Shown here: positions 1 to 64,000 of the stretch, one piece after another
Layout: every line of letters begins with the position of its first letter
Position numbering within the stretch: position 1 is the first letter of the stretch
DNA from: Isurus oxyrinchus
Taxonomy: Eukaryota
NCBI GenBank assembly: GCA_026770705.1
Contig: JANJGN010000006.1
Location: 41,726,001-41,790,000, forward strand
Length of the DNA: 64,000 nucleotides
Reading direction: 5' to 3'
The notes under the pieces: model-generated
The model's input: the letters and a program-made list of their open reading frames with translations, nothing else
What the model was told of the DNA's origin: nothing
Database searches by the model: none
Made by a program: the position numbers and the translations under genes

Positions 1-399
1 GGTCCGTGCAGAGAGCGGGGTTTGAAATGTCCTCTGTTGGAGAAGCTTCTCCAATCCTCTCCCCCTCTGGGGCGTTGCTGCTCCCGGCTACCCGGAGCTG
101 GGGTGCGCTGAGCGCCTCTCTGTTCCCAGATTCCTGGGGTTGTGGTGCACTGGCCTTTTTGGGTTGTAGGCCAAGTTGGGGTGCGCTGGTCTTCTCATTG
201 TCACCAATGTTCTGGAGCTTGGATGACTCGTCCTCCAACTCCCTAGCGTTTTGCCACTTCTTCTGTTGGCGCCGCCCTGGCCCTTCTTCGTCCGAAGAGC
301 TGCTGCTCTTGTTATCCGTGTCGGTTAGGGGACGCCTCTTGACTCTCGTCTGGGAAGTGGCTTGGTTTCTTATTAGCCCCTTCTTCCTTTTGGCTCTCT

Positions 400-1383
400 T
401 CACCAGCTGCCACTCCCCCTGCTGCTTTCCCACTGCTGCCTCCTCCTCCTCTGTTCATTCGCTCTCCTGAGGAGTGGGAGGTTCAGGGGGCAGTGCTGTT
501 GATTGGCTGTCTGCTGCCTCAATTTTTTCCTCCACCTTGTCTCACTCTGTGTCCTCCTTTGTCCCGATGTTTTCCCTGGGGGCCTTGGTGGTTGGTGTGA
601 CACGAGGCATTTCTTCTGCTTCCCCCTCGTTGGCTTAGCTGCCTGTGCATAAGTACGGCAAGGTTTGGGGCAGGTCTTGTAGAGGTGACTTGCCTCGCCA
701 CACAGGTTGCAGCACTTAGCCAGTTTACAATCTTTTGTCTGGTGCCCTTCCTTTTTGCAGTTCTTGCAGAGGACAGCACTGCAATTGGCCGCCACATGAC
801 CAGACTTGCCGCATGAGCGACAAAGTTTGGGTTGCCCAGCGTAGACAAGGTAACCACGGCTTCCCCCGATAGCGAATCTGGAAGGGGGGTGGAAAACGGA
901 TCCCTTACCGTCAGTCTTGAGCGTTACCTTAACCTGGCGTTTACATGTCCAGATCCCCAAATTATCTTTAACTTCAGTGCAGCTCCCAACCTTATCCAAG
1001 TACCTGGTAAGGAAGGTGAGCACATCAGCGACAGGGACGTAGGGGTTGTACAGATGCACCGTCGCAACCCGTTCACGATGCAACGGTAGAACAAAGAGCG
1101 GCTCTACCGTCAGGATCTTCATTTCTGGCAGGTCTTTCTTTTCCTCAAACACCTTCAGGAGTTTGGCACAAGCTACCACTTGCTTGAAGGTCACATCAAA
1201 GAAACCAGCGCTGGGGAAATCCTGTAGGCAGTAGATATCCGCAGCCTCAAAACCACACAGCTTGAATAAGATCCTCTTCGTGAAGAAGGTCCTATCCATT
1301 CCTGTTCCTTGCTCGCTACCCTTCACCATGACTCGGATGGTGTTAGGTACCCCATGGTAAGGGGTTTGCCTGGTTACAGCCAT
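400..1383 (-). pseudogene. Tx1 ORF1 (gag-like, RNA-binding, 3x CCHC zinc knuckle), frameshifted near 636
   Basis: ATG at 1383 (MAVTRQ...). Motifs CRSCGKSGHVAANC, CKNCKKEGHQTKDC, CNLCGEASHLYKTC. Versus copy 2 (GCCAAAGCC) this copy has GCTAAGCC, a 1-nt loss that shifts the frame. Confidence 0.8.
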
Positions 1384-1437
1384 TGCTCTTTCCCTGGCAG
1401 AAACACAATGAAGGTCTCTCCCCTGCCAGGTAAGTAT
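1384..1437 (-). ncRNA. U1 snRNA-derived 5' head of the Tx1 element (fragment, not a U1 gene)
   Basis: Minus strand reads ATACTTACCTGGCAGGGGAGAGACCTTCATTGTGTTTCTGCCAGGGAAAGAGCA-ATG. Vertebrate U1 begins ATACTTACCTGGCAGGGGAGATACCATGATCACGAAGGTGGTTTTCCCAGGGCGAGGC: 24/25 at the start, then 12/15 over GTGGTTTTCCCAGGG. Confidence 0.85.
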
Positions 1438-1867
1438 AAATGTGCACAAGGGCATTTGTAATGAAAATATAAAAACAATATTTTAAAATGAGTATTGAGT
1501 TATGTGGGTATACTCTTGTTCAATATTGTCCACCCTTTAACCTTGCTTCACCAAAAGATATGCTGGTATTTGGCTTTAACTCCCAGTGTGCAATACATGG
1601 GAGATCAGTTATTTTGCCATTGAGTGCAAGCACGCTTTAAAGACTTAGTTGGAATTTATCCATTAATATGCTTCCTATTAACATGATTTGCAGCAACAAA
1701 CATGGTAATATTCACGGAAAGATGTACAATGTACAATGGAGCTTTTAATTTTGGGCACGGTGAGACAACAGGAGCTCCACACCAATCTATTCGCTCCATA
1801 AAGTGATCGTTGCTCTCTACAGGGCTCCTGTCTGGGAGCCTCACTGGTTGATAGTAGGTATCCAACG

Positions 1868-3093
1868 TTACAGTTCAGTGTGTACAATTTATTGTCTATA
1901 ATTGGGTAACTGTGTGCTGTGCAGTGCAGGAAATCAAGGGAGCCGAGACCCAGACTGGCTCAAGGTTAAAAGCAGGGGTTTGGATCCTGCTCCACCCCAA
2001 TTTTGTTGGACCCCCACTGAAGCTTTACATTGCTAGAGTGTATAGTGGAATAATTGTGGCTACACACTGTGGTACACAAATTATTTTCAGAATATGTGTA
2101 TTAGTGATTCATGAATTCCAAAAGAATTAAACTTAAACACACAGAGTTTTGCTCATTTTATGGCCAGTGATATAGAATACAGAAGTTATACGCTAATGAG
2201 TTTATGTAAGGTTTTAATAAAATCACAGTTAGAATACTATGTGCAGCTTTAGGTTTTTCATTATAGGAACAATGTTGAGGCAAAGGGCAGTACAGCACAA
2301 ATTCATTGGAAGTTTCCTGTTGTGAAGAAATAAAAATATGAAACGTATGTAACAAATTGAGGCTGTTCTCAATGTAAATGATTTGTTTACCTAGACACAT
2401 GAGATAGAGTAGATGGAAACAGAGCCTGGTAATTAAAGATCTAAAGCATGAGGATGTACTTATAAAATATTGACACGCTGCTCTCCGCCAGCATTGAAGA
2501 TGAGGATGTTCATGGAGTCATCTTCTCCTGTTTGTTGTTTAATTGTCAACCACCAATTATGCCGGGACATAACAGTTTTGAACTGATTCATTGGTCGTGT
2601 GATCACTTAGGTTTTTCTATACTAGGAGGAGTCAATCAAAGATGGGCCTGCAACACTAGTACTTCAAACAATGCTACCCTGCGAGAGTCGGATCACTGAA
2701 TTTAGCCAATATCCTCTTTTGTTTAGCCCCAGTCACAGTAAGGGAGTGATGGTATGGGTAAATTTCCACTGTACACTTGGATGAATTTCCCCTCTATCTC
2801 AATTGTTCTATATTACTGGCTTAAAATGAGCAAAAAATCTCTGTGTTTTAGTTTAAATTTTTTGGAACTCATGAGTCGCTCATACAGGTATTCTGAGGAT
2901 AACTTGTGTGTTAACATGGTGTGCAGTTACAATTATTTTACTATGCACCCTAGCAATGTAAAGGCCTGACATAACAGGATCCACACCCTCCGTTTTACTC
3001 TGGAGCCAGCCTGGGTCTCGGCTTTTGATTTCCTGCACTGCACAGCACACAGCTGCCCAATTGTGAACAATAAATTGACAGTGAATTTCTGTA
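1868..3093. repeat. Long inverted repeat, arms ~1868-2180 and ~2805-3093
   Basis: GCTGTGCAGTGCAGGAAATCAA (~1916) vs TTGATTTCCTGCACTGCACAGC (~3025); CTTTACATTGCTAG vs CTAGCAATGTAAAG; TTTTGCTCATTTTA vs TAAAATGAGCAAAA. Confidence 0.8.
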
Positions 3094-3204
3094 AATTTCC
3101 CCTGCCCATTGTTGCCCAGACCCTATTTATTTGTGGTGAAAGAGGAGGCCGCATGGTATTATTCTGCTAGTGGGACTGCTTGTGCTGTATTAATGGTAAG
3201 CTGA

Positions 3205-3327
<123 letters not shown>

Positions 3328-3436
3328 TAGCCACTGTGAAATCCACAAGGAAGTACTAATCATTACCATGTTCAGACTTCACTGAAAGTCACTTAATTTA
3401 TCTTTCCATAAATCATAAAATAAAGTTTATAGCAAG

Positions 3437-4219
3437 AAGTTACAGACTAAGAGTAGGCAAAATTGTGACAGATGGATATTCAATGTAGGCAAGTGCGAGG
3501 TTATCCGTTTTGAATCCATGAAAGACAAATGGGAATGTTTCCTTAATCGTAAGAGGCTAACAGCCATAGAAGAACAAAGCCTAGAGCACAAATCATTAGA
3601 AGTTAGTGCATAGGTAGAAGAACTAACCAAAAGGTGAGTGGCATGTTGGCTTTTACCTCAAGTGCGGATTCAGAGATATCAGATACCAGTAATATAGAAC
3701 AAATGAGATACACGCTGAAAGGGTTAAACCGAGGGCTGGTTGCTTAAATAAAAACAAAAAGTGCTGGAAAAACTCAGCAGGTCAGGCAGCATCTGCTGAC
3801 AGAAGCAGAATTAACATTTCAGGCCAAGTGACTTTTCATCTGATGATAGGTCACTCGAGCTGAAACATTAACCCTGTTACTTTCCACAGATGCTACCTGA
3901 CCTGCTGAGTTTTTCCAGCACTTTTTGTTTTTATTTAATCAACCAGCCCGCCCTCAGTTTAACCCTTTCAGCCCTGATATCTCTGAATCTGTACTTTACG
4001 TAAAGACCAACATGCCACTCACCTTTTGGTTAGTTCTTCTACCTATTCACTAACTTCTAATGATTTGTGCACGAGGCTTTGTTCTTCCACGGCTGCTAGT
4101 CTCTCGCGATTAAGGAAACATTCCCATTTGTCTTTCACAGATTCACAATGGACAACCTCGCACTTGCTCACATTGAATATTCATCTGCCACAATTTTGCC
4201 TACTCTTAGTCTGTAACTT
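3437..4219. repeat. ~780-bp near-palindrome: inverted CR1-derived arms around a palindromic Penelope-derived core (~3746-3936)
   Basis: Mirror ORFs 3427..3630(-) and 4026..4250(+) are near-identical. Ends AAGTTACAGACTAAGAGTAGGCAAAATTG / CAATTTTGCCTACTCTTAGTCTGTAACTT. Confidence 0.88.
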
Positions 4220-4689
4220 ACTTACAATGTCTTCTAAGAGTCCTCTATGAACTTGGATATACAATATATTCTTCTATATTCTTTCATCCAGGTTATTATT
4301 ATACACGGTGAAAAGCTAAGGCAGAACAAATGATACATGGGGAACACCGCTTGTCATATCTCTCCAATCTGTCTTCAATTTGTAAATATGACCCTTTTGC
4401 TTAAATTTTAAACTTGACAGAAGAGTTATTACTGGGATATGACCAAAACATTCTGAATATCAAAGACTTCTATCATCTTCCCTCTCTGTCTTCTCAGCAA
4501 AGATAAGTCTCAGGGTATTTTATCTTTACTCCCATGAGTTTGAGGAAGAGATAGTTGCCAGTTCTAAATAGATTACCTTTGACTTCCGGACTTCAGAAAA
4601 TCTGGGTAACTAATCGTCTGATCTTAACAGGCCTCACAGTAACCATGTTCTGTTGTGAATCTGCTATATTCTGAGTGGAAATCCAACAA

Positions 4690-5055
4690 AGCCTCAATTT
4701 TAAATTCCTTATCCTCACATTCCAATCCCTCCATGGCCTCACCTTGCTATCTCTGTAATCTCCGACAACTCTCCAGAATCTGCATTCCTCCAATTCTGGC
4801 CTCCTAGACATCTCCAAGTTTAATTGCTCCATGTTTTGCAGCCATGCCTGAAGTTTTGGGATTCCGCCCCTTAAGCTCTCCGCCTGCCCTTCTCCCCCTT
4901 TAAGATGACCCTTGAACTTTAAGATGACTCTTTGAGCAAGTCTTTGGTCACCTATCCTAATATCTCCTTATGTGGTTTGGTATCAAATATTGATTGATAA
5001 TGCTCTTGTGAAGCACCTTAGGGTATTAAAGACACTATATAAGTACAAGTTGTTT
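4690..5055 (+). mobile_element. L2-like LINE 3' fragment (related fragments ~6700-7000, ~7770-7950, ~9410-9750, ~27357-27800, ~39530-39900)
   Basis: Recurring tail CTTGTGAAGCACCTT...CTATATAA(G/A)T(A/G)CAAGT found on both strands in several copies. Confidence 0.6.
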
Positions 5056-5084
5056 CTGTTTTTGAAAGTTGATTGATGCGTTAA

Positions 5085-5351
<267 letters not shown>

Positions 5352-6294
5352 TAAAACAAACTCAACAGAATGAATGTCCAAGTGCAAACATGATTCCTTT
5401 CTGAGCTGTCCTTCCTCCAGTCAGTGGCTTATGCTGGACTCAGTCCCATAGGTGTCAACACCTCTACAGTATCTCGCTCATTTAGCATGGCAGTTGATTA
5501 TTTTACTGTAGTGCATGTCCGCCAAAGCAATCCTACCCTGGACCGAAACTGACTTACCAGTGGAAGTCGGTACATAGCTACCAGGAGCTGGAGCCCTGGC
5601 TGATTTTGTTTAATGCTGCATCCTGATAGTAGAATGAACTGTCTGTTTGTGTTAACTTATAGCAGGAATCGCCTGTTTAATTAACTGCAACAGCTTTATT
5701 GAGCCTAAAACATACTCGAATATTCACTGTATTGGCTGCTTAACTCATGCAGTGCTAGCTTTGCTCTTTCATTGTGAAGTTAATCCCTTCAACAATCAGA
5801 TCCTTTGCTTTGGCAGTCTATCTCCCAATAGAAGGTAGCAGTGACTGAGTAATTCATTGTTGAAAGTGTACACAGTGGATTGCCTCGACAGCTGTTTATT
5901 AATAAGCTTGCATCAGTTGTATCCAGATCCATCTTGTTGCAGTTTCTGTATTCCTCATTATAAGATCATTTCAGTAATCTTGTAGTCCCAGTAAAGTGGG
6001 GAGTGTGGGTTAGTGAATTGAAGCTACAATGTTGTAGCCCTATCTCTGTGCTGTGCTCCCTTTGAATGGAGCTGCTCAGTGGGATTATACTTGCATGTCG
6101 CCCTGAGAGATAAGATGCCCCATCACAATCCACCCACCTTCATATCTTTTTCCCAATCCTGTATTTCTATAACTAGGGTTAACTTGGAAGAATCATTTCC
6201 CACTTCTGTCTGTTTTATCCAAGAACAGCCACATCAAGTAAAATTGAGCAAATAGATTTATGACCTCAAGAACACTATTCCCCCTTTAACTTAA

Positions 6295-6573
<279 letters not shown>

Positions 6574-8018
6574 TGAGCCCTGCCTCAGTTCTTTTGAGTT
6601 TTAAATTGTTTTGTTAGCACTCTCCTTCAGATCTGGTTGTCCATTTACTGCGAATTTTAGCCTCAAGCCAGCCCAGAATCCCTGCTAACAAGTTCTTACA
6701 ATACAAGTCCATGGCCATGCCTCTCCCTATCTCCGTAACTGCCCCTCTAAAACACTCAGATCTCTGTGCTCCTCCATTTCTGGCCTCTTGCACATCCCTG
6801 ATTTTCATTGTTCCACCATGGGCGACTGTGCCTTCAGTTGCCGAGGCCCTAATTCTGGAATTCCTATTCTCTGCCTTTCTATACCCCTCCTTTAAGATGC
6901 TCAATAAAACCTACCTCTTTTGCTCTTTATCTGAGAAATGTTGTCTGAAGCACCATGGAATCTTTTACTACATTAAAGGTGCTATATTAATGCAAGTCTG
7001 TTTTTAAACCTAGGTTGTACTAGGGTATTTTTGGTATCTTTCCACATGTTTGTAACATAGAGGCGACAGTGTACCTTTATCCTGTTTGTGCCAGGCTCAG
7101 TTACTGCACAATAGCAAGTGGCCAAGTAGTGCTTTTATTATAGCTCTGTGAACTTTGTTTCATTTATTTTGGTGTAAATGAAACTTTGTCAATCAAAACT
7201 GCTTTTGGCTTTGTCATATAACCTGTTCATCAGTCTATCGCTTGGCAACTTGTATATTGTGAAGGAGTTTTCCAGAACTTGTTCAGGTGTGTTACTGGCA
7301 GCAAATCGACTGGTTTCTGCATCTCAAGCTCATAAACTTGTGGCCAATCATGTGCGACTTCCAAAATATGTGGTGGATGTGATTTAACTGTGATAAGATT
7401 CTGTTTATTGAGTCAAAGAGAACACTAGTTTGACTGCTCCCAAGCGATGTTTGAACTGAGAATGAAGGGACTTGGGGCCTCTGATGTTGCCCATGAGTGC
7501 ATTTTTTCTCTGGAACAGAGAGCTGATGGATACAATAGGCCAGATTTTATTCACGTGTAAGTTGTCCAGCATCTAGTGACAAGGAAGAGATGCTCCGTGA
7601 ATTGTGAACCACCACAAACTGCTGGACATGTTGTGCTGCTCCATCATGCTAACCTTGTGAAGATAGCATCTCACCCTCAACCTCCCTATTAGTTTAATGA
7701 AATTCCAACATTTGCGCATTAATTGCCCATTAAACTTGCCAAAAGTGGCTATTCTTTCAGCTGTCTAGTTCTAAACTCTGGAATTTCCTCCATAACTTTC
7801 TCCACCACTCCTGCTTTAAGACACTCCATAAAACCTTCTTCTTTGATCAAGCTTTTGATCAGACCTTATATCTCTGTCTCTAGCTCGGTATCAAATTTGG
7901 TTTCATTACACTCTTTGTGCAGTGCCTTGGGATGTTTTCCTACATTGAAGGCGCTGTGTGATTATGCATTGTTCTTATATGTGTTGCATGTTTTGGCTGA
8001 CAGTGTACTTTGTTACAG

Positions 8019-8267
8019 GAGGTGCCTTCTATACTCCGGAAACAATCGACACTGCCCGGTTGCACTACCGCACTTCCTGGGCCCCAATCTTGCATGCAGT
8101 GGCGCTTTGGTTGAACAACACAGGATTCACTATTGCGTGTGAGACAACGAGTCTGCCAGTTCACAGTGGGCCCAAGAACCAAGCAGGTACCTTTCCAGGT
8201 CAGGCATCTGGAACTTCAAGCAAAACTTTGCAAGAGATCAACACAGACCGACTCCAACTTATTTTTG
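8019..8267 (+). CDS. HEATR5B: HEATR5B internal exon
   Basis: cag|GAGGT...TTTG|gtaag; [32 protein letters not shown]...; phase 1/1 consistent. Confidence 0.93.
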
Positions 8268-8906
8268 GTAAGCCAGTGCATTTAGGGTGATGCACAATGT
8301 CAAATCAAAAGCCTTTGTGCATCTAGGCATGGAATCTTAGAATGGTACTACACAGGAGGTCATTCAGCCCACTATGTTTATGCCAGCTCTTTGATAGGGT
8401 ATTCAATTAATCCCACTCCCTCTGCACTTTGCCCATTGCCCTGAAAATTTTCCCCCTTCCATTGTATATCCAGCTCTCCTTTGAAAGTTACTACAGAATT
8501 GAATGCGCTTTCATCACCCTTTCAGACATTGCTCTCCAGATCATAACGACTTGGTACTTAAAATAATTCCTCCTCATGTCCCCACCCTGGTTCTTTGGCC
8601 AATTAGCTTGAAACTATGTTTTTTGATTATGCAACATTTTGCCAGTAGAAAAAAGTTTCTCCTTATTTACTCTGTCAAATGACTTCATTTTGAACACCTC
8701 TATTACATTTCCTCATAACATTCTCTGCTCGAGGGGGAACAATCTCAGCTTCTCATGTCGCCTTATATAAGTGAAGTTCCTCCTTCCTGGTACCATTCCG
8801 GTAAATTCTCTGCACCCTTCCCAAGAACGCAATTTAAAATTTTTATTTGTTTGTACACTTAAGGAAACTGAGCCTAAGCGAAAGGATTTGGGTCTTGTGT
8901 TTACAG

Positions 8907-9034
8907 GTATCAGTATCGAGTTCCTGTGCTCTCCTCGGCCTGAGAATCCCCTGGAACACGTAACATCTTGCCTGAAGGCTCTTCATACTTTGCTAGACTC
9001 CCGTTGTGCTAGAGCGTACATTGGAGAAGATCAG
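8907..9034 (+). CDS. HEATR5B: HEATR5B internal exon
   Basis: cag|GTATC...CAG|gtaag; [13 protein letters not shown]...IGEDQ. Confidence 0.92.
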
Positions 9035-10359
9035 GTAAGGTGCTAATGCGGAACTTACTGTCAATTCATTAAGTTGCCGTTTGTGCTATAGAGGACAGCC
9101 AATTTTGTACTGAATGATGGTACAGGTTTGAGTTGCCAACCTGTGCTCACAGGGATCTAGATTGAGACCAACAAGTTCATTATACACACAACCCTTGCAG
9201 CTGGTGGGAAAATAATTTTGTCTTATTGGTATGGTCTACATTCCAACACAGATCCTGTAGGTGAAAGAGCTAGGTGTCACCCAGCTAAGCATCCATAACC
9301 AGTGTGCTCAAAAGAGATAACACATTGCATGACTTTATAGAATACATTGTTAATTTGACCATCTGTTTCCCTGTGGTATGTACCCCTCGAAGCAGTATGG
9401 GTCATCCTACAACAACAACTCTGCATTTTTACACCCCCTTTAAGGTAGTAAAACACCCAAAGATACCTCACAAGAGCATTACCAAACTAAATTTGATATC
9501 GAACCAAAGGAGGAAGAAATATCGCTGTTGACTGACTAAAAACTTTGTCAAAGAGATTTTAAGAGGGATTCAAAAGGAGGAAGAAACAGCACTGCAGAAG
9601 TGGAGAGGTTTAGGGAGGGGATTACAGAGCTTCGGGCCTGGACAGCTGTAGGTACAAACACCAATGGTGGATGAAGAAAGTGGGGGATGTACAAGAGGCT
9701 TGAGTTGAAGGAACATGAGAGTTCTTGCAGGGTTGTAGACTGGAGTAGATTACGGAAAAAGAACTCCAACACTAGATGGACTGCAGAGGTTCAAGAAGGC
9801 AGCTCACCACCACCACCTGAAGGGCAATTAGGGATGGACAGTAAATGCTGGCCTAGCCCTCAAAGCCCACGTCGCATGAATGAATAATTTTTAAAAATCC
9901 AAAATCAGCAGCATATTCATGTTAATAGACCTATGATTCATGTTACTCATTAGCTTTTGTTAAGGGGCAGAAAAGCACAAAACCTAAAAGGGATCAACCA
10001 GCAGAATCCATTTACTAATAGAATATCTAATTTCTCACCTGTACTTCAGAGCATTCCAAAACTATAAAAGTCAAGATCCCTTTGAGTTTTCTTCAATACC
10101 TTTGTTATCCAGCCATGACAAGATGCTTTAGGTGAGAAAGGAACTTCAGAGTGCCCTGTGTTAGTCCTTGCAGCGAGATTTAGAATGAACCAGCAATAAC
10201 TCTGATCCAAATTCAGTTTCTCGGTATCCTTTGTAGTTGGTCAAATTCGACCTATGTGAAACATATTTTGCAGTGAAGAACTAATCAATTATCATGTTTT
10301 CACAGATAGCTGTAGTTGATAAAAATGTGCTAGGACTGCAGCTCCATTTTCTTCAATCT

Positions 10360-12198
10360 TACGAACATACGAACAAGGAGCAGGAGTAGGCCATTTGGCC
10401 CTCCGAGCCTGTCCCACCACTTAATAAGATCATGGCTGATCTGACAGCAACCTCAAATCTGCATCCCACCTGCTCCCGATAGCCTGTCACCCCTTGCTTA
10501 CGAAGAATCTATCCACCTCTGCCTTAAAAATATTCAAACGCTTCAACCACCTTTTCAGAGAGTTCCATAAACTCATGACCCATTGAGTGAAAAAAATTCC
10601 CCTCATCTCCATTTTAAATGGGAGACCCCTTATTTTTAAACAGTGACTCCTAGTTCCAGATTCTCCCTCAAGAGGAAATATCCACTCCACATCCACCCTC
10701 TCAAGAACCCTCAGGATCTTATATGTTTCAATCAAGTCGCCTCTTATTCTTCTAAACTCCAGTGGATACAAGTCTAGCCTGTCCAAACTATCCTCATAAG
10801 ATAATCCACCCATCCCAGGTATTAGTCTGAACTGCTTCCAACTCATTTACATCCTCCCTTAGATAAGGTGACCAATAGTGTACACAGTACTCCAGATATG
10901 GTCTCACTAGTGCACTGTATAACTGAAGCATAACCACTCTGCTTTTGTATTCAATTCTCCTTGCAATAAATGATAACATTCTATCGGCTTCCCTAATTAC
11001 TTGCTGTGCCTGCATACTAACCTTTTGCGATTCATACACCAAGACACCCAGATTCCTCTACATCTCAGCGCTCTGCAATCTCTCGCCATTTAGATAATAT
11101 GCTTCTCTTTTACTCTTTGCATCAAAATGAACAATTTCACATTTTCCCACGTTATACTCCATTTGCCAGATCTTTGCCCACTCACTTAACCTATCCACTA
11201 TTAACTCCCCATTTTCACTCGAGAGGACCAACACTCAGTTTACTTACTCTTTTCCTTTTTAAATACCTGAAGAAGCTCTTGCTATCCATTTTTACATTTC
11301 TAGCTAGCTTCCTCTCATGCTCTAATTTCTTTCTCCTGGTTAACCGTTTAGTCATTCTCTGCCATCCTTTATATTCTGACAAATTGTCTGACCTGCCACT
11401 CATCTTTGCACAGTTATATGCTTTTTCCTGAAGTTTGATGCTTTCTTTAACTTCTTTAGTTAACGAAGGATGGTGGGCCTTCCCCTTAGAATATTTCTTT
11501 ATAGTAGGAATATACTTATTCTAAATATTCTGAATTACCCCCTTAAATGTCTCCCACTGCTCCTCTATTGTTCTATCCTCTAGCTTAGTATGCCAGTTCA
11601 CTTCAGCTAGCTCAGCTTTCATGCCCACAAAGTTGCCCTTATTTAAGTTTAAAATGCTAGTCTTAGACCCATTCTTCTCTTTTTCAAATTGCATGCAAAA
11701 TTCAATCATATTGTGGTCACTGCCACCTTGGGGTGCCTTTACTCTGAGGTCACTATTTACTCTAATTTATCCTATCACATTACACAATACCAAGTCTGTT
11801 TGGTTCCAGAACGTGTTGCTCTAAGAAACTATCTCAAACATTCTATGAACTCCTTATCCAGGCTACCATGGCCAATCTGATTTTTCCAGTTTATATGTAG
11901 ACTGAAATCACCCTTGATTATTGCCGTCCCTTTATCACAAGCACCCAATATTTCTTCATGTATACTTTTGTCCTACATTGTGGTTATTGTTAGGGGGCCT
12001 GTAGATCACTCCCACTAGTAACTTCTTTCCCCTGCTATTCCTTATCTCTACCCATACCGATTCTACATCCTGATCTCTTAAACCAATGTTATCTCTCACT
12101 GTTGCACCAGTGCCATCTTTGATTAACAGTGCTACCCCTCCACCTTTACCTAGCTTCCTATTCTTCTTGAATGTCATATACCCCTCAATATTCAGGAC
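10360..12198 (-). mobile_element. CR1 LINE, degenerate, internally deleted (endonuclease part joined to the RT C-terminus near 11200)
   Basis: Minus ORFs with GGGVALLIKD, GVIYRPPN, LYSALVRPYLEYCVHYWSP and RRIRGDLIETYKIL; short tandem tail at ~10361. Confidence 0.85.
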
Positions 12199-12209
12199 CC
12201 TTACAAAAG

Positions 12210-12646
12210 GAAAGGAAAATCCTGCATTTCTATGGCAACTTTCATGACTTCAGGATGTCCCAAATCACTCCACAGCCAATATATTACTGTTGAACTGTAG
12301 GAAATGTGACACTCAATTTGGACACAGCAAGCTTCTGCAAACAGCAATAAAATAAATAACCAGATGTCTTTTAGATGTTGATTGAGGAATAATTATTGGC
12401 CAGGACATTGGGAGAACTCAACTGTTCTTCTTCGAAATAATGGGATCTTTCAAGTTCAGCTGAGAGGGAAGACTAGGCCTTGGTTTAATTTCTCATTCAT
12501 AAGACAGTCCCTCCACAGTGCGGCAGTTCCTCAGTACTACACTGGAAGTATTGGACTGGATTTTATGCTCAAGCTTCTGAAGTGGGACTTGAACCTACAA
12601 CCTCTGACTTGGAAGAGGGCATTTGCTCACTGAGCCACAGCTGACA
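12210..12646 (-). mobile_element. tRNA-headed SINE with L2-like tail (other copies ~15990-16390, ~22195-22640, ~46360-46730, partial ~48560-48780)
   Basis: Minus head GTCAGCTGTGGCTCAGTGAG (A box) ... GGTTCAAGTCCC (B box); same body repeated several times in the window. Confidence 0.75.
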
Positions 12647-12834
12647 TCTGAACTATTCAGAAATATGATGACTTGGTATGACAACAATGTGAGCCCAGCG
12701 AATCTCCTGATGGCTCTGAACTGAAAATTAAACTTGATTCTGCCTTTTAAATAAGAAGAAGATATCATTTCTAGGATCACATTCACCAGCTTTGGTTTTG
12801 TTTTAAATAAAATCTTCCTTTAATTCTATTTCAG

Positions 12835-12982
12835 CTGCTCGCAGTTGAGCTTTTTAATGTATTACATCGCCTTTTACTAACTTGTGGGCCTCCTTCTGTT
12901 CAACGACAAGTGACTATGGTTGTACAGCAGACGATCCGAGCTTCTCAGGATCACCTCCAAGGGCTGGTGAAGAAGAATCATG
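12835..12982 (+). CDS. HEATR5B: HEATR5B internal exon
   Basis: ttcag|CTGCTC...CATG|gtaagt; [42 protein letters not shown]. Not in the ORF track but phase-consistent with neighbours. Confidence 0.9.
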
Positions 12983-13037
12983 GTAAGTTGGACAGGAAAA
13001 TCAGTTTCTTCTGACACCTACCCAATAAAAACCCCAA

Positions 13038-13718
13038 GGACAGAATATAGCTGTCAGCATGCGGGGGCCGGCCCGACGCATAAAGTGACACGAGATGATG
13101 TCAGGTGTGCGTCCCGACGTCATCGCGCGTGTGTCATTTCAATATTTCGTTCAGCGGGTGCACACAGGAGGTGGCTGTGCGCCCGCCAGACTGTCAACGG
13201 CCTATTAAGGCCATTAAGAAAGCAATTTATCCTATTAACAATGCTGCCCATCCAACCTTAAGGTTGGCGGGAAGGCGAAGAGCCCAAGCGGCCTTTGCGT
13301 TTTCCAGGAAACCTCATCCACGGGCGGGATGAGGTTTCCTGAAGGTTTTATAAAATTAATAAATAAACTTTGTCCACTTTACAAACATGCACCAGCTCAT
13401 GTGACACTGTCACATGATACATGTTTAAATAGTTTTTTTACTTATTTTTTAAAAAACTTTTATTATCCACTTAATCTCCCTGAGACAGCTCCATGCCTCA
13501 GGGAGATTTCTGCGCTCTTTCGCAAAACAGCACAGGCCCCGACTCTCCCTCCTCCCACCGCCCGCACAGGTAGCGCTGAGCGCTACTGGCTACATGTCAT
13601 GCTGAGCGAGTCTTAATTGGTCCGCCGTGTAAAATGGCGGCGCGTAGCCGCTCACAGGTGGCAATCAGCTCTGTGCCTGCTCTTGCCCAGCCCACCCACC
13701 ATAGGTAAGATCCTACCC
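13038..13718. mobile_element. Probable non-autonomous DNA transposon (Harbinger/PIF-like MITE), CpG-rich
   Basis: Abrupt GC/CpG-rich block with CAA on both flanks and degenerate termini GGACAGAAT / ATCCTACCC resembling the TIRs at 41019/44737. Confidence 0.5.
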
Positions 13719-14648
13719 CAAGTGTGTTGCAGTCTGTTTTATGGATATTGAAGGATCAGTGTTATGAATATAGCTCTAGATGTGACAGGAGCATGTTTCA
13801 GGGATTTTTTAATCCATTCACAGGATGTGGGCTTCGCTGGCTAGGCCAGCATTTATTGCCCATCCCTAGTTGCCCTTGAGAAGGTAGTGATGAGCTGCCT
13901 TCTTGAACCGCTGCAGTCCATGTGGTGTAGATACACCCACAATGCTATTAGGAAAGGAGTTCCAGGATTTTGACCCAGCGACAGTGAAGGAACAGCGATA
14001 TATTTCCAAATCAGGATGGTGATTTGTACACATCCATCCCATCTAAGCTTGTGATGTGTGCTCCTGCAGGCAAGGTCCACATCAGGAGTTCAATTTGGTA
14101 ATATTGCAAGCTTTGTCATGTTTCCTATTCAGGATGAAAAGAGACATTCAGACCCATACCCTTTGGTGTCTTTTGGTTGCAGGCAAATTTGAATAGAATC
14201 AAATTGGTTATTCCTGACACTTCATTAAAATAAAATTTCACTCCCAAAATTTGCTAACAAGAAATTGGATCATGAGTCTGCCTTTTGACCCTCGAGCCAA
14301 CTCAAAAAGATCAACCTTCTACCTCAATTCCACTTTCACTGCTCTATTTCCATGCATCTTAATTCCCCTAGTCTCCAAAAATCTATTAATCTCAGTCTTG
14401 AATATATTCATTGATTTAGTATCCAGTCCTCAAATTCCAAAGATTCACAATCTCCTTGAGTTAGAAGTTTCTCCTTATCTGAGTTCTAAATAGCCTTATC
14501 CTGAGAATACAATCTTTGGTTCTAGATTCTTCAACCAGGAAAAACAAGTTCTCAGCATCTACCCTGTCAAACCCTCATTATTATTTTTTCATTTTTTGTT
14601 AAATATTATGTTTCTGATTTGTTTAAAGTGAACATGGTTGTCTTCTAG

Positions 14649-14921
14649 ATGACAAATGTGTGCCTGAGGAGAACCCGCTGACCATTTTAGGAGAAGGAGG
14701 GAAAACCGGTGGCCTGATTCCTGGCAAATCCGTCGTTTTTGCCGCTTTGGAGCTGCTCATGTTCATTCTGGTACGACACCTCCCACAGCTGAATCCGAAA
14801 GTGTCAGACTCTCCTAGTCATGTTCTCAGCAAGACGCAGCCATTAGCGGAAGAGAGCGCCCAGCTTATAGCTGTCAGTGTTTCTATCCTGGCTGACTTAC
14901 CATCACTTTGTTCTCCGACAG
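14649..14921 (+). CDS. HEATR5B: HEATR5B internal exon
   Basis: tag|ATGAC...ACAG|gtaag; ...[35 protein letters not shown]...LPSLCSPT. Confidence 0.93.
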
Positions 14922-15109
14922 GTAAGAACAGCTTTCAAAACAAGTACTAAGTGAGCACTATTTAATGCACACAATGATCCTGCAATGTCTAGTCAGTGAG
15001 GTGAATGAATTTAATCTGCAGGTTATGTCCCACTGACCTGTTGATAGTAACTAGCCTGGGTTCCTTATGTTAGTCATAACTTAGTTAAATTTTCCTTGTA
15101 TATAATTCC

Positions 15110-15650
15110 ATAGAGGCTGCAGCAGAGCAACAAGCCATTCATCCCATGTCCCATGTGGTGTTTATGCTCCACATGAGCCTCCTCCCACCCCTCTTTATCT
15201 CACCTTATTCCTCTATGCCTTTTTCTTCTTATAATTATAGAAGTATCTATACTATTCACCACAACTATTTGTTGTGGTAATGAGTTCCACATTCTCATCA
15301 CTCTCTGGGTAAAAAAGCTTCATCTGCATTTTCTATTGGATCTATTATCTTATTTTTATCTAGCTTTGGATTCCCCCATAAGTGGAAACATTTTCTCTAA
15401 GTCTATCCTATTAAGCTCTTTCATAATCTTAAAGACCTCTGTCAGTTCACCCCGCAGCCTTCCCTTTCTCTGGAGAAAAAAGCCCCAGCCTGTTCAATCA
15501 ATCCTGCTGGATCTAATCTCTCAGTCCTAGTATCAAATTTGTAAATCTTTTTTGTTTTTTCTCTAGTGCCTCTATATCCTTTATTATAAAATGGAGACCA
15601 GGACTGTGCTGCACAGTATTCCACGTGTGGTCCAAACAACACTTGTTCCA
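15110..15650 (-). mobile_element. CR1 3' fragment (similar fragments ~8330-8830, 14270-14580, 16790-16990, 19150-19460, 23610-24020, 24380-24650, 40600-40905, 46770-47520, 56390-56570, 57160-57759)
   Basis: CR1 RT C-terminal residues (PHVEYCAAQSWSP) and shared 3' UTR wording. Confidence 0.65.
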
Positions 15651-17032
15651 TATAGGAATCAGACTTGCTCCACAAAGGAGTATGCTCTTCTATAATTTAT
15701 AAACCCATCAGGTTATAATGCCGTAGATGTTTGTGGTTTGTAGCACAAGAGCTATACAGCAAGGCTGACTCATGATCCTGGAATGCAGCATGCTGAGTCG
15801 AGTTGTTTATTAGGTCAGGTTGCTGGAGCAGGGACCCACATCTGACTGAAGAGATTGAACCTATCTAGCAGGCACTTAAGATGAGGGAAATCTGAACTGT
15901 GTTCTCGGATTCCTCTCAAACTATGCTGCAAAAAACCATCTCTAGTGGCAGAAAGAATTGGGGCACGAAAACAAATGTGTATAGAAAAAGAACTTGCATT
16001 AATACCATGCTATTCATGACTCAAAGTGTTTTTGAAGTGTAGTTGTAATTTAGGGAACACGGCAGCCAATTTACACACAGTAAGCTCCCACAAACAGCAG
16101 TGAGATATTGACCAGGCAATCTTTCTTTACTGATGTTGTTTGTGGGGTAAATATTGGCCAGGAAATCAAGGAGAACAACTGTGTTCTTAAATTGTACCAT
16201 GGAATCTTTTGCATTCCCCTGAGACCAGATGGGGTCTCAGTTTAATGACTCATCTGAAAAACAGCACCTTCAGTAGTGCACTGGAGTGTTGGCTTAAGAT
16301 TTTATGCTTAAACCTCTGGAGTAGGGCATGAAACCACAATCCTCTGACTTAAAGATGATTGTGCTACCCAATGAGCCATAGCTGACACTAAAATTGGGCA
16401 AAGAGTAGTGGTGGATGAATAAAATCTTTTAAAGGTGATAGTTCTGTGTAAATATCTTGTTAGATTGTCTGACTTTGATATGAAATTCTACCAGATGTTT
16501 TCTTTTCAGAAAGGGAAGAAACATGAGGGTGTGCTACCCTAAAAGATGCTTAGTTTGCAGTAACGTTTGGAGAGCACTTGGCACGTTACTCTTTTAAACT
16601 GCTGAACAATTTCAGCAGCACTTTTTCAAACTTATGGTGGTAGTTGCTAGTGTTTTCCAGTTGATTCAAGTTACTCAATTATTGATCCATGGTATACTTG
16701 TGAGGATGTCTGTTCTTGCTTTTATTAACTTTTGGCCTGTCTACCTAATTTTACTCGATAGGATATGACATTTAAAATCTTTCAATATCCACAAATGTTT
16801 ATAGTACCCAAGAGAAGGCCATCGTGTCGGTGCTGATGCAAGTTTTCTGACCATTCCTGTGTACCTTTATCCCATTTATCTGCTCTTTCCTGTTGTCTAG
16901 TTATATTTTCCCTTTCAATCCAGTTCTCTTTAAAAGATGCGACAGTGTCTGCCTCGGCCACTTGTGGTAAAACGTCCAATTTCCTCATAATGGATACTTG
17001 CTAACGGCTTGTATCTGGTTCAATTTTCACAG

Positions 17033-17257
17033 GAAGTATGACTGTACTACCTACAATCCTTTACCTGATCACTGGTGTGCTGAGAGAAACAGCAATAAAG
17101 TTGGCTGATCACCATGTGTCACTGCCAGTCAGTGCCGCACTGCAGGGGATCAAAACTATTATAACTTCTCCACTAGCCAAATCGGAACAAATCCACAAGC
17201 AGTGGAAAGATCTCGTCTGCAGCTCTCTGGCTTCCATCTTGGAATATTCCAAACCAG
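17033..17257 (+). CDS. HEATR5B: HEATR5B internal exon
   Basis: cag|GAAGTATG...CCAG|gtagg; [21 protein letters not shown]...ILEYSKP. Confidence 0.93.
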
Positions 17258-17595
17258 GTAGGACACATAAAATGCAGCCAAATATTTGGCCGTCACTTTA
17301 TTAATCTTAGTTCCTCCTGGCTGATCCGGTGGAGTTATCTGAGAGCCATACCTCCCTTTTGTCACACACTGCAGCCAGTTAAGAGGGGAACCATTTTTTT
17401 CAATGGATTACCCAACATTCAAAGCCACTCGCTTTCCTTAGCAGCTGACGGCAATGAGATATGGAAGTAAGCAGTGTTTCAAATACTGGGGAAATAGTGT
17501 GTCAGGACAAGACTTTGTACAGGTGATCCCAGTGATTTGAAAAGATTAGGAATCCAAGTTGATAATGGGCATCAAGCAGCACTGAGATCATGCAA

Positions 17596-18105
17596 GGGCA
17601 CACTGGGATCCGGATTGATGGCGAGGGCACACTGGGATCCGGATTGATGGCGAGGGCACACTGGGATCCAGATTGATGGCAAGGGCACACGGATCCAGAT
17701 TGATGGCGAGGGCACGCTGGGATCCGGATTGATGGCGAGGGCAGGCTGGGATCCGGATTGATGGCGAGGGCACGCTGGGATCCGGATTGATGGCGAGGGC
17801 ACGCAGGGATCCGGATTGATGGCGAGGGCACACAGGGATCCGGATTGATGGCGAGGGCACACTGGGATCCGGATTGATGGCGAGGGCACACTGGGATCAG
17901 GATTGATGGCGAGGGCACACAGGGATCCGGATTGATGGCGAGAGCACACTGGGATCCGGATTGATGGCGAGGGCACACTGGGATCCTGATTGATGGCGAG
18001 GGCACACTGGGATCCGGATTGATGGCGAGGGCACACTGGGATCCGGATTGATGGCGAGGGCACACTGGGATCCGGATTGATGGCGAGGGCACACTGCGAT
18101 CCGGA
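17596..18105. repeat. 29-bp minisatellite, ~17.5 copies
   Basis: Unit GGGCACACTGGGATCCGGATTGATGGCGA; the 29-aa periodicity of the spurious minus ORFs confirms the unit length. Confidence 0.97.
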
Positions 18106-18158
18106 ACAGGAATGGTGCACTTACTGTTTTACTCACTCAGCTCCTCTCTCCCCTTTAG

Positions 18159-18310
18159 ATGAATCGAAGCCGAGCGTAGATGACGTGAGCATGCTCACAG
18201 CGATTACCCTCTTCTTATTGTCTGCCAGTGACGAGATAGTTGGGATTTCTTCCCTCCAGAATGGTTGCGTTGAGAGATTTGGAAGTGCTTTAAATTCCAG
18301 AGACCCCTGG
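18159..18310 (+). CDS. HEATR5B: HEATR5B internal exon
   Basis: tag|ATGAATCG...TGG|gtaag; [24 protein letters not shown]...ALNSRDPW. Confidence 0.93.
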
Positions 18311-19695
18311 GTAAGATTTACCTCTTTGTCACAGTTGTGTATTAATCACAGCACCAAGTGTAAGAAATGGAAGTTGAAATTCATCTCTGCCTAGGAAATT
18401 TAATCCTTGAATTAGAGAGTATTTCTATCAGGATAGATTCTCTTCCCTCTAACTCCTTGGTCACCCCTTCCAAGTCTGTAACCATCTTTTTCCTCACTTT
18501 TTTCTTGTGCTGCACCTCAGTGAATTTACCTGCCAGCGCAGTCATGTATAGCTTGTGTATGTATGCTGAGATGCCCAGCTTCATCTGCTGTCCCCTACCC
18601 TCTGTTCTGGGACATCACTATACTATCTGACCACTGGCTTAATGTCCTGTCATGGACAAGCCAAAACCTGCTGCTCCTGAACCCCAGCAAAGCCAAATCC
18701 ATGCTATCAGTTCCCACTGGAAGCTTTACCTCTCACCCCTGCTGATCTGTGATGGCTGAAGCAGGTCAAACCCGGCTTCTGTTCCCAGGAGCCAGGTCTC
18801 CCCTCGCTGGCCCCAGATGAAATAATCACATATGCAGCTGATCTTTTTAAGCAGCGTGTTAATTTTTTTTCTGGTGGGACCTCTCGGAAGATCTCTCTGT
18901 TGCAATGTTTCCCATAAGAAATGTGAAAGTAATACTTGTGTCCTGTGTTCTTTGGCATTGGGCGGGAGGGAGGAACTTGCAGCTTTAAAGGAATCATTTT
19001 GCGTAGGGAGAGGGGTGGTGGGGGATATATACTGGATTCATCTGGCATGAACAGCAGTTCCAGGCTGTTTGACTTCAGTCACTGTGAAGATTATATATTA
19101 ACTACTACTAATACCTCATTCCTTTTGGCAACAAAAATTGCTATTCAGAACAGAAAGAGCTGTTCAACCCCTCGAGTCTAGTGTGCTATTTCATTAGTTC
19201 ATGGCTAATCTGTACCTCAAATCCATTTACCTGCCTTTGCTCCAGATCCTTAGATTTTCATTGAGTAAGGGTATCAATCGACTGGCCTTAAATATCTTAA
19301 TTGATCACCTCCAACATAGCATCTCAAGTCTTTTTGGGAGAGTGTTATAGACTTCCACTACTCTTTGTGTGAAAATGTGTTGTGATTTTATTCCTAAACA
19401 ACAGAGCTCTAGTTTTAAGATGATGCCCTTTTATGTTCGATTCCCCCGCCAGAGCCAAATCTTCTAATGCATACATATATACACCCACTTCTTCCAGTTC
19501 TGACAACAGGTCATCAACCTGAAACTTGCACCCTGTTATTCTCTCCACAGATAATGCCAAACCTGCTGAGTATTTAGTGTTTTTTATTTCTATTATAAAA
19601 ACACATATAATGTTGATTTGATGTGAGTGTACAGATGTTGAAAGCTGGAATGCAAGGCATGAAATTAAGACCCATGATTCCTCTGTCCTTTGTAG

Positions 19696-22159
<2,464 letters not shown>

Positions 22160-23350
22160 TTGTCTCAAGCACTAAAGCAGGAACTAAGCCAAAAGAAAAG
22201 TGCCTCTATTTCTATAGCTCATTTCACAGTCTCAGAATGGCCAAAGCCCTTTACACTTACTGAATTACTTCTATAGTCACTGTTTTAATGTCGAAAACGA
22301 GGCAGGCAATTTGTACACATCAAGCTCCCATAAGGAGAATTGATATAATGATCCGATTATCTGTTTTAGTGATGTTTGTTGAGGAATAAATATTGACCAG
22401 GATTCCAGCTCTTCTTCAGATAGTACTGTGAAATCTTATACTTGACCTGACCGGTCAGATGGGACCTTAATTTAAAATTTCATCTGTCAGACAACAACAG
22501 TAACAGTGCAGCACTCCCTCAGTATTGGCACCAAGGGCGTCAGGCTGGATTTTGTACTCAAGTCTCTGGAGAGGAACTTGAACCCATAGCCTTCTGATTC
22601 AGAGCTGAGAGAGCTAGCCACTGAGCCATGGCTGGCATCTAACAATTACTTAACTAGTCTCAAGTGCTTCTGTCATTTGCCCATGGGTTTCATCTGACTA
22701 AAGGCTTCATTCAGTCTAATTTAGGATTGTCGCAGTTTCTATTTTGTACATGTTGAATGCAGAACTATCTGTAGTTTAAAGCCTTTCCTTGGGAGATTTA
22801 CCCTGTCCAGTAAGTGGTCTCCATTCTCTATGTTGTGAGTTCTCTTTGAGAACAATGCTAGGAACCACTGGGCTCTACAGCTTTGAGCTTTCAGTATTCT
22901 TAACACAGGTTGATTACCTACTATTGTTTTGAGACTTATACAAAGTTTAGTGAGCTTTCATCAGAGACTTGGTCCTTTTTCACATTAACCCTGCAGCTGG
23001 TGCTGGAATAATCACAGGCCACTGACATCAATAAATTCAACAGCTTTAGAAAATAGAATTGCCATCCTTTCATCAGGGATTGGTGTCGCTTCGAGAATTA
23101 ACGTGGCTTTCACTTTAGTCATTCAACACTACAGTAAATTTGCATTGGGCCACTTTTGGTCCACTATTCTAATTACATATGTATATCTGTACTTATGAAA
23201 TCTGAACTGTTCTCAGAACATGGTAGGAGAAGTGGGATAATTTTATATTGCTCGTGTTGCTGGTTAATTGCCACTCTGGCAAATGAAAGCTAATGATTCA
23301 ATTTGGTTCCCTAATGGGAAAAGTTAAAGGATCTGTATCCAAGGGTGATT

Positions 23351-23752
23351 TGTGCCGTGGCCTATTTTCCTTCCCTTCTTTCCCCTCCCTTTATCCCAGA
23401 TCGTACACCATTACAGAAATCGGCAAACGTTCTGCAAAACAAATAATAGTTTAAGATTTTGTGAAGGAAGACAATTGACTTTTGCAGGTAATGGCATTGT
23501 ATAATGTGCCCAGACCATCAGTCCTAAACACATCTGTGTCACTACTACAGCGACCTTATGAAACAACTTACAAAGTAATTGCTATGTAGGCAGCCAATTT
23601 GAGTACAGAAATCATAGAATGATGCAACACAAAACGAGGCTGTTCGGCCCATTGTACCTGTGCCGTGGCCTATTTTCCTTCCATTCTTTCCCCTCCCTTT
23701 ATCCCAGATCGTACAGCATTACAAAAATCTGCAAACGTTCTGCAAAACAAAT
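23351..23752 (+). repeat. ~94-bp direct duplication (23351-23444 and 23659-23752)
   Basis: TGTGCCGTGGCCTATTTTCCTTCC...GCAAACGTTCTGCAAAACAAATA present twice with a few substitutions. Confidence 0.9.
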
Positions 23753-24689
23753 ACTAATTTGAAATACTAATTAGTCCCAACAGCCTGGCAGTTTTCTCCT
23801 TTTTAAGTATTTATCCAATTTCCTTTTGAAGGTTGTTATTGAATCTGCTTCCATCATCCGTTCAGGTTATACATTCCAGAATTACCATAGCCCACTGAGT
23901 TTAAAAAAAAATACCCTCAATTACCCTCTGGTTCTTTAGCCAATTATTTCAAATATGTGTCCTCTAGTTACCAACACTCCTGCCACTGGAGACAGTTTGT
24001 CCTTATTTCATTCATAATTTCCTACTAGCAGTAAGTGAGATTAAGAATGGTTGCTTTTGTTTTGTGGTTGTTGGTTCAACAGGGAAAATGCTGAACAACA
24101 GGAGCCTCCCTCATCCATTATCACGGCATCTACTATGCCCACCAGAAAAGACAGCCTCAGCCTCTGTGTTTAGCCTCTCATTGGAAAGTAGGCACCTCCG
24201 ACAATGCAGCACTGTCATACACCGAATTTAAGATTGGAGACTTGAGGCCCCGCAGTTGGAGCCCTTATCCCACAACCTTCTGATCAAGAGGCTATAAGTT
24301 GAGCTATTAACTTGAAGTGTAATGTGGGATTTCTAGCACGAGGAAGCAGCTTAGAAACAAAGCATGCCAACAGACTTATGGCAGAGTTCAAAACTAGGGG
24401 CCATACATAAAGTAGTCACTAATAAATCTAATACAGAATTCAAAGAAATTCCTTGACCCAATGTGGAATCTATTACCACATGGAGTAGCAGAGATGAATA
24501 GCATATATGCATTTAAGGGAAAGCTAGATAGGTACGTGAGTGACAAAGGAATAGATGGAAATGCTTATAGAGTTGAATGAACAAGGATGGGAAGAGGAAC
24601 ATGTGGAACACAAATACTTCATGGGCATATTGGGTTGAATGGCCTGTTTCTAATTTTAATTCACTCGGCATATGATGGTAGTTAGCAAA

Positions 24690-26275
24690 GCCAGCAATGC
24701 CTATCCTTAATAGCTCTTGAGATTGTGGCGGTGAGCTGCCTATTTGAACCGCTGGAGTCTAGGCACTCCCACAGTGCTGTTAGGGAGGGTGTTCCAGCAT
24801 TTTGACCCAGCAACAGTGAAGGAACGGCGATATATTTCCAGGTTAGGATGGGGAGTGGCTTGGACGGGAACTTCCAGGTGGTGGTGCTCCCATGTGTCTG
24901 CTGCCCTTGTCCTTCTAGATGGTAGTGGTCGTGGATTTGGAAGGTGCTGTCGAAGGAGCCTTGGTCAGTTGCAGTGCACTTGTAGATTGTAGACACTGCT
25001 ACTAGATGTATCAAGTTTCTTGTGTGGTGTTGTTTTGTTGGAGCTGCACTCACCCAGGTAATCGGAGAGTATTCCATCACACTCCTGACTAATGCCTTGT
25101 AGATCGTGGACAGGCTTTGTGGAGTCAACAAGTGAGTTGCTCATCACAGAATTCCTAGTCTCTGACCTGAACTTATAGTCACAATATTTATATGGCTGGT
25201 CCAGTTAAGTTTTTGGTCAATTGTCATTCCCTGGAACGTAGATAGCGGGGGATTCATGATGGTAATGCCATTTAAGGGGCCATGGTTAGATTCTTTCTTG
25301 TTGGAGATGATCATTTCCTGGCACTTGTGTGCTGCGAATGTTACTTGTCACTTATCAGCCCAGGCCTGAATGTTGTCTAGGTCTTGCCACGTGGGGGCAC
25401 TGCTTCAGTATCTGAGGTGTTGCAAGTGTTGCTGAACATTGTGCAAACATCCCCACTTCTAACCTTTATATTGGAGGAAAGGTCATTGATGAGGAAGCTG
25501 AAGATGGTTGGGCCTAGGACACGACCCTGAGGAACTCCTTCAGTGATGTCCTGTGGCTGAGGTGATTGGCCTCCAACAACCACAACAATTTTCCTTTGTG
25601 GTAGATATGACTCCAACCAGCAGAGAGTTTTCTCCATGATTCCCATTGACTTAAATTTTACCAGGACTCCTTAATATCACACTCGGTCAAGTGCTGCCTT
25701 AGTGTCAAGGGCAATCACTCTTATCTTACCTCATGAATTTAATCTCTCTATCCATGTTTGAATCAAGGGTGTAATGAGGTCTGGAGCTGAGTGGCCCTGA
25801 CAGAACCCAAACTGAGCATCAGTAAACAGGTTAATGCTCATTAAGTGCCGCTTGATAATGACATATTCCATCGCTTTCCTGATGGTCGAGAGTAGACTGA
25901 TGGGGCGGTAATTGGCCAAGTTGGATTTGTCCTGCTTTTTGTGCTCAGGACATAACTGGGCAATTTTCCACATTTTCGGGTAGATGCCAGTGTTGTAACT
26001 GTACTGGAGCAGCTTGGCTTGGGATGCAGTTGGTTCTGGAGCACAAGTCTTCAGTACTGCTGCTGGGACATTCATGTCCATAGCCTTTTCTGTATCCAGT
26101 GTCTTCAGCCGTTTTTTGGAATTCTTGATAGTGCGTTTGGGCCTGGAGTCACATGTAGGCCAGACCAGGTAAGGACAGATTTCCTTCTCTGAAGGGCATC
26201 AGTGAAGCAGATGGGTTTCTACTAGTCCAATAACATTACTACTATGCTACCGTTCTGGTAATTATAATTATATAC
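24690..26275 (-). mobile_element. CR1-group (Zenon-like) LINE, internally deleted copy: RT half joined to head-derived sequence
   Basis: NYRPISLLS, QFGF and GVPQGRVLGP motifs. 26135-26275 matches the 5' UTR/head seen at 44285-44520. Confidence 0.8.
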
Positions 26276-26344
26276 ACTCACTGTAATGAGTAGATATGAG
26301 CTCAGGATTATTGCCCTAACAAAAGCTTTTCTCTTCCTTCCCAG

Positions 26345-26652
26345 GAACTCAGCTGCTTGCTCTTTTGGTTCCCACTCTCATCTCATACCTGCTGGATGAG
26401 AAGACTTTCAGCTCAGCTCCCACGGCTTCCAGAGGTCTTCATGAACTTGCTCTGCAGGATCTCATGCGCATTGGTCCTCTCTACCCCAGCGCCTTCAAGG
26501 TGGTGATGGGGGCAGCGCCCGAACTCAAATCAAAGTTAGAGGCTGCAATCCGAGCCAGCCAAGCCAGCTCCCGGGCCAAGGCTGCAACCCAGCAAGTGAA
26601 GCCAGCTGTGCAAGCTGCACCCACCATCAAGCTGAAGACGAGCTTCTTCTAA
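26345..26652 (+). CDS. HEATR5B: HEATR5B last coding exon
   Basis: ccag|GAACTCAG...; [19 protein letters not shown]...[12 protein letters not shown] matches the HEATR5B-type C-terminus. Confidence 0.95.
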
Positions 26653-26876
26653 AATAGGTGGAGATGTTTTCACATTGACTTAAAAGCTACTGAATGGTTC
26701 CACTTCCCCTTTACTGCTGTGCGAGTGTGAGAGTCGACTCCCCTGATGTCTTCTGTACAGGTTTATGGTTTCTGTTAGCTATGTAAATTGTTTAACAAAG
26801 AAAGCAATTTGGGTTTATTGGTTTAAAAACTGTTTGTGTATAGGTATAACATTATTATATCACAAAGTATGTTATA

Positions 26877-26882
26877 AATAAA
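26877..26882 (+). terminator. Candidate HEATR5B polyadenylation signal AATAAA (second candidate 27030-27035)
   Basis: AATAAA ~225 nt after the stop in AT-rich UTR with a U/GU-rich downstream tract. Confidence 0.5.
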
Positions 26883-29668
26883 GATGAAAAGATTTTTTTT
26901 AAAAAGAGTATTGTAATATTTTTTATCATTTACAGTGACCAATCTGCTTCTATAAAAATTCAGTATGTCCCCCCCTCTCTCTAATATATTTAAATTCTTA
27001 CATGGATCATTGAAAACTTTCCTTGTAAAAATAAAAATACCCTCAGTGGCTCCCTGTCACACCATTGCCTGGTACTGTTATTTTTTGCTCACATTTTCTT
27101 GGTACTTGTTTCAATTCAAGATAATTTATATTTCACCTATCTATTACATCATTTCTCGTTTCATCAAAATGCTTTCTTTATGGTGTCTCAGATTTAATGG
27201 TTCCACACAGACGTTTTAATCCAGAATGCTGCAATCAAAGCATGTGTAGTGAAATGCCATTTTCCCGAATGTATCAGTATCATTAAGCCTGTGCTCTAAT
27301 TTTTTTAAATTACTGAAAGAATCAAAGGGAGAAATTTCAGAAGTTTTATTCATCATCAACAACTTGCATTAATATAGCACCTTAGCTTAGTAAAACATTC
27401 CAAGGCACTTCCTAGGAGCATTATCAAACAGAATGTGACACTAAACCACATAAGGTGTTAGGAAAGATAAATAAAAGCTTGGTCAAAGATGTAGGTTTTA
27501 AGGAGCATTTTAAAGGTTGAGAGAAGGGACTTGGGAATACCAGACCTTTAGGGCCGACGCAGCTGAAGATATAGTCTGCCAATGGTGGAACAATTAAAAT
27601 TGGAGATACGCAAGAAGCCAGAATTGGAAGAGAGCAGAGATTTCCAAGGGTTGTAGGAATAAGGGAGATTCCAGAGAAAGGGGCCAAGCCATTGTTGAGT
27701 TTGAAGAGAAGAATGAGAATATTAAAATCAGGGTGATGCCAGACCAGGAGCCAATGTGGGTCAGCAAGCACAAAAGTATTGAGTGAGCACAACTTGGTTC
27801 AGGTAAAGTTCATACTATAAAAGATGATGTGAGAGATTTGGAAAGTAAAATCACTCTTCATGTTCTATAACTTTCAGAAATCATATTAACCTGAGAGGTT
27901 TTCAGTCGTAATTTTATTTCATTCGTGCAAAGTTGACTTTTGAAGGAAAATCTCTAATTATCTTGCCTGTACTGTTGACAGAGAATGTAATCATTCTACA
28001 TACTAACCTCAGTATGGGTGTGTCTTTCCTCATCTTAATTTGACTTCTATTACAAGTAGTTTGATTTTGAAAGCAAAGGAAGCCTCTTCGAGGAAAGTAA
28101 GGTGAGTGACTTTGGCCTTTTCTACCTACCATTGGGAGATTTTTTATTCACAGGATTGTGTGACACTAGACATACAGGCCAACATTTATTGTCCATCTCT
28201 ATAGACAGCTGAATAGCTTGCTAGGCCATTTTAAAGGGCAGTTAAGAGTCAACCACATTGCTATGGGTCTGGAGTCAGATTTAAACCAAACAGGGTAAGG
28301 ATGGCAGATTTCCTTCCCTAAAGGAAGGAAAGAAAATTGTTTTTTATGACAACCTGGTAATGTAATGAACTAGATTCATTTAATTAATTAAATTTAAATT
28401 GCCCAGTTGCCATGGTGGGATTCAAACTCATCACTGGACCATTAGTCCAGGCCTCAGGATTACTTTAACAGTAAAAGTAATTACAATGCTACCATATCCT
28501 TGAAAGGGTAGTGAGGAGAGTGTTGGGGGAGGATTAAGAATGAGGTGAAAGCAAGGGGGAAGGGAGGATGGGCAGAGCAAGAGTTTCAGATGATCATAGG
28601 GAGGAGGAGATAGGGCTAGCATAGGCAGTGAGGGGATGGGGACTGCAAGGAGATCATTGAGAGCCAATCTTCCCCATAAGTTCCTCTATCAAGTGCAGCT
28701 TGAAGCCATGGGTGGCTCCTTTTTCTGCCAAGCCATAACACAACCAAAAGAAAAGTGTGTGGATGTACAGAAGGGTGAGGGAAAATATGCAGGCCAAAAC
28801 ACAGAAAAGAGCGTCTTCATATTCTCTGCCTTACCACATGCAACATTGCAGGAGATTCACCAGTAATTATGAAAGTCTGACCCCATCTGGAGTACTGTAT
28901 TCAGATTTGGGGACCGTGCCTCAGGAAGGATATATTGGCCTTGGAGTGGGTGCAGAAAAGATGTACCAGAATGATGCCAGGGCTAAATTATGAGGACAAG
29001 TTGCATAAACTCTATTTGTATCCCTTAGAGTTTTGAAGGTTAAACCCTGGGGAGGGTTTAAGCTAACTTGGCAGGGTGATGGAAACCAGAATGTAGCATT
29101 CGAAAGGAGACACAAGGTGCACAAAGGATTGGGAGAGACAGATAGCACTAGAGGTAGAAATAGTAAGGTTTAGGTGAGATCAGATTAATAGGAAACGCAA
29201 TAAGGTCTAAATTAGGTTTACAGTGCATATATGCAAATACACTAAGCACGATACGTAAGATTGTTGAGCTGCAGGAACAAATGGCCACATGGGAATATAC
29301 TGAGGTGATTACTGAGACCTGGGCACTAAATATTCCTGGGTGCAAGGTGCTCATGAAAGATAAGGAAAGAAAGGAGAGGGTAGCAATATTGGTTAAGGAA
29401 AATGTTACAGTTCTGGAGAGAGGATTTCCTGGACGGGTCAAGGATAGAATCTATTTGATTAGAATTAAGAATCAGTAGAGGTACTATTATATGTCTGGGT
29501 GTATTCTGGGCCATGTGTATGACTAGGCCATTAACTAGTAGGAAAGATAAACTTGAAGAGAAATCACATGCAAAAACTATAGGGTAGTGATACTGGGGAA
29601 TGTTAATTATTCTAATATAGACTGGGATAGTAATAATGCAAAGGATAGAGAGGAGGAAGAGTTTCTGA

Positions 29669-29842
29669 TGGAAGCAAAAAACTGCAGATGCTGGAAATCC
29701 AAAACAAAACCAAAAATACCTGGAAAAACTCAGCAGGTCTGGCAGCATCTGTGGAGAGGAGCACCGTTAACATTTCAAGTCCGAGTCCGTTTCAGACTCG
29801 AAACGTTAACTGTGCTCCTCTCCGCAGATGCTGCCAGACCAC
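29669..29842. mobile_element. Short fold-back Penelope-derived element with 12-bp TSD
   Basis: AAGAGTTTCTGA at 29657-29668 and 29843-29854; internal inverted GGTCTGGCAGCATCTG / CAGATGCTGCCAGACC; same sequence as the Penelope 3' end at 33460-33570. Confidence 0.8.
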
Positions 29843-31915
29843 AAGAGTTTCTGAAATGTGTTCAGGAAAATGTTCTTGATCAGTATGTTCCAGCCCAATG
29901 AGGAAGGAGGCATTGCTGGATCTGGTTCAAGGGAATGAGGTGGGACAAGTGGATCTAAGGTCAGTGGGAGAATGTTTAGGGAACAGTTGTCATAGTATCA
30001 TAGAGTTTAGGTTAATCATGGAAAAGGACAGGGAGCAAGTCGAGTAAAAATACTTAATTGAAAGTGGACCATTGCAATGGGGTAAGAATGGAACTATCCC
30101 AGGTAAATTGGATTGAAGGATTGAGGAGTAAATGAGCAATGGTCTGCCATTGAAGAGGAGGTGATACAGAACACTTGAAGTACATTCTTTCAAGGGGGAA
30201 AGGCAGGGAAATCAACGACAGATCTCCTTGGATGATGAAAGAGATTATCAGAGTAAGTTGAAATAGAGTGCATATGACAAATGTCAGTTGATAGTATAAG
30301 TAAGGACCCCATGCTGAATATAGACAGTTCAGAGGTGAAGTGAAAAAGAAGATAAAAGAGGCAAAGACAGAGTATGAGAAGAGACTGGCAACAAACATAA
30401 AGGGGAATCCAAAAGTATTTTACAGGCATATAAGTAGTAAAAGGGTAGTAGGAGGACTGGTGGAGCACATTAGGATTCAAAAAGGAGAAACTACGAATGG
30501 AGGCAGAGGGCATAACTGAGATACTAATTGAGTATCATGCATCTCCCTTTACTAAGAAGGATTCTGCCCAAGCCTTAGTGAAAGGGGGAGTAGTTGAGGT
30601 ACTGTAACAACTAAAAATTGATTAAGAGGAGGTATTGGATAGGCTGGCTTTGCTTAAAGTTGATAAATGGATGAGATTCATCCAAGGACACTGAAGGAGG
30701 TAAGGGTGGAAATTGCAGAGGTGTGGGTCATAATCTTCCAGCCCTCCTTAGATACAGGGGTTGTGCCAGAGGACTGGAGAATTGCAAGTGGTAAACCTTT
30801 GCTCAAACAGGTGTAAGGATGAACCTAGCAACTACAGGGCAATCAATTTAAACTGCATGGTGGGAAGGCATTTAGAAATGATAATTCAGGACAAAATGAA
30901 GTCATTGGATAAGTGCGGGTTAATTAAAGAAAGCCGGCACAGATTTGTTAATGGTAAATCATGTTTAACTGAACTAATTGAGTTTTTTGATGAGGCAACA
31001 GGGAGGGTTGATGAAGGTAATGTAATTGATGTGGTGTATATGGATTTCCAAAAGGCGTTTGATGAAATGCCATTTAAGAACATAAGAACAGGGAGCAGAA
31101 GGAGTCCATACAGCTCATTGAGCCTGCTGATCTTAGGCTACCATTCCACTTTCCCACCGGCTTCCCATATCTCTTAATTCCCTGGGAGACCAAAAATCTG
31201 TCTATCTCAGCCTTAATTATATTCAATGATGTCACATCCACAACTCTCTGGGGTAGAGAATCCCAAAGATTCACAACCCTTTGAGTGAAGGAAATTTCTC
31301 ATTTCAGTCCTAAATGATCAGCTACTTATTCTGAAACCATGCCCCCTTGTTCCCCATCCAGGGGAAATAACCTCTCAGTATCTATCCTGTCAAGGCCCTT
31401 TATAATCTTGAATGTTTCAATGAGATCACCTTGCATTTTTCTAAATGCCAGAGAATATAGACCCAATTTACTCAGCTTCTCATCATAGGTGAACCTTCTC
31501 ATCCCACCAATTTAGTGAACCTTTCCCTGTACTGCCACCAATACAAGTATATCCTTAAATATGGAGACCAAAACTGTATGTAATATTCCAGGTATCGTCT
31601 CACCAAAGCCATGTATAATTGTAGCAAAACTTCTTTATTCTTGTACCCCAATCCCTTTGCAATAAATGCCAAATTGCTTTCCTAATTGCTTGCTGTACCT
31701 TCGTGCTAACTTTTTGTGTTCCTTGTGAGAGTACACACAAGTGTCTCTGAACATTTTTTTTTTGCAAAAATATACTTTATTCATAAATCTTCAAAAACAT
31801 TTCGAACCATTTCAAATCACCATTACAAAAATACAAACAGGTTCAACTTTTACAACATGAACAAACAATGAATATTTCAATCATTGGCAGACATTTATTT
31901 TAATCCTGTCTCTTT

Positions 31916-33052
31916 ATGGGGTATGTGGAACATTCCTTGTTGCAGTCCTACTCCAGCCCCCTTCCACAACTTTTTCTCCGGTACATCGATGATTACTTCG
32001 GTGCCGCTTCATGCTCTCGTCGGGACTTGGAAAAATTTATTAATTTTGCTTCCAATCTCCACCCCTCCATCATTTTCACGTGGTCCATCTCTGACACTTC
32101 CCTTCCCTTCCTTGACCTCTCTGTCTCAATCTCTGGTGATAGACTGTCCACCAATATCCATTACAAACCCACCGACTCCCACAGCTACCTCAACTACAGC
32201 TCCTCACACCCCGCTTCCTGTAAGGACTCCATCCCATTCTCCCAGTTCCTTCGCCTTCGTCGCATCTGTTCCGATGATGCTACCTTCAAAAACGGTTCCT
32301 CTGACATGTCCTCCTTCTTCCTTAACCGAGGTTTTCCACCGACGGTCGTTGACAGGGCCCTCAACCGTGTCCGGCCCATCTCCCGCGCATCCGCCCTCAC
32401 GCCTTCTCCTCCCTCCCAGAAACATGATAGGGTCCCCCTTGTCCTCACTTATCACCCCACCAGCCTCCGCATTCAAAGGATCATCCTCCGCCATTTCCGC
32501 CAACTCCAGCATGATGCCACCACCAAACACATCTTCCCTTCACCCCCCTTATCGGCATTCCGTAGGGATCGCTCCCTCCGGGACACCCTGGTCCACTCCT
32601 CCATCACCCCCTACTCCTCAACCCCCTCCTATGGCACCACCCCATGCCCACGCAAAAGATGTAACACCTGCCCCTTCACTTCCTCTCTCCTCACCGTCCA
32701 AGGGCCCAAACATTCCTTTCAAGTGAAGCAGCATTTCACTTGCATTTCCCCCAACTTAGTCTACTGCATTCGTTGCTCCCAATGTGGTCTCCTCTACATT
32801 GGAGAGACCAAACGTAAACTGGGCGACCGCTTTGCAGAACACCTGCATTCTGTCCGCAAGAATGACCCAAACCTCCCTGTCGCTTGCCATTTTAACACTC
32901 CACCCTGCTCTCTTGCCCACATGTCTGTCCTTGGCTTGCTGCATTGTTCCAGTGAAGCCCAACGCAAACTGGAGGAACAACACCTCATCTTCCAACTAGG
33001 CACCTTACAGCCTTCCGGTCTGAATATTGAGTTCAACAACTTTAGGTCGTGA
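31916..33052 (+). CDS. Penelope RT C-terminal half plus GIY-YIG endonuclease (5'-truncated, uninterrupted 378 aa)
   Basis: LRYIDDYF, LPFLDLSV, YKPTDSHSYL; Cys linker CPRKRCNTC; VYCIRCSQCGLLYIGETKRKLGDRFAEH; terminal PSGLN. Confidence 0.88.
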   Translation: MGYVEHSLLQSYSSPLPQLFLRYIDDYFGAASCSRRDLEKFINFASNLHPSIIFTWSISDTSLPFLDLSVSISGDRLSTNIHYKPTDSHSYLNYSSSHPASCKDSIPFSQFLRLRRICSDDATFKNGSSDMSSFFLNRGFPPTVVDRALNRVRPISRASALTPSPPSQKHDRVPLVLTYHPTSLRIQRIILRHFRQLQHDATTKHIFPSPPLSAFRRDRSLRDTLVHSSITPYSSTPSYGTTPCPRKRCNTCPFTSSLLTVQGPKHSFQVKQHFTCISPNLVYCIRCSQCGLLYIGETKRKLGDRFAEHLHSVRKNDPNLPVACHFNTPPCSLAHMSVLGLLHCSSEAQRKLEEQHLIFQLGTLQPSGLNIEFNNFRS

Positions 33053-33440
33053 GCTCCCTCCCCCATCCCCACCCCCTTTCTGTTTCCCCCTTTTTCCTTT
33101 TTTTTTCCCTATAAATTATATAGATTTTTCTTTTCCCACCTATTTCCATTATTTTTAAACATTTTAAAATCTTTTATGCTCCCCCCACCCCCACTAGAGC
33201 TGTACCTTGAGTGCCCTACCATCCATTCTTAATTAGCACATTTGTTTAGATAATATCACCAACTTTAACTTTAACACCTATGTGTTCTTTTGTACCATTG
33301 TCGCTGACATCTTTTGATGATCTGCTTCTATCACTTCTTGTTTGTCTACACAACCACCTCTCTCTCTCTCTATCTCTCCGCCCCCCACACACACACCTTA
33401 AACCAGCTTATATTTCAACTCTTTCTTGGACTCGAAATCA

Positions 33441-33479
33441 AGTTCTGTCGAAGGGTCATGAGGACTCGAAATGTCAACT
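33441..33479 (+). ncRNA. Minimal type I hammerhead ribozyme-like motif in the Penelope 3' repeat (mutated core)
   Basis: AGTT-CTGTCGA-A-GGGTC-atgag-GACTC-GAAA-T-GTC-AACT: stem I, CUGANGA-like core, stem II, GAAA, GUC cleavage triplet. Confidence 0.6.
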
Positions 33480-33672
33480 CTGTTCTTCTCCGCCGATGCT
33501 GCCAGACCTGCTGAGTTTTTCCAGGTAATTCTGTTTTTGTTTTGGATTTCCAGCATCCGCAGTTTTTTTTTTTGTTTTTTTTGTTTTTTTTTGTTTTTAT
33601 TTATTTTAATCTGTACAGCCTGAGGGGCTCTTTACAGTTCCCAGTCCCTCAGTGCACTGTGGCAGAAAGGTC

Positions 33673-36600
33673 TTAGGCAGCGACCCTTCCCCATTGCGCC
33701 TTTGCGGCGGCTGCCCCAAGCTTAACTGTGTCCCTCAGCACGTAGTCCTGGACCTTGGAATGTGCCAGTCTGCAACACTCGGTCGCGGACAACTCCTTGC
33801 GCTGGAAAACCAACAAGTTTCGGGCAGACCAAAGAGCGTCTTTCACTGAGTTGATGATCCTCCAGCTGCAGTTGATGTTTGTCTCAGTGTGTGTCCCTGG
33901 GAACAGCCCGTAGAGCACAGAGTCCTCTGTCACAGAACTGCTCAGGATGAACCTCGACAGAAACCACTGCATCTCTCTCCAGACCTTCTTCGCAAAGACA
34001 CAATCTACAAGGAGGTGAACAACGGTCTCTTCCCCACCACAGCCACCTCGAGGGCAACATGCAGAGGGGGTGAGACTCCTGGCGTGTAGGAAGGATCTTA
34101 CAGGGAGGGCCTTTCTCACCACCAGCCAAGCTACATCTTGGTGTTTGTTGGAAAGTTCTGGTGATGAGGCATTCTGCCAAATGACTTTGTCGGTCTGCTC
34201 AGGGAATCATCCCACAGGATCCACCCTCTCCTTTTCCCTCAGGGCCTTTAAGACGTTACGTGCCAACCACTGCCTGAAGGACTTGTGGTCGAAGGTGTTT
34301 CTCTGCATAAATTTTCCCACGAGGGACAGGTGGTACGGCACAGTCCAACTACTTGGAGCGTTCCGCGGCATCGTGGCCAGACCCATCCTTCGCAACACCG
34401 GGGACAGGTAGAACCTCAGCATGTAGTGACACTTGGTGTTTGCATACTGAGGGTCTACTCACCGCTTGATGCAGCCGCACACAAAAGTGGCCATCAGTAT
34501 GAGGGCGACGTTAGGCATGTTTTTTCCCCCTTTATCTAGAGGCTTGTACATCGTGTCCCTGTGGACACGATCCATTTTCGACCTCCAGATAAAGCGGAAG
34601 ATGGCTCGGGTGATCGCCACCACACAGGAATGTGGAATGGGCCAGACCTGCGCCACGTACAGCAACAGCGAGAGTGCCTCACACCTGATGACCAGGTTCT
34701 TACCCGCAATGGAGAGGGAGCGTCGCTCCCACATGCCCAGTTTCCTTTTCACCATAGACACTCGCTCCTTCCAGTTTCTAACGCGTACCCTGGTCCCTCC
34801 GAACCATATCCCCAGCACCTTCAGGCCATCAGCCCTGACAGTGAAGGGGACAAAGGATCGGTCAGCCCAGTTCCCAAAGAACATGGCCTCGCTCTTCCCA
34901 CGATTTACCTTGGCTCCCGAGGCCAGTTCGAACTGGTCGCAGATGTGGATAAGTCTGTGCACCGACAGCGGATCCGGGCAGAAGACGGCGACATCGTCCA
35001 TGTACAGGGAGACTTTGATCTGAGTGCCTCCACTACCTGGGATCGTCACTCCTCTTATGCCCGGATCCTTCCTGATGGACTCAGCAAAGGGTTCTCTGCA
35101 ACACATGAAAAGAACAGGCGAGAGAGGGCAGCCCTGCCTGACTCCAGATTTAATAGGAAAGCTATCTGATTCCCACCCATTGATTGAGACTGCATTACTG
35201 ATGTTAGTGTAGAGCAGTTGGATCCAATTGCAAATTCCCTCCCCAAACCCCATTTTGGAGAGCACATCCACCATATAGGTGTGTGATATTCTGTCAAAGG
35301 CCTTCTCCTGATCCAGGCTGATGAGGCAGGTATCCACACCCCTGTCCTGTACATAGGCAATCGTATCCCTGAGCAGCACGAGGCTGTCAGAGATCTTCCT
35401 GCCCGGCACAGTGCAGGTCTGGTCAGGGTGAATCACCAATTCCAGAGCGGATTGGACCCGATTGGCGATGACCTTGGACAGAATTTTATAGTCCACATTC
35501 AACAGTGAAATGGGTCGCCAATTTCTAATTTCCTCCCTTTCCCCCTTGTGCTTGTAGATGAGGGTGATAATGCCTTTCCTCATGGATTCTGACATACTGC
35601 CGGCCAGGAGCATACTCTCGTACTTCTAGCAGGTCTGGGCCGATCCAGTCCCACAGAGCCAAATACAGCTCCACCGGCAAGCCGTCGCTTCCGGGAGTTT
35701 TACTCTTCTCGAAGGACTCAAGGGCCTCAGTCAGTTAGTCAGGAGTTAGTGCTTTGTCCAGACTCTCCCGTGTACTGTCATCTAAGACCTCCGTGATAGA
35801 GGACAGGAAGGACTGGGAGGCCGTGCTGTCTGTGGGCTTCACGTCATACAATCCGGCATAGAAGGATTTGCTTATCCTCAAAATGTCAGATTGCAATGAC
35901 TTAACTGAGCCGTCTTCTTCCTTCAGGCTGCTGATCACAGAGCTCTCTCTGTGTACCTTTTGGAAGAAGAAACGTGAGCACGTCTCATCCTGCTCTGCTG
36001 AGCAGACTCTGGAACGGAAGATGATCTTGGAGGCCTCCGAGGCAAAGAGCGAGGCTTGCTGGCTCTTCACCTCTTGGAGTTCCTCCTTGATATCGACCCC
36101 CATCGACCGCAGCCAGAGCAGGTTCTGCATGTTTTTCTGGAGTCGGGGCATTTCCCTCTGTTCCTTTCTAGCTTTCTGGGTGCCTTTGAGGACGAAAAAC
36201 CTCTTGATGTTTCCCTTGATCGCTTCCCACCAGTGTGTCAGGGACTCAAAGTGGGGTTTCATGGTTCTCCAACCTTTGTAATCCCTCTTGAGCTCTTCAA
36301 TGTCTCTGGGGTCAGCAGTTGCACGTTTAGCTTCCATGCCCCCCTGCCAACCCTCTGGTCCTTCTCTAAGTGACAGTCAGCCAGTAGGAGGCAGTGGTCA
36401 GAGAAGAACACCGGCTTGACGTCGGTGGATCTGACTGTGAATGCACAGGACACAAACAGGAAATCTATCCTGGAACAGACAGACCCGTCAGGCCGCAACC
36501 AGGTGTATCTACGCTGCGCTCCGTCTGCAGGGTTGCTGAAGACGTCATGCAGCTTGGCATCATCAGGGATCTGGATGTAGCATCCAATCTGCTGTCGGTC

Positions 36601-37064
36601 CTGCCGGATCGTCCAGCCACATCGATGATGCAGTTGAAGTCACCGCCCAGAATGACTGGCCTGGAGGTTGCCAGCAGCAGTGGGAGCTGCTGAAGAATCT
36701 CCAGCCGCTCAGCCCCTTGTGGCGGGGTGTAGACGTTAATTAAACGGAGTGGAGCATTCTTATACATTACGTCTGCTACGAGGAGGCGCCCGCCCACCAC
36801 CTCCTTAACCTGGGAGACGGTGAAGCTGCCTCCCCACAGCACAATCCCCAGGCCGGAGGAATGAGAGTCGTTTCCTCCCGACCAGATCGATGACCCATGG
36901 GACCACCATCGTAACCATTGCCTGTAGGAGCTGAGGTGCGGTATCGCACACTCCTGTAGAAACAGCAGGTCAGCTTTGACCTTGGCAAGGTATTCCATGG
37001 TCATAACACATCGCGTAGTAGATTTAATGCTACGCACATTTATGGACACAATCTTTACACCCAT
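33673..37064 (-). pseudogene. Tx1 ORF2 (APE endonuclease - RT - CCHC finger), several frameshifts and stops
   Basis: SINVRS, LQE, LGGDFNC, SRIDFLFV, FSDH; NWRPISLLNVDYKIL, LDQEKAFD, GVRQGCPLSP, YMDD; CPRGGCGGEETVVHLLVDC. Confidence 0.93.
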
Positions 37065-37074
37065 TTTAACGCAG

Positions 37075-37850
37075 TTAGTCGCTTACCAAACCTGTTGTCT
37101 CTGAGAGTTCCTTCATGCCCGTGGTGTGCTCAAATTGCTTCACTTGGGATGGGCTGAGGAAAGCGTCCTGAACCTCCCCATTGGAGATGTTCTGCTCGGG
37201 TGGCATCTGGGGGTCCGTGCAGAGAGCGGGGTTTGAAATGTCCTCTGTTGGAGAAGCCTCTCCAATCCTCTCCCCCTCTGGGGCGTTGCTGCTCCCGGCT
37301 TCCCGGAGCTGGGGTGCGCTGAGCGCCTCACTGTTCCCAGATTCCTGGGGTTGTGGTGCACTGGCCTTTTTGGGTTGTGGGCCAAGTTGGGGTGCGCTGG
37401 TCTCCTCATTGTCACCAATGTTCTGGAGCTTGGATGACTCGTCCTCCAACTCCCTAGCATTTTGCCACTTCTTCTGTTGGCGCCGCCCTGGCCCTTCTTC
37501 GTCCGAAGAGCTGCTGCTCTTGTTATCCGTGTCGGTTAGGAGACGCCTCTTGACTCTCGTCTGGGAAGTGGCTTGGTTTCTTTTTAGCCCCTTCTTCCTT
37601 TTGGCTCTCTTCACCAGCTGCCACTCCCCCTGCTGCTTTCCCACTGCTGCCTCCTCCTCCGTTCTCTCCTGAGGAGTGGGAGGTTCAGGGGACAGTGCTG
37701 TTGATTGGCTGTCTGTTGCCCCAATCTTTTCCTCCATCTTGTCTCTCTCTGTGTCCTCCTTTGTCCCGTTGTTCTCCCTGGGGGCCTTGGTGGTTGGTGT
37801 GACACGAGGCATTTCTTCTGCTTCCCCCTCGTTGGCTTTGGCTGCCTGTG
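37075..37850 (-). pseudogene. Tx1 ORF1 C-terminal half (acidic/basic low-complexity), open frame
   Basis: 245-aa ORF ending 10 nt before the ORF2 ATG at 37064; in frame with AQAAKANEGEAEEMP at the truncation point. Confidence 0.8.
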
Positions 37851-38764
37851 CAAGTGTCTCTGAACATCAACATTTAAAAGTTTCACATCTTTCAAAATAT
37901 TGTGCTTTTCTATTCTTACTACCAAAGTGAATAGTGTCACACTTCCCCACATTATATTCCATCTGTCATCTTGTTGCCCACTCACTTAACTTGTCTATAT
38001 CTCTTTGCAGTCCCTCTGTGTCCTCCTCACAGCTTGCATTCCCACCTAGCTTTGTATCATCATCAAACTTAGATACATTACTTTCTGTCTCTTCATCTAA
38101 CTCATTAATATGGATTATAAATAGCTGAGGCTTCAGCACTGATCCTTGTGGCAGTTACAGACTGCCAACATGAAAATGCCCATTTATCCCTACCCTCTGC
38201 TTCCTGTCCTTAATAGACTTGTCAGCGAAGTTGACGCCCATGGATTAAAAGGGAAAGTGGCAGCATGAATACGAAGTTGGCTGAGTGACAGGAAACAGAG
38301 TAGTAATGAAAAGTTGTTTTCAAACTGGAGGAAGGTGTATAGTGGGGTTCCCCAGGGGTCGGTGTGGGGCCCAGAGTCTTTCTTGATCTATATTAATCAC
38401 CTAGACTTGGGTGTACAGAGTAAAATTTATGGGTGACACAAGAATTGGAAATATTGTGAACTGTGAGGAGGATAGTGGTAGACTTCAAGGGGTCATAGAC
38501 AAGCTGGTGGAATGGGCAGACACATAATAGATGAAGTTTAATACAGAGAAGAGTGGAATGATGCGTTTTGGTAGGAAGGATGTGGAAAGGCAATACAAAA
38601 TACAATTCTAAAGGGGGTGCAGAAACAGAGGAACCTGGAGGTTTATGTGCACAAATCATTGAAGGTGGCAGGGCACTTTGAGGAAGCAGTTAATAAAGCA
38701 TATGGGACCCTGGGCTTTATAAATAGAGGTGTATAGTACAAAAGCACGCAAGATATAATGAACC

Positions 38765-38880
38765 AAAATAAAAAATGCTGGAAAAATGCAGCAGCTCCAA
38801 CAGCATCTGTAGAGAGAAAAACAGAGTTAACGTTTCGAGTCTGTCTGACTCTTCTTCAGAGCTCTTCTTCTTCTTCATGT
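38765..38880 (-). mobile_element. Solo Penelope 3' repeat with hammerhead motif (38826-38864) and 11-bp TSD
   Basis: TATAATGAACC at 38754-38764 and 38881-38891; minus strand GAGCT-CTGAAGA-A-GAGTC-agaca-GACTC-GAAAC-GTT-AACTC. Confidence 0.8.
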
Positions 38881-41018
38881 TATAATGAACCTGTATAAAA
38901 CAGTGGTTCAGTTGGACTTTTGTGCCCAATTCTGGGCATCACACTTTAGGAAGGGTGTGAAGGCATTGAGGAAGGATCAGAAAAGATTCAGGAGATTGGT
39001 TCCAGAGATAAGGAACTTCAGTTATGAAGATAAATTTGAGAGGTTGGGACTGTTATCCTTGGAGAAGAGAAGGCTGAGAGGAGATTTGATAGGGGTATTC
39101 AAAATCATGAGGGGTCTGGACAGAGTAGAAAGGGAGAAACAGTTCCCTTTGGCAGAAGGATTGAGAACCAGAGGGCACAGATTTAAGGTGGTTTTCAAAA
39201 GAACCAACAGTGACATGAGACAAAGCGTTTTTATGCAGTGAGTGGTTAGGATCTGGAATGCACTGCCTGAGAGTGTGGTAGGGATAGATTCAAACATGGT
39301 TTTCAAAAGAGAATTAGATAAGCACCTGAAGGGAAATAATTTGCAGGGTTACGGAAGGTACTAGCTGAGTTGCTCTTGCAGAGAGGGGGCATGGATATGA
39401 TGGGCTGAATGGTCTTCTGTGCTATAGCCATTCTTGATTCTCTGTAGTGATCATGTTTAAAAAGGTAAAATAATTCAAAAGGATAGATATGGAGAAACTA
39501 TTACTTCTGGTGGAGGAATCTGAACAATAGCAACTAATATTTATAAAGCACCTTTTCTGTAATAGAATGGCCTAAGGTGCTTCTTAGAAGAATTATCAAG
39601 CAAAATTTTGACACCGAGCTACACAAGGAGATATTAGGGCAAATGACCAAAAGCTTGGTCAAAGAGTTAGGTTTAAAGGAACGACTTAAGGTGGGAGGGA
39701 GAGGCAACGAGGCGGAGAAGTTTAGGGAGGGAATTCCAGAGCTTAGGGCGTAGTTAGCTGAATGTATGGTCACCAATTGTGGAGCGAAGGCGACTGTGGA
39801 TTTTCAAGAGGCCAGAATTGGATTGTGCAGAGATCTTGATGGGGTTGGGGGTGGTTGCAAGATTGGAGGAATTTACAGAGAAATTATGGACAATTGAGAA
39901 ATGGCAGTAAAATGAAGAAGATTGCCAGATATATTGGAGGCATGGAATGACTAAGAGGCTGCATGCCAACTACCAGACTTCAGAACTGTACGTCTGATCA
40001 CAGAGCAGGCCAGGCACACACTGGCACTTAGAACATCACGACAAGGCTCAGCTGTGTCAAAACATTCTCCCACCCCCACTTAAAGTGTGGGCAAATTAAT
40101 TATCTTTCAATAGTTCTTCCCCTTTCCAAGATTAAATAATAGAAAGAAAGAACTTGCATTTATATAATACCTTTCAAAAGCTCAGGATGCCCAAAGCACC
40201 TTACAACCATGTAAAACTATGCTGATTATCCGTAAGTAAAATAGGTCTTACCAGCTAAGCCTTAATTTCATCCCAAATATGGCCTATTGATACTTTCCAA
40301 CAATGAATTTAAGCTTACTGGTCTGTAGTAACTCAGTGTTGCAGATTTTTCAGGTCATGCACTAAATATTCTCTTGGGGTCAGTGTCACTGACTACTTTA
40401 GCAGGTGGACTTCATGTACCTTATGATCTGAGGTGGACCTTTGCTGCCCAATATCTTGTTAACCAGTGGCATGACTCAGGGTGGTAACATTGAGCCCACG
40501 CCTATACCGGCTAGTGTAATCTCATGTGCATTCTTTGGCCTCTATGTTGTGAAGACTGAAAAACATTCAGTTGAAACATGGTTTAATTGGGTATGGTAGT
40601 GTTGTATCTAAAACATGGGGGCACAGTCTCAGGATAAGGGGCCGATCATTTAGGACTGAGATGAAGGGAAATTACTTCACTCAAAGGATTGTGAATCTTT
40701 GGAAATCTCTACCCCAGAGGGTTGTGAATGGTCCATCGTTGAATAGATTTAAGGCTGGGGTAAAGGGATTTTTGGTCTCTCAGGGAATCAACGGATATGG
40801 GAAGGGGAAAATGGGAAGCCCATGATCAGCCATGATTGCATTTAATGGTGGAACAGGCTCGACTGGTCATATAGCCAAGCTTGTTCCTATTTCTTGTGTT
40901 CATGTGTAGTTATGTTACTAGTATTAGAAATCCTAAGGTCTGCACTAATAATTGAGAGGCATATGAGTTCAAACCCATCATGGCAGCTTGGCAATTTGAA
41001 TCCAGTTTGAGAAATCTG

Positions 41019-44000
41019 GGGCAGAACTTTACAGCCTTCCACCGCCGGGTTTGCAGGCAGGGGACTCCATACAATTCTGCCAGTGTCTTGCCACATAATC
41101 ATCCACGCATAATTTGGCAGTGATTTTATGGGAGGGACAAATGTGGCTTATGGTGGCTCATCCACCCTCAATTAATGACCACTTAAGCACTACTCCTCGA
41201 CCGCAATTTTTAGGCTGGTGGAAAGAGGTCTGGGAGGGAGGGGGATGCCCAACAGGTCAGCCTGCTCAGGTGTCAGGGGTGGAAGAGGGGAGGCGCCTCC
41301 CTGGTGGGCCCGTTTCCCGATTGGGGACCTCCCCCAAGATTTTCTTTTTCATTCATGGGATGTGGGCTTCGCTGGTTGGGCTGGTATTTATTGCCCATCC
41401 TAGTTGCCCTTGAGAAGGTGGTGGTGAGCTGCCTTCTTGAACCACTGCAGTCCTTGTGATGTAGGAACCCACAGTGCTGTTAGGAAGGGAGTTCCAGGAT
41501 TTTGACCCAGCGACAGTGTAGGAACAGCGATATATTTCCAAGTCATGATGTGAGGGAATTGGAGGAAAACTCCCAGGTGGTGGTGTTCCTGTTTATCTGC
41601 TGCCCTTGTCCTTCTAGCTGGTAGTGGTTGTGGGTTTGGAAGGTGCTGTCTAAGGAGTCTTGGTAAATTCCTGCAGTTCATCTTGTAGGTGGTACACACT
41701 GCTGCTACTGTGCGTCAGTGGTGGAGGAAGTGAATGTTTGTGGATGTGATGCCCATCAAGCAAACTGCTTTGTCCTGGATGGTGTCAAGCTTCTTCAGTG
41801 TTGTGGGAGCCGCACTCATCCAGGCAAGTGGAGAGTATCCCATCACAATCCTGACTTGTGCCTTGTAGATGGTGGACAGGCTTTGGGGAGTTAGGAGGTG
41901 AGTTACTCATCGCACGATTCCTAGCCTCTGACCTGTTCTTGTAGCCATAGTATTTATATGGCTAGTCCAGTTCAGTTTCTGGTCAATGGTAACCCCCAGG
42001 ATGTTGATAGTGGGGGATTCAGTGATGGTAATGCCATTGACCATCAAGGGACAATGGTTGGATTCTCTCTTGTTGGAGATAGTCATTGCCTGACACTTGT
42101 GTGGCACGAATGTTACTTGACACATGTCAGCCAAAGCTTGGATATTGTCCAGGTCTTGCTTCATTTGGACATGAACTGTTTCAGTGTGTGAGGTGTTGCG
42201 AATGGTGCTGAAAATTGTGCCATCATCAGTGAACATCCCCACTTCTGACCTTATGATGGAAGGAAGTCATTGATGAAGCAGCTGAAGATAGTTGGGCCAA
42301 AGACACTACCCTGAGGAACTCCTGCAGTGATGTCTTGGAGCTGAGATGACTGATCTCCAACAACCACAATCATCTTCCTTTGTGCTAGGTGTGACTCCAA
42401 CCAGCGTGGAGTTTTCCCTCTGATTCCCATTGACTCCAGTTTTGCTAGGGCTCCTTGATGCCACACTCGGTCAAATGTTGCCTGTCAAGGACAATCTCTC
42501 TCACCGAACCTCTGGAGTTCAGTTCTTTAGTCCATGTTTGAACCTTGGCTGTAATGAGGTCATGAGCTGAGTGGCCTGACAGAACCCAAACTGGGCTTCA
42601 ATGAGCAGGTTATTGCTAAGCAAGTGCCGCTTGATAGCACTGTTGATGACCCCTTCTATTACTTTACTGATGATGAAGAGTAGATTGATGGGGCGGTAAT
42701 TGGCTGGGTTGGATTTGTCCTGCTTTTTGCGTACAGGACATACCTGGGCAATTTTCCACATAGCTGGGTAGATGCCAGTGTTGTAGCTGTACCAGAACAG
42801 CTTGGCTAGGGGCACAGCAAATTCTGGAGCACACATCTTCAGTACTATTGCCGGAATATTGTCAGGGCCCATATCCTTTACAGTATCCAGTGCCTTCACA
42901 TGGAGTGAATTGAATTGGCTGAAGACTGGCATCTGTGATGTTGGGGACCTCCGGAGGAGGCCGAGATGGATCATCCACTCAGCATTTCTGGCTGAAGCTT
43001 GTTGCAAATGCTCCAGCCTTATCTTTTGCATTGATGTGCTGGGCTCCCCCATCATTGAGGATGGAGATATTTGTGGAGCTCCCTCCTCCTGTGAGTTGTT
43101 TAATTGTCCACCACCATTCACAACTGGATGTTGCAGGACTGCAGAGCTTAGATCTGATCAGTTGGTTGTGGGATTGCTTAACTTTGTCTATCACTTGCTG
43201 CTTATGTTGTTTGGTATGCAAGTAGTCCTGTTTTATAGCTTCACCAGGTTGACACCTCATTTTTAGGTATGCCTTGTGCTACTCCTGGCATGCCCTCTTG
43301 CACTCTTCATTGAACCAATTCCTTTGGCTTCTTGATAATGGTAGAGTTGGGGTTACACCAGACCATGACAGATTGTTACAGATTGTGTGCAAGTACAAAT
43401 CTGCTGCTGCTGATGGCCCACAGCGTCTCATGGATGCCCAGTCTTGAGTTGCTAGATCTTTTTCAAAATCTATCCCATTTAGCACAGTGGTAGTGCCACA
43501 CAACACGATGGAGGGTATCCTCAATGTGAAGGCGGGACTTTGTCTCTGCAATGGCTGTGCAGTGGTCACTCCTACCAATACTGTCAAGGACAGATGCATC
43601 TGCAGCAGGCAGGTTGGTGAGGATGAGGTCAAGTATGTTTTTCCATCTTGTTGTTTGCCTCATCACCTGCCACAGGCCCAGTCTAGCAGTTATGTCATTT
43701 AGGACTCGGCCAGTAGTGGTGCTACCGAGCCACTCCCGATAGTGGACATTGAAGTCCCCCACCCAGGGAACATTCTGAGCCCTTGCCAGTGCTTCCTCCA
43801 AGTGATGTTCAACATGGAGGAGCACTGATTCATCAGCTAAGAGAGGGTGGTACTTGTTAATCAGCAGGAGGTTTCCTTGCCCATGTTTGACCTGTTGCCA
43901 GGAGACTTTATGGGGTCCAAAGTCGATGTTGAAGACTCCCAGGGCAATTCCCTCCCATCTGTATACCACTGTGTTGCCACCTCTGCTGGGTCTGTCCTGC

Positions 44001-44737
44001 CGGTGTCTGGGACATTATCTGTAATAAGGTTTGATTCTGTGAGTATGACTATGTCAAGCTGTTGCTTGACTAGTCTGTGAGACAGCTCTCCCAATTTTGG
44101 CACTAGCCCCCAGATGTTAGTAAGGAAGACTTTGCAGGGTCGACAGGGCTGTTGTCATTTCCGGCACCTAGGTCAATGCCAGGTGGTTCATCTGGTTTCA
44201 TTCCTTTTTTGTGTCATTGTCGCAGCTTATTACAACTAAGGGGCTTGCTAGGCCATTTCAGAGGGCATTGAGTCAACCACATTGCTGTGGGTCTGCAGTC
44301 ACATGTAGGCCAGACCAGATAAGGGCCAGATAAAACCCTAAAAGATGGGTTTTTACAACAATCGACAATGGTTTCATGGTCATCATTGGACTTTTAATTC
44401 CAGATTTTTATTGAATTCAAATTCCACCTTCTGCCATGGTGGGATTCAAACCCCGATCCCCAGAGCATTACCTTGGGTCTCTGGATTACTAGTCCAGCAA
44501 CAATACCACTACACCATCACCTCCCCCGCCACTACCCCTCACCAGGTATCCCGATGGCCAGCAGTTCTATGAGCAGGACGTCTTCCTGAGATGGAGGTGG
44601 AAGTCTTGACTCCAACCAATTAACGCTCCACAGAGCTTTAAATAGCTGCAGGGCTGCTGTCAGGAGCTGGGATGTGTTCCTCAATGATTTATTTCGATGA
44701 CGGGTTGGTAAATACTGCCATCTGAAAAGTTCTGCCC
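41019..44737. mobile_element. Harbinger/PIF-like MITE, interrupted by a LINE
   Basis: Perfect 12-bp TIR GGGCAGAACTTT / AAAGTTCTGCCC with 3-bp TSD CTG on both sides; it splits a SINE (40910-41018 and 44738-44910). Confidence 0.75.
41345..44525 (-). mobile_element. CR1-group (Zenon-like) LINE, apparently full length (~3.2 kb), tRNA-derived head, single degenerate EN-RT ORF
   Basis: DIVILTES, GDFNVH, LDLILTN, GRSDH (APE); NYRPINLL, GVPQGSVFGP, FTDD (RT); A/B boxes at 44516-44505 and 44452-44441. Confidence 0.85.
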
Positions 44738-47700
44738 CTGGAAATAAAATAAAAAGTTGGCATCAGTAAAAATAACAATGAAGTTGTCAAATCATCAAAA
44801 CCCAGCTTATTCACTACTACCATCCTTACCTGGTATGGCCTGTACGTGACTCCAGTCTTACAGCAGAGTGTTTCTCTCTTAACTGCTATCTGAGATGGCC
44901 TAACAAGCTCTCCCTCCATTTCAGGTATCATGCCCTAAGAGGGTGCTGGCAATGATGGACTGCCATTGGATTGGCCCGTGATTACACTTGGCAAAGTACG
45001 ACAGTGGTTTGCTGTTGCCTTCTACAGTACGGCTGACTAGGAAACTCTCCCTCTCTTACAGCCTGCCATCAATGCATTGAAAGGAGTTACAGCCTGATAA
45101 TCAACCTGTTTGACCACATTATGAACGCGCCTTCCTTGGCCATCATCCTGAAGTGGGATTTGAATCCGGAGCTCCTGGCCTATAGGTAGGGATGCTACCA
45201 CAAGACCTCCCCCAGTTGTGTCAAACTACTAAATGCAATGATTCAAGAAGGAGATCCACTACCAGCCTCTCAGGGCAATTAGGGATTGGTAATAAATGCT
45301 GACCTTGTCAGTGTTACCCAAATTCCAAGAATGTTTTTCATAAGGTTGATTTACTTCACATAAATAATGTGCAAAATAATTTCCATCCTCCTCATACTCC
45401 ATAAAAACAATAGAAATGTAACTCTGCCATCATTCCAGGTGTAAACTCCCTTTTGAGTTGGCTAGTCTCAAACTAACAAGTAATGTTGCAGGTCCTATGC
45501 ATGCATCCTTGAATCTGTTTGCCCAGACATGAGAGAGACAATTATTGTTTTTGGCCTCACCCTCAATTGTGCCTGGAAAGGAGATTGGCCACCAAACTGT
45601 CAATCAAAATTAGCAGTTTGAACTAAATACTTTAATTTAATGGCTAGTAACATTCATGCTACTAGCCTCCTGGTTAGCTGAGCCCCTGTAGGGTACATTG
45701 AGTGAACAGCATTCCAACACGATATTGAATAACGCTTACATTTCAACCTAAGAATCTTACTGGCTCAAAGTTAAAGTAATGTGCAGCAGTAAATGGTCGA
45801 GTGCTTGAAAAACCCTTCAACCAACCATTGTCATTTTGCTGATGTTAAATGTTGAGTGAAAAATCTTTTACCTCTGGGCATTAACCTTCTACAAGCTGCA
45901 TCAAAACTTAAACATAAATTGAAACAAAATCCCTCATGTCCATGCAGGTAAAGACCCAAAAGTACTACATCTTTATCGCTTTTTGAACAAAGGCATGGCA
46001 TTGGCAAACCTCCAACCCTGTGCCACAACTTTCAATGTTTGAAAGCTGTGTTGGGAGCCTCTGCTATGTGCTTACTGACTTCCCTTAGCATCCCAGTATC
46101 ATGTCCACTTTCACTTCCACTAATACATTCAATGCTATTTTGTATCAGTAACTATCTTATCTAATTCTTGCTGCTCTTTCAATCTTTCATTCCCACTACC
46201 ACACAGTTCTATAAGTACTGATACCAAGTCCTCAATCAGTATCTCCAACAATCTCCTTTGCCCACTATCAGATATCCTTTTCATCTTTAACTAGCCTTGC
46301 CTTTTCCTTAGATATTTTACTCATTGTATGTTTAGAAAGTAATTCAAATGTAAGAAAGAAAGACTCACAACTATGTGGTACATTTCATGAGCTAAGAACA
46401 CCTTGAAGCACTTTACAGTCATTGAAGTAGTTTTTTTTTGTAATGCAGTAACCACAATAAAGTACCAATGACAACAACTTGACAAGGACTGGGTAATCTG
46501 TTTTGTTGATGTTGGTTAAGGGGTAAATATGGCCAGGACACTGGAGAGAACCTTCCTGTTCTTCTTCAGATAGTGGCTTTGAATCTTTTATGTCCACCTG
46601 AGAGGGCAGACAGGGCCTTGGCTTAATGTCTTATTTGAAAGATGGCATCTCTGACAGTGCAGCACTCCCTTAGTATTGGGTTGGAAGCGTCATCCAAAAT
46701 TATTTGTTCAAATATCTAGAATGGGACTTGAAAATTGAAATATAACTCTTACGCACAAAAACACAAGTATTAGGAGCAGGAATAGGCCATTCAGCCCCTC
46801 AAGTCTGCTCTGCCATTCAATAAGAACATGGCTGATCTGATTGTAGCCTTAACTTTCCTGCCTGCTAACACACCACCGACCCCAAACCCTAGAACCCATA
46901 ACTCCCTCATCAATCAAAACTGTCTAACTCAGCCTTGAATATATTTAATGAACCTGCCTCCACTGCTCTCTGGAGAAGAGGATTTCAAAGACTAACAACC
47001 TTCTGAGAGGAAAAAAAAAATTCTCCTCATCTCCAACTTAAATGGGAGTCCCCTTATTTTTAAATTGTGTTCCCTAGTTCTAATCTCTCCCACAAGAGGA
47101 AACATCCTCTCAACATCCACCTTGTCAAGTCCACTGTCAAGTCCCTTCTGGATCTTATATGTTTCAATAAGATCATCTCTCAAACTCCAATGGAGACAGG
47201 CCCAACCTGTCCAACCTTTCCTCACAAGATGACCCCTTCACCATAGGAATCTGTCGAGTGAACCTTCTCTGAACTGCTTCTGATGCAATTATATCCTTTT
47301 TAAGTAAGGAGGTTAAAACTGTACACCACATGTGGTCTAACAAAAGTCCTGACAGCTGTAGCATGAATTAGGAGCAGGATTAGGCCATTTGGTCCCTCAA
47401 GCCTGCTCTGCCATAAGATCATGGCTAATCTGCTTGTGGCCATAACTCTACTTTCCTGTCTACCCCCTATACCCTTTGGCTCCCTTGGCAATCAAGAATC
47501 TATCTAACTCAGCCCCAAAGTATTTTTTAAAATAATTTTAGTTTGAAGGTTAAAAGGTTAAATATAGATAAATGGGTGCATTTGGCTAAGAAACTGATAA
47601 GCAACCCTGAAGTATATATAATTTGAATAAGCTTGAAGTTAATTACACTCTAAAGCTAATCTAAATTTAAATTACGAGGTTAGAGAGAGGAGTAAACACT

Positions 47701-49357
47701 TAAACAATGGATGATCCATTCTTAAGACTTAGGTGAAGCCACTTACTTCAATAAATGACTCACTATGTTTGGAAATTTCAAATGAAAGAACTCTGAAAGA
47801 AGCTTTACAAGCATAAGGATTTCTTTGTGGGCCAAAGAGTCAGGAGAATGGCAATCACATTCATTTGTAATATAAAATTTTAATATGGATCTCAGAATCA
47901 AAGGGGAGTTTACAAGCAGGTTGTAAACAGGGAAGATTGTAAAATCTATTAACTCCTTCAGATAACTGAAGATTTTTTAAGATGGGAAAATTAATCTAAA
48001 GTTTATTTGAGTACATCCCACATATGCCACACTGTCATGGAGATAAACTGTGGGAGGTTCTTTTGTTTACTTTATCTGGGTATTTGCTCTAAAGGCAGTT
48101 TACTTGCAGTTTGGGCACTGGCAGCCTGCAGTTCACTGAGAGGAGATAGCCAAAGCCAAGGTTTTATTTCTCTTTCAATGTTAATGGTTCCTGACATGAT
48201 TGTAACACTTCTTACCAATTTAATTTAAAACCACTGTTATCTCTATGTATCCCTACCCTTACATTACCTAACCCTTATATTACCTACTTGCCTCACTTCA
48301 TCAAGTTACAGTGTTGGTTAGTGTGTGTGTGTGTCTGTCTACATGCAATAAGAGAAAATGTTATCATTGCACATCAGAAAATCAGCATTTATGAAACAAT
48401 GGTTAACACTTTGCATGTAAGACTTGACCATTTTCGAGGCTGAATGATCTGCTGCGTATACCCAACACTTAAAATTTTTATTTGACTTTTTCAATTTCCT
48501 TTTATTCAAATTAGGATGAAACAAACCTAATTTTTTGCAAATTCTGAATTGTTAAGAAAATAAAGGTCTTGTATTTTATTAAACGCCTTTCAGGGCCACA
48601 GGGGGTCCCAAAACACTTTAAGGTCAGTGAAGTGTTTTTGAAGTTTAGACACTTGTAATTAATTGTGTAACCGACAGTCATTTTGCACATAGCAAGCTCC
48701 CATAAACAGCAATGCAATAACGACCAGGTAATCTGCTTTTGTGATGCAGATTGAGGGATAAATATTGGTCAGGACAATGTATTTGTTTTATGTAGTATCG
48801 GACCTGGTGTATTCTTTGCTTTGATTTAAAATTTCAGATTTGCGGAATGTAAAATTTTGCTTCTATATTGAGGATTTTGGCCATGCCCTTTTTGTAACAC
48901 TCAAAATGGCTGCCGGTAAAGTGCTCAGTCCGACGTCATCAGAAACCGCTCTATCCCGCTGACGGGATGGAGCGGGGTAAGTGTGCGCGGCGCAGCGCGG
49001 CAAATGGATCGGCGCGTAAACGCGCTCCTGTTCTGTTCACTGTTCCTTGGGATTGGGCAAAACATGCTGGCGGAAAGGGGAGGGGAGAGGGAGGCAGGAT
49101 CCAAAGGGATCAGAATGCGCATGCGCTAAACATGACACAAGGCGGAACCGCGCAGGCGCGAAACTGTCGCCGGTGGAGTTTGAAAAAGAGAAGGGGCGGG
49201 GTCTGGCCAACCTGTTGACAGTTTTGGGGGTGTGGTTTGTGTGGCTGTGTGACGTCATTGGCGCAGAGAGGAGGCAGGCCGAGCGCCAGGTTAATTCGGA
49301 AAGAAGGGGAGGGGGCGGGATCTGGAGGACTCCTCGCCAGATCCCGTCCCCACCCAT

Positions 49358-49456
49358 TCCCAGACCCCGCCCCCTCCCCTTCCCCAGACCCCGCCCCTCC
49401 CCTTCCCCAGACCCCGCCCCTCCCCTTCCCCAGACCCCTCCCCTTCCCCAGACCCC
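49358..49456. repeat. ~23-bp C-rich tandem repeat (about 4 copies) containing GC boxes
   Basis: CCCAGACCCCGCCCCTCCCCTTC repeated; G-rich on the minus strand. Confidence 0.85.
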
Positions 49457-49628
49457 CAATCTGGTCTGGCGAGGAGGCGGGATCTCGCGAAGAATGCGCA
49501 TGCGCCTAGAGGTGGGGTCGTTACAGCGCTAACCGTCAGTGAGTGGTTCCTGTGGTGACAGCGGAGTGAGCGGCGGTAGCAGCAGTAGCATCGTTGTCTG
49601 GAGCGTCTTCCCCGAGCCGTCCGCAGCC

Positions 49629-49658
49629 ATGGAACGAACGGCGCGGTTTAAATTCTAA
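49629..49658 (+). promoter_or_regulatory. Candidate uORF MERTARFKF* upstream of STRN
   Basis: GCAGCCATGG strong Kozak context, 9 codons then TAA, out of frame with the main ATG; depends on the TSS lying upstream. Confidence 0.5.
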
Positions 49659-49831
49659 CGGCCGGCCCCGCACGCGCAGCCAACCAGAGGAATAGAAGGG
49701 CCGGCGGGAGGATCGGCCGACGAGCTGACCGGGTCGGACAAGGGGGCGGGCGGGGCGGCGTCACCGTCACCGCGGTCGCAGTCGTCGGCGTGGAGGCCGA
49801 GGCGACGGACGAAGGGTTTTGGGGCCCAGCC

Positions 49832-50086
49832 ATGGACGAGCACCCGGGAGCCGGGGTGTTCTTCGGCAATAACTCGGTGCTGAGCGGCGGCGGCGGTGTG
49901 GGGGCAGGAGGCGGAGGCCCGGGGATCGGCGGCAGGAACCTGCAGCAGCCGCAGCAACCGGGAGCCGAGGGGGAAGCTCAGAGGCCGCAGTACAACATCC
50001 CGGGGATCCTGCACTTCCTGCAGCACGAGTGGGCCCGCTTCGAGGTGGAGAGGACGCAGTGGGAGGTGGACAGGGCCGAGTTGCAG
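49832..50086 (+). CDS. STRN: Striatin, first coding exon
   Basis: GCCATGG start; [14 protein letters not shown]...[33 protein letters not shown]|gtaaat. The GVFF-NN N-terminus and [14 protein letters not shown] are STRN-type; HEATR5B-STRN adjacency is known in human. Confidence 0.92.
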
Positions 50087-52049
50087 GTAAATCTGAGACC
50101 CCCGGCTAGGCCGCACTTCATGCCTAGATCCTCGATTACTATCTCCCCTTGTTCCCCCCCCCCCCCCCAAACCAGGGTTATGTGGGAGGCGATGGGCGAG
50201 ATAAAATGGTGGTCACCTCTACTCCTCCTGTCAGAAAGGGTGGTGGTGGGGGGGGCTGTTGATTTTTGTTAGAGACCCTGATCTTTGGGGGCTCCTCGAT
50301 TGGAGGTGACGTTTTGAACCAGAGGAGCCCCTGCGGAATTACTCCAGAAGCTGTGTCTGTGTAAGAAGCACGTTCAGTAATACCTTTCAAAAGGGAGTTG
50401 GGTAAGTCACTGGAAGGGGAAAAGTTAGCTGGGGAAATTGCCATCAATTGTGTCTTTTTTCCCCCCAAAAGAGCCAGTACAGGCATAACGGGCCGAATGG
50501 GCTCCTGCTGTGCTGTATGGCTATGTGAAATGCTGCAGAAATGTACAGGACTGTAGGAAGGTGGTCAGGATTGTCGGTAACCAGAGGACATAGATTTAAG
50601 ATAATCGGCAAAAAAAAAACTAGAGGGCTGATCTGAGTTTTCTTTGCTACAGTGAGTTATGATTTTGAACGTATTAAATGAAAGGATAGGGCAAACGGAT
50701 TTAGTAGTAATGAGAATCGGATAAATACTTGGCGGGGGTATCGGGAAAGACCAGCGGTGTAGAACTAAATGGATAGCTGCACCAAGGAACTGGGAGTCAA
50801 ACCGCTTGTGACCCTGTGAAGGGTTGGGAAAATTTGAACAATTGCCCTCTTTCTCCCCGCCCTCTGCTCAATCCCAGTATCCTTTCTCTTCGCGTACTTG
50901 GTGATCCAGCCTGCACGGATCGATCTGGGTTAGTTTGCATCTGCTGGAATGCTGTCAGTTTTTCATTGAGCAGTTACAAATGTCAGTGATTTAACTTGTC
51001 GGGAAAGGAGTGAGAGATTGGTATTTTGAGTGTTGGGGGAGGGAGCGTCATTAGAGATTTAAATCTCTATGGTTTGGCAATCTATGGTCAGTGTTTTGTG
51101 TTGTGTTATCAGTGAATCATTGTAACCAAAGGTTACACAATGACATTCCAGAGGAAGTAAAACAGTTCTGAATAGCTAGATGTGATTATAGTGGCTGTTG
51201 CTGTAGTGCAGAGGATTCCTGATGACGTAACAGGACAAATTAAGCATCCAGAGCTACCAACCCTCCAAAAAATGATTTGAGAGATTTTTTAATCAAGGTA
51301 TACCAACCGAAACATCTTTCTCTTAAAATTTCATTTGGGTGATGATGTAAAAGTTTGCACATCCTTTGTGTGCCGTTGCTGAATCTTGCAAATTTTATAG
51401 CGAAGCACATAATGTTTGTAGTTCAAGACTGTGTTTTGATAACTTGCATTGTGCCTTTAATGCAACATTTTTCTATGATGCTTTAAAGGGGTGTTTGGAG
51501 AAACTGACAAAATTGCAGAAAGGCTTGACATGATTGCAGAATGTTTTAAGAAACAGAGCAAAATGATAAATGAAGCATTTACAAAATATTTGCTCCAGCA
51601 TTTTTGATTAGAACAGACCCAAGAAAGATCTCGATTGTACACGTATCTTGTGAGCTCCCCATCACTTGCGTATTATCAGGAAGTAACCATGGGATACTGT
51701 TGATGCAGTTGGTTCTATTAATATACCTATTGCATTGTTTTCAGGATCCTGCAGGATATGAAGCAATCTCAGCTATTCCAGTTGTATAAATTAAAGTAAA
51801 AATATAAGGAAAGCTGAGACTTCAGTTTACTCTCCTATAATCATATACATAGATTATATAATACACTAATTAGGTCAGCTTTGGCACTTCAAAGCTTGTA
51901 ATCTCCAAGCACTGTTACTGACTCTGAGGTAAACTCTTGAATTACCTTTCAATTCAGAACTCTTCCAATTCAGTATTGATGCTAGGATTTCTGTAAAACA
52001 ATCGTACTCTGCCTCATTAAACTGTTGGAAAAATGCTTAGAAGAATAGC

Positions 52050-53900
52050 TGCTTGCATTTATAAAGCACCTTTAACATAGTTAAACATTTCAAGGTGTTT
52101 TGCAAGAGCTTTATTGACCAAAATTTGGCATTGAACCACATGGGGATATTAGAGTAATGACCCAAACCTGTTCAAGGAAAGAGCATCTTAATGGAGGAGA
52201 AAGAAGTGGGATCATTTAGGGAGGGAATCCCAGACTTGGGCCACAATTGCCAATCATAGAGCATTTAACATCTGCGACACTCGACCTGAATTGGAGTTTT
52301 AAAAAATTCTTTGGGTTGTGGGGTTGCTGGCAAAGCCAGCATTTGTTGCCCATCCCTAATCGCCCTTGAACTGAGTGGCTTTCTAAGCCATTTCAGAGGG
52401 CTGTTAATAGTCATCTTGATTGCTGTGGATCTGGAGTCACATGTAGGCCAGACTGGATAAGGATGGCAGATTTCTTTCTCTAAAGGACATGAGCAAACCC
52501 AGTTGGTTTTTTACAACAATCAATGATAGTTTCACAGTAATCATTGCTGGGACAAGCTTTCAGTTCCAGATGTATTGAATTCAAATTTCACAAGCTGCTA
52601 TGGGATTTGAACCCATGTCCCCAGAGCATTAACCTGGGTGTCTGGATTACTAGTCCAGTGACATTACCAATATGTCACTGCCTCCACCAAAGGAATGCCG
52701 ATATCTCAGCGAGTTGTAGGGCTGGCAGAAATGATGATGGGCAAGGCCGTGGAGGGATTTTGAAACAAGGATTAGAATTTCAAAATTGAAGTATTGTTGA
52801 TCCGGGAGCCACCTCTAAGTCAGCAAGCACAGGGATGTTTAGGACTTGGTGTGAGTTAGGTCATAGGCACCAGACTTTTGATGGCCTCAGGTTTATAGAG
52901 GGTGAAAAGTGGAGTCAGGCATGCGATGGAAAAGTCAAGAGTAGAGGTAACAGGCATGAGAGTTTCAGCAGAAGGTGAGCTGAGGCAGGGTTGGAGCTAT
53001 GCAATGTTACAGAGGTGGAGATAGGTGGTCTTAGTGATGGTACAGTTATGTGGTTGGAAGTTCATGTCAGGGACAGAATGACACCAGGGTTGAAAGCAGT
53101 TTGGTTCAGCTTCAGACTTTTGTCAGGGAGAGGAATGGAATCTGTGGCTAGAGAATGGAGTTTGTGTGGGGACCAAAAACAATGGCTTTGGTCTTCCCAA
53201 TGTTTAGTTGAAGGAAATTTCCGCTCATCCAATACTAGAGGTCAGGACAGGTTCCCAGGGAGGTGGTGGTCAGGTGGAGTTGGGTACCATCAGTGTACAT
53301 GTGGAAACTGACACTGTATTTTTCGTTGTCGCTAAGGGGCTGCATGCAAATGAGAAGGTGGGGGAGATACATGAGAGGGCATCAGAGGTAATGGTGTGGG
53401 AGCAGGAAGAGAAGCTATTGTAGCTGGTTTTCTGATGACAGATCAGTTAAGAATGGAAATAGGTTGAGAGCAATCCTACATGGCTGGACAATGATGTGGA
53501 GGTGTTGGAGGAAAATGATGTAGTCATAGGTTGCCAACAGGTTGAGAAGGATAAGGATGAAGTGTCTTGCCTTTGTCAGTCATATAGGTGTTACTTGACT
53601 TTGAGAGCCATTTGGAACCGTGGAGGGGTGCAGAAACCTCATTGAAGGGTTCAAACATGGAGTTCCGGGAAAGAAGGGCATGATTTGAGAGGCAACATCA
53701 TGTTCAAGGACATTGGAAATGGGGTTTCAGTTTGCAAGGATGGATGGATCAAGGGTTTTTTTGAGGAGAGGGGTGATGATGGGGACATTAATTGTTGAGC
53801 GAGAACAGTTAATAACTGTGAACATTGGGAGATGGAAATTGGATGATTAGCCTAGTAGGAATAGGATTGAGGGAGCAGGAGCTGGGTCTCATGTACAGTT
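52050..53900 (-). mobile_element. L2-like LINE, degenerate, interrupted by a SINE
   Basis: Reverse L2-type tail GCTTGCATTTATAAAGCACC at ~52051 followed by long purine-rich antisense ORF2 remnant. Confidence 0.6.
52311..52686 (-). mobile_element. tRNA-headed SINE = head plus tail of the 41345-44525 LINE (other copies ~28150-28500, and 40910-41018/44738-44910)
   Basis: 52330-52368 matches the LINE 3' end (~41375-41412) and 52375-52686 matches the LINE 5' region (~44240-44525). Confidence 0.8.
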
Positions 53901-56900
53901 ATGAACATTGTCCTCCTAAACTTAAATTTTATCTGGCTAAAAATTCTTTGTTCATATAGTTAAGTCAGTTGCTTGTGATTACAGATCTGTCACCGGTGGT
54001 AGTGGGAGCAGTTGCTGACAATGAATTAAGATCATCACAGAAGAAAGATAGTCGCTCAGTGTTGGGATTTTGGCTTAAGTGCAATTTGTCCTTGTAGCAT
54101 GTTGAAGGAATGTAGCATGGTGATAGTGTTGTAGACTGATATGTTGTGAGCAATCTGGACTTTGTTCTTTTATGCCTCCACTAGTATAGAAGAAAGTTAT
54201 ATTTCACATTTTTTTTCTTTACAATGCAAATTCTACACTGATTTTGTGCTCCACTGCTGATGCTGATTTCAGTGCAGTTTGCGCCTTTTGATTAACACAT
54301 TTGTGAAAGTTGTAACCTCTGGCAGTGTTGCTAGCTGAACACATGCACTTGTAATAGACTCTGCAAGCAGCTGCAGGACATCTAGTTACTACAGAAATAC
54401 TGCTGGAGAAAGAGCAGGAATGAGATGTATTGAAGGTGTATTGTGCCATAGTAGCACTATTCCTTATTTGTTACATTAAACGTGTTTACATCCTGATACC
54501 TGATTAACTTACTTAATGGTTGGTTTTGATTTAGACACTTCGTGCACTTTGGATCTTGACACTTTGTTAGTGTTAATATTTCAGATTTATTTCCTCCACA
54601 AGGCAAGCTTCCATGGCCAAGTTTGTGCTTCCTATGAAATGGCACATGACGTGCAAAAGATCTAATAGGACATAGGGTAAATGTTGAGGCCATTTTCCTT
54701 TGGAGTATGTGCCAGAAATAGTATGGGTTGTCAACTGTACATTCTTGATTTCTGAACCACTGATGGACTGTTTTGTTCTGGATAAGCTACTAATTATTCA
54801 AGCAAAAAGGGATACAGGAGTTAGATTACAGAATTCACAACTCTCTGCCATCTGTTCTCTTCAGTAATTTTGAGTCATGAGTCCATGACAGAAGCTTTAT
54901 ATGAGAAATGAACTGCATTGAGTCTTTTATTAAGCTCCTAACCTGTAAAATAGCAGAGTTAATTAGGAAACTGAAGAACATGGGCCACCACTTATGATAG
55001 CTCACTCGCTAATACTTCTAAAGATGAGTTATATAATTTCTCATGATCTGAACCTAACAGACTTTATGTCTGTTGTAAAGGGCGGCAGGTTTCAAGTGAG
55101 TTGGTGAGGGGTCAACTGGGGGCACCAGGTAAATCAGCAAGTAGTGACTTGGTGATCCCAAATTTGACTTTTAAAACTCAACTTGTAAATTGAATGTAGA
55201 AAACTAAAGAAGACAAGTTTTGGAGCCTTGAGAAAAATGATTACGAGCAGATTAGCATGATGCTTTGAGGCTTGATTTCAAATTACAAGTGTAAAAATAT
55301 GTAGGTTATTGCATTTTGAGCATAGGAAGAATGAGAGGAACGTTTATGAGAGCAGTGACCTTGTAACAGAGATCTGAGAAAGGAGTGGATAATGCTTCTC
55401 TCAGCTGTGGTCTCTAATCAGACAATTCTTTTAAAAATATCTTGTACTGGAATGTAAGGGAAGTATTAGTGAGCCTTTCCAGTTGGAACAATATTGAAGC
55501 CTTGGACAGACTTGGGATTAATTGTTTTATATAATTTTATAATATCAGTAACTACTCAATGAAAAAGCAAGAATAAGATTCTTCCTTTCTATTAATTTGC
55601 ACGAAAGCTAATAGAAGTTTAATTTCAAAGATAATTTACAGGATTTTCTTTGCCTGGTTGGACAATTATGATAGTTGTACCGAGATAGAACCTGCAAGAT
55701 TTTTTTCTTATCAAGAAGAGTATTTTTGTTCAGTTAACATTGGCAAAATTCACTTTTACCCCACTGGTGTCCTGTTTTTGTTTGAGGAATATCACTTTTT
55801 TATTGTACTGTAAATAAGTGCATTTTAATTTGTATAGATCAGAATGTGAATCACAACCAATTAACGAGGGATTGAAAATAGTTTCAGCAGCTAGAGTTTG
55901 GGCCTCCTTTCCTCCACAGTTGTCCACTTGTTCTAGAGAGACTGTAATTGAGCTTTGTGAGTTGGTACTTTAGACTTGCTTCAGAAATGAATGAATGGTG
56001 CTCCTCAACAGAAAAATAAACTTTGAGCTGTATCCATTGTAGATCAGTGTGGAAAATGGATTCAGCCAGGGCAGCAGAAGATAAAAAGAGGGAAATCGAA
56101 TTTGTATCCTCTTGAGCATTGTGGAATAATGTGGAGACTATGAGGTGATTTCTTAGGTTTCACAGAAGAGTTGGGGGACCAATAAGGAGCTCTGTGGTGT
56201 TGGATTAAATTATCCATGTCTACAGAGCCATTTCTATAAAGTTTACAGAATTCAGCCTTAAATTGAAACTTGCTCGAGAGCAGCAGGATGAATAGGTGAA
56301 AGAGAAATATGAATGATGCATATCCAGCATATGTGCTGGTTCCTGCTGATAAAGCACAATGGTTTTGTGGAGAGAGCATTCCCTTGAGAACACAAAGAGG
56401 AGCAGGAGTGGCCCATTGAGCCTACTCCACCATTCAGTAAAATCATGGCTGATCTAGCACTTTAACTCCTTTTCCTGCCTGCGCTCCATATACCTTAATT
56501 CTGTCAATGATGGAACATCCACAACCCTTTGCGATAGAGAATTCCAAAGATTCACAACGTTTTGAGTGAAGCAATCATTGAATGATTAAATCCTACATGA
56601 GTAGGCTTTTTCAGGTCATTGATAGGCCCTGCTAAAAGGCATGTGGCTTAAATAGGTAATGTCCTTACAAAGTGCATGCAGGTGCACAAGAAGGGCTCTT
56701 AGGAAAAATTGAAGTAACATCGGAAAGAATAGATGATTGGGTGCCTTGGATCATAGACTTAGAAAGGGAAGGTATGAATTTTAAATATATTCTTGGAAAA
56801 ATCAAATCATTATTGAGAAGTTGTTTTTAAATATAATTTAGTATGTTGCATTTGGAGAGTAGTTAATGTAAAACCAGGTGAGGAAAAAGTGGTTATAAAC

Positions 56901-57286
56901 TGAAAAAGCCAGAAATTGACTTTGTATAAGTATACAGTGGAATTTTATCATTTGTTTAAGCAACAGGTTGTCTGTCTAGTTGCAAAGATTCTACTGAAAC
57001 ATTCCTGATGTAGGAGTGTCCAAACTTTTTATTGTAACAGGACATTCGGTTTCACTTCGGGGCTTGACTGCACATAAGCAGTTATAACACAGAACACTAA
57101 GTTGAGGGGTTATTTTAGAAGTAGTCAATTATTGGAAATTTCCATATGATCATTTTACCCCACCTCAGGAAGGATATATTGACCTTGGAGAATGATAGCT
57201 ATGGCTTAGAGGGTTAATTAAATAAGACAGTTTGCATAAATGTGGCTTGTAGCACCATGAATATAGGAGAATGAGAGCTGATCTGA

Positions 57287-57478
57287 AACAAAAACAAAAA
57301 TACTAGATATACTCAGCTAGTTTATGTTTCAGTTCGATGACCTTTCATTAGAACAGTTCTGAAAGGTCATTGACCTGAAATGTTAACTGTTTCTCTCCAT
57401 AGAAGCTGCATGCCTGAGTTTTTCCAGCACTTTTTTACTTCAGGTTTCTAGCAACTGCAGTATTTTACTTTTGTGTTG
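57287..57478. mobile_element. Palindromic Penelope-derived element with degenerate TSD
   Basis: Inverted halves around GAACAGTTC. TGAGAGCTGATCTGA (57272) vs TGAGGGTTGATCTGA (57479). Related single half at ~19495-19590. Confidence 0.65.
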
Positions 57479-60400
57479 TGAGGGTTGATCTGATCGTGTT
57501 TGTAATTAATAGATTTGACAAGTTAGGCACAGAGAATCTCTTTCCTTTGGTGGGGGATTCTCGACTAACAGTTAATAACCTTGGAATTAGAACTCGGCTA
57601 TTTAGTAGTGAAATCAGGAAAGACTTGTTCTCACAAAAGGGTATTGGAAATTTGTAGCTCTCCCCAAAAGGCTGTGGATGCTGGATGTCAGTTGAAATTT
57701 TCAAGCCTGAGATTGACATTTTTTTTGTTAGGTAAAGTATCAAATAACATGGAGCAATATGTTAATAGAATCCAAGTCTGTTGATAAAGTCAAAAACACG
57801 ACACAGCTGTTCTTTACTGAGAGTTTATTGACTTTGTTCAGCCTCATAGTTCTCTCTCCCCAGTGTCTCAGCTGTCCCCTATTTCTGTGTGATCAAAGTA
57901 CTTAATTAAACAATGCCCTTTTGCTTGTGTATCTTAACAATATAAATAACATACAGATTCCCCTTTCTTTCCTTAAACAATGAACTTTATAACACAATTT
58001 AAAAAAAATGATTTCCCACGTTTCACATAACACACATCATGATGCAAGACATCCCTCTTCTAAGACCTCCAACACTTCAGGCAAGCATTCCTTTTTGTTA
58101 AAGTCTGATAATTGATGATTAGTGTGAACCCATCTTAGAGATCTTTCCCTCTAACATATTTATGCTGGCAAGGTCAATCCTTAACCTTTTCTCAGTCGCA
58201 CTCTTTGTTGAATGTACATCATTCCATAGAGAGTGATTATCCACATAACATTCAATGGGAAAACTTTTCTCAGAATGCCGCTTGTGTAGGATTTTCCTCA
58301 GAATGTTAGATAAATAGACTCCCAAATCTATCGCTTCTACTAGAGCTAGTGTTTCTGCAGTTAGGGTGCTTTTAACTACCCCTTTTACTTTTTTCGCTTC
58401 CCAGGCCAATGAACAACATTTGTTATTCTCTCCTACCAAGATATTATGAACCCTGCTGTACCATTAGCATGTGAAGCATCACTAAAAATGACCAATTTCA
58501 CATCTTCTGGATCACTCAATGCTGGCACATTAAGTGTGCTGTTCTCGGAATTTAATCTCTTTAATAATGTTTTATTTGCTCTCAGAACTTCCTCAACTGT
58601 AGCATGTTTCACAGTACTCAGTTCCAATATGTCAACACTAGCATCAGGCCTAGTCTGCATACACAACTAGTTCAACTGTCCAATTAAGACGTTTGATTGG
58701 CCTATTTCTTTCATGGATTCAGAATCCTTTTTTTGTGAGGACCTGACAAGATTTATTCGGATGGTTATTGATATTTTCTAAATAAGATTATTGATTCAAG
58801 GTCTGTACTGACTTATTCTGTTTAACGTCTAACCCTTTATATTCAAAGACCCCTGAAGCCTGACTTCCAATCTTAAACTCCTTTATTTTACATTTCACAC
58901 ATTGCTCAGATTCTGCTGAACCTCCCCACAGAAAATCATCAACATTATAAGGATCCTTGCTCGTTTCTCCTTGTGATACCAATAAAACATTGTAACCTGT
59001 TTTCAACAGGGCGGACCTAACTGAGAAATACCACACCCTTGATGCATCATTCTACCCATAAATGCACTTGTTAATTTCCACAGTTTCCCTTCAAAATTGC
59101 CAGCTTCTTTAGGTAATATCAAAATTGCTTCCTTTTGAAATTTCTCACCCTGCAAAAATGCAGCTTTTATATCAATTGATTTGCATTTCCAGGATATGTC
59201 ACTAAAAGAGCTTAGAAAATCTTCAAGCTCACATTTCCTGCAGCGGGGGAGTCCACTCTGGCATATTGTCCACCAAGTCTCTCTTCAAATCCTTGAGCTA
59301 CTTAGCATGCCATCAAGAACATGCACGTCCTATGTAAATTTTCTGTGTGTATCCGCCTGAGAGATAAAGCTGGCAGTCACCCCTCTGGTATTTTAGAGTT
59401 TGCACTAAATTCTTTCCAACTACTTTGTTTGGCATCCTTTATCAACTTCTCTTCTAATTTGTTGGTAGTCATTAAAACTTCTTGATCATAAGGGCTTCTA
59501 CTACTTGTGGCATTCCTAGCCTGTTCAATGGTCCTCATTCTTGTCAAACTATGACCTCTACTCGCCCTCCTCTCTCTTTCTGGACTACTGCTACACAATC
59601 TCTCCCACCTACTACTAAAGTCCATGATCTTTTTCTAGGACCATGATCATTCCTGCTTTCAGAACTCGCACTGCATTTTCTGGTCTTCCTACCCCATTTT
59701 GCCAATCTGTGGATCTTACCTCCTGTACCTCATCTTGCACAATCAGCCAATGTCTGTATTGGTTGGTGGCTTTTCCTGCTCTCCCTATAATGGTGACATC
59801 CCTCCATTCACTGGCCCCTACTGGCATATGTGTTACTCTAGTGCCAACTTTTGGTAGTTGTCCTTTGGGATAATTAAACTTATCCTGTGCTTCAGTATCA
59901 TTTTGTTCAAATTCATTCAGCTCTTATCTGCCATAATTTACTTCTCGTAATTGTACAACATGTGTATGTGAAGTGCATAGCGCCTCTTAACTTTCTATTA
60001 CCTTCAGATTCTGTAAATGTGTAATCAGTGCCAATTAGCCTCAAGGAATGTACCCTCATGTTTGATTTCCATGTTGTAAAATAGCTATTTTTCAAGCACA
60101 GCCAATAACCGTAGCCGGGCCTTTCCACTCTTGCGTAATATACCATGTCCCTGGATTAAAATTTATTTCTGGTGGCCATGTGTGGTGCTGTGAGGCTTGT
60201 TGAATTTTCTCCGAAACTTCAGCCTTGATAAATGCCCTTCTCCTTGTTTGCCGGGCACTCAAGTCCTCAAAAAAACTTGAACTAACTGTAGTCTCTTCCA
60301 CAGCCAGGATGATCCCACATCGCCAAAGATATTTTAGGATTTCTCCCATAAACTAATAGATAGGGACTGTAGCCCCTGACCATTTGAAGTGAATTCTTCG

Positions 60401-60586
60401 CGTAGACTGCCCTCATTGGGGCAGATGTCAGTTTACAGCTCGGTTGGTCAGCTATGATTTTGTGAAGCATCTTATCAATTACTGTGTGGTTTATTTCATG
60501 AACCTCATTAATAAAGGGACTTTCCACTGTTGAGTTCATTACTACGATGTTCATATTTTCGCACACATTTTTAAATTCATCGTTGA

Positions 60587-61890
60587 GGCATTTGGAAAGT
60601 CAAAATGCAATCCATCAGAGTCAACATAGTTTTATGAAGAGTAAATTGTGTTTAACTAATTTGCTAGATTCTTTGAAAATGTGACAAGTAAAGTGGATAA
60701 TGGGGATCTTGTAGATGTAATATATCTGGATTTCCAGAAAGGTGCCGCACAAAAGGTTAATATACAAGATAAGATCACACGGAGTTAGGGGTAATATATT
60801 AGCTTGGATAGAGGATTGGCTAACCAACAGAAAGCAGAGAGTTGGGATAAATGGGTCTTTTTCTGGATGGCAAGCTGTAACTAGTGGGGTGCCACAGGGT
60901 TTGGTCCTTGGGCCCCAACTATTTACGATCTACATTATGCCTTGGATTCAGGGACAGAAGGTACTATAGCTAAATTTTCAGTTGACACCAAAATAGGTGG
61001 GAAAGTAAGTTGCAAGGAAGAAATAAAAAATTTACAAATGGATATGGACAGGTTAGGTGAATGGGCCAAAATTTGACAGATGGAGTTAAATGTGGATAAG
61101 TGTGAGGTTATCCATTTTGGTCAGAAGAATAAAAAGGTGACTTATTATTTAAATGGAGAGAAACTTCAGAATGCTTCAGTGCAGAGGGATCTGGGTGTCC
61201 TCATGCATGAATAGCTGAAAGCTAGTATGCAGGTACTGCAGGTAATAAGGAAGGCAAATGGAATTTTGGCATTTAATGCTAAAGGAATAGAGTATAAAAA
61301 TAGGGAAGTGTTGCTGCAACTGTACAAGGCATTGGTGAGACCACACCTGGAGTACTGTGCCTAGTTTTGGTCCCCTTGCTTGAGGAAGGCTGTAGTTGTA
61401 TTGGAGGAGGTTCACTAGATTGATTACAGAGATGTGGGGCTTGTCTTATGAGGAGAGATTGAGCAGTTTAGGCCTATACTTACTAGAGTTTAGAAGGATG
61501 AGAGAAGATCTAATTGAGGTATATAAGATGCTAAAGGGAATAGACAAACTAGACGTGGAGCAGATGTTTCCCCTTGTGGGGCATTCTAGAACGAGAGGCC
61601 ATAGGGTTTAGGCTAAGGGGTGGTAGATTTAAATCAGAGATGAGGAATTACTTTTCTCAAAGGGTCGTGAATCTATGGAATTCACTACTTCAGTGTAGTG
61701 GATGCCAGGACACTGAATAAATTTGAGGAGATAGACAGATTTTTAATTAGTAACGGGTTGAAAGGTATGGGGAGAGGGTGGGAAATTGGAGTTTAGGCTG
61801 AAATGAGATCAGCCATGATCGTATTGAATGGCGGGGCGGGCTCGAGGGGCTGAATTGCCTACTCCTGCTTCTAGTTCTTATGTTCTTATA
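60587..61890 (+). mobile_element. CR1 3' fragment inserted in the Copia integrase
   Basis: WIEDWLTNRKQRVGING, GVPQGLVLGP, tail TTCTTATGTTCTTAT; TTGA on both sides; integrase GEEFVN-DEFKN rejoins across it. Confidence 0.88.
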
Positions 61891-63784
61891 TTGACAAATT
61901 CCTCACCCCCACCCCGTTGTCAGTTGGAATTTAGCCAGTGTTCACCGTCCAGTTCATATCTATGTTTTCCATTATCTTGTCCACAATTACCTTTTAGCCT
62001 TTAGTAGGTATTACTGTTGATAGACTGAATCTAGTTGCTATGAAGTACAAGAGAAAAATGTTTTTGTCCTTATCCCATACTTTTAAGCCATTGCAGCAAT
62101 TTCATTAAAGCCTCTTACTAATGGGAGACTCGCTACAGGCCATGATGCTGTCGTCCTATATATTTTCTCAGTGATCTATAAGTTTACTATATTCACTCTT
62201 TACTACTGCCTCCTTTAGTAGAATTTTTAACCTTTGACGGATGCATACGCAAACTGCCACTGTAGTTTTACGACAGTTTGCATTTTTCCTTCGAGCTCCT
62301 AACCCCTGATGTCATCAACACTTCTTTAATATCATGATTAGAAACGTTAGGCGTTGTTAAGGGGATACAATAATGTCCTGATTATGTGAACTGTAAATCT
62401 ACAGATTTCTCAAAAACAATTGCCTTATCATGATCCATATCTAATTTCATTTGAGCCATTTTCGTAGATGGCTTATTCAACAGTTAAGGGTATTTCACTG
62501 GATGCTACATCTGTGCAGTTAAAAGGGATTATCCCGGCTATTTTACACAGAATGACCACTCTCTTTAGTGATTTTTAAAGTGTTATCGTCCCTAAACCTG
62601 AAGTAATGGAACTTTCATTTTCCTTAACCTTACTTCAGTCTGTATTATTTTTAGAGAATCCAGGTAGCACTTTAACCAATCCACTCCACAAACTCTGAAC
62701 GTGCACCCACTGTCTAATACAGCACAATTGAATGAGTCCGTGACTAGAACACCCATTACTGGACTAAAGCTTCTGGTGACCAGTACAGTTCCTTCTGACC
62801 GATCAGAATCGTCATTTTCTCCTTCCAATCCTCTGATGTGTGTCATTTCAAAAACCTTGTCATTCCATTTCGGATAATTAATCACATTATGATATTTTGA
62901 GTCACATCTGAAACACCTGTTTAACCATTCCTCTTATTCCTCTGGTTCATTTTCCTGCCACAGTTAGCCAATTCTTGTCATCATTCGAAGCTACCAAAAG
63001 GGCCGCTATCCTCATTTCCTTTTGTTTCTGGTGGTTCTTTGGTCTTAATGCTTTTGCCCCATAACTAAACAGTCTCAATGCTGCCAGCTATGAATCCTGA
63101 GTTTCTTGTGTTATTGCTGAATGTCCCATTGTTGTCATGAAAGTGGCTGGAAACGAATGTTGCCCTGAAATTTTTTTAAAACTTCAAAATCTATTCCAAA
63201 AGTGTATCACTTTGAGAATCTTAACTCCTGTCAAGACCAGGTGCCTATTCATGTTCAATACTTAAGCACAATCCAAAAACTTGAAAGCAAGCACTGAATT
63301 GGGTGTTGCTAAATAGAATTTCTGCACTCTTGTATGTAAGCTGTTAAATTGCATGATATATTCTTCTGTGGAATAACCTCCATCCTTCTAAATTTATCAA
63401 AGTTTGACCATGCCTCATATGGATTTAACTGATCATCTTTCTTATAAATTTTGTCCATGAATTTTAAGTTTATCCAAACCTTCCTAAGTGTCCAACTGAT
63501 GAGCCTTCAGCTCCAAAAATACTTTGCACCTGACCCTGTTTCTGGTGGAAAGTGAAACTGCCAAGGCCATTCCTTGTTTTTTCTTTGGCAAGGATGTAAC
63601 CCTTGTCCACATATCCACTTCATTTTTTCCAATGGTCATACGGTTCAGCTTCACAGAACAACATTGGAAAATGATATCCTGATACTTTAGACTTATTTTT
63701 TTGGAGAAAGATGGCTGAAAGCAACTCCAATTACAATCTTCTGCCTGAAAATAAGTCTTAATTTCCAATCTTCACCTCTAGGCC

Positions 63785-63802
63785 AACCTTTCTTTACTAC
63801 TA
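63785..63802 (-). promoter_or_regulatory. Degenerate tRNA-iMet primer-binding site of the Copia element
   Basis: Minus TAGTAGTAAAGAAAGGTT vs expected TGGTAGCAGAGGATGGTT (13/18), adjacent to the 5' LTR. Confidence 0.6.
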
Positions 63803-64000
63803 ATATTATTAGAATCCAGGCTGCTTGGTGAAGTCAGAGAGCTGTTCTTTACTAAGAGTTCATTGACTTTGTTCAGACTCATAGCTCTCCTCCCACCCCA
63901 GTCCCAACTGTCGCCTATTTCTGTATGATCAAAGTACTTAATTAAACAATGCTCTTCACCTGTGTATCTTAACAGTATAATTAAAGTACCATTAACTCAA

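Follow-up and report, generated by a model that had tools for sequence, protein, structure and literature searches.

A U1-headed LINE family of the shark Isurus oxyrinchus with insertions in U1 snRNA genes and a likely dependence on U1 promoters

Tx1-clade LINEs that begin with small nuclear RNA (snRNA) sequence have been described in crocodilians. In Kojima 2015 (PMC4494074), a U1 head is reported for the families Tx1-2_Crp, Tx1-2B_Crp and Tx1-4_AMi and a U2 head for Tx1-11_Crp; the heads were attributed to template switching, and the transcription of the SINEU elements was left open, with upstream promoters suggested. The crocodilian Tx1-Mar families are reported to prefer a Mariner element or LTR elements as targets and not U1 genes (PMC4494074). 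Keno, also of the Tx1 clade, is specific for U2 snRNA genes (PMC4640811), R2 is co-transcribed with the 28S rRNA (summarised in Kojima 2015, PMC4494074), and Dada-U1 DNA transposons insert in U1 genes with a duplication of 6-7 bp (PMC3706591, PMC8869645). A LINE targeting U1 genes was not found in the open-access literature; Repbase, the subscription literature or the PMC4494074 supplements may contain one. In view of PMC4494074, a U1 head on a Tx1 LINE is not new in itself; an earlier note on the present DNA had cited such crocodilian heads for SINEU only.

The LINE family found in Isurus oxyrinchus shares with Tx1-Mar a coding Tx1-type body with a U1- or U2-derived 5' end and tandem insertions around a duplication, and by eye its U1 site resembles the SINEU-3 duplication (PMC4494074). 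It differs from Tx1-Mar in its U1-gene insertions, promoter-linked copies and read-through transductions, and from the short (<500 bp), non-coding SINEUs in its length of 5.2 kb and its two ORFs. As with Keno and Utopia (PMC4640811), an AP-endonuclease LINE is located in a Pol II snRNA gene near the 5' end of the gene. In contrast to Keno, the main target seen for the shark family is U1 (more than 14 places, versus two at U2 38/39), and 98-99 of 100 sampled insertions are elsewhere; the 5' part of the target travels with the element, and the specificity is weak (1-2 of 100). Dada-U1 is a DNA transposon with another U1 site and an unrelated mechanism. R2, in outline, offers a likeness in having no promoter of its own and relying on transcription of the target gene, where co-transcribed target sequence may aid integration; it differs in its endonuclease type and its ribozyme, and the shark family in the putative use of an snRNA promoter read by Pol II and in progeny that are for the most part dispersed. 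R2 is transcribed by Pol I.

The window, that is the whole stretch of 64,000 nucleotides that was analyzed (assembly GCA_026770705.1, contig JANJGN010000006.1, positions 41,726,001 to 41,790,000), contained the following features. Numbers beginning with L denote loci of this genome.

From 1437 down past position 1, minus strand: Tx1-type LINE copy (L062), total length 5212 nt
1411..1437, minus strand: head (element nt 1-27), equal at every position to the first 27 nt of the host U1 variant L033
1384..1410, minus strand: remainder of the 5' UTR, element nt 28-54, consisting of U1 28-31, a 6-nt deletion, diverged U1 38-56, where the target-site duplication of an ancestral U1 insertion is expected, and some bases of UTR proper to the element
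1..1383, minus strand: ORF1, ATG at 1383-1381, premature stop at 400-402, 328 aa in the window copy
1438..1453, minus strand: upstream target-site repeat, 16 nt with a further 3 nt of microhomology, not U1-like
31754..37852, minus strand: second copy of the same family, 96% identical, 5'-truncated from about element nt 789, headless
About 31906-33602: GIY-YIG-bearing retroelement, an insertion that splits the second copy within its 3' UTR

The earlier note had placed the start of the element at U1 +1, with U1 likeness beyond the first bases and the ATG after only 54 nt. All of this was confirmed: the head agrees over 25 nt with the commonest host U1 variant and over 27 nt with L033, diverged U1 38-56 follows, and the 5' UTR (1437-1384) measures 54 nt. 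The head was identified by comparing it directly with U1 genes of the same genome (Rfam RF00003 search, 42 scored matches, 30 examined, 28 compared). The Rfam route proposed in the note was unproductive, as the 54-nt head was not reported in a scan of window 1-12000. The window copy ends in a short polyA and has a target-site duplication of 16-19 nt, with one mismatch to the repeat behind the polyA. Neither a U1 promoter upstream of this copy nor U1 downstream of its 3' end was present, as the note had stated for promoter and remaining U1.

Exons of a HEATR5/Laa1-type gene were observed on the plus strand at window 5139-5318 (PF20210, E 7e-16) and 6322-6555. Both LINE copies are antisense to this gene, L062 lies upstream of those exons, and the window copy is probably within an intron. 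The insertion at about 31906-33602 matched PF01541 with an E of 4e-4, below the cut-off, and is presumably a Penelope-like element. Tandem arrays with units of about 58 and 49 bp were detected by self-BLAST at 17592-18105 and 19930-22163, and an imperfect long palindrome (81%) at 3437-4219, with two sub-threshold Rfam matches, is probably an inverted repeat pair.

The exact 27-nt family head occurred 161 times in the genome (reversed-pattern control 0) and the exact family 3' end 1008 times (control 0; this pattern also catches relatives), which makes about 16% of copies 5'-complete by exact-pattern counts. Using window 1150-1480 as query, 39 of 39 non-self matches among the best 40 of 954 began within -3 to +7 of U1 +1. 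By eye, the upstream flanks of the 29 non-self copies examined were unrelated. With such varied flanks and 161 exact heads, the head is a family-wide trait. Further characterization was performed on 41 dispersed head-bearing copies, 40 of them with a 3' end. An adjacent target-site duplication of 11-21 nt was observed in 29 of 40, and no duplication was found within 1-1.9 kb in four of the 40 full-length copies. Both ORFs were open in one of 40. Pairwise identity had a maximum of only 96.6% and a median of 94.5% (694 pairs), so that the transposition burst is past.

ORF2 of the family encodes an AP-type endonuclease and a reverse transcriptase (PF03372, PF00078, PF13966) and is L1-like, with LINE-1 ORF2p as the closest solved-structure match (E 2e-82). 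The separate ORF1 contains two ZCCHC3-type RNA-binding domains and a CCHC knuckle. The closest homologs of ORF1 are named from other sharks (58-84%). Judged by its coding content, the element is an L1/Tx1-type LINE, the Tx1 label being drawn from its domains and from a named homolog, the Danio 'transposon TX1 uncharacterized 149 kDa protein' (38%, E 1.5e-169). PolyA tails were uniformly 7-12 nt long, with a mode of 9, at 100 sampled 3' ends, as if templated in the source and not added by polyadenylation. Head-to-tail tandem copies separated by a duplication were seen at L063, L111, L141/L226/L227, L189, L224, L278, L339 and L352. Six to seven of the 100 sampled 3' ends ran into pieces of the same element, sites thus being used repeatedly.

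In a sister family, with about 80% identity in ORF1 and 64 exact matches, comparison with RF00004 genes showed the 5' end to be U2 1-37. A near-identical short core before the ATG is common to this sister and to older U1-headed copies; about 10 nt of the element's own UTR were thus kept across the swap of the heads, both of which begin at snRNA +1. Retention of the body while the whole leader was exchanged for the 5' end of another snRNA at its +1 is most simply explained by an element without a promoter. In two places a member of the group is followed by U2 38/39 onward, one of them with a U1-family-type 3' end. A copy linked to a U2 promoter was observed neither among 30 of the 64 U2-headed loci nor in six further stretches, which counts against this explanation. 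At C29:0.17-1.13 Mb a linked cluster of U1 and U2 genes is located, and the spacer of its repeat unit holds an internally deleted U2-headed element.

These features probably belong to a LINE family with a U1-derived head that inserts in U1 genes before nt 37-40, likely lacks a promoter and has sources likely transcribed from the adjoining U1 promoter. When an ancestor inserted before U1 nt 40 with a duplication of 17-18 nt, U1 1-57 would have remained on its 5' side and turned into the head. Transcription by Pol II would begin at U1 +1, and the capped element RNA would at times extend past the element into the U1 remainder. With an endonuclease of loose specificity, about 98% of the copies would end up silent at random positions. 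The rare full-length copies landing in a U1 gene would be joined to it by way of the head that both have in common, and could then serve as new sources.

Insertion at U1 genes, which the earlier note had raised as a possibility, was observed directly. In L077 the polyA is joined to U1 nt 40. A pattern of an A-run and U1 40-53 had 14 genome matches (control 0), and the 3' end of the family group preceded the polyA in 14 of 14; some of these loci are mutual duplicates, and the independent events are estimated at about 11. A gapped junction pattern gave 27 matches, namely the 14 known, one further copy, 11 duplicates of an old insertion and one (L279) that proved not to be the element. The 11 duplicates are units at C21:86.9-87.7 Mb (L267-L277) in which an old related element is joined to diverged U1 36/40-164. 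Junctions lie before U1 nt 37, 38 and 40; duplications of U1 40-56 flank a truncated element piece in L126 and L130, and U1 37-50 is duplicated in L224. The three registers and the different duplications indicate repeated cutting within U1. Insertion before nt 40 with duplication of 40-56 predicts a 5' flank of U1 1-57, matching the head, and older heads are nearer to this prediction, with 32 of 32 positions equal to L033 in L128 and L224.

An explanation of the junctions by mostly one ancient insertion, propagated through read-through and homology-primed reverse transcription with no true U1-specific cutting, is unlikely. It would fit the nt-40 register common to most junctions, the uniform, seemingly templated polyA and the several loci that are duplicates of one another, but not the differing registers and duplication lengths, the 5'-truncated copies in situ in U1 loci, the presence of both 3'-end types at U1 or the two insertions at U2 nt 38/39.

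Repeated insertion into U1 is real but rare, since only one or two of 100 insertions were in U1. One of 100 sampled 3' ends was followed by U1 40-164 and one by U1 38-46, at the same locus, and 98-99 of the 100 insertions were outside U1; the sample comprised the first 100 listed, on contigs C1 and C2 only, and the U1 clusters of C26 and C29 lie outside these. The 3' flanks of the 100 copies were nearly unrelated to each other (three pairs), with no common repeat target evident. Dispersed target sites showed no U1-like motif (0-7 of 16 identities to U1 40-55). This weighs against the proposed reading. Guidance by the head is disfavoured, as U2-headed-type 3' ends were found at U1 and U1-headed-type 3' ends at U2, in truncated or rearranged copies.

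Copies with an upstream U1 promoter were searched for with a natural promoter-linked locus as query; the best 40 of 330 candidates were scored and 10 opened. L220 consists of about 590 bp of U1 promoter, a decayed head, a full-length element, polyA, U1 40-164 and the 3' box, and its upstream region is 90% identical to that of the U1 gene L033. L221 and L222 contain promoter, partial element and U1 remainder, and L126 promoter, decayed U1 5' part and ORF1. In L131 the distal promoter is present, the proximal part and the head are deleted, and the element runs from nt 62, with 800 bp of U1 gene flank. In all five loci the head or its vicinity is damaged. No young intact promoter-linked copy was found by the exact-pattern search or among the best 40 of 330 candidates, which counts against the source model; the exact pattern of promoter end and young head had one match, L061, which is without upstream U1 promoter similarity. 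As observed in L220, L126, L222 and L230, decayed promoter-bearing U1 loci are far more mutated at nt 1-32 than at nt 40-164; for promoter-linked loci the difference was 25/96 versus 22/375, in a small selected set of three. Selection against the source may have caused this decay, or else mutation associated with the start of transcription.

In dispersed copies that begin at +1, a single duplication was found to enclose U1 40-164, the 3' box and additional flank of the U1 gene as well. A 21-nt duplication encloses the whole unit in L077, with 384 bp behind the polyA, and a 14-nt duplication encloses element, U1 40-164 and U1 gene flank in L128. L127 has an L077-like layout with no duplication found, and L226 has an L033-like flank and no U1 part. 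Two source flanks can be distinguished, one in L077/L127/L225, which resembles the U1 gene L033, versus one in L128/L278. The variant matching the head at nt 20-29 was present in only one of 20 promoter-bearing U1 loci, L033. This locus is empty in the assembly and its flank differs by 11-14% from the transduced flanks, which counts against L033 itself; we therefore infer an earlier L033 allele or a lost paralog as the source. Second-generation transposition from a dispersed copy was considered and rejected, as the A-run in the transduced flank that had suggested it belongs to the natural L033 flank. Promoterless full-length U1 copies were also noted (L035, L047, L049-L052, L057, L058); 3' box flank and apparent duplications occur in several of them, and they are taken as retrocopies of U1 precursors.

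The copies found with a U1 promoter upstream (L220 and others), those with U1 at the 3' junction (14) and the transductions, together with the cap-like G described below, directly support the proposal of the earlier note that a coding LINE is read from a U1 promoter, with a source in a U1 locus and copies dispersed. In a tree of 59 rows (one omitted as too short), promoter-linked or U1-transducing copies are spread over all levels, basal and youngest ones included, and the dispersed copies are star-like; support is weak, with 33 of 56 inner branches open and the bootstrap not settled. Given this weak tree and the four of 40 copies without a duplication, some dispersed copies may also act as sources. 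Assembled contigs of three presumed RNA runs cover 29 of 30 bins, and such contigs carry no start, strand or level.

If the head had been captured once in a U1 gene and an L1-like internal promoter had since been gained in the head or ORF1, dispersed copies would also be sources and U1 insertion a mere side effect. The 16% of 5'-complete copies, the predominance of insertions outside U1 and the lack of a young intact promoter-linked copy in the search would agree with this. Nevertheless it is rather improbable, as only about 10 nt of own UTR survived a head swap in which both heads start at snRNA +1, the sole 3' transduction traced among 40 full-length copies came from a U1 locus, and the tree, weak as it is, is star-like.

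Under the promoter-borrowing model, transcripts would begin at U1 +1. Among 57 distinct 5' ends, 33 were at +1, and a G precedes 22 of these 33 at -1 (background 21.5%, p=3e-8), as it does in six of nine U2-headed copies. The U1 promoter has C at this position, not G, and the extra G is what a capped RNA with its start at +1 would leave. A G at -1 is readable as the copied cap, known from L1-type insertions.

Alternatively, the head could be added afresh at many insertions, by reverse transcription that switches template from LINE RNA to the capped U1 snRNA as it finishes, with some other promoter in use; Kojima 2015 proposes this for the 5' additions of SINEU (PMC4494074). Such a switch would also yield the cap G and, inside U1 nt 1-21, which are the same in U1 variants, would be invisible, and recurrent U1 additions are described for SINEU-2 (PMC4494074). 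Family-specific letters at nt 24-29 were, however, present in 40 of 40 heads (part of the set picked by pattern), L033-type nt 24-27 in all 30 BLAST-picked loci, and the matching variant at nt 20-29 in one of 20 promoter-bearing U1 loci; promoter-linked copies and U1 gene flank inside a duplication are left unaccounted for, and we regard this explanation as very unlikely. A one-off snRNA-LINE template-switch chimera is ruled out by the 161 exact heads and the fixed junction.

The head was predicted to pair nt 4-19 with its 3' part (nt 28-54 region). The predicted unpaired probability of nt 3-11 was 0.13-0.59 in 40 copies versus 0.79-0.96 in four U1 genes. The hairpin is not unusually stable (z -1.6 to -2.6 against shuffles; -2.7 for U1's own 5' part). 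A bolder version of the U1-promoter reading, possible though doubtful, is an obligate parasite of snRNA promoters that hops between U1 and U2, is tethered by position about 37-40 nt past the Pol II start, is renewed only by the 1-2% of copies landing there, and hides the bases that bind 5' splice sites in its head hairpin. If so, the tether would be the snRNA transcription machinery, acting by position rather than DNA sequence, and the remodelled hairpin head would keep the element RNA from acting as a rogue U1.

The shark genome supplies intermediates that had been missing: a U1 promoter in front of some copies, transductions of the U1 remainder by read-through, and the signature of a cap at +1. 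They bear on the transcription problem of SINEU-type elements, which arises from the position of snRNA promoters outside the transcribed part (PMC4494074). As far as the literature searched goes, U1 genes are an addition to the targets of LINEs. The life cycle would be of the source-sink kind, with the few targeted copies sustaining a family that is otherwise mostly dispersed. Both a 5-kb coding RNA made from an snRNA promoter and an AP-endonuclease finding snRNA genes are now testable.
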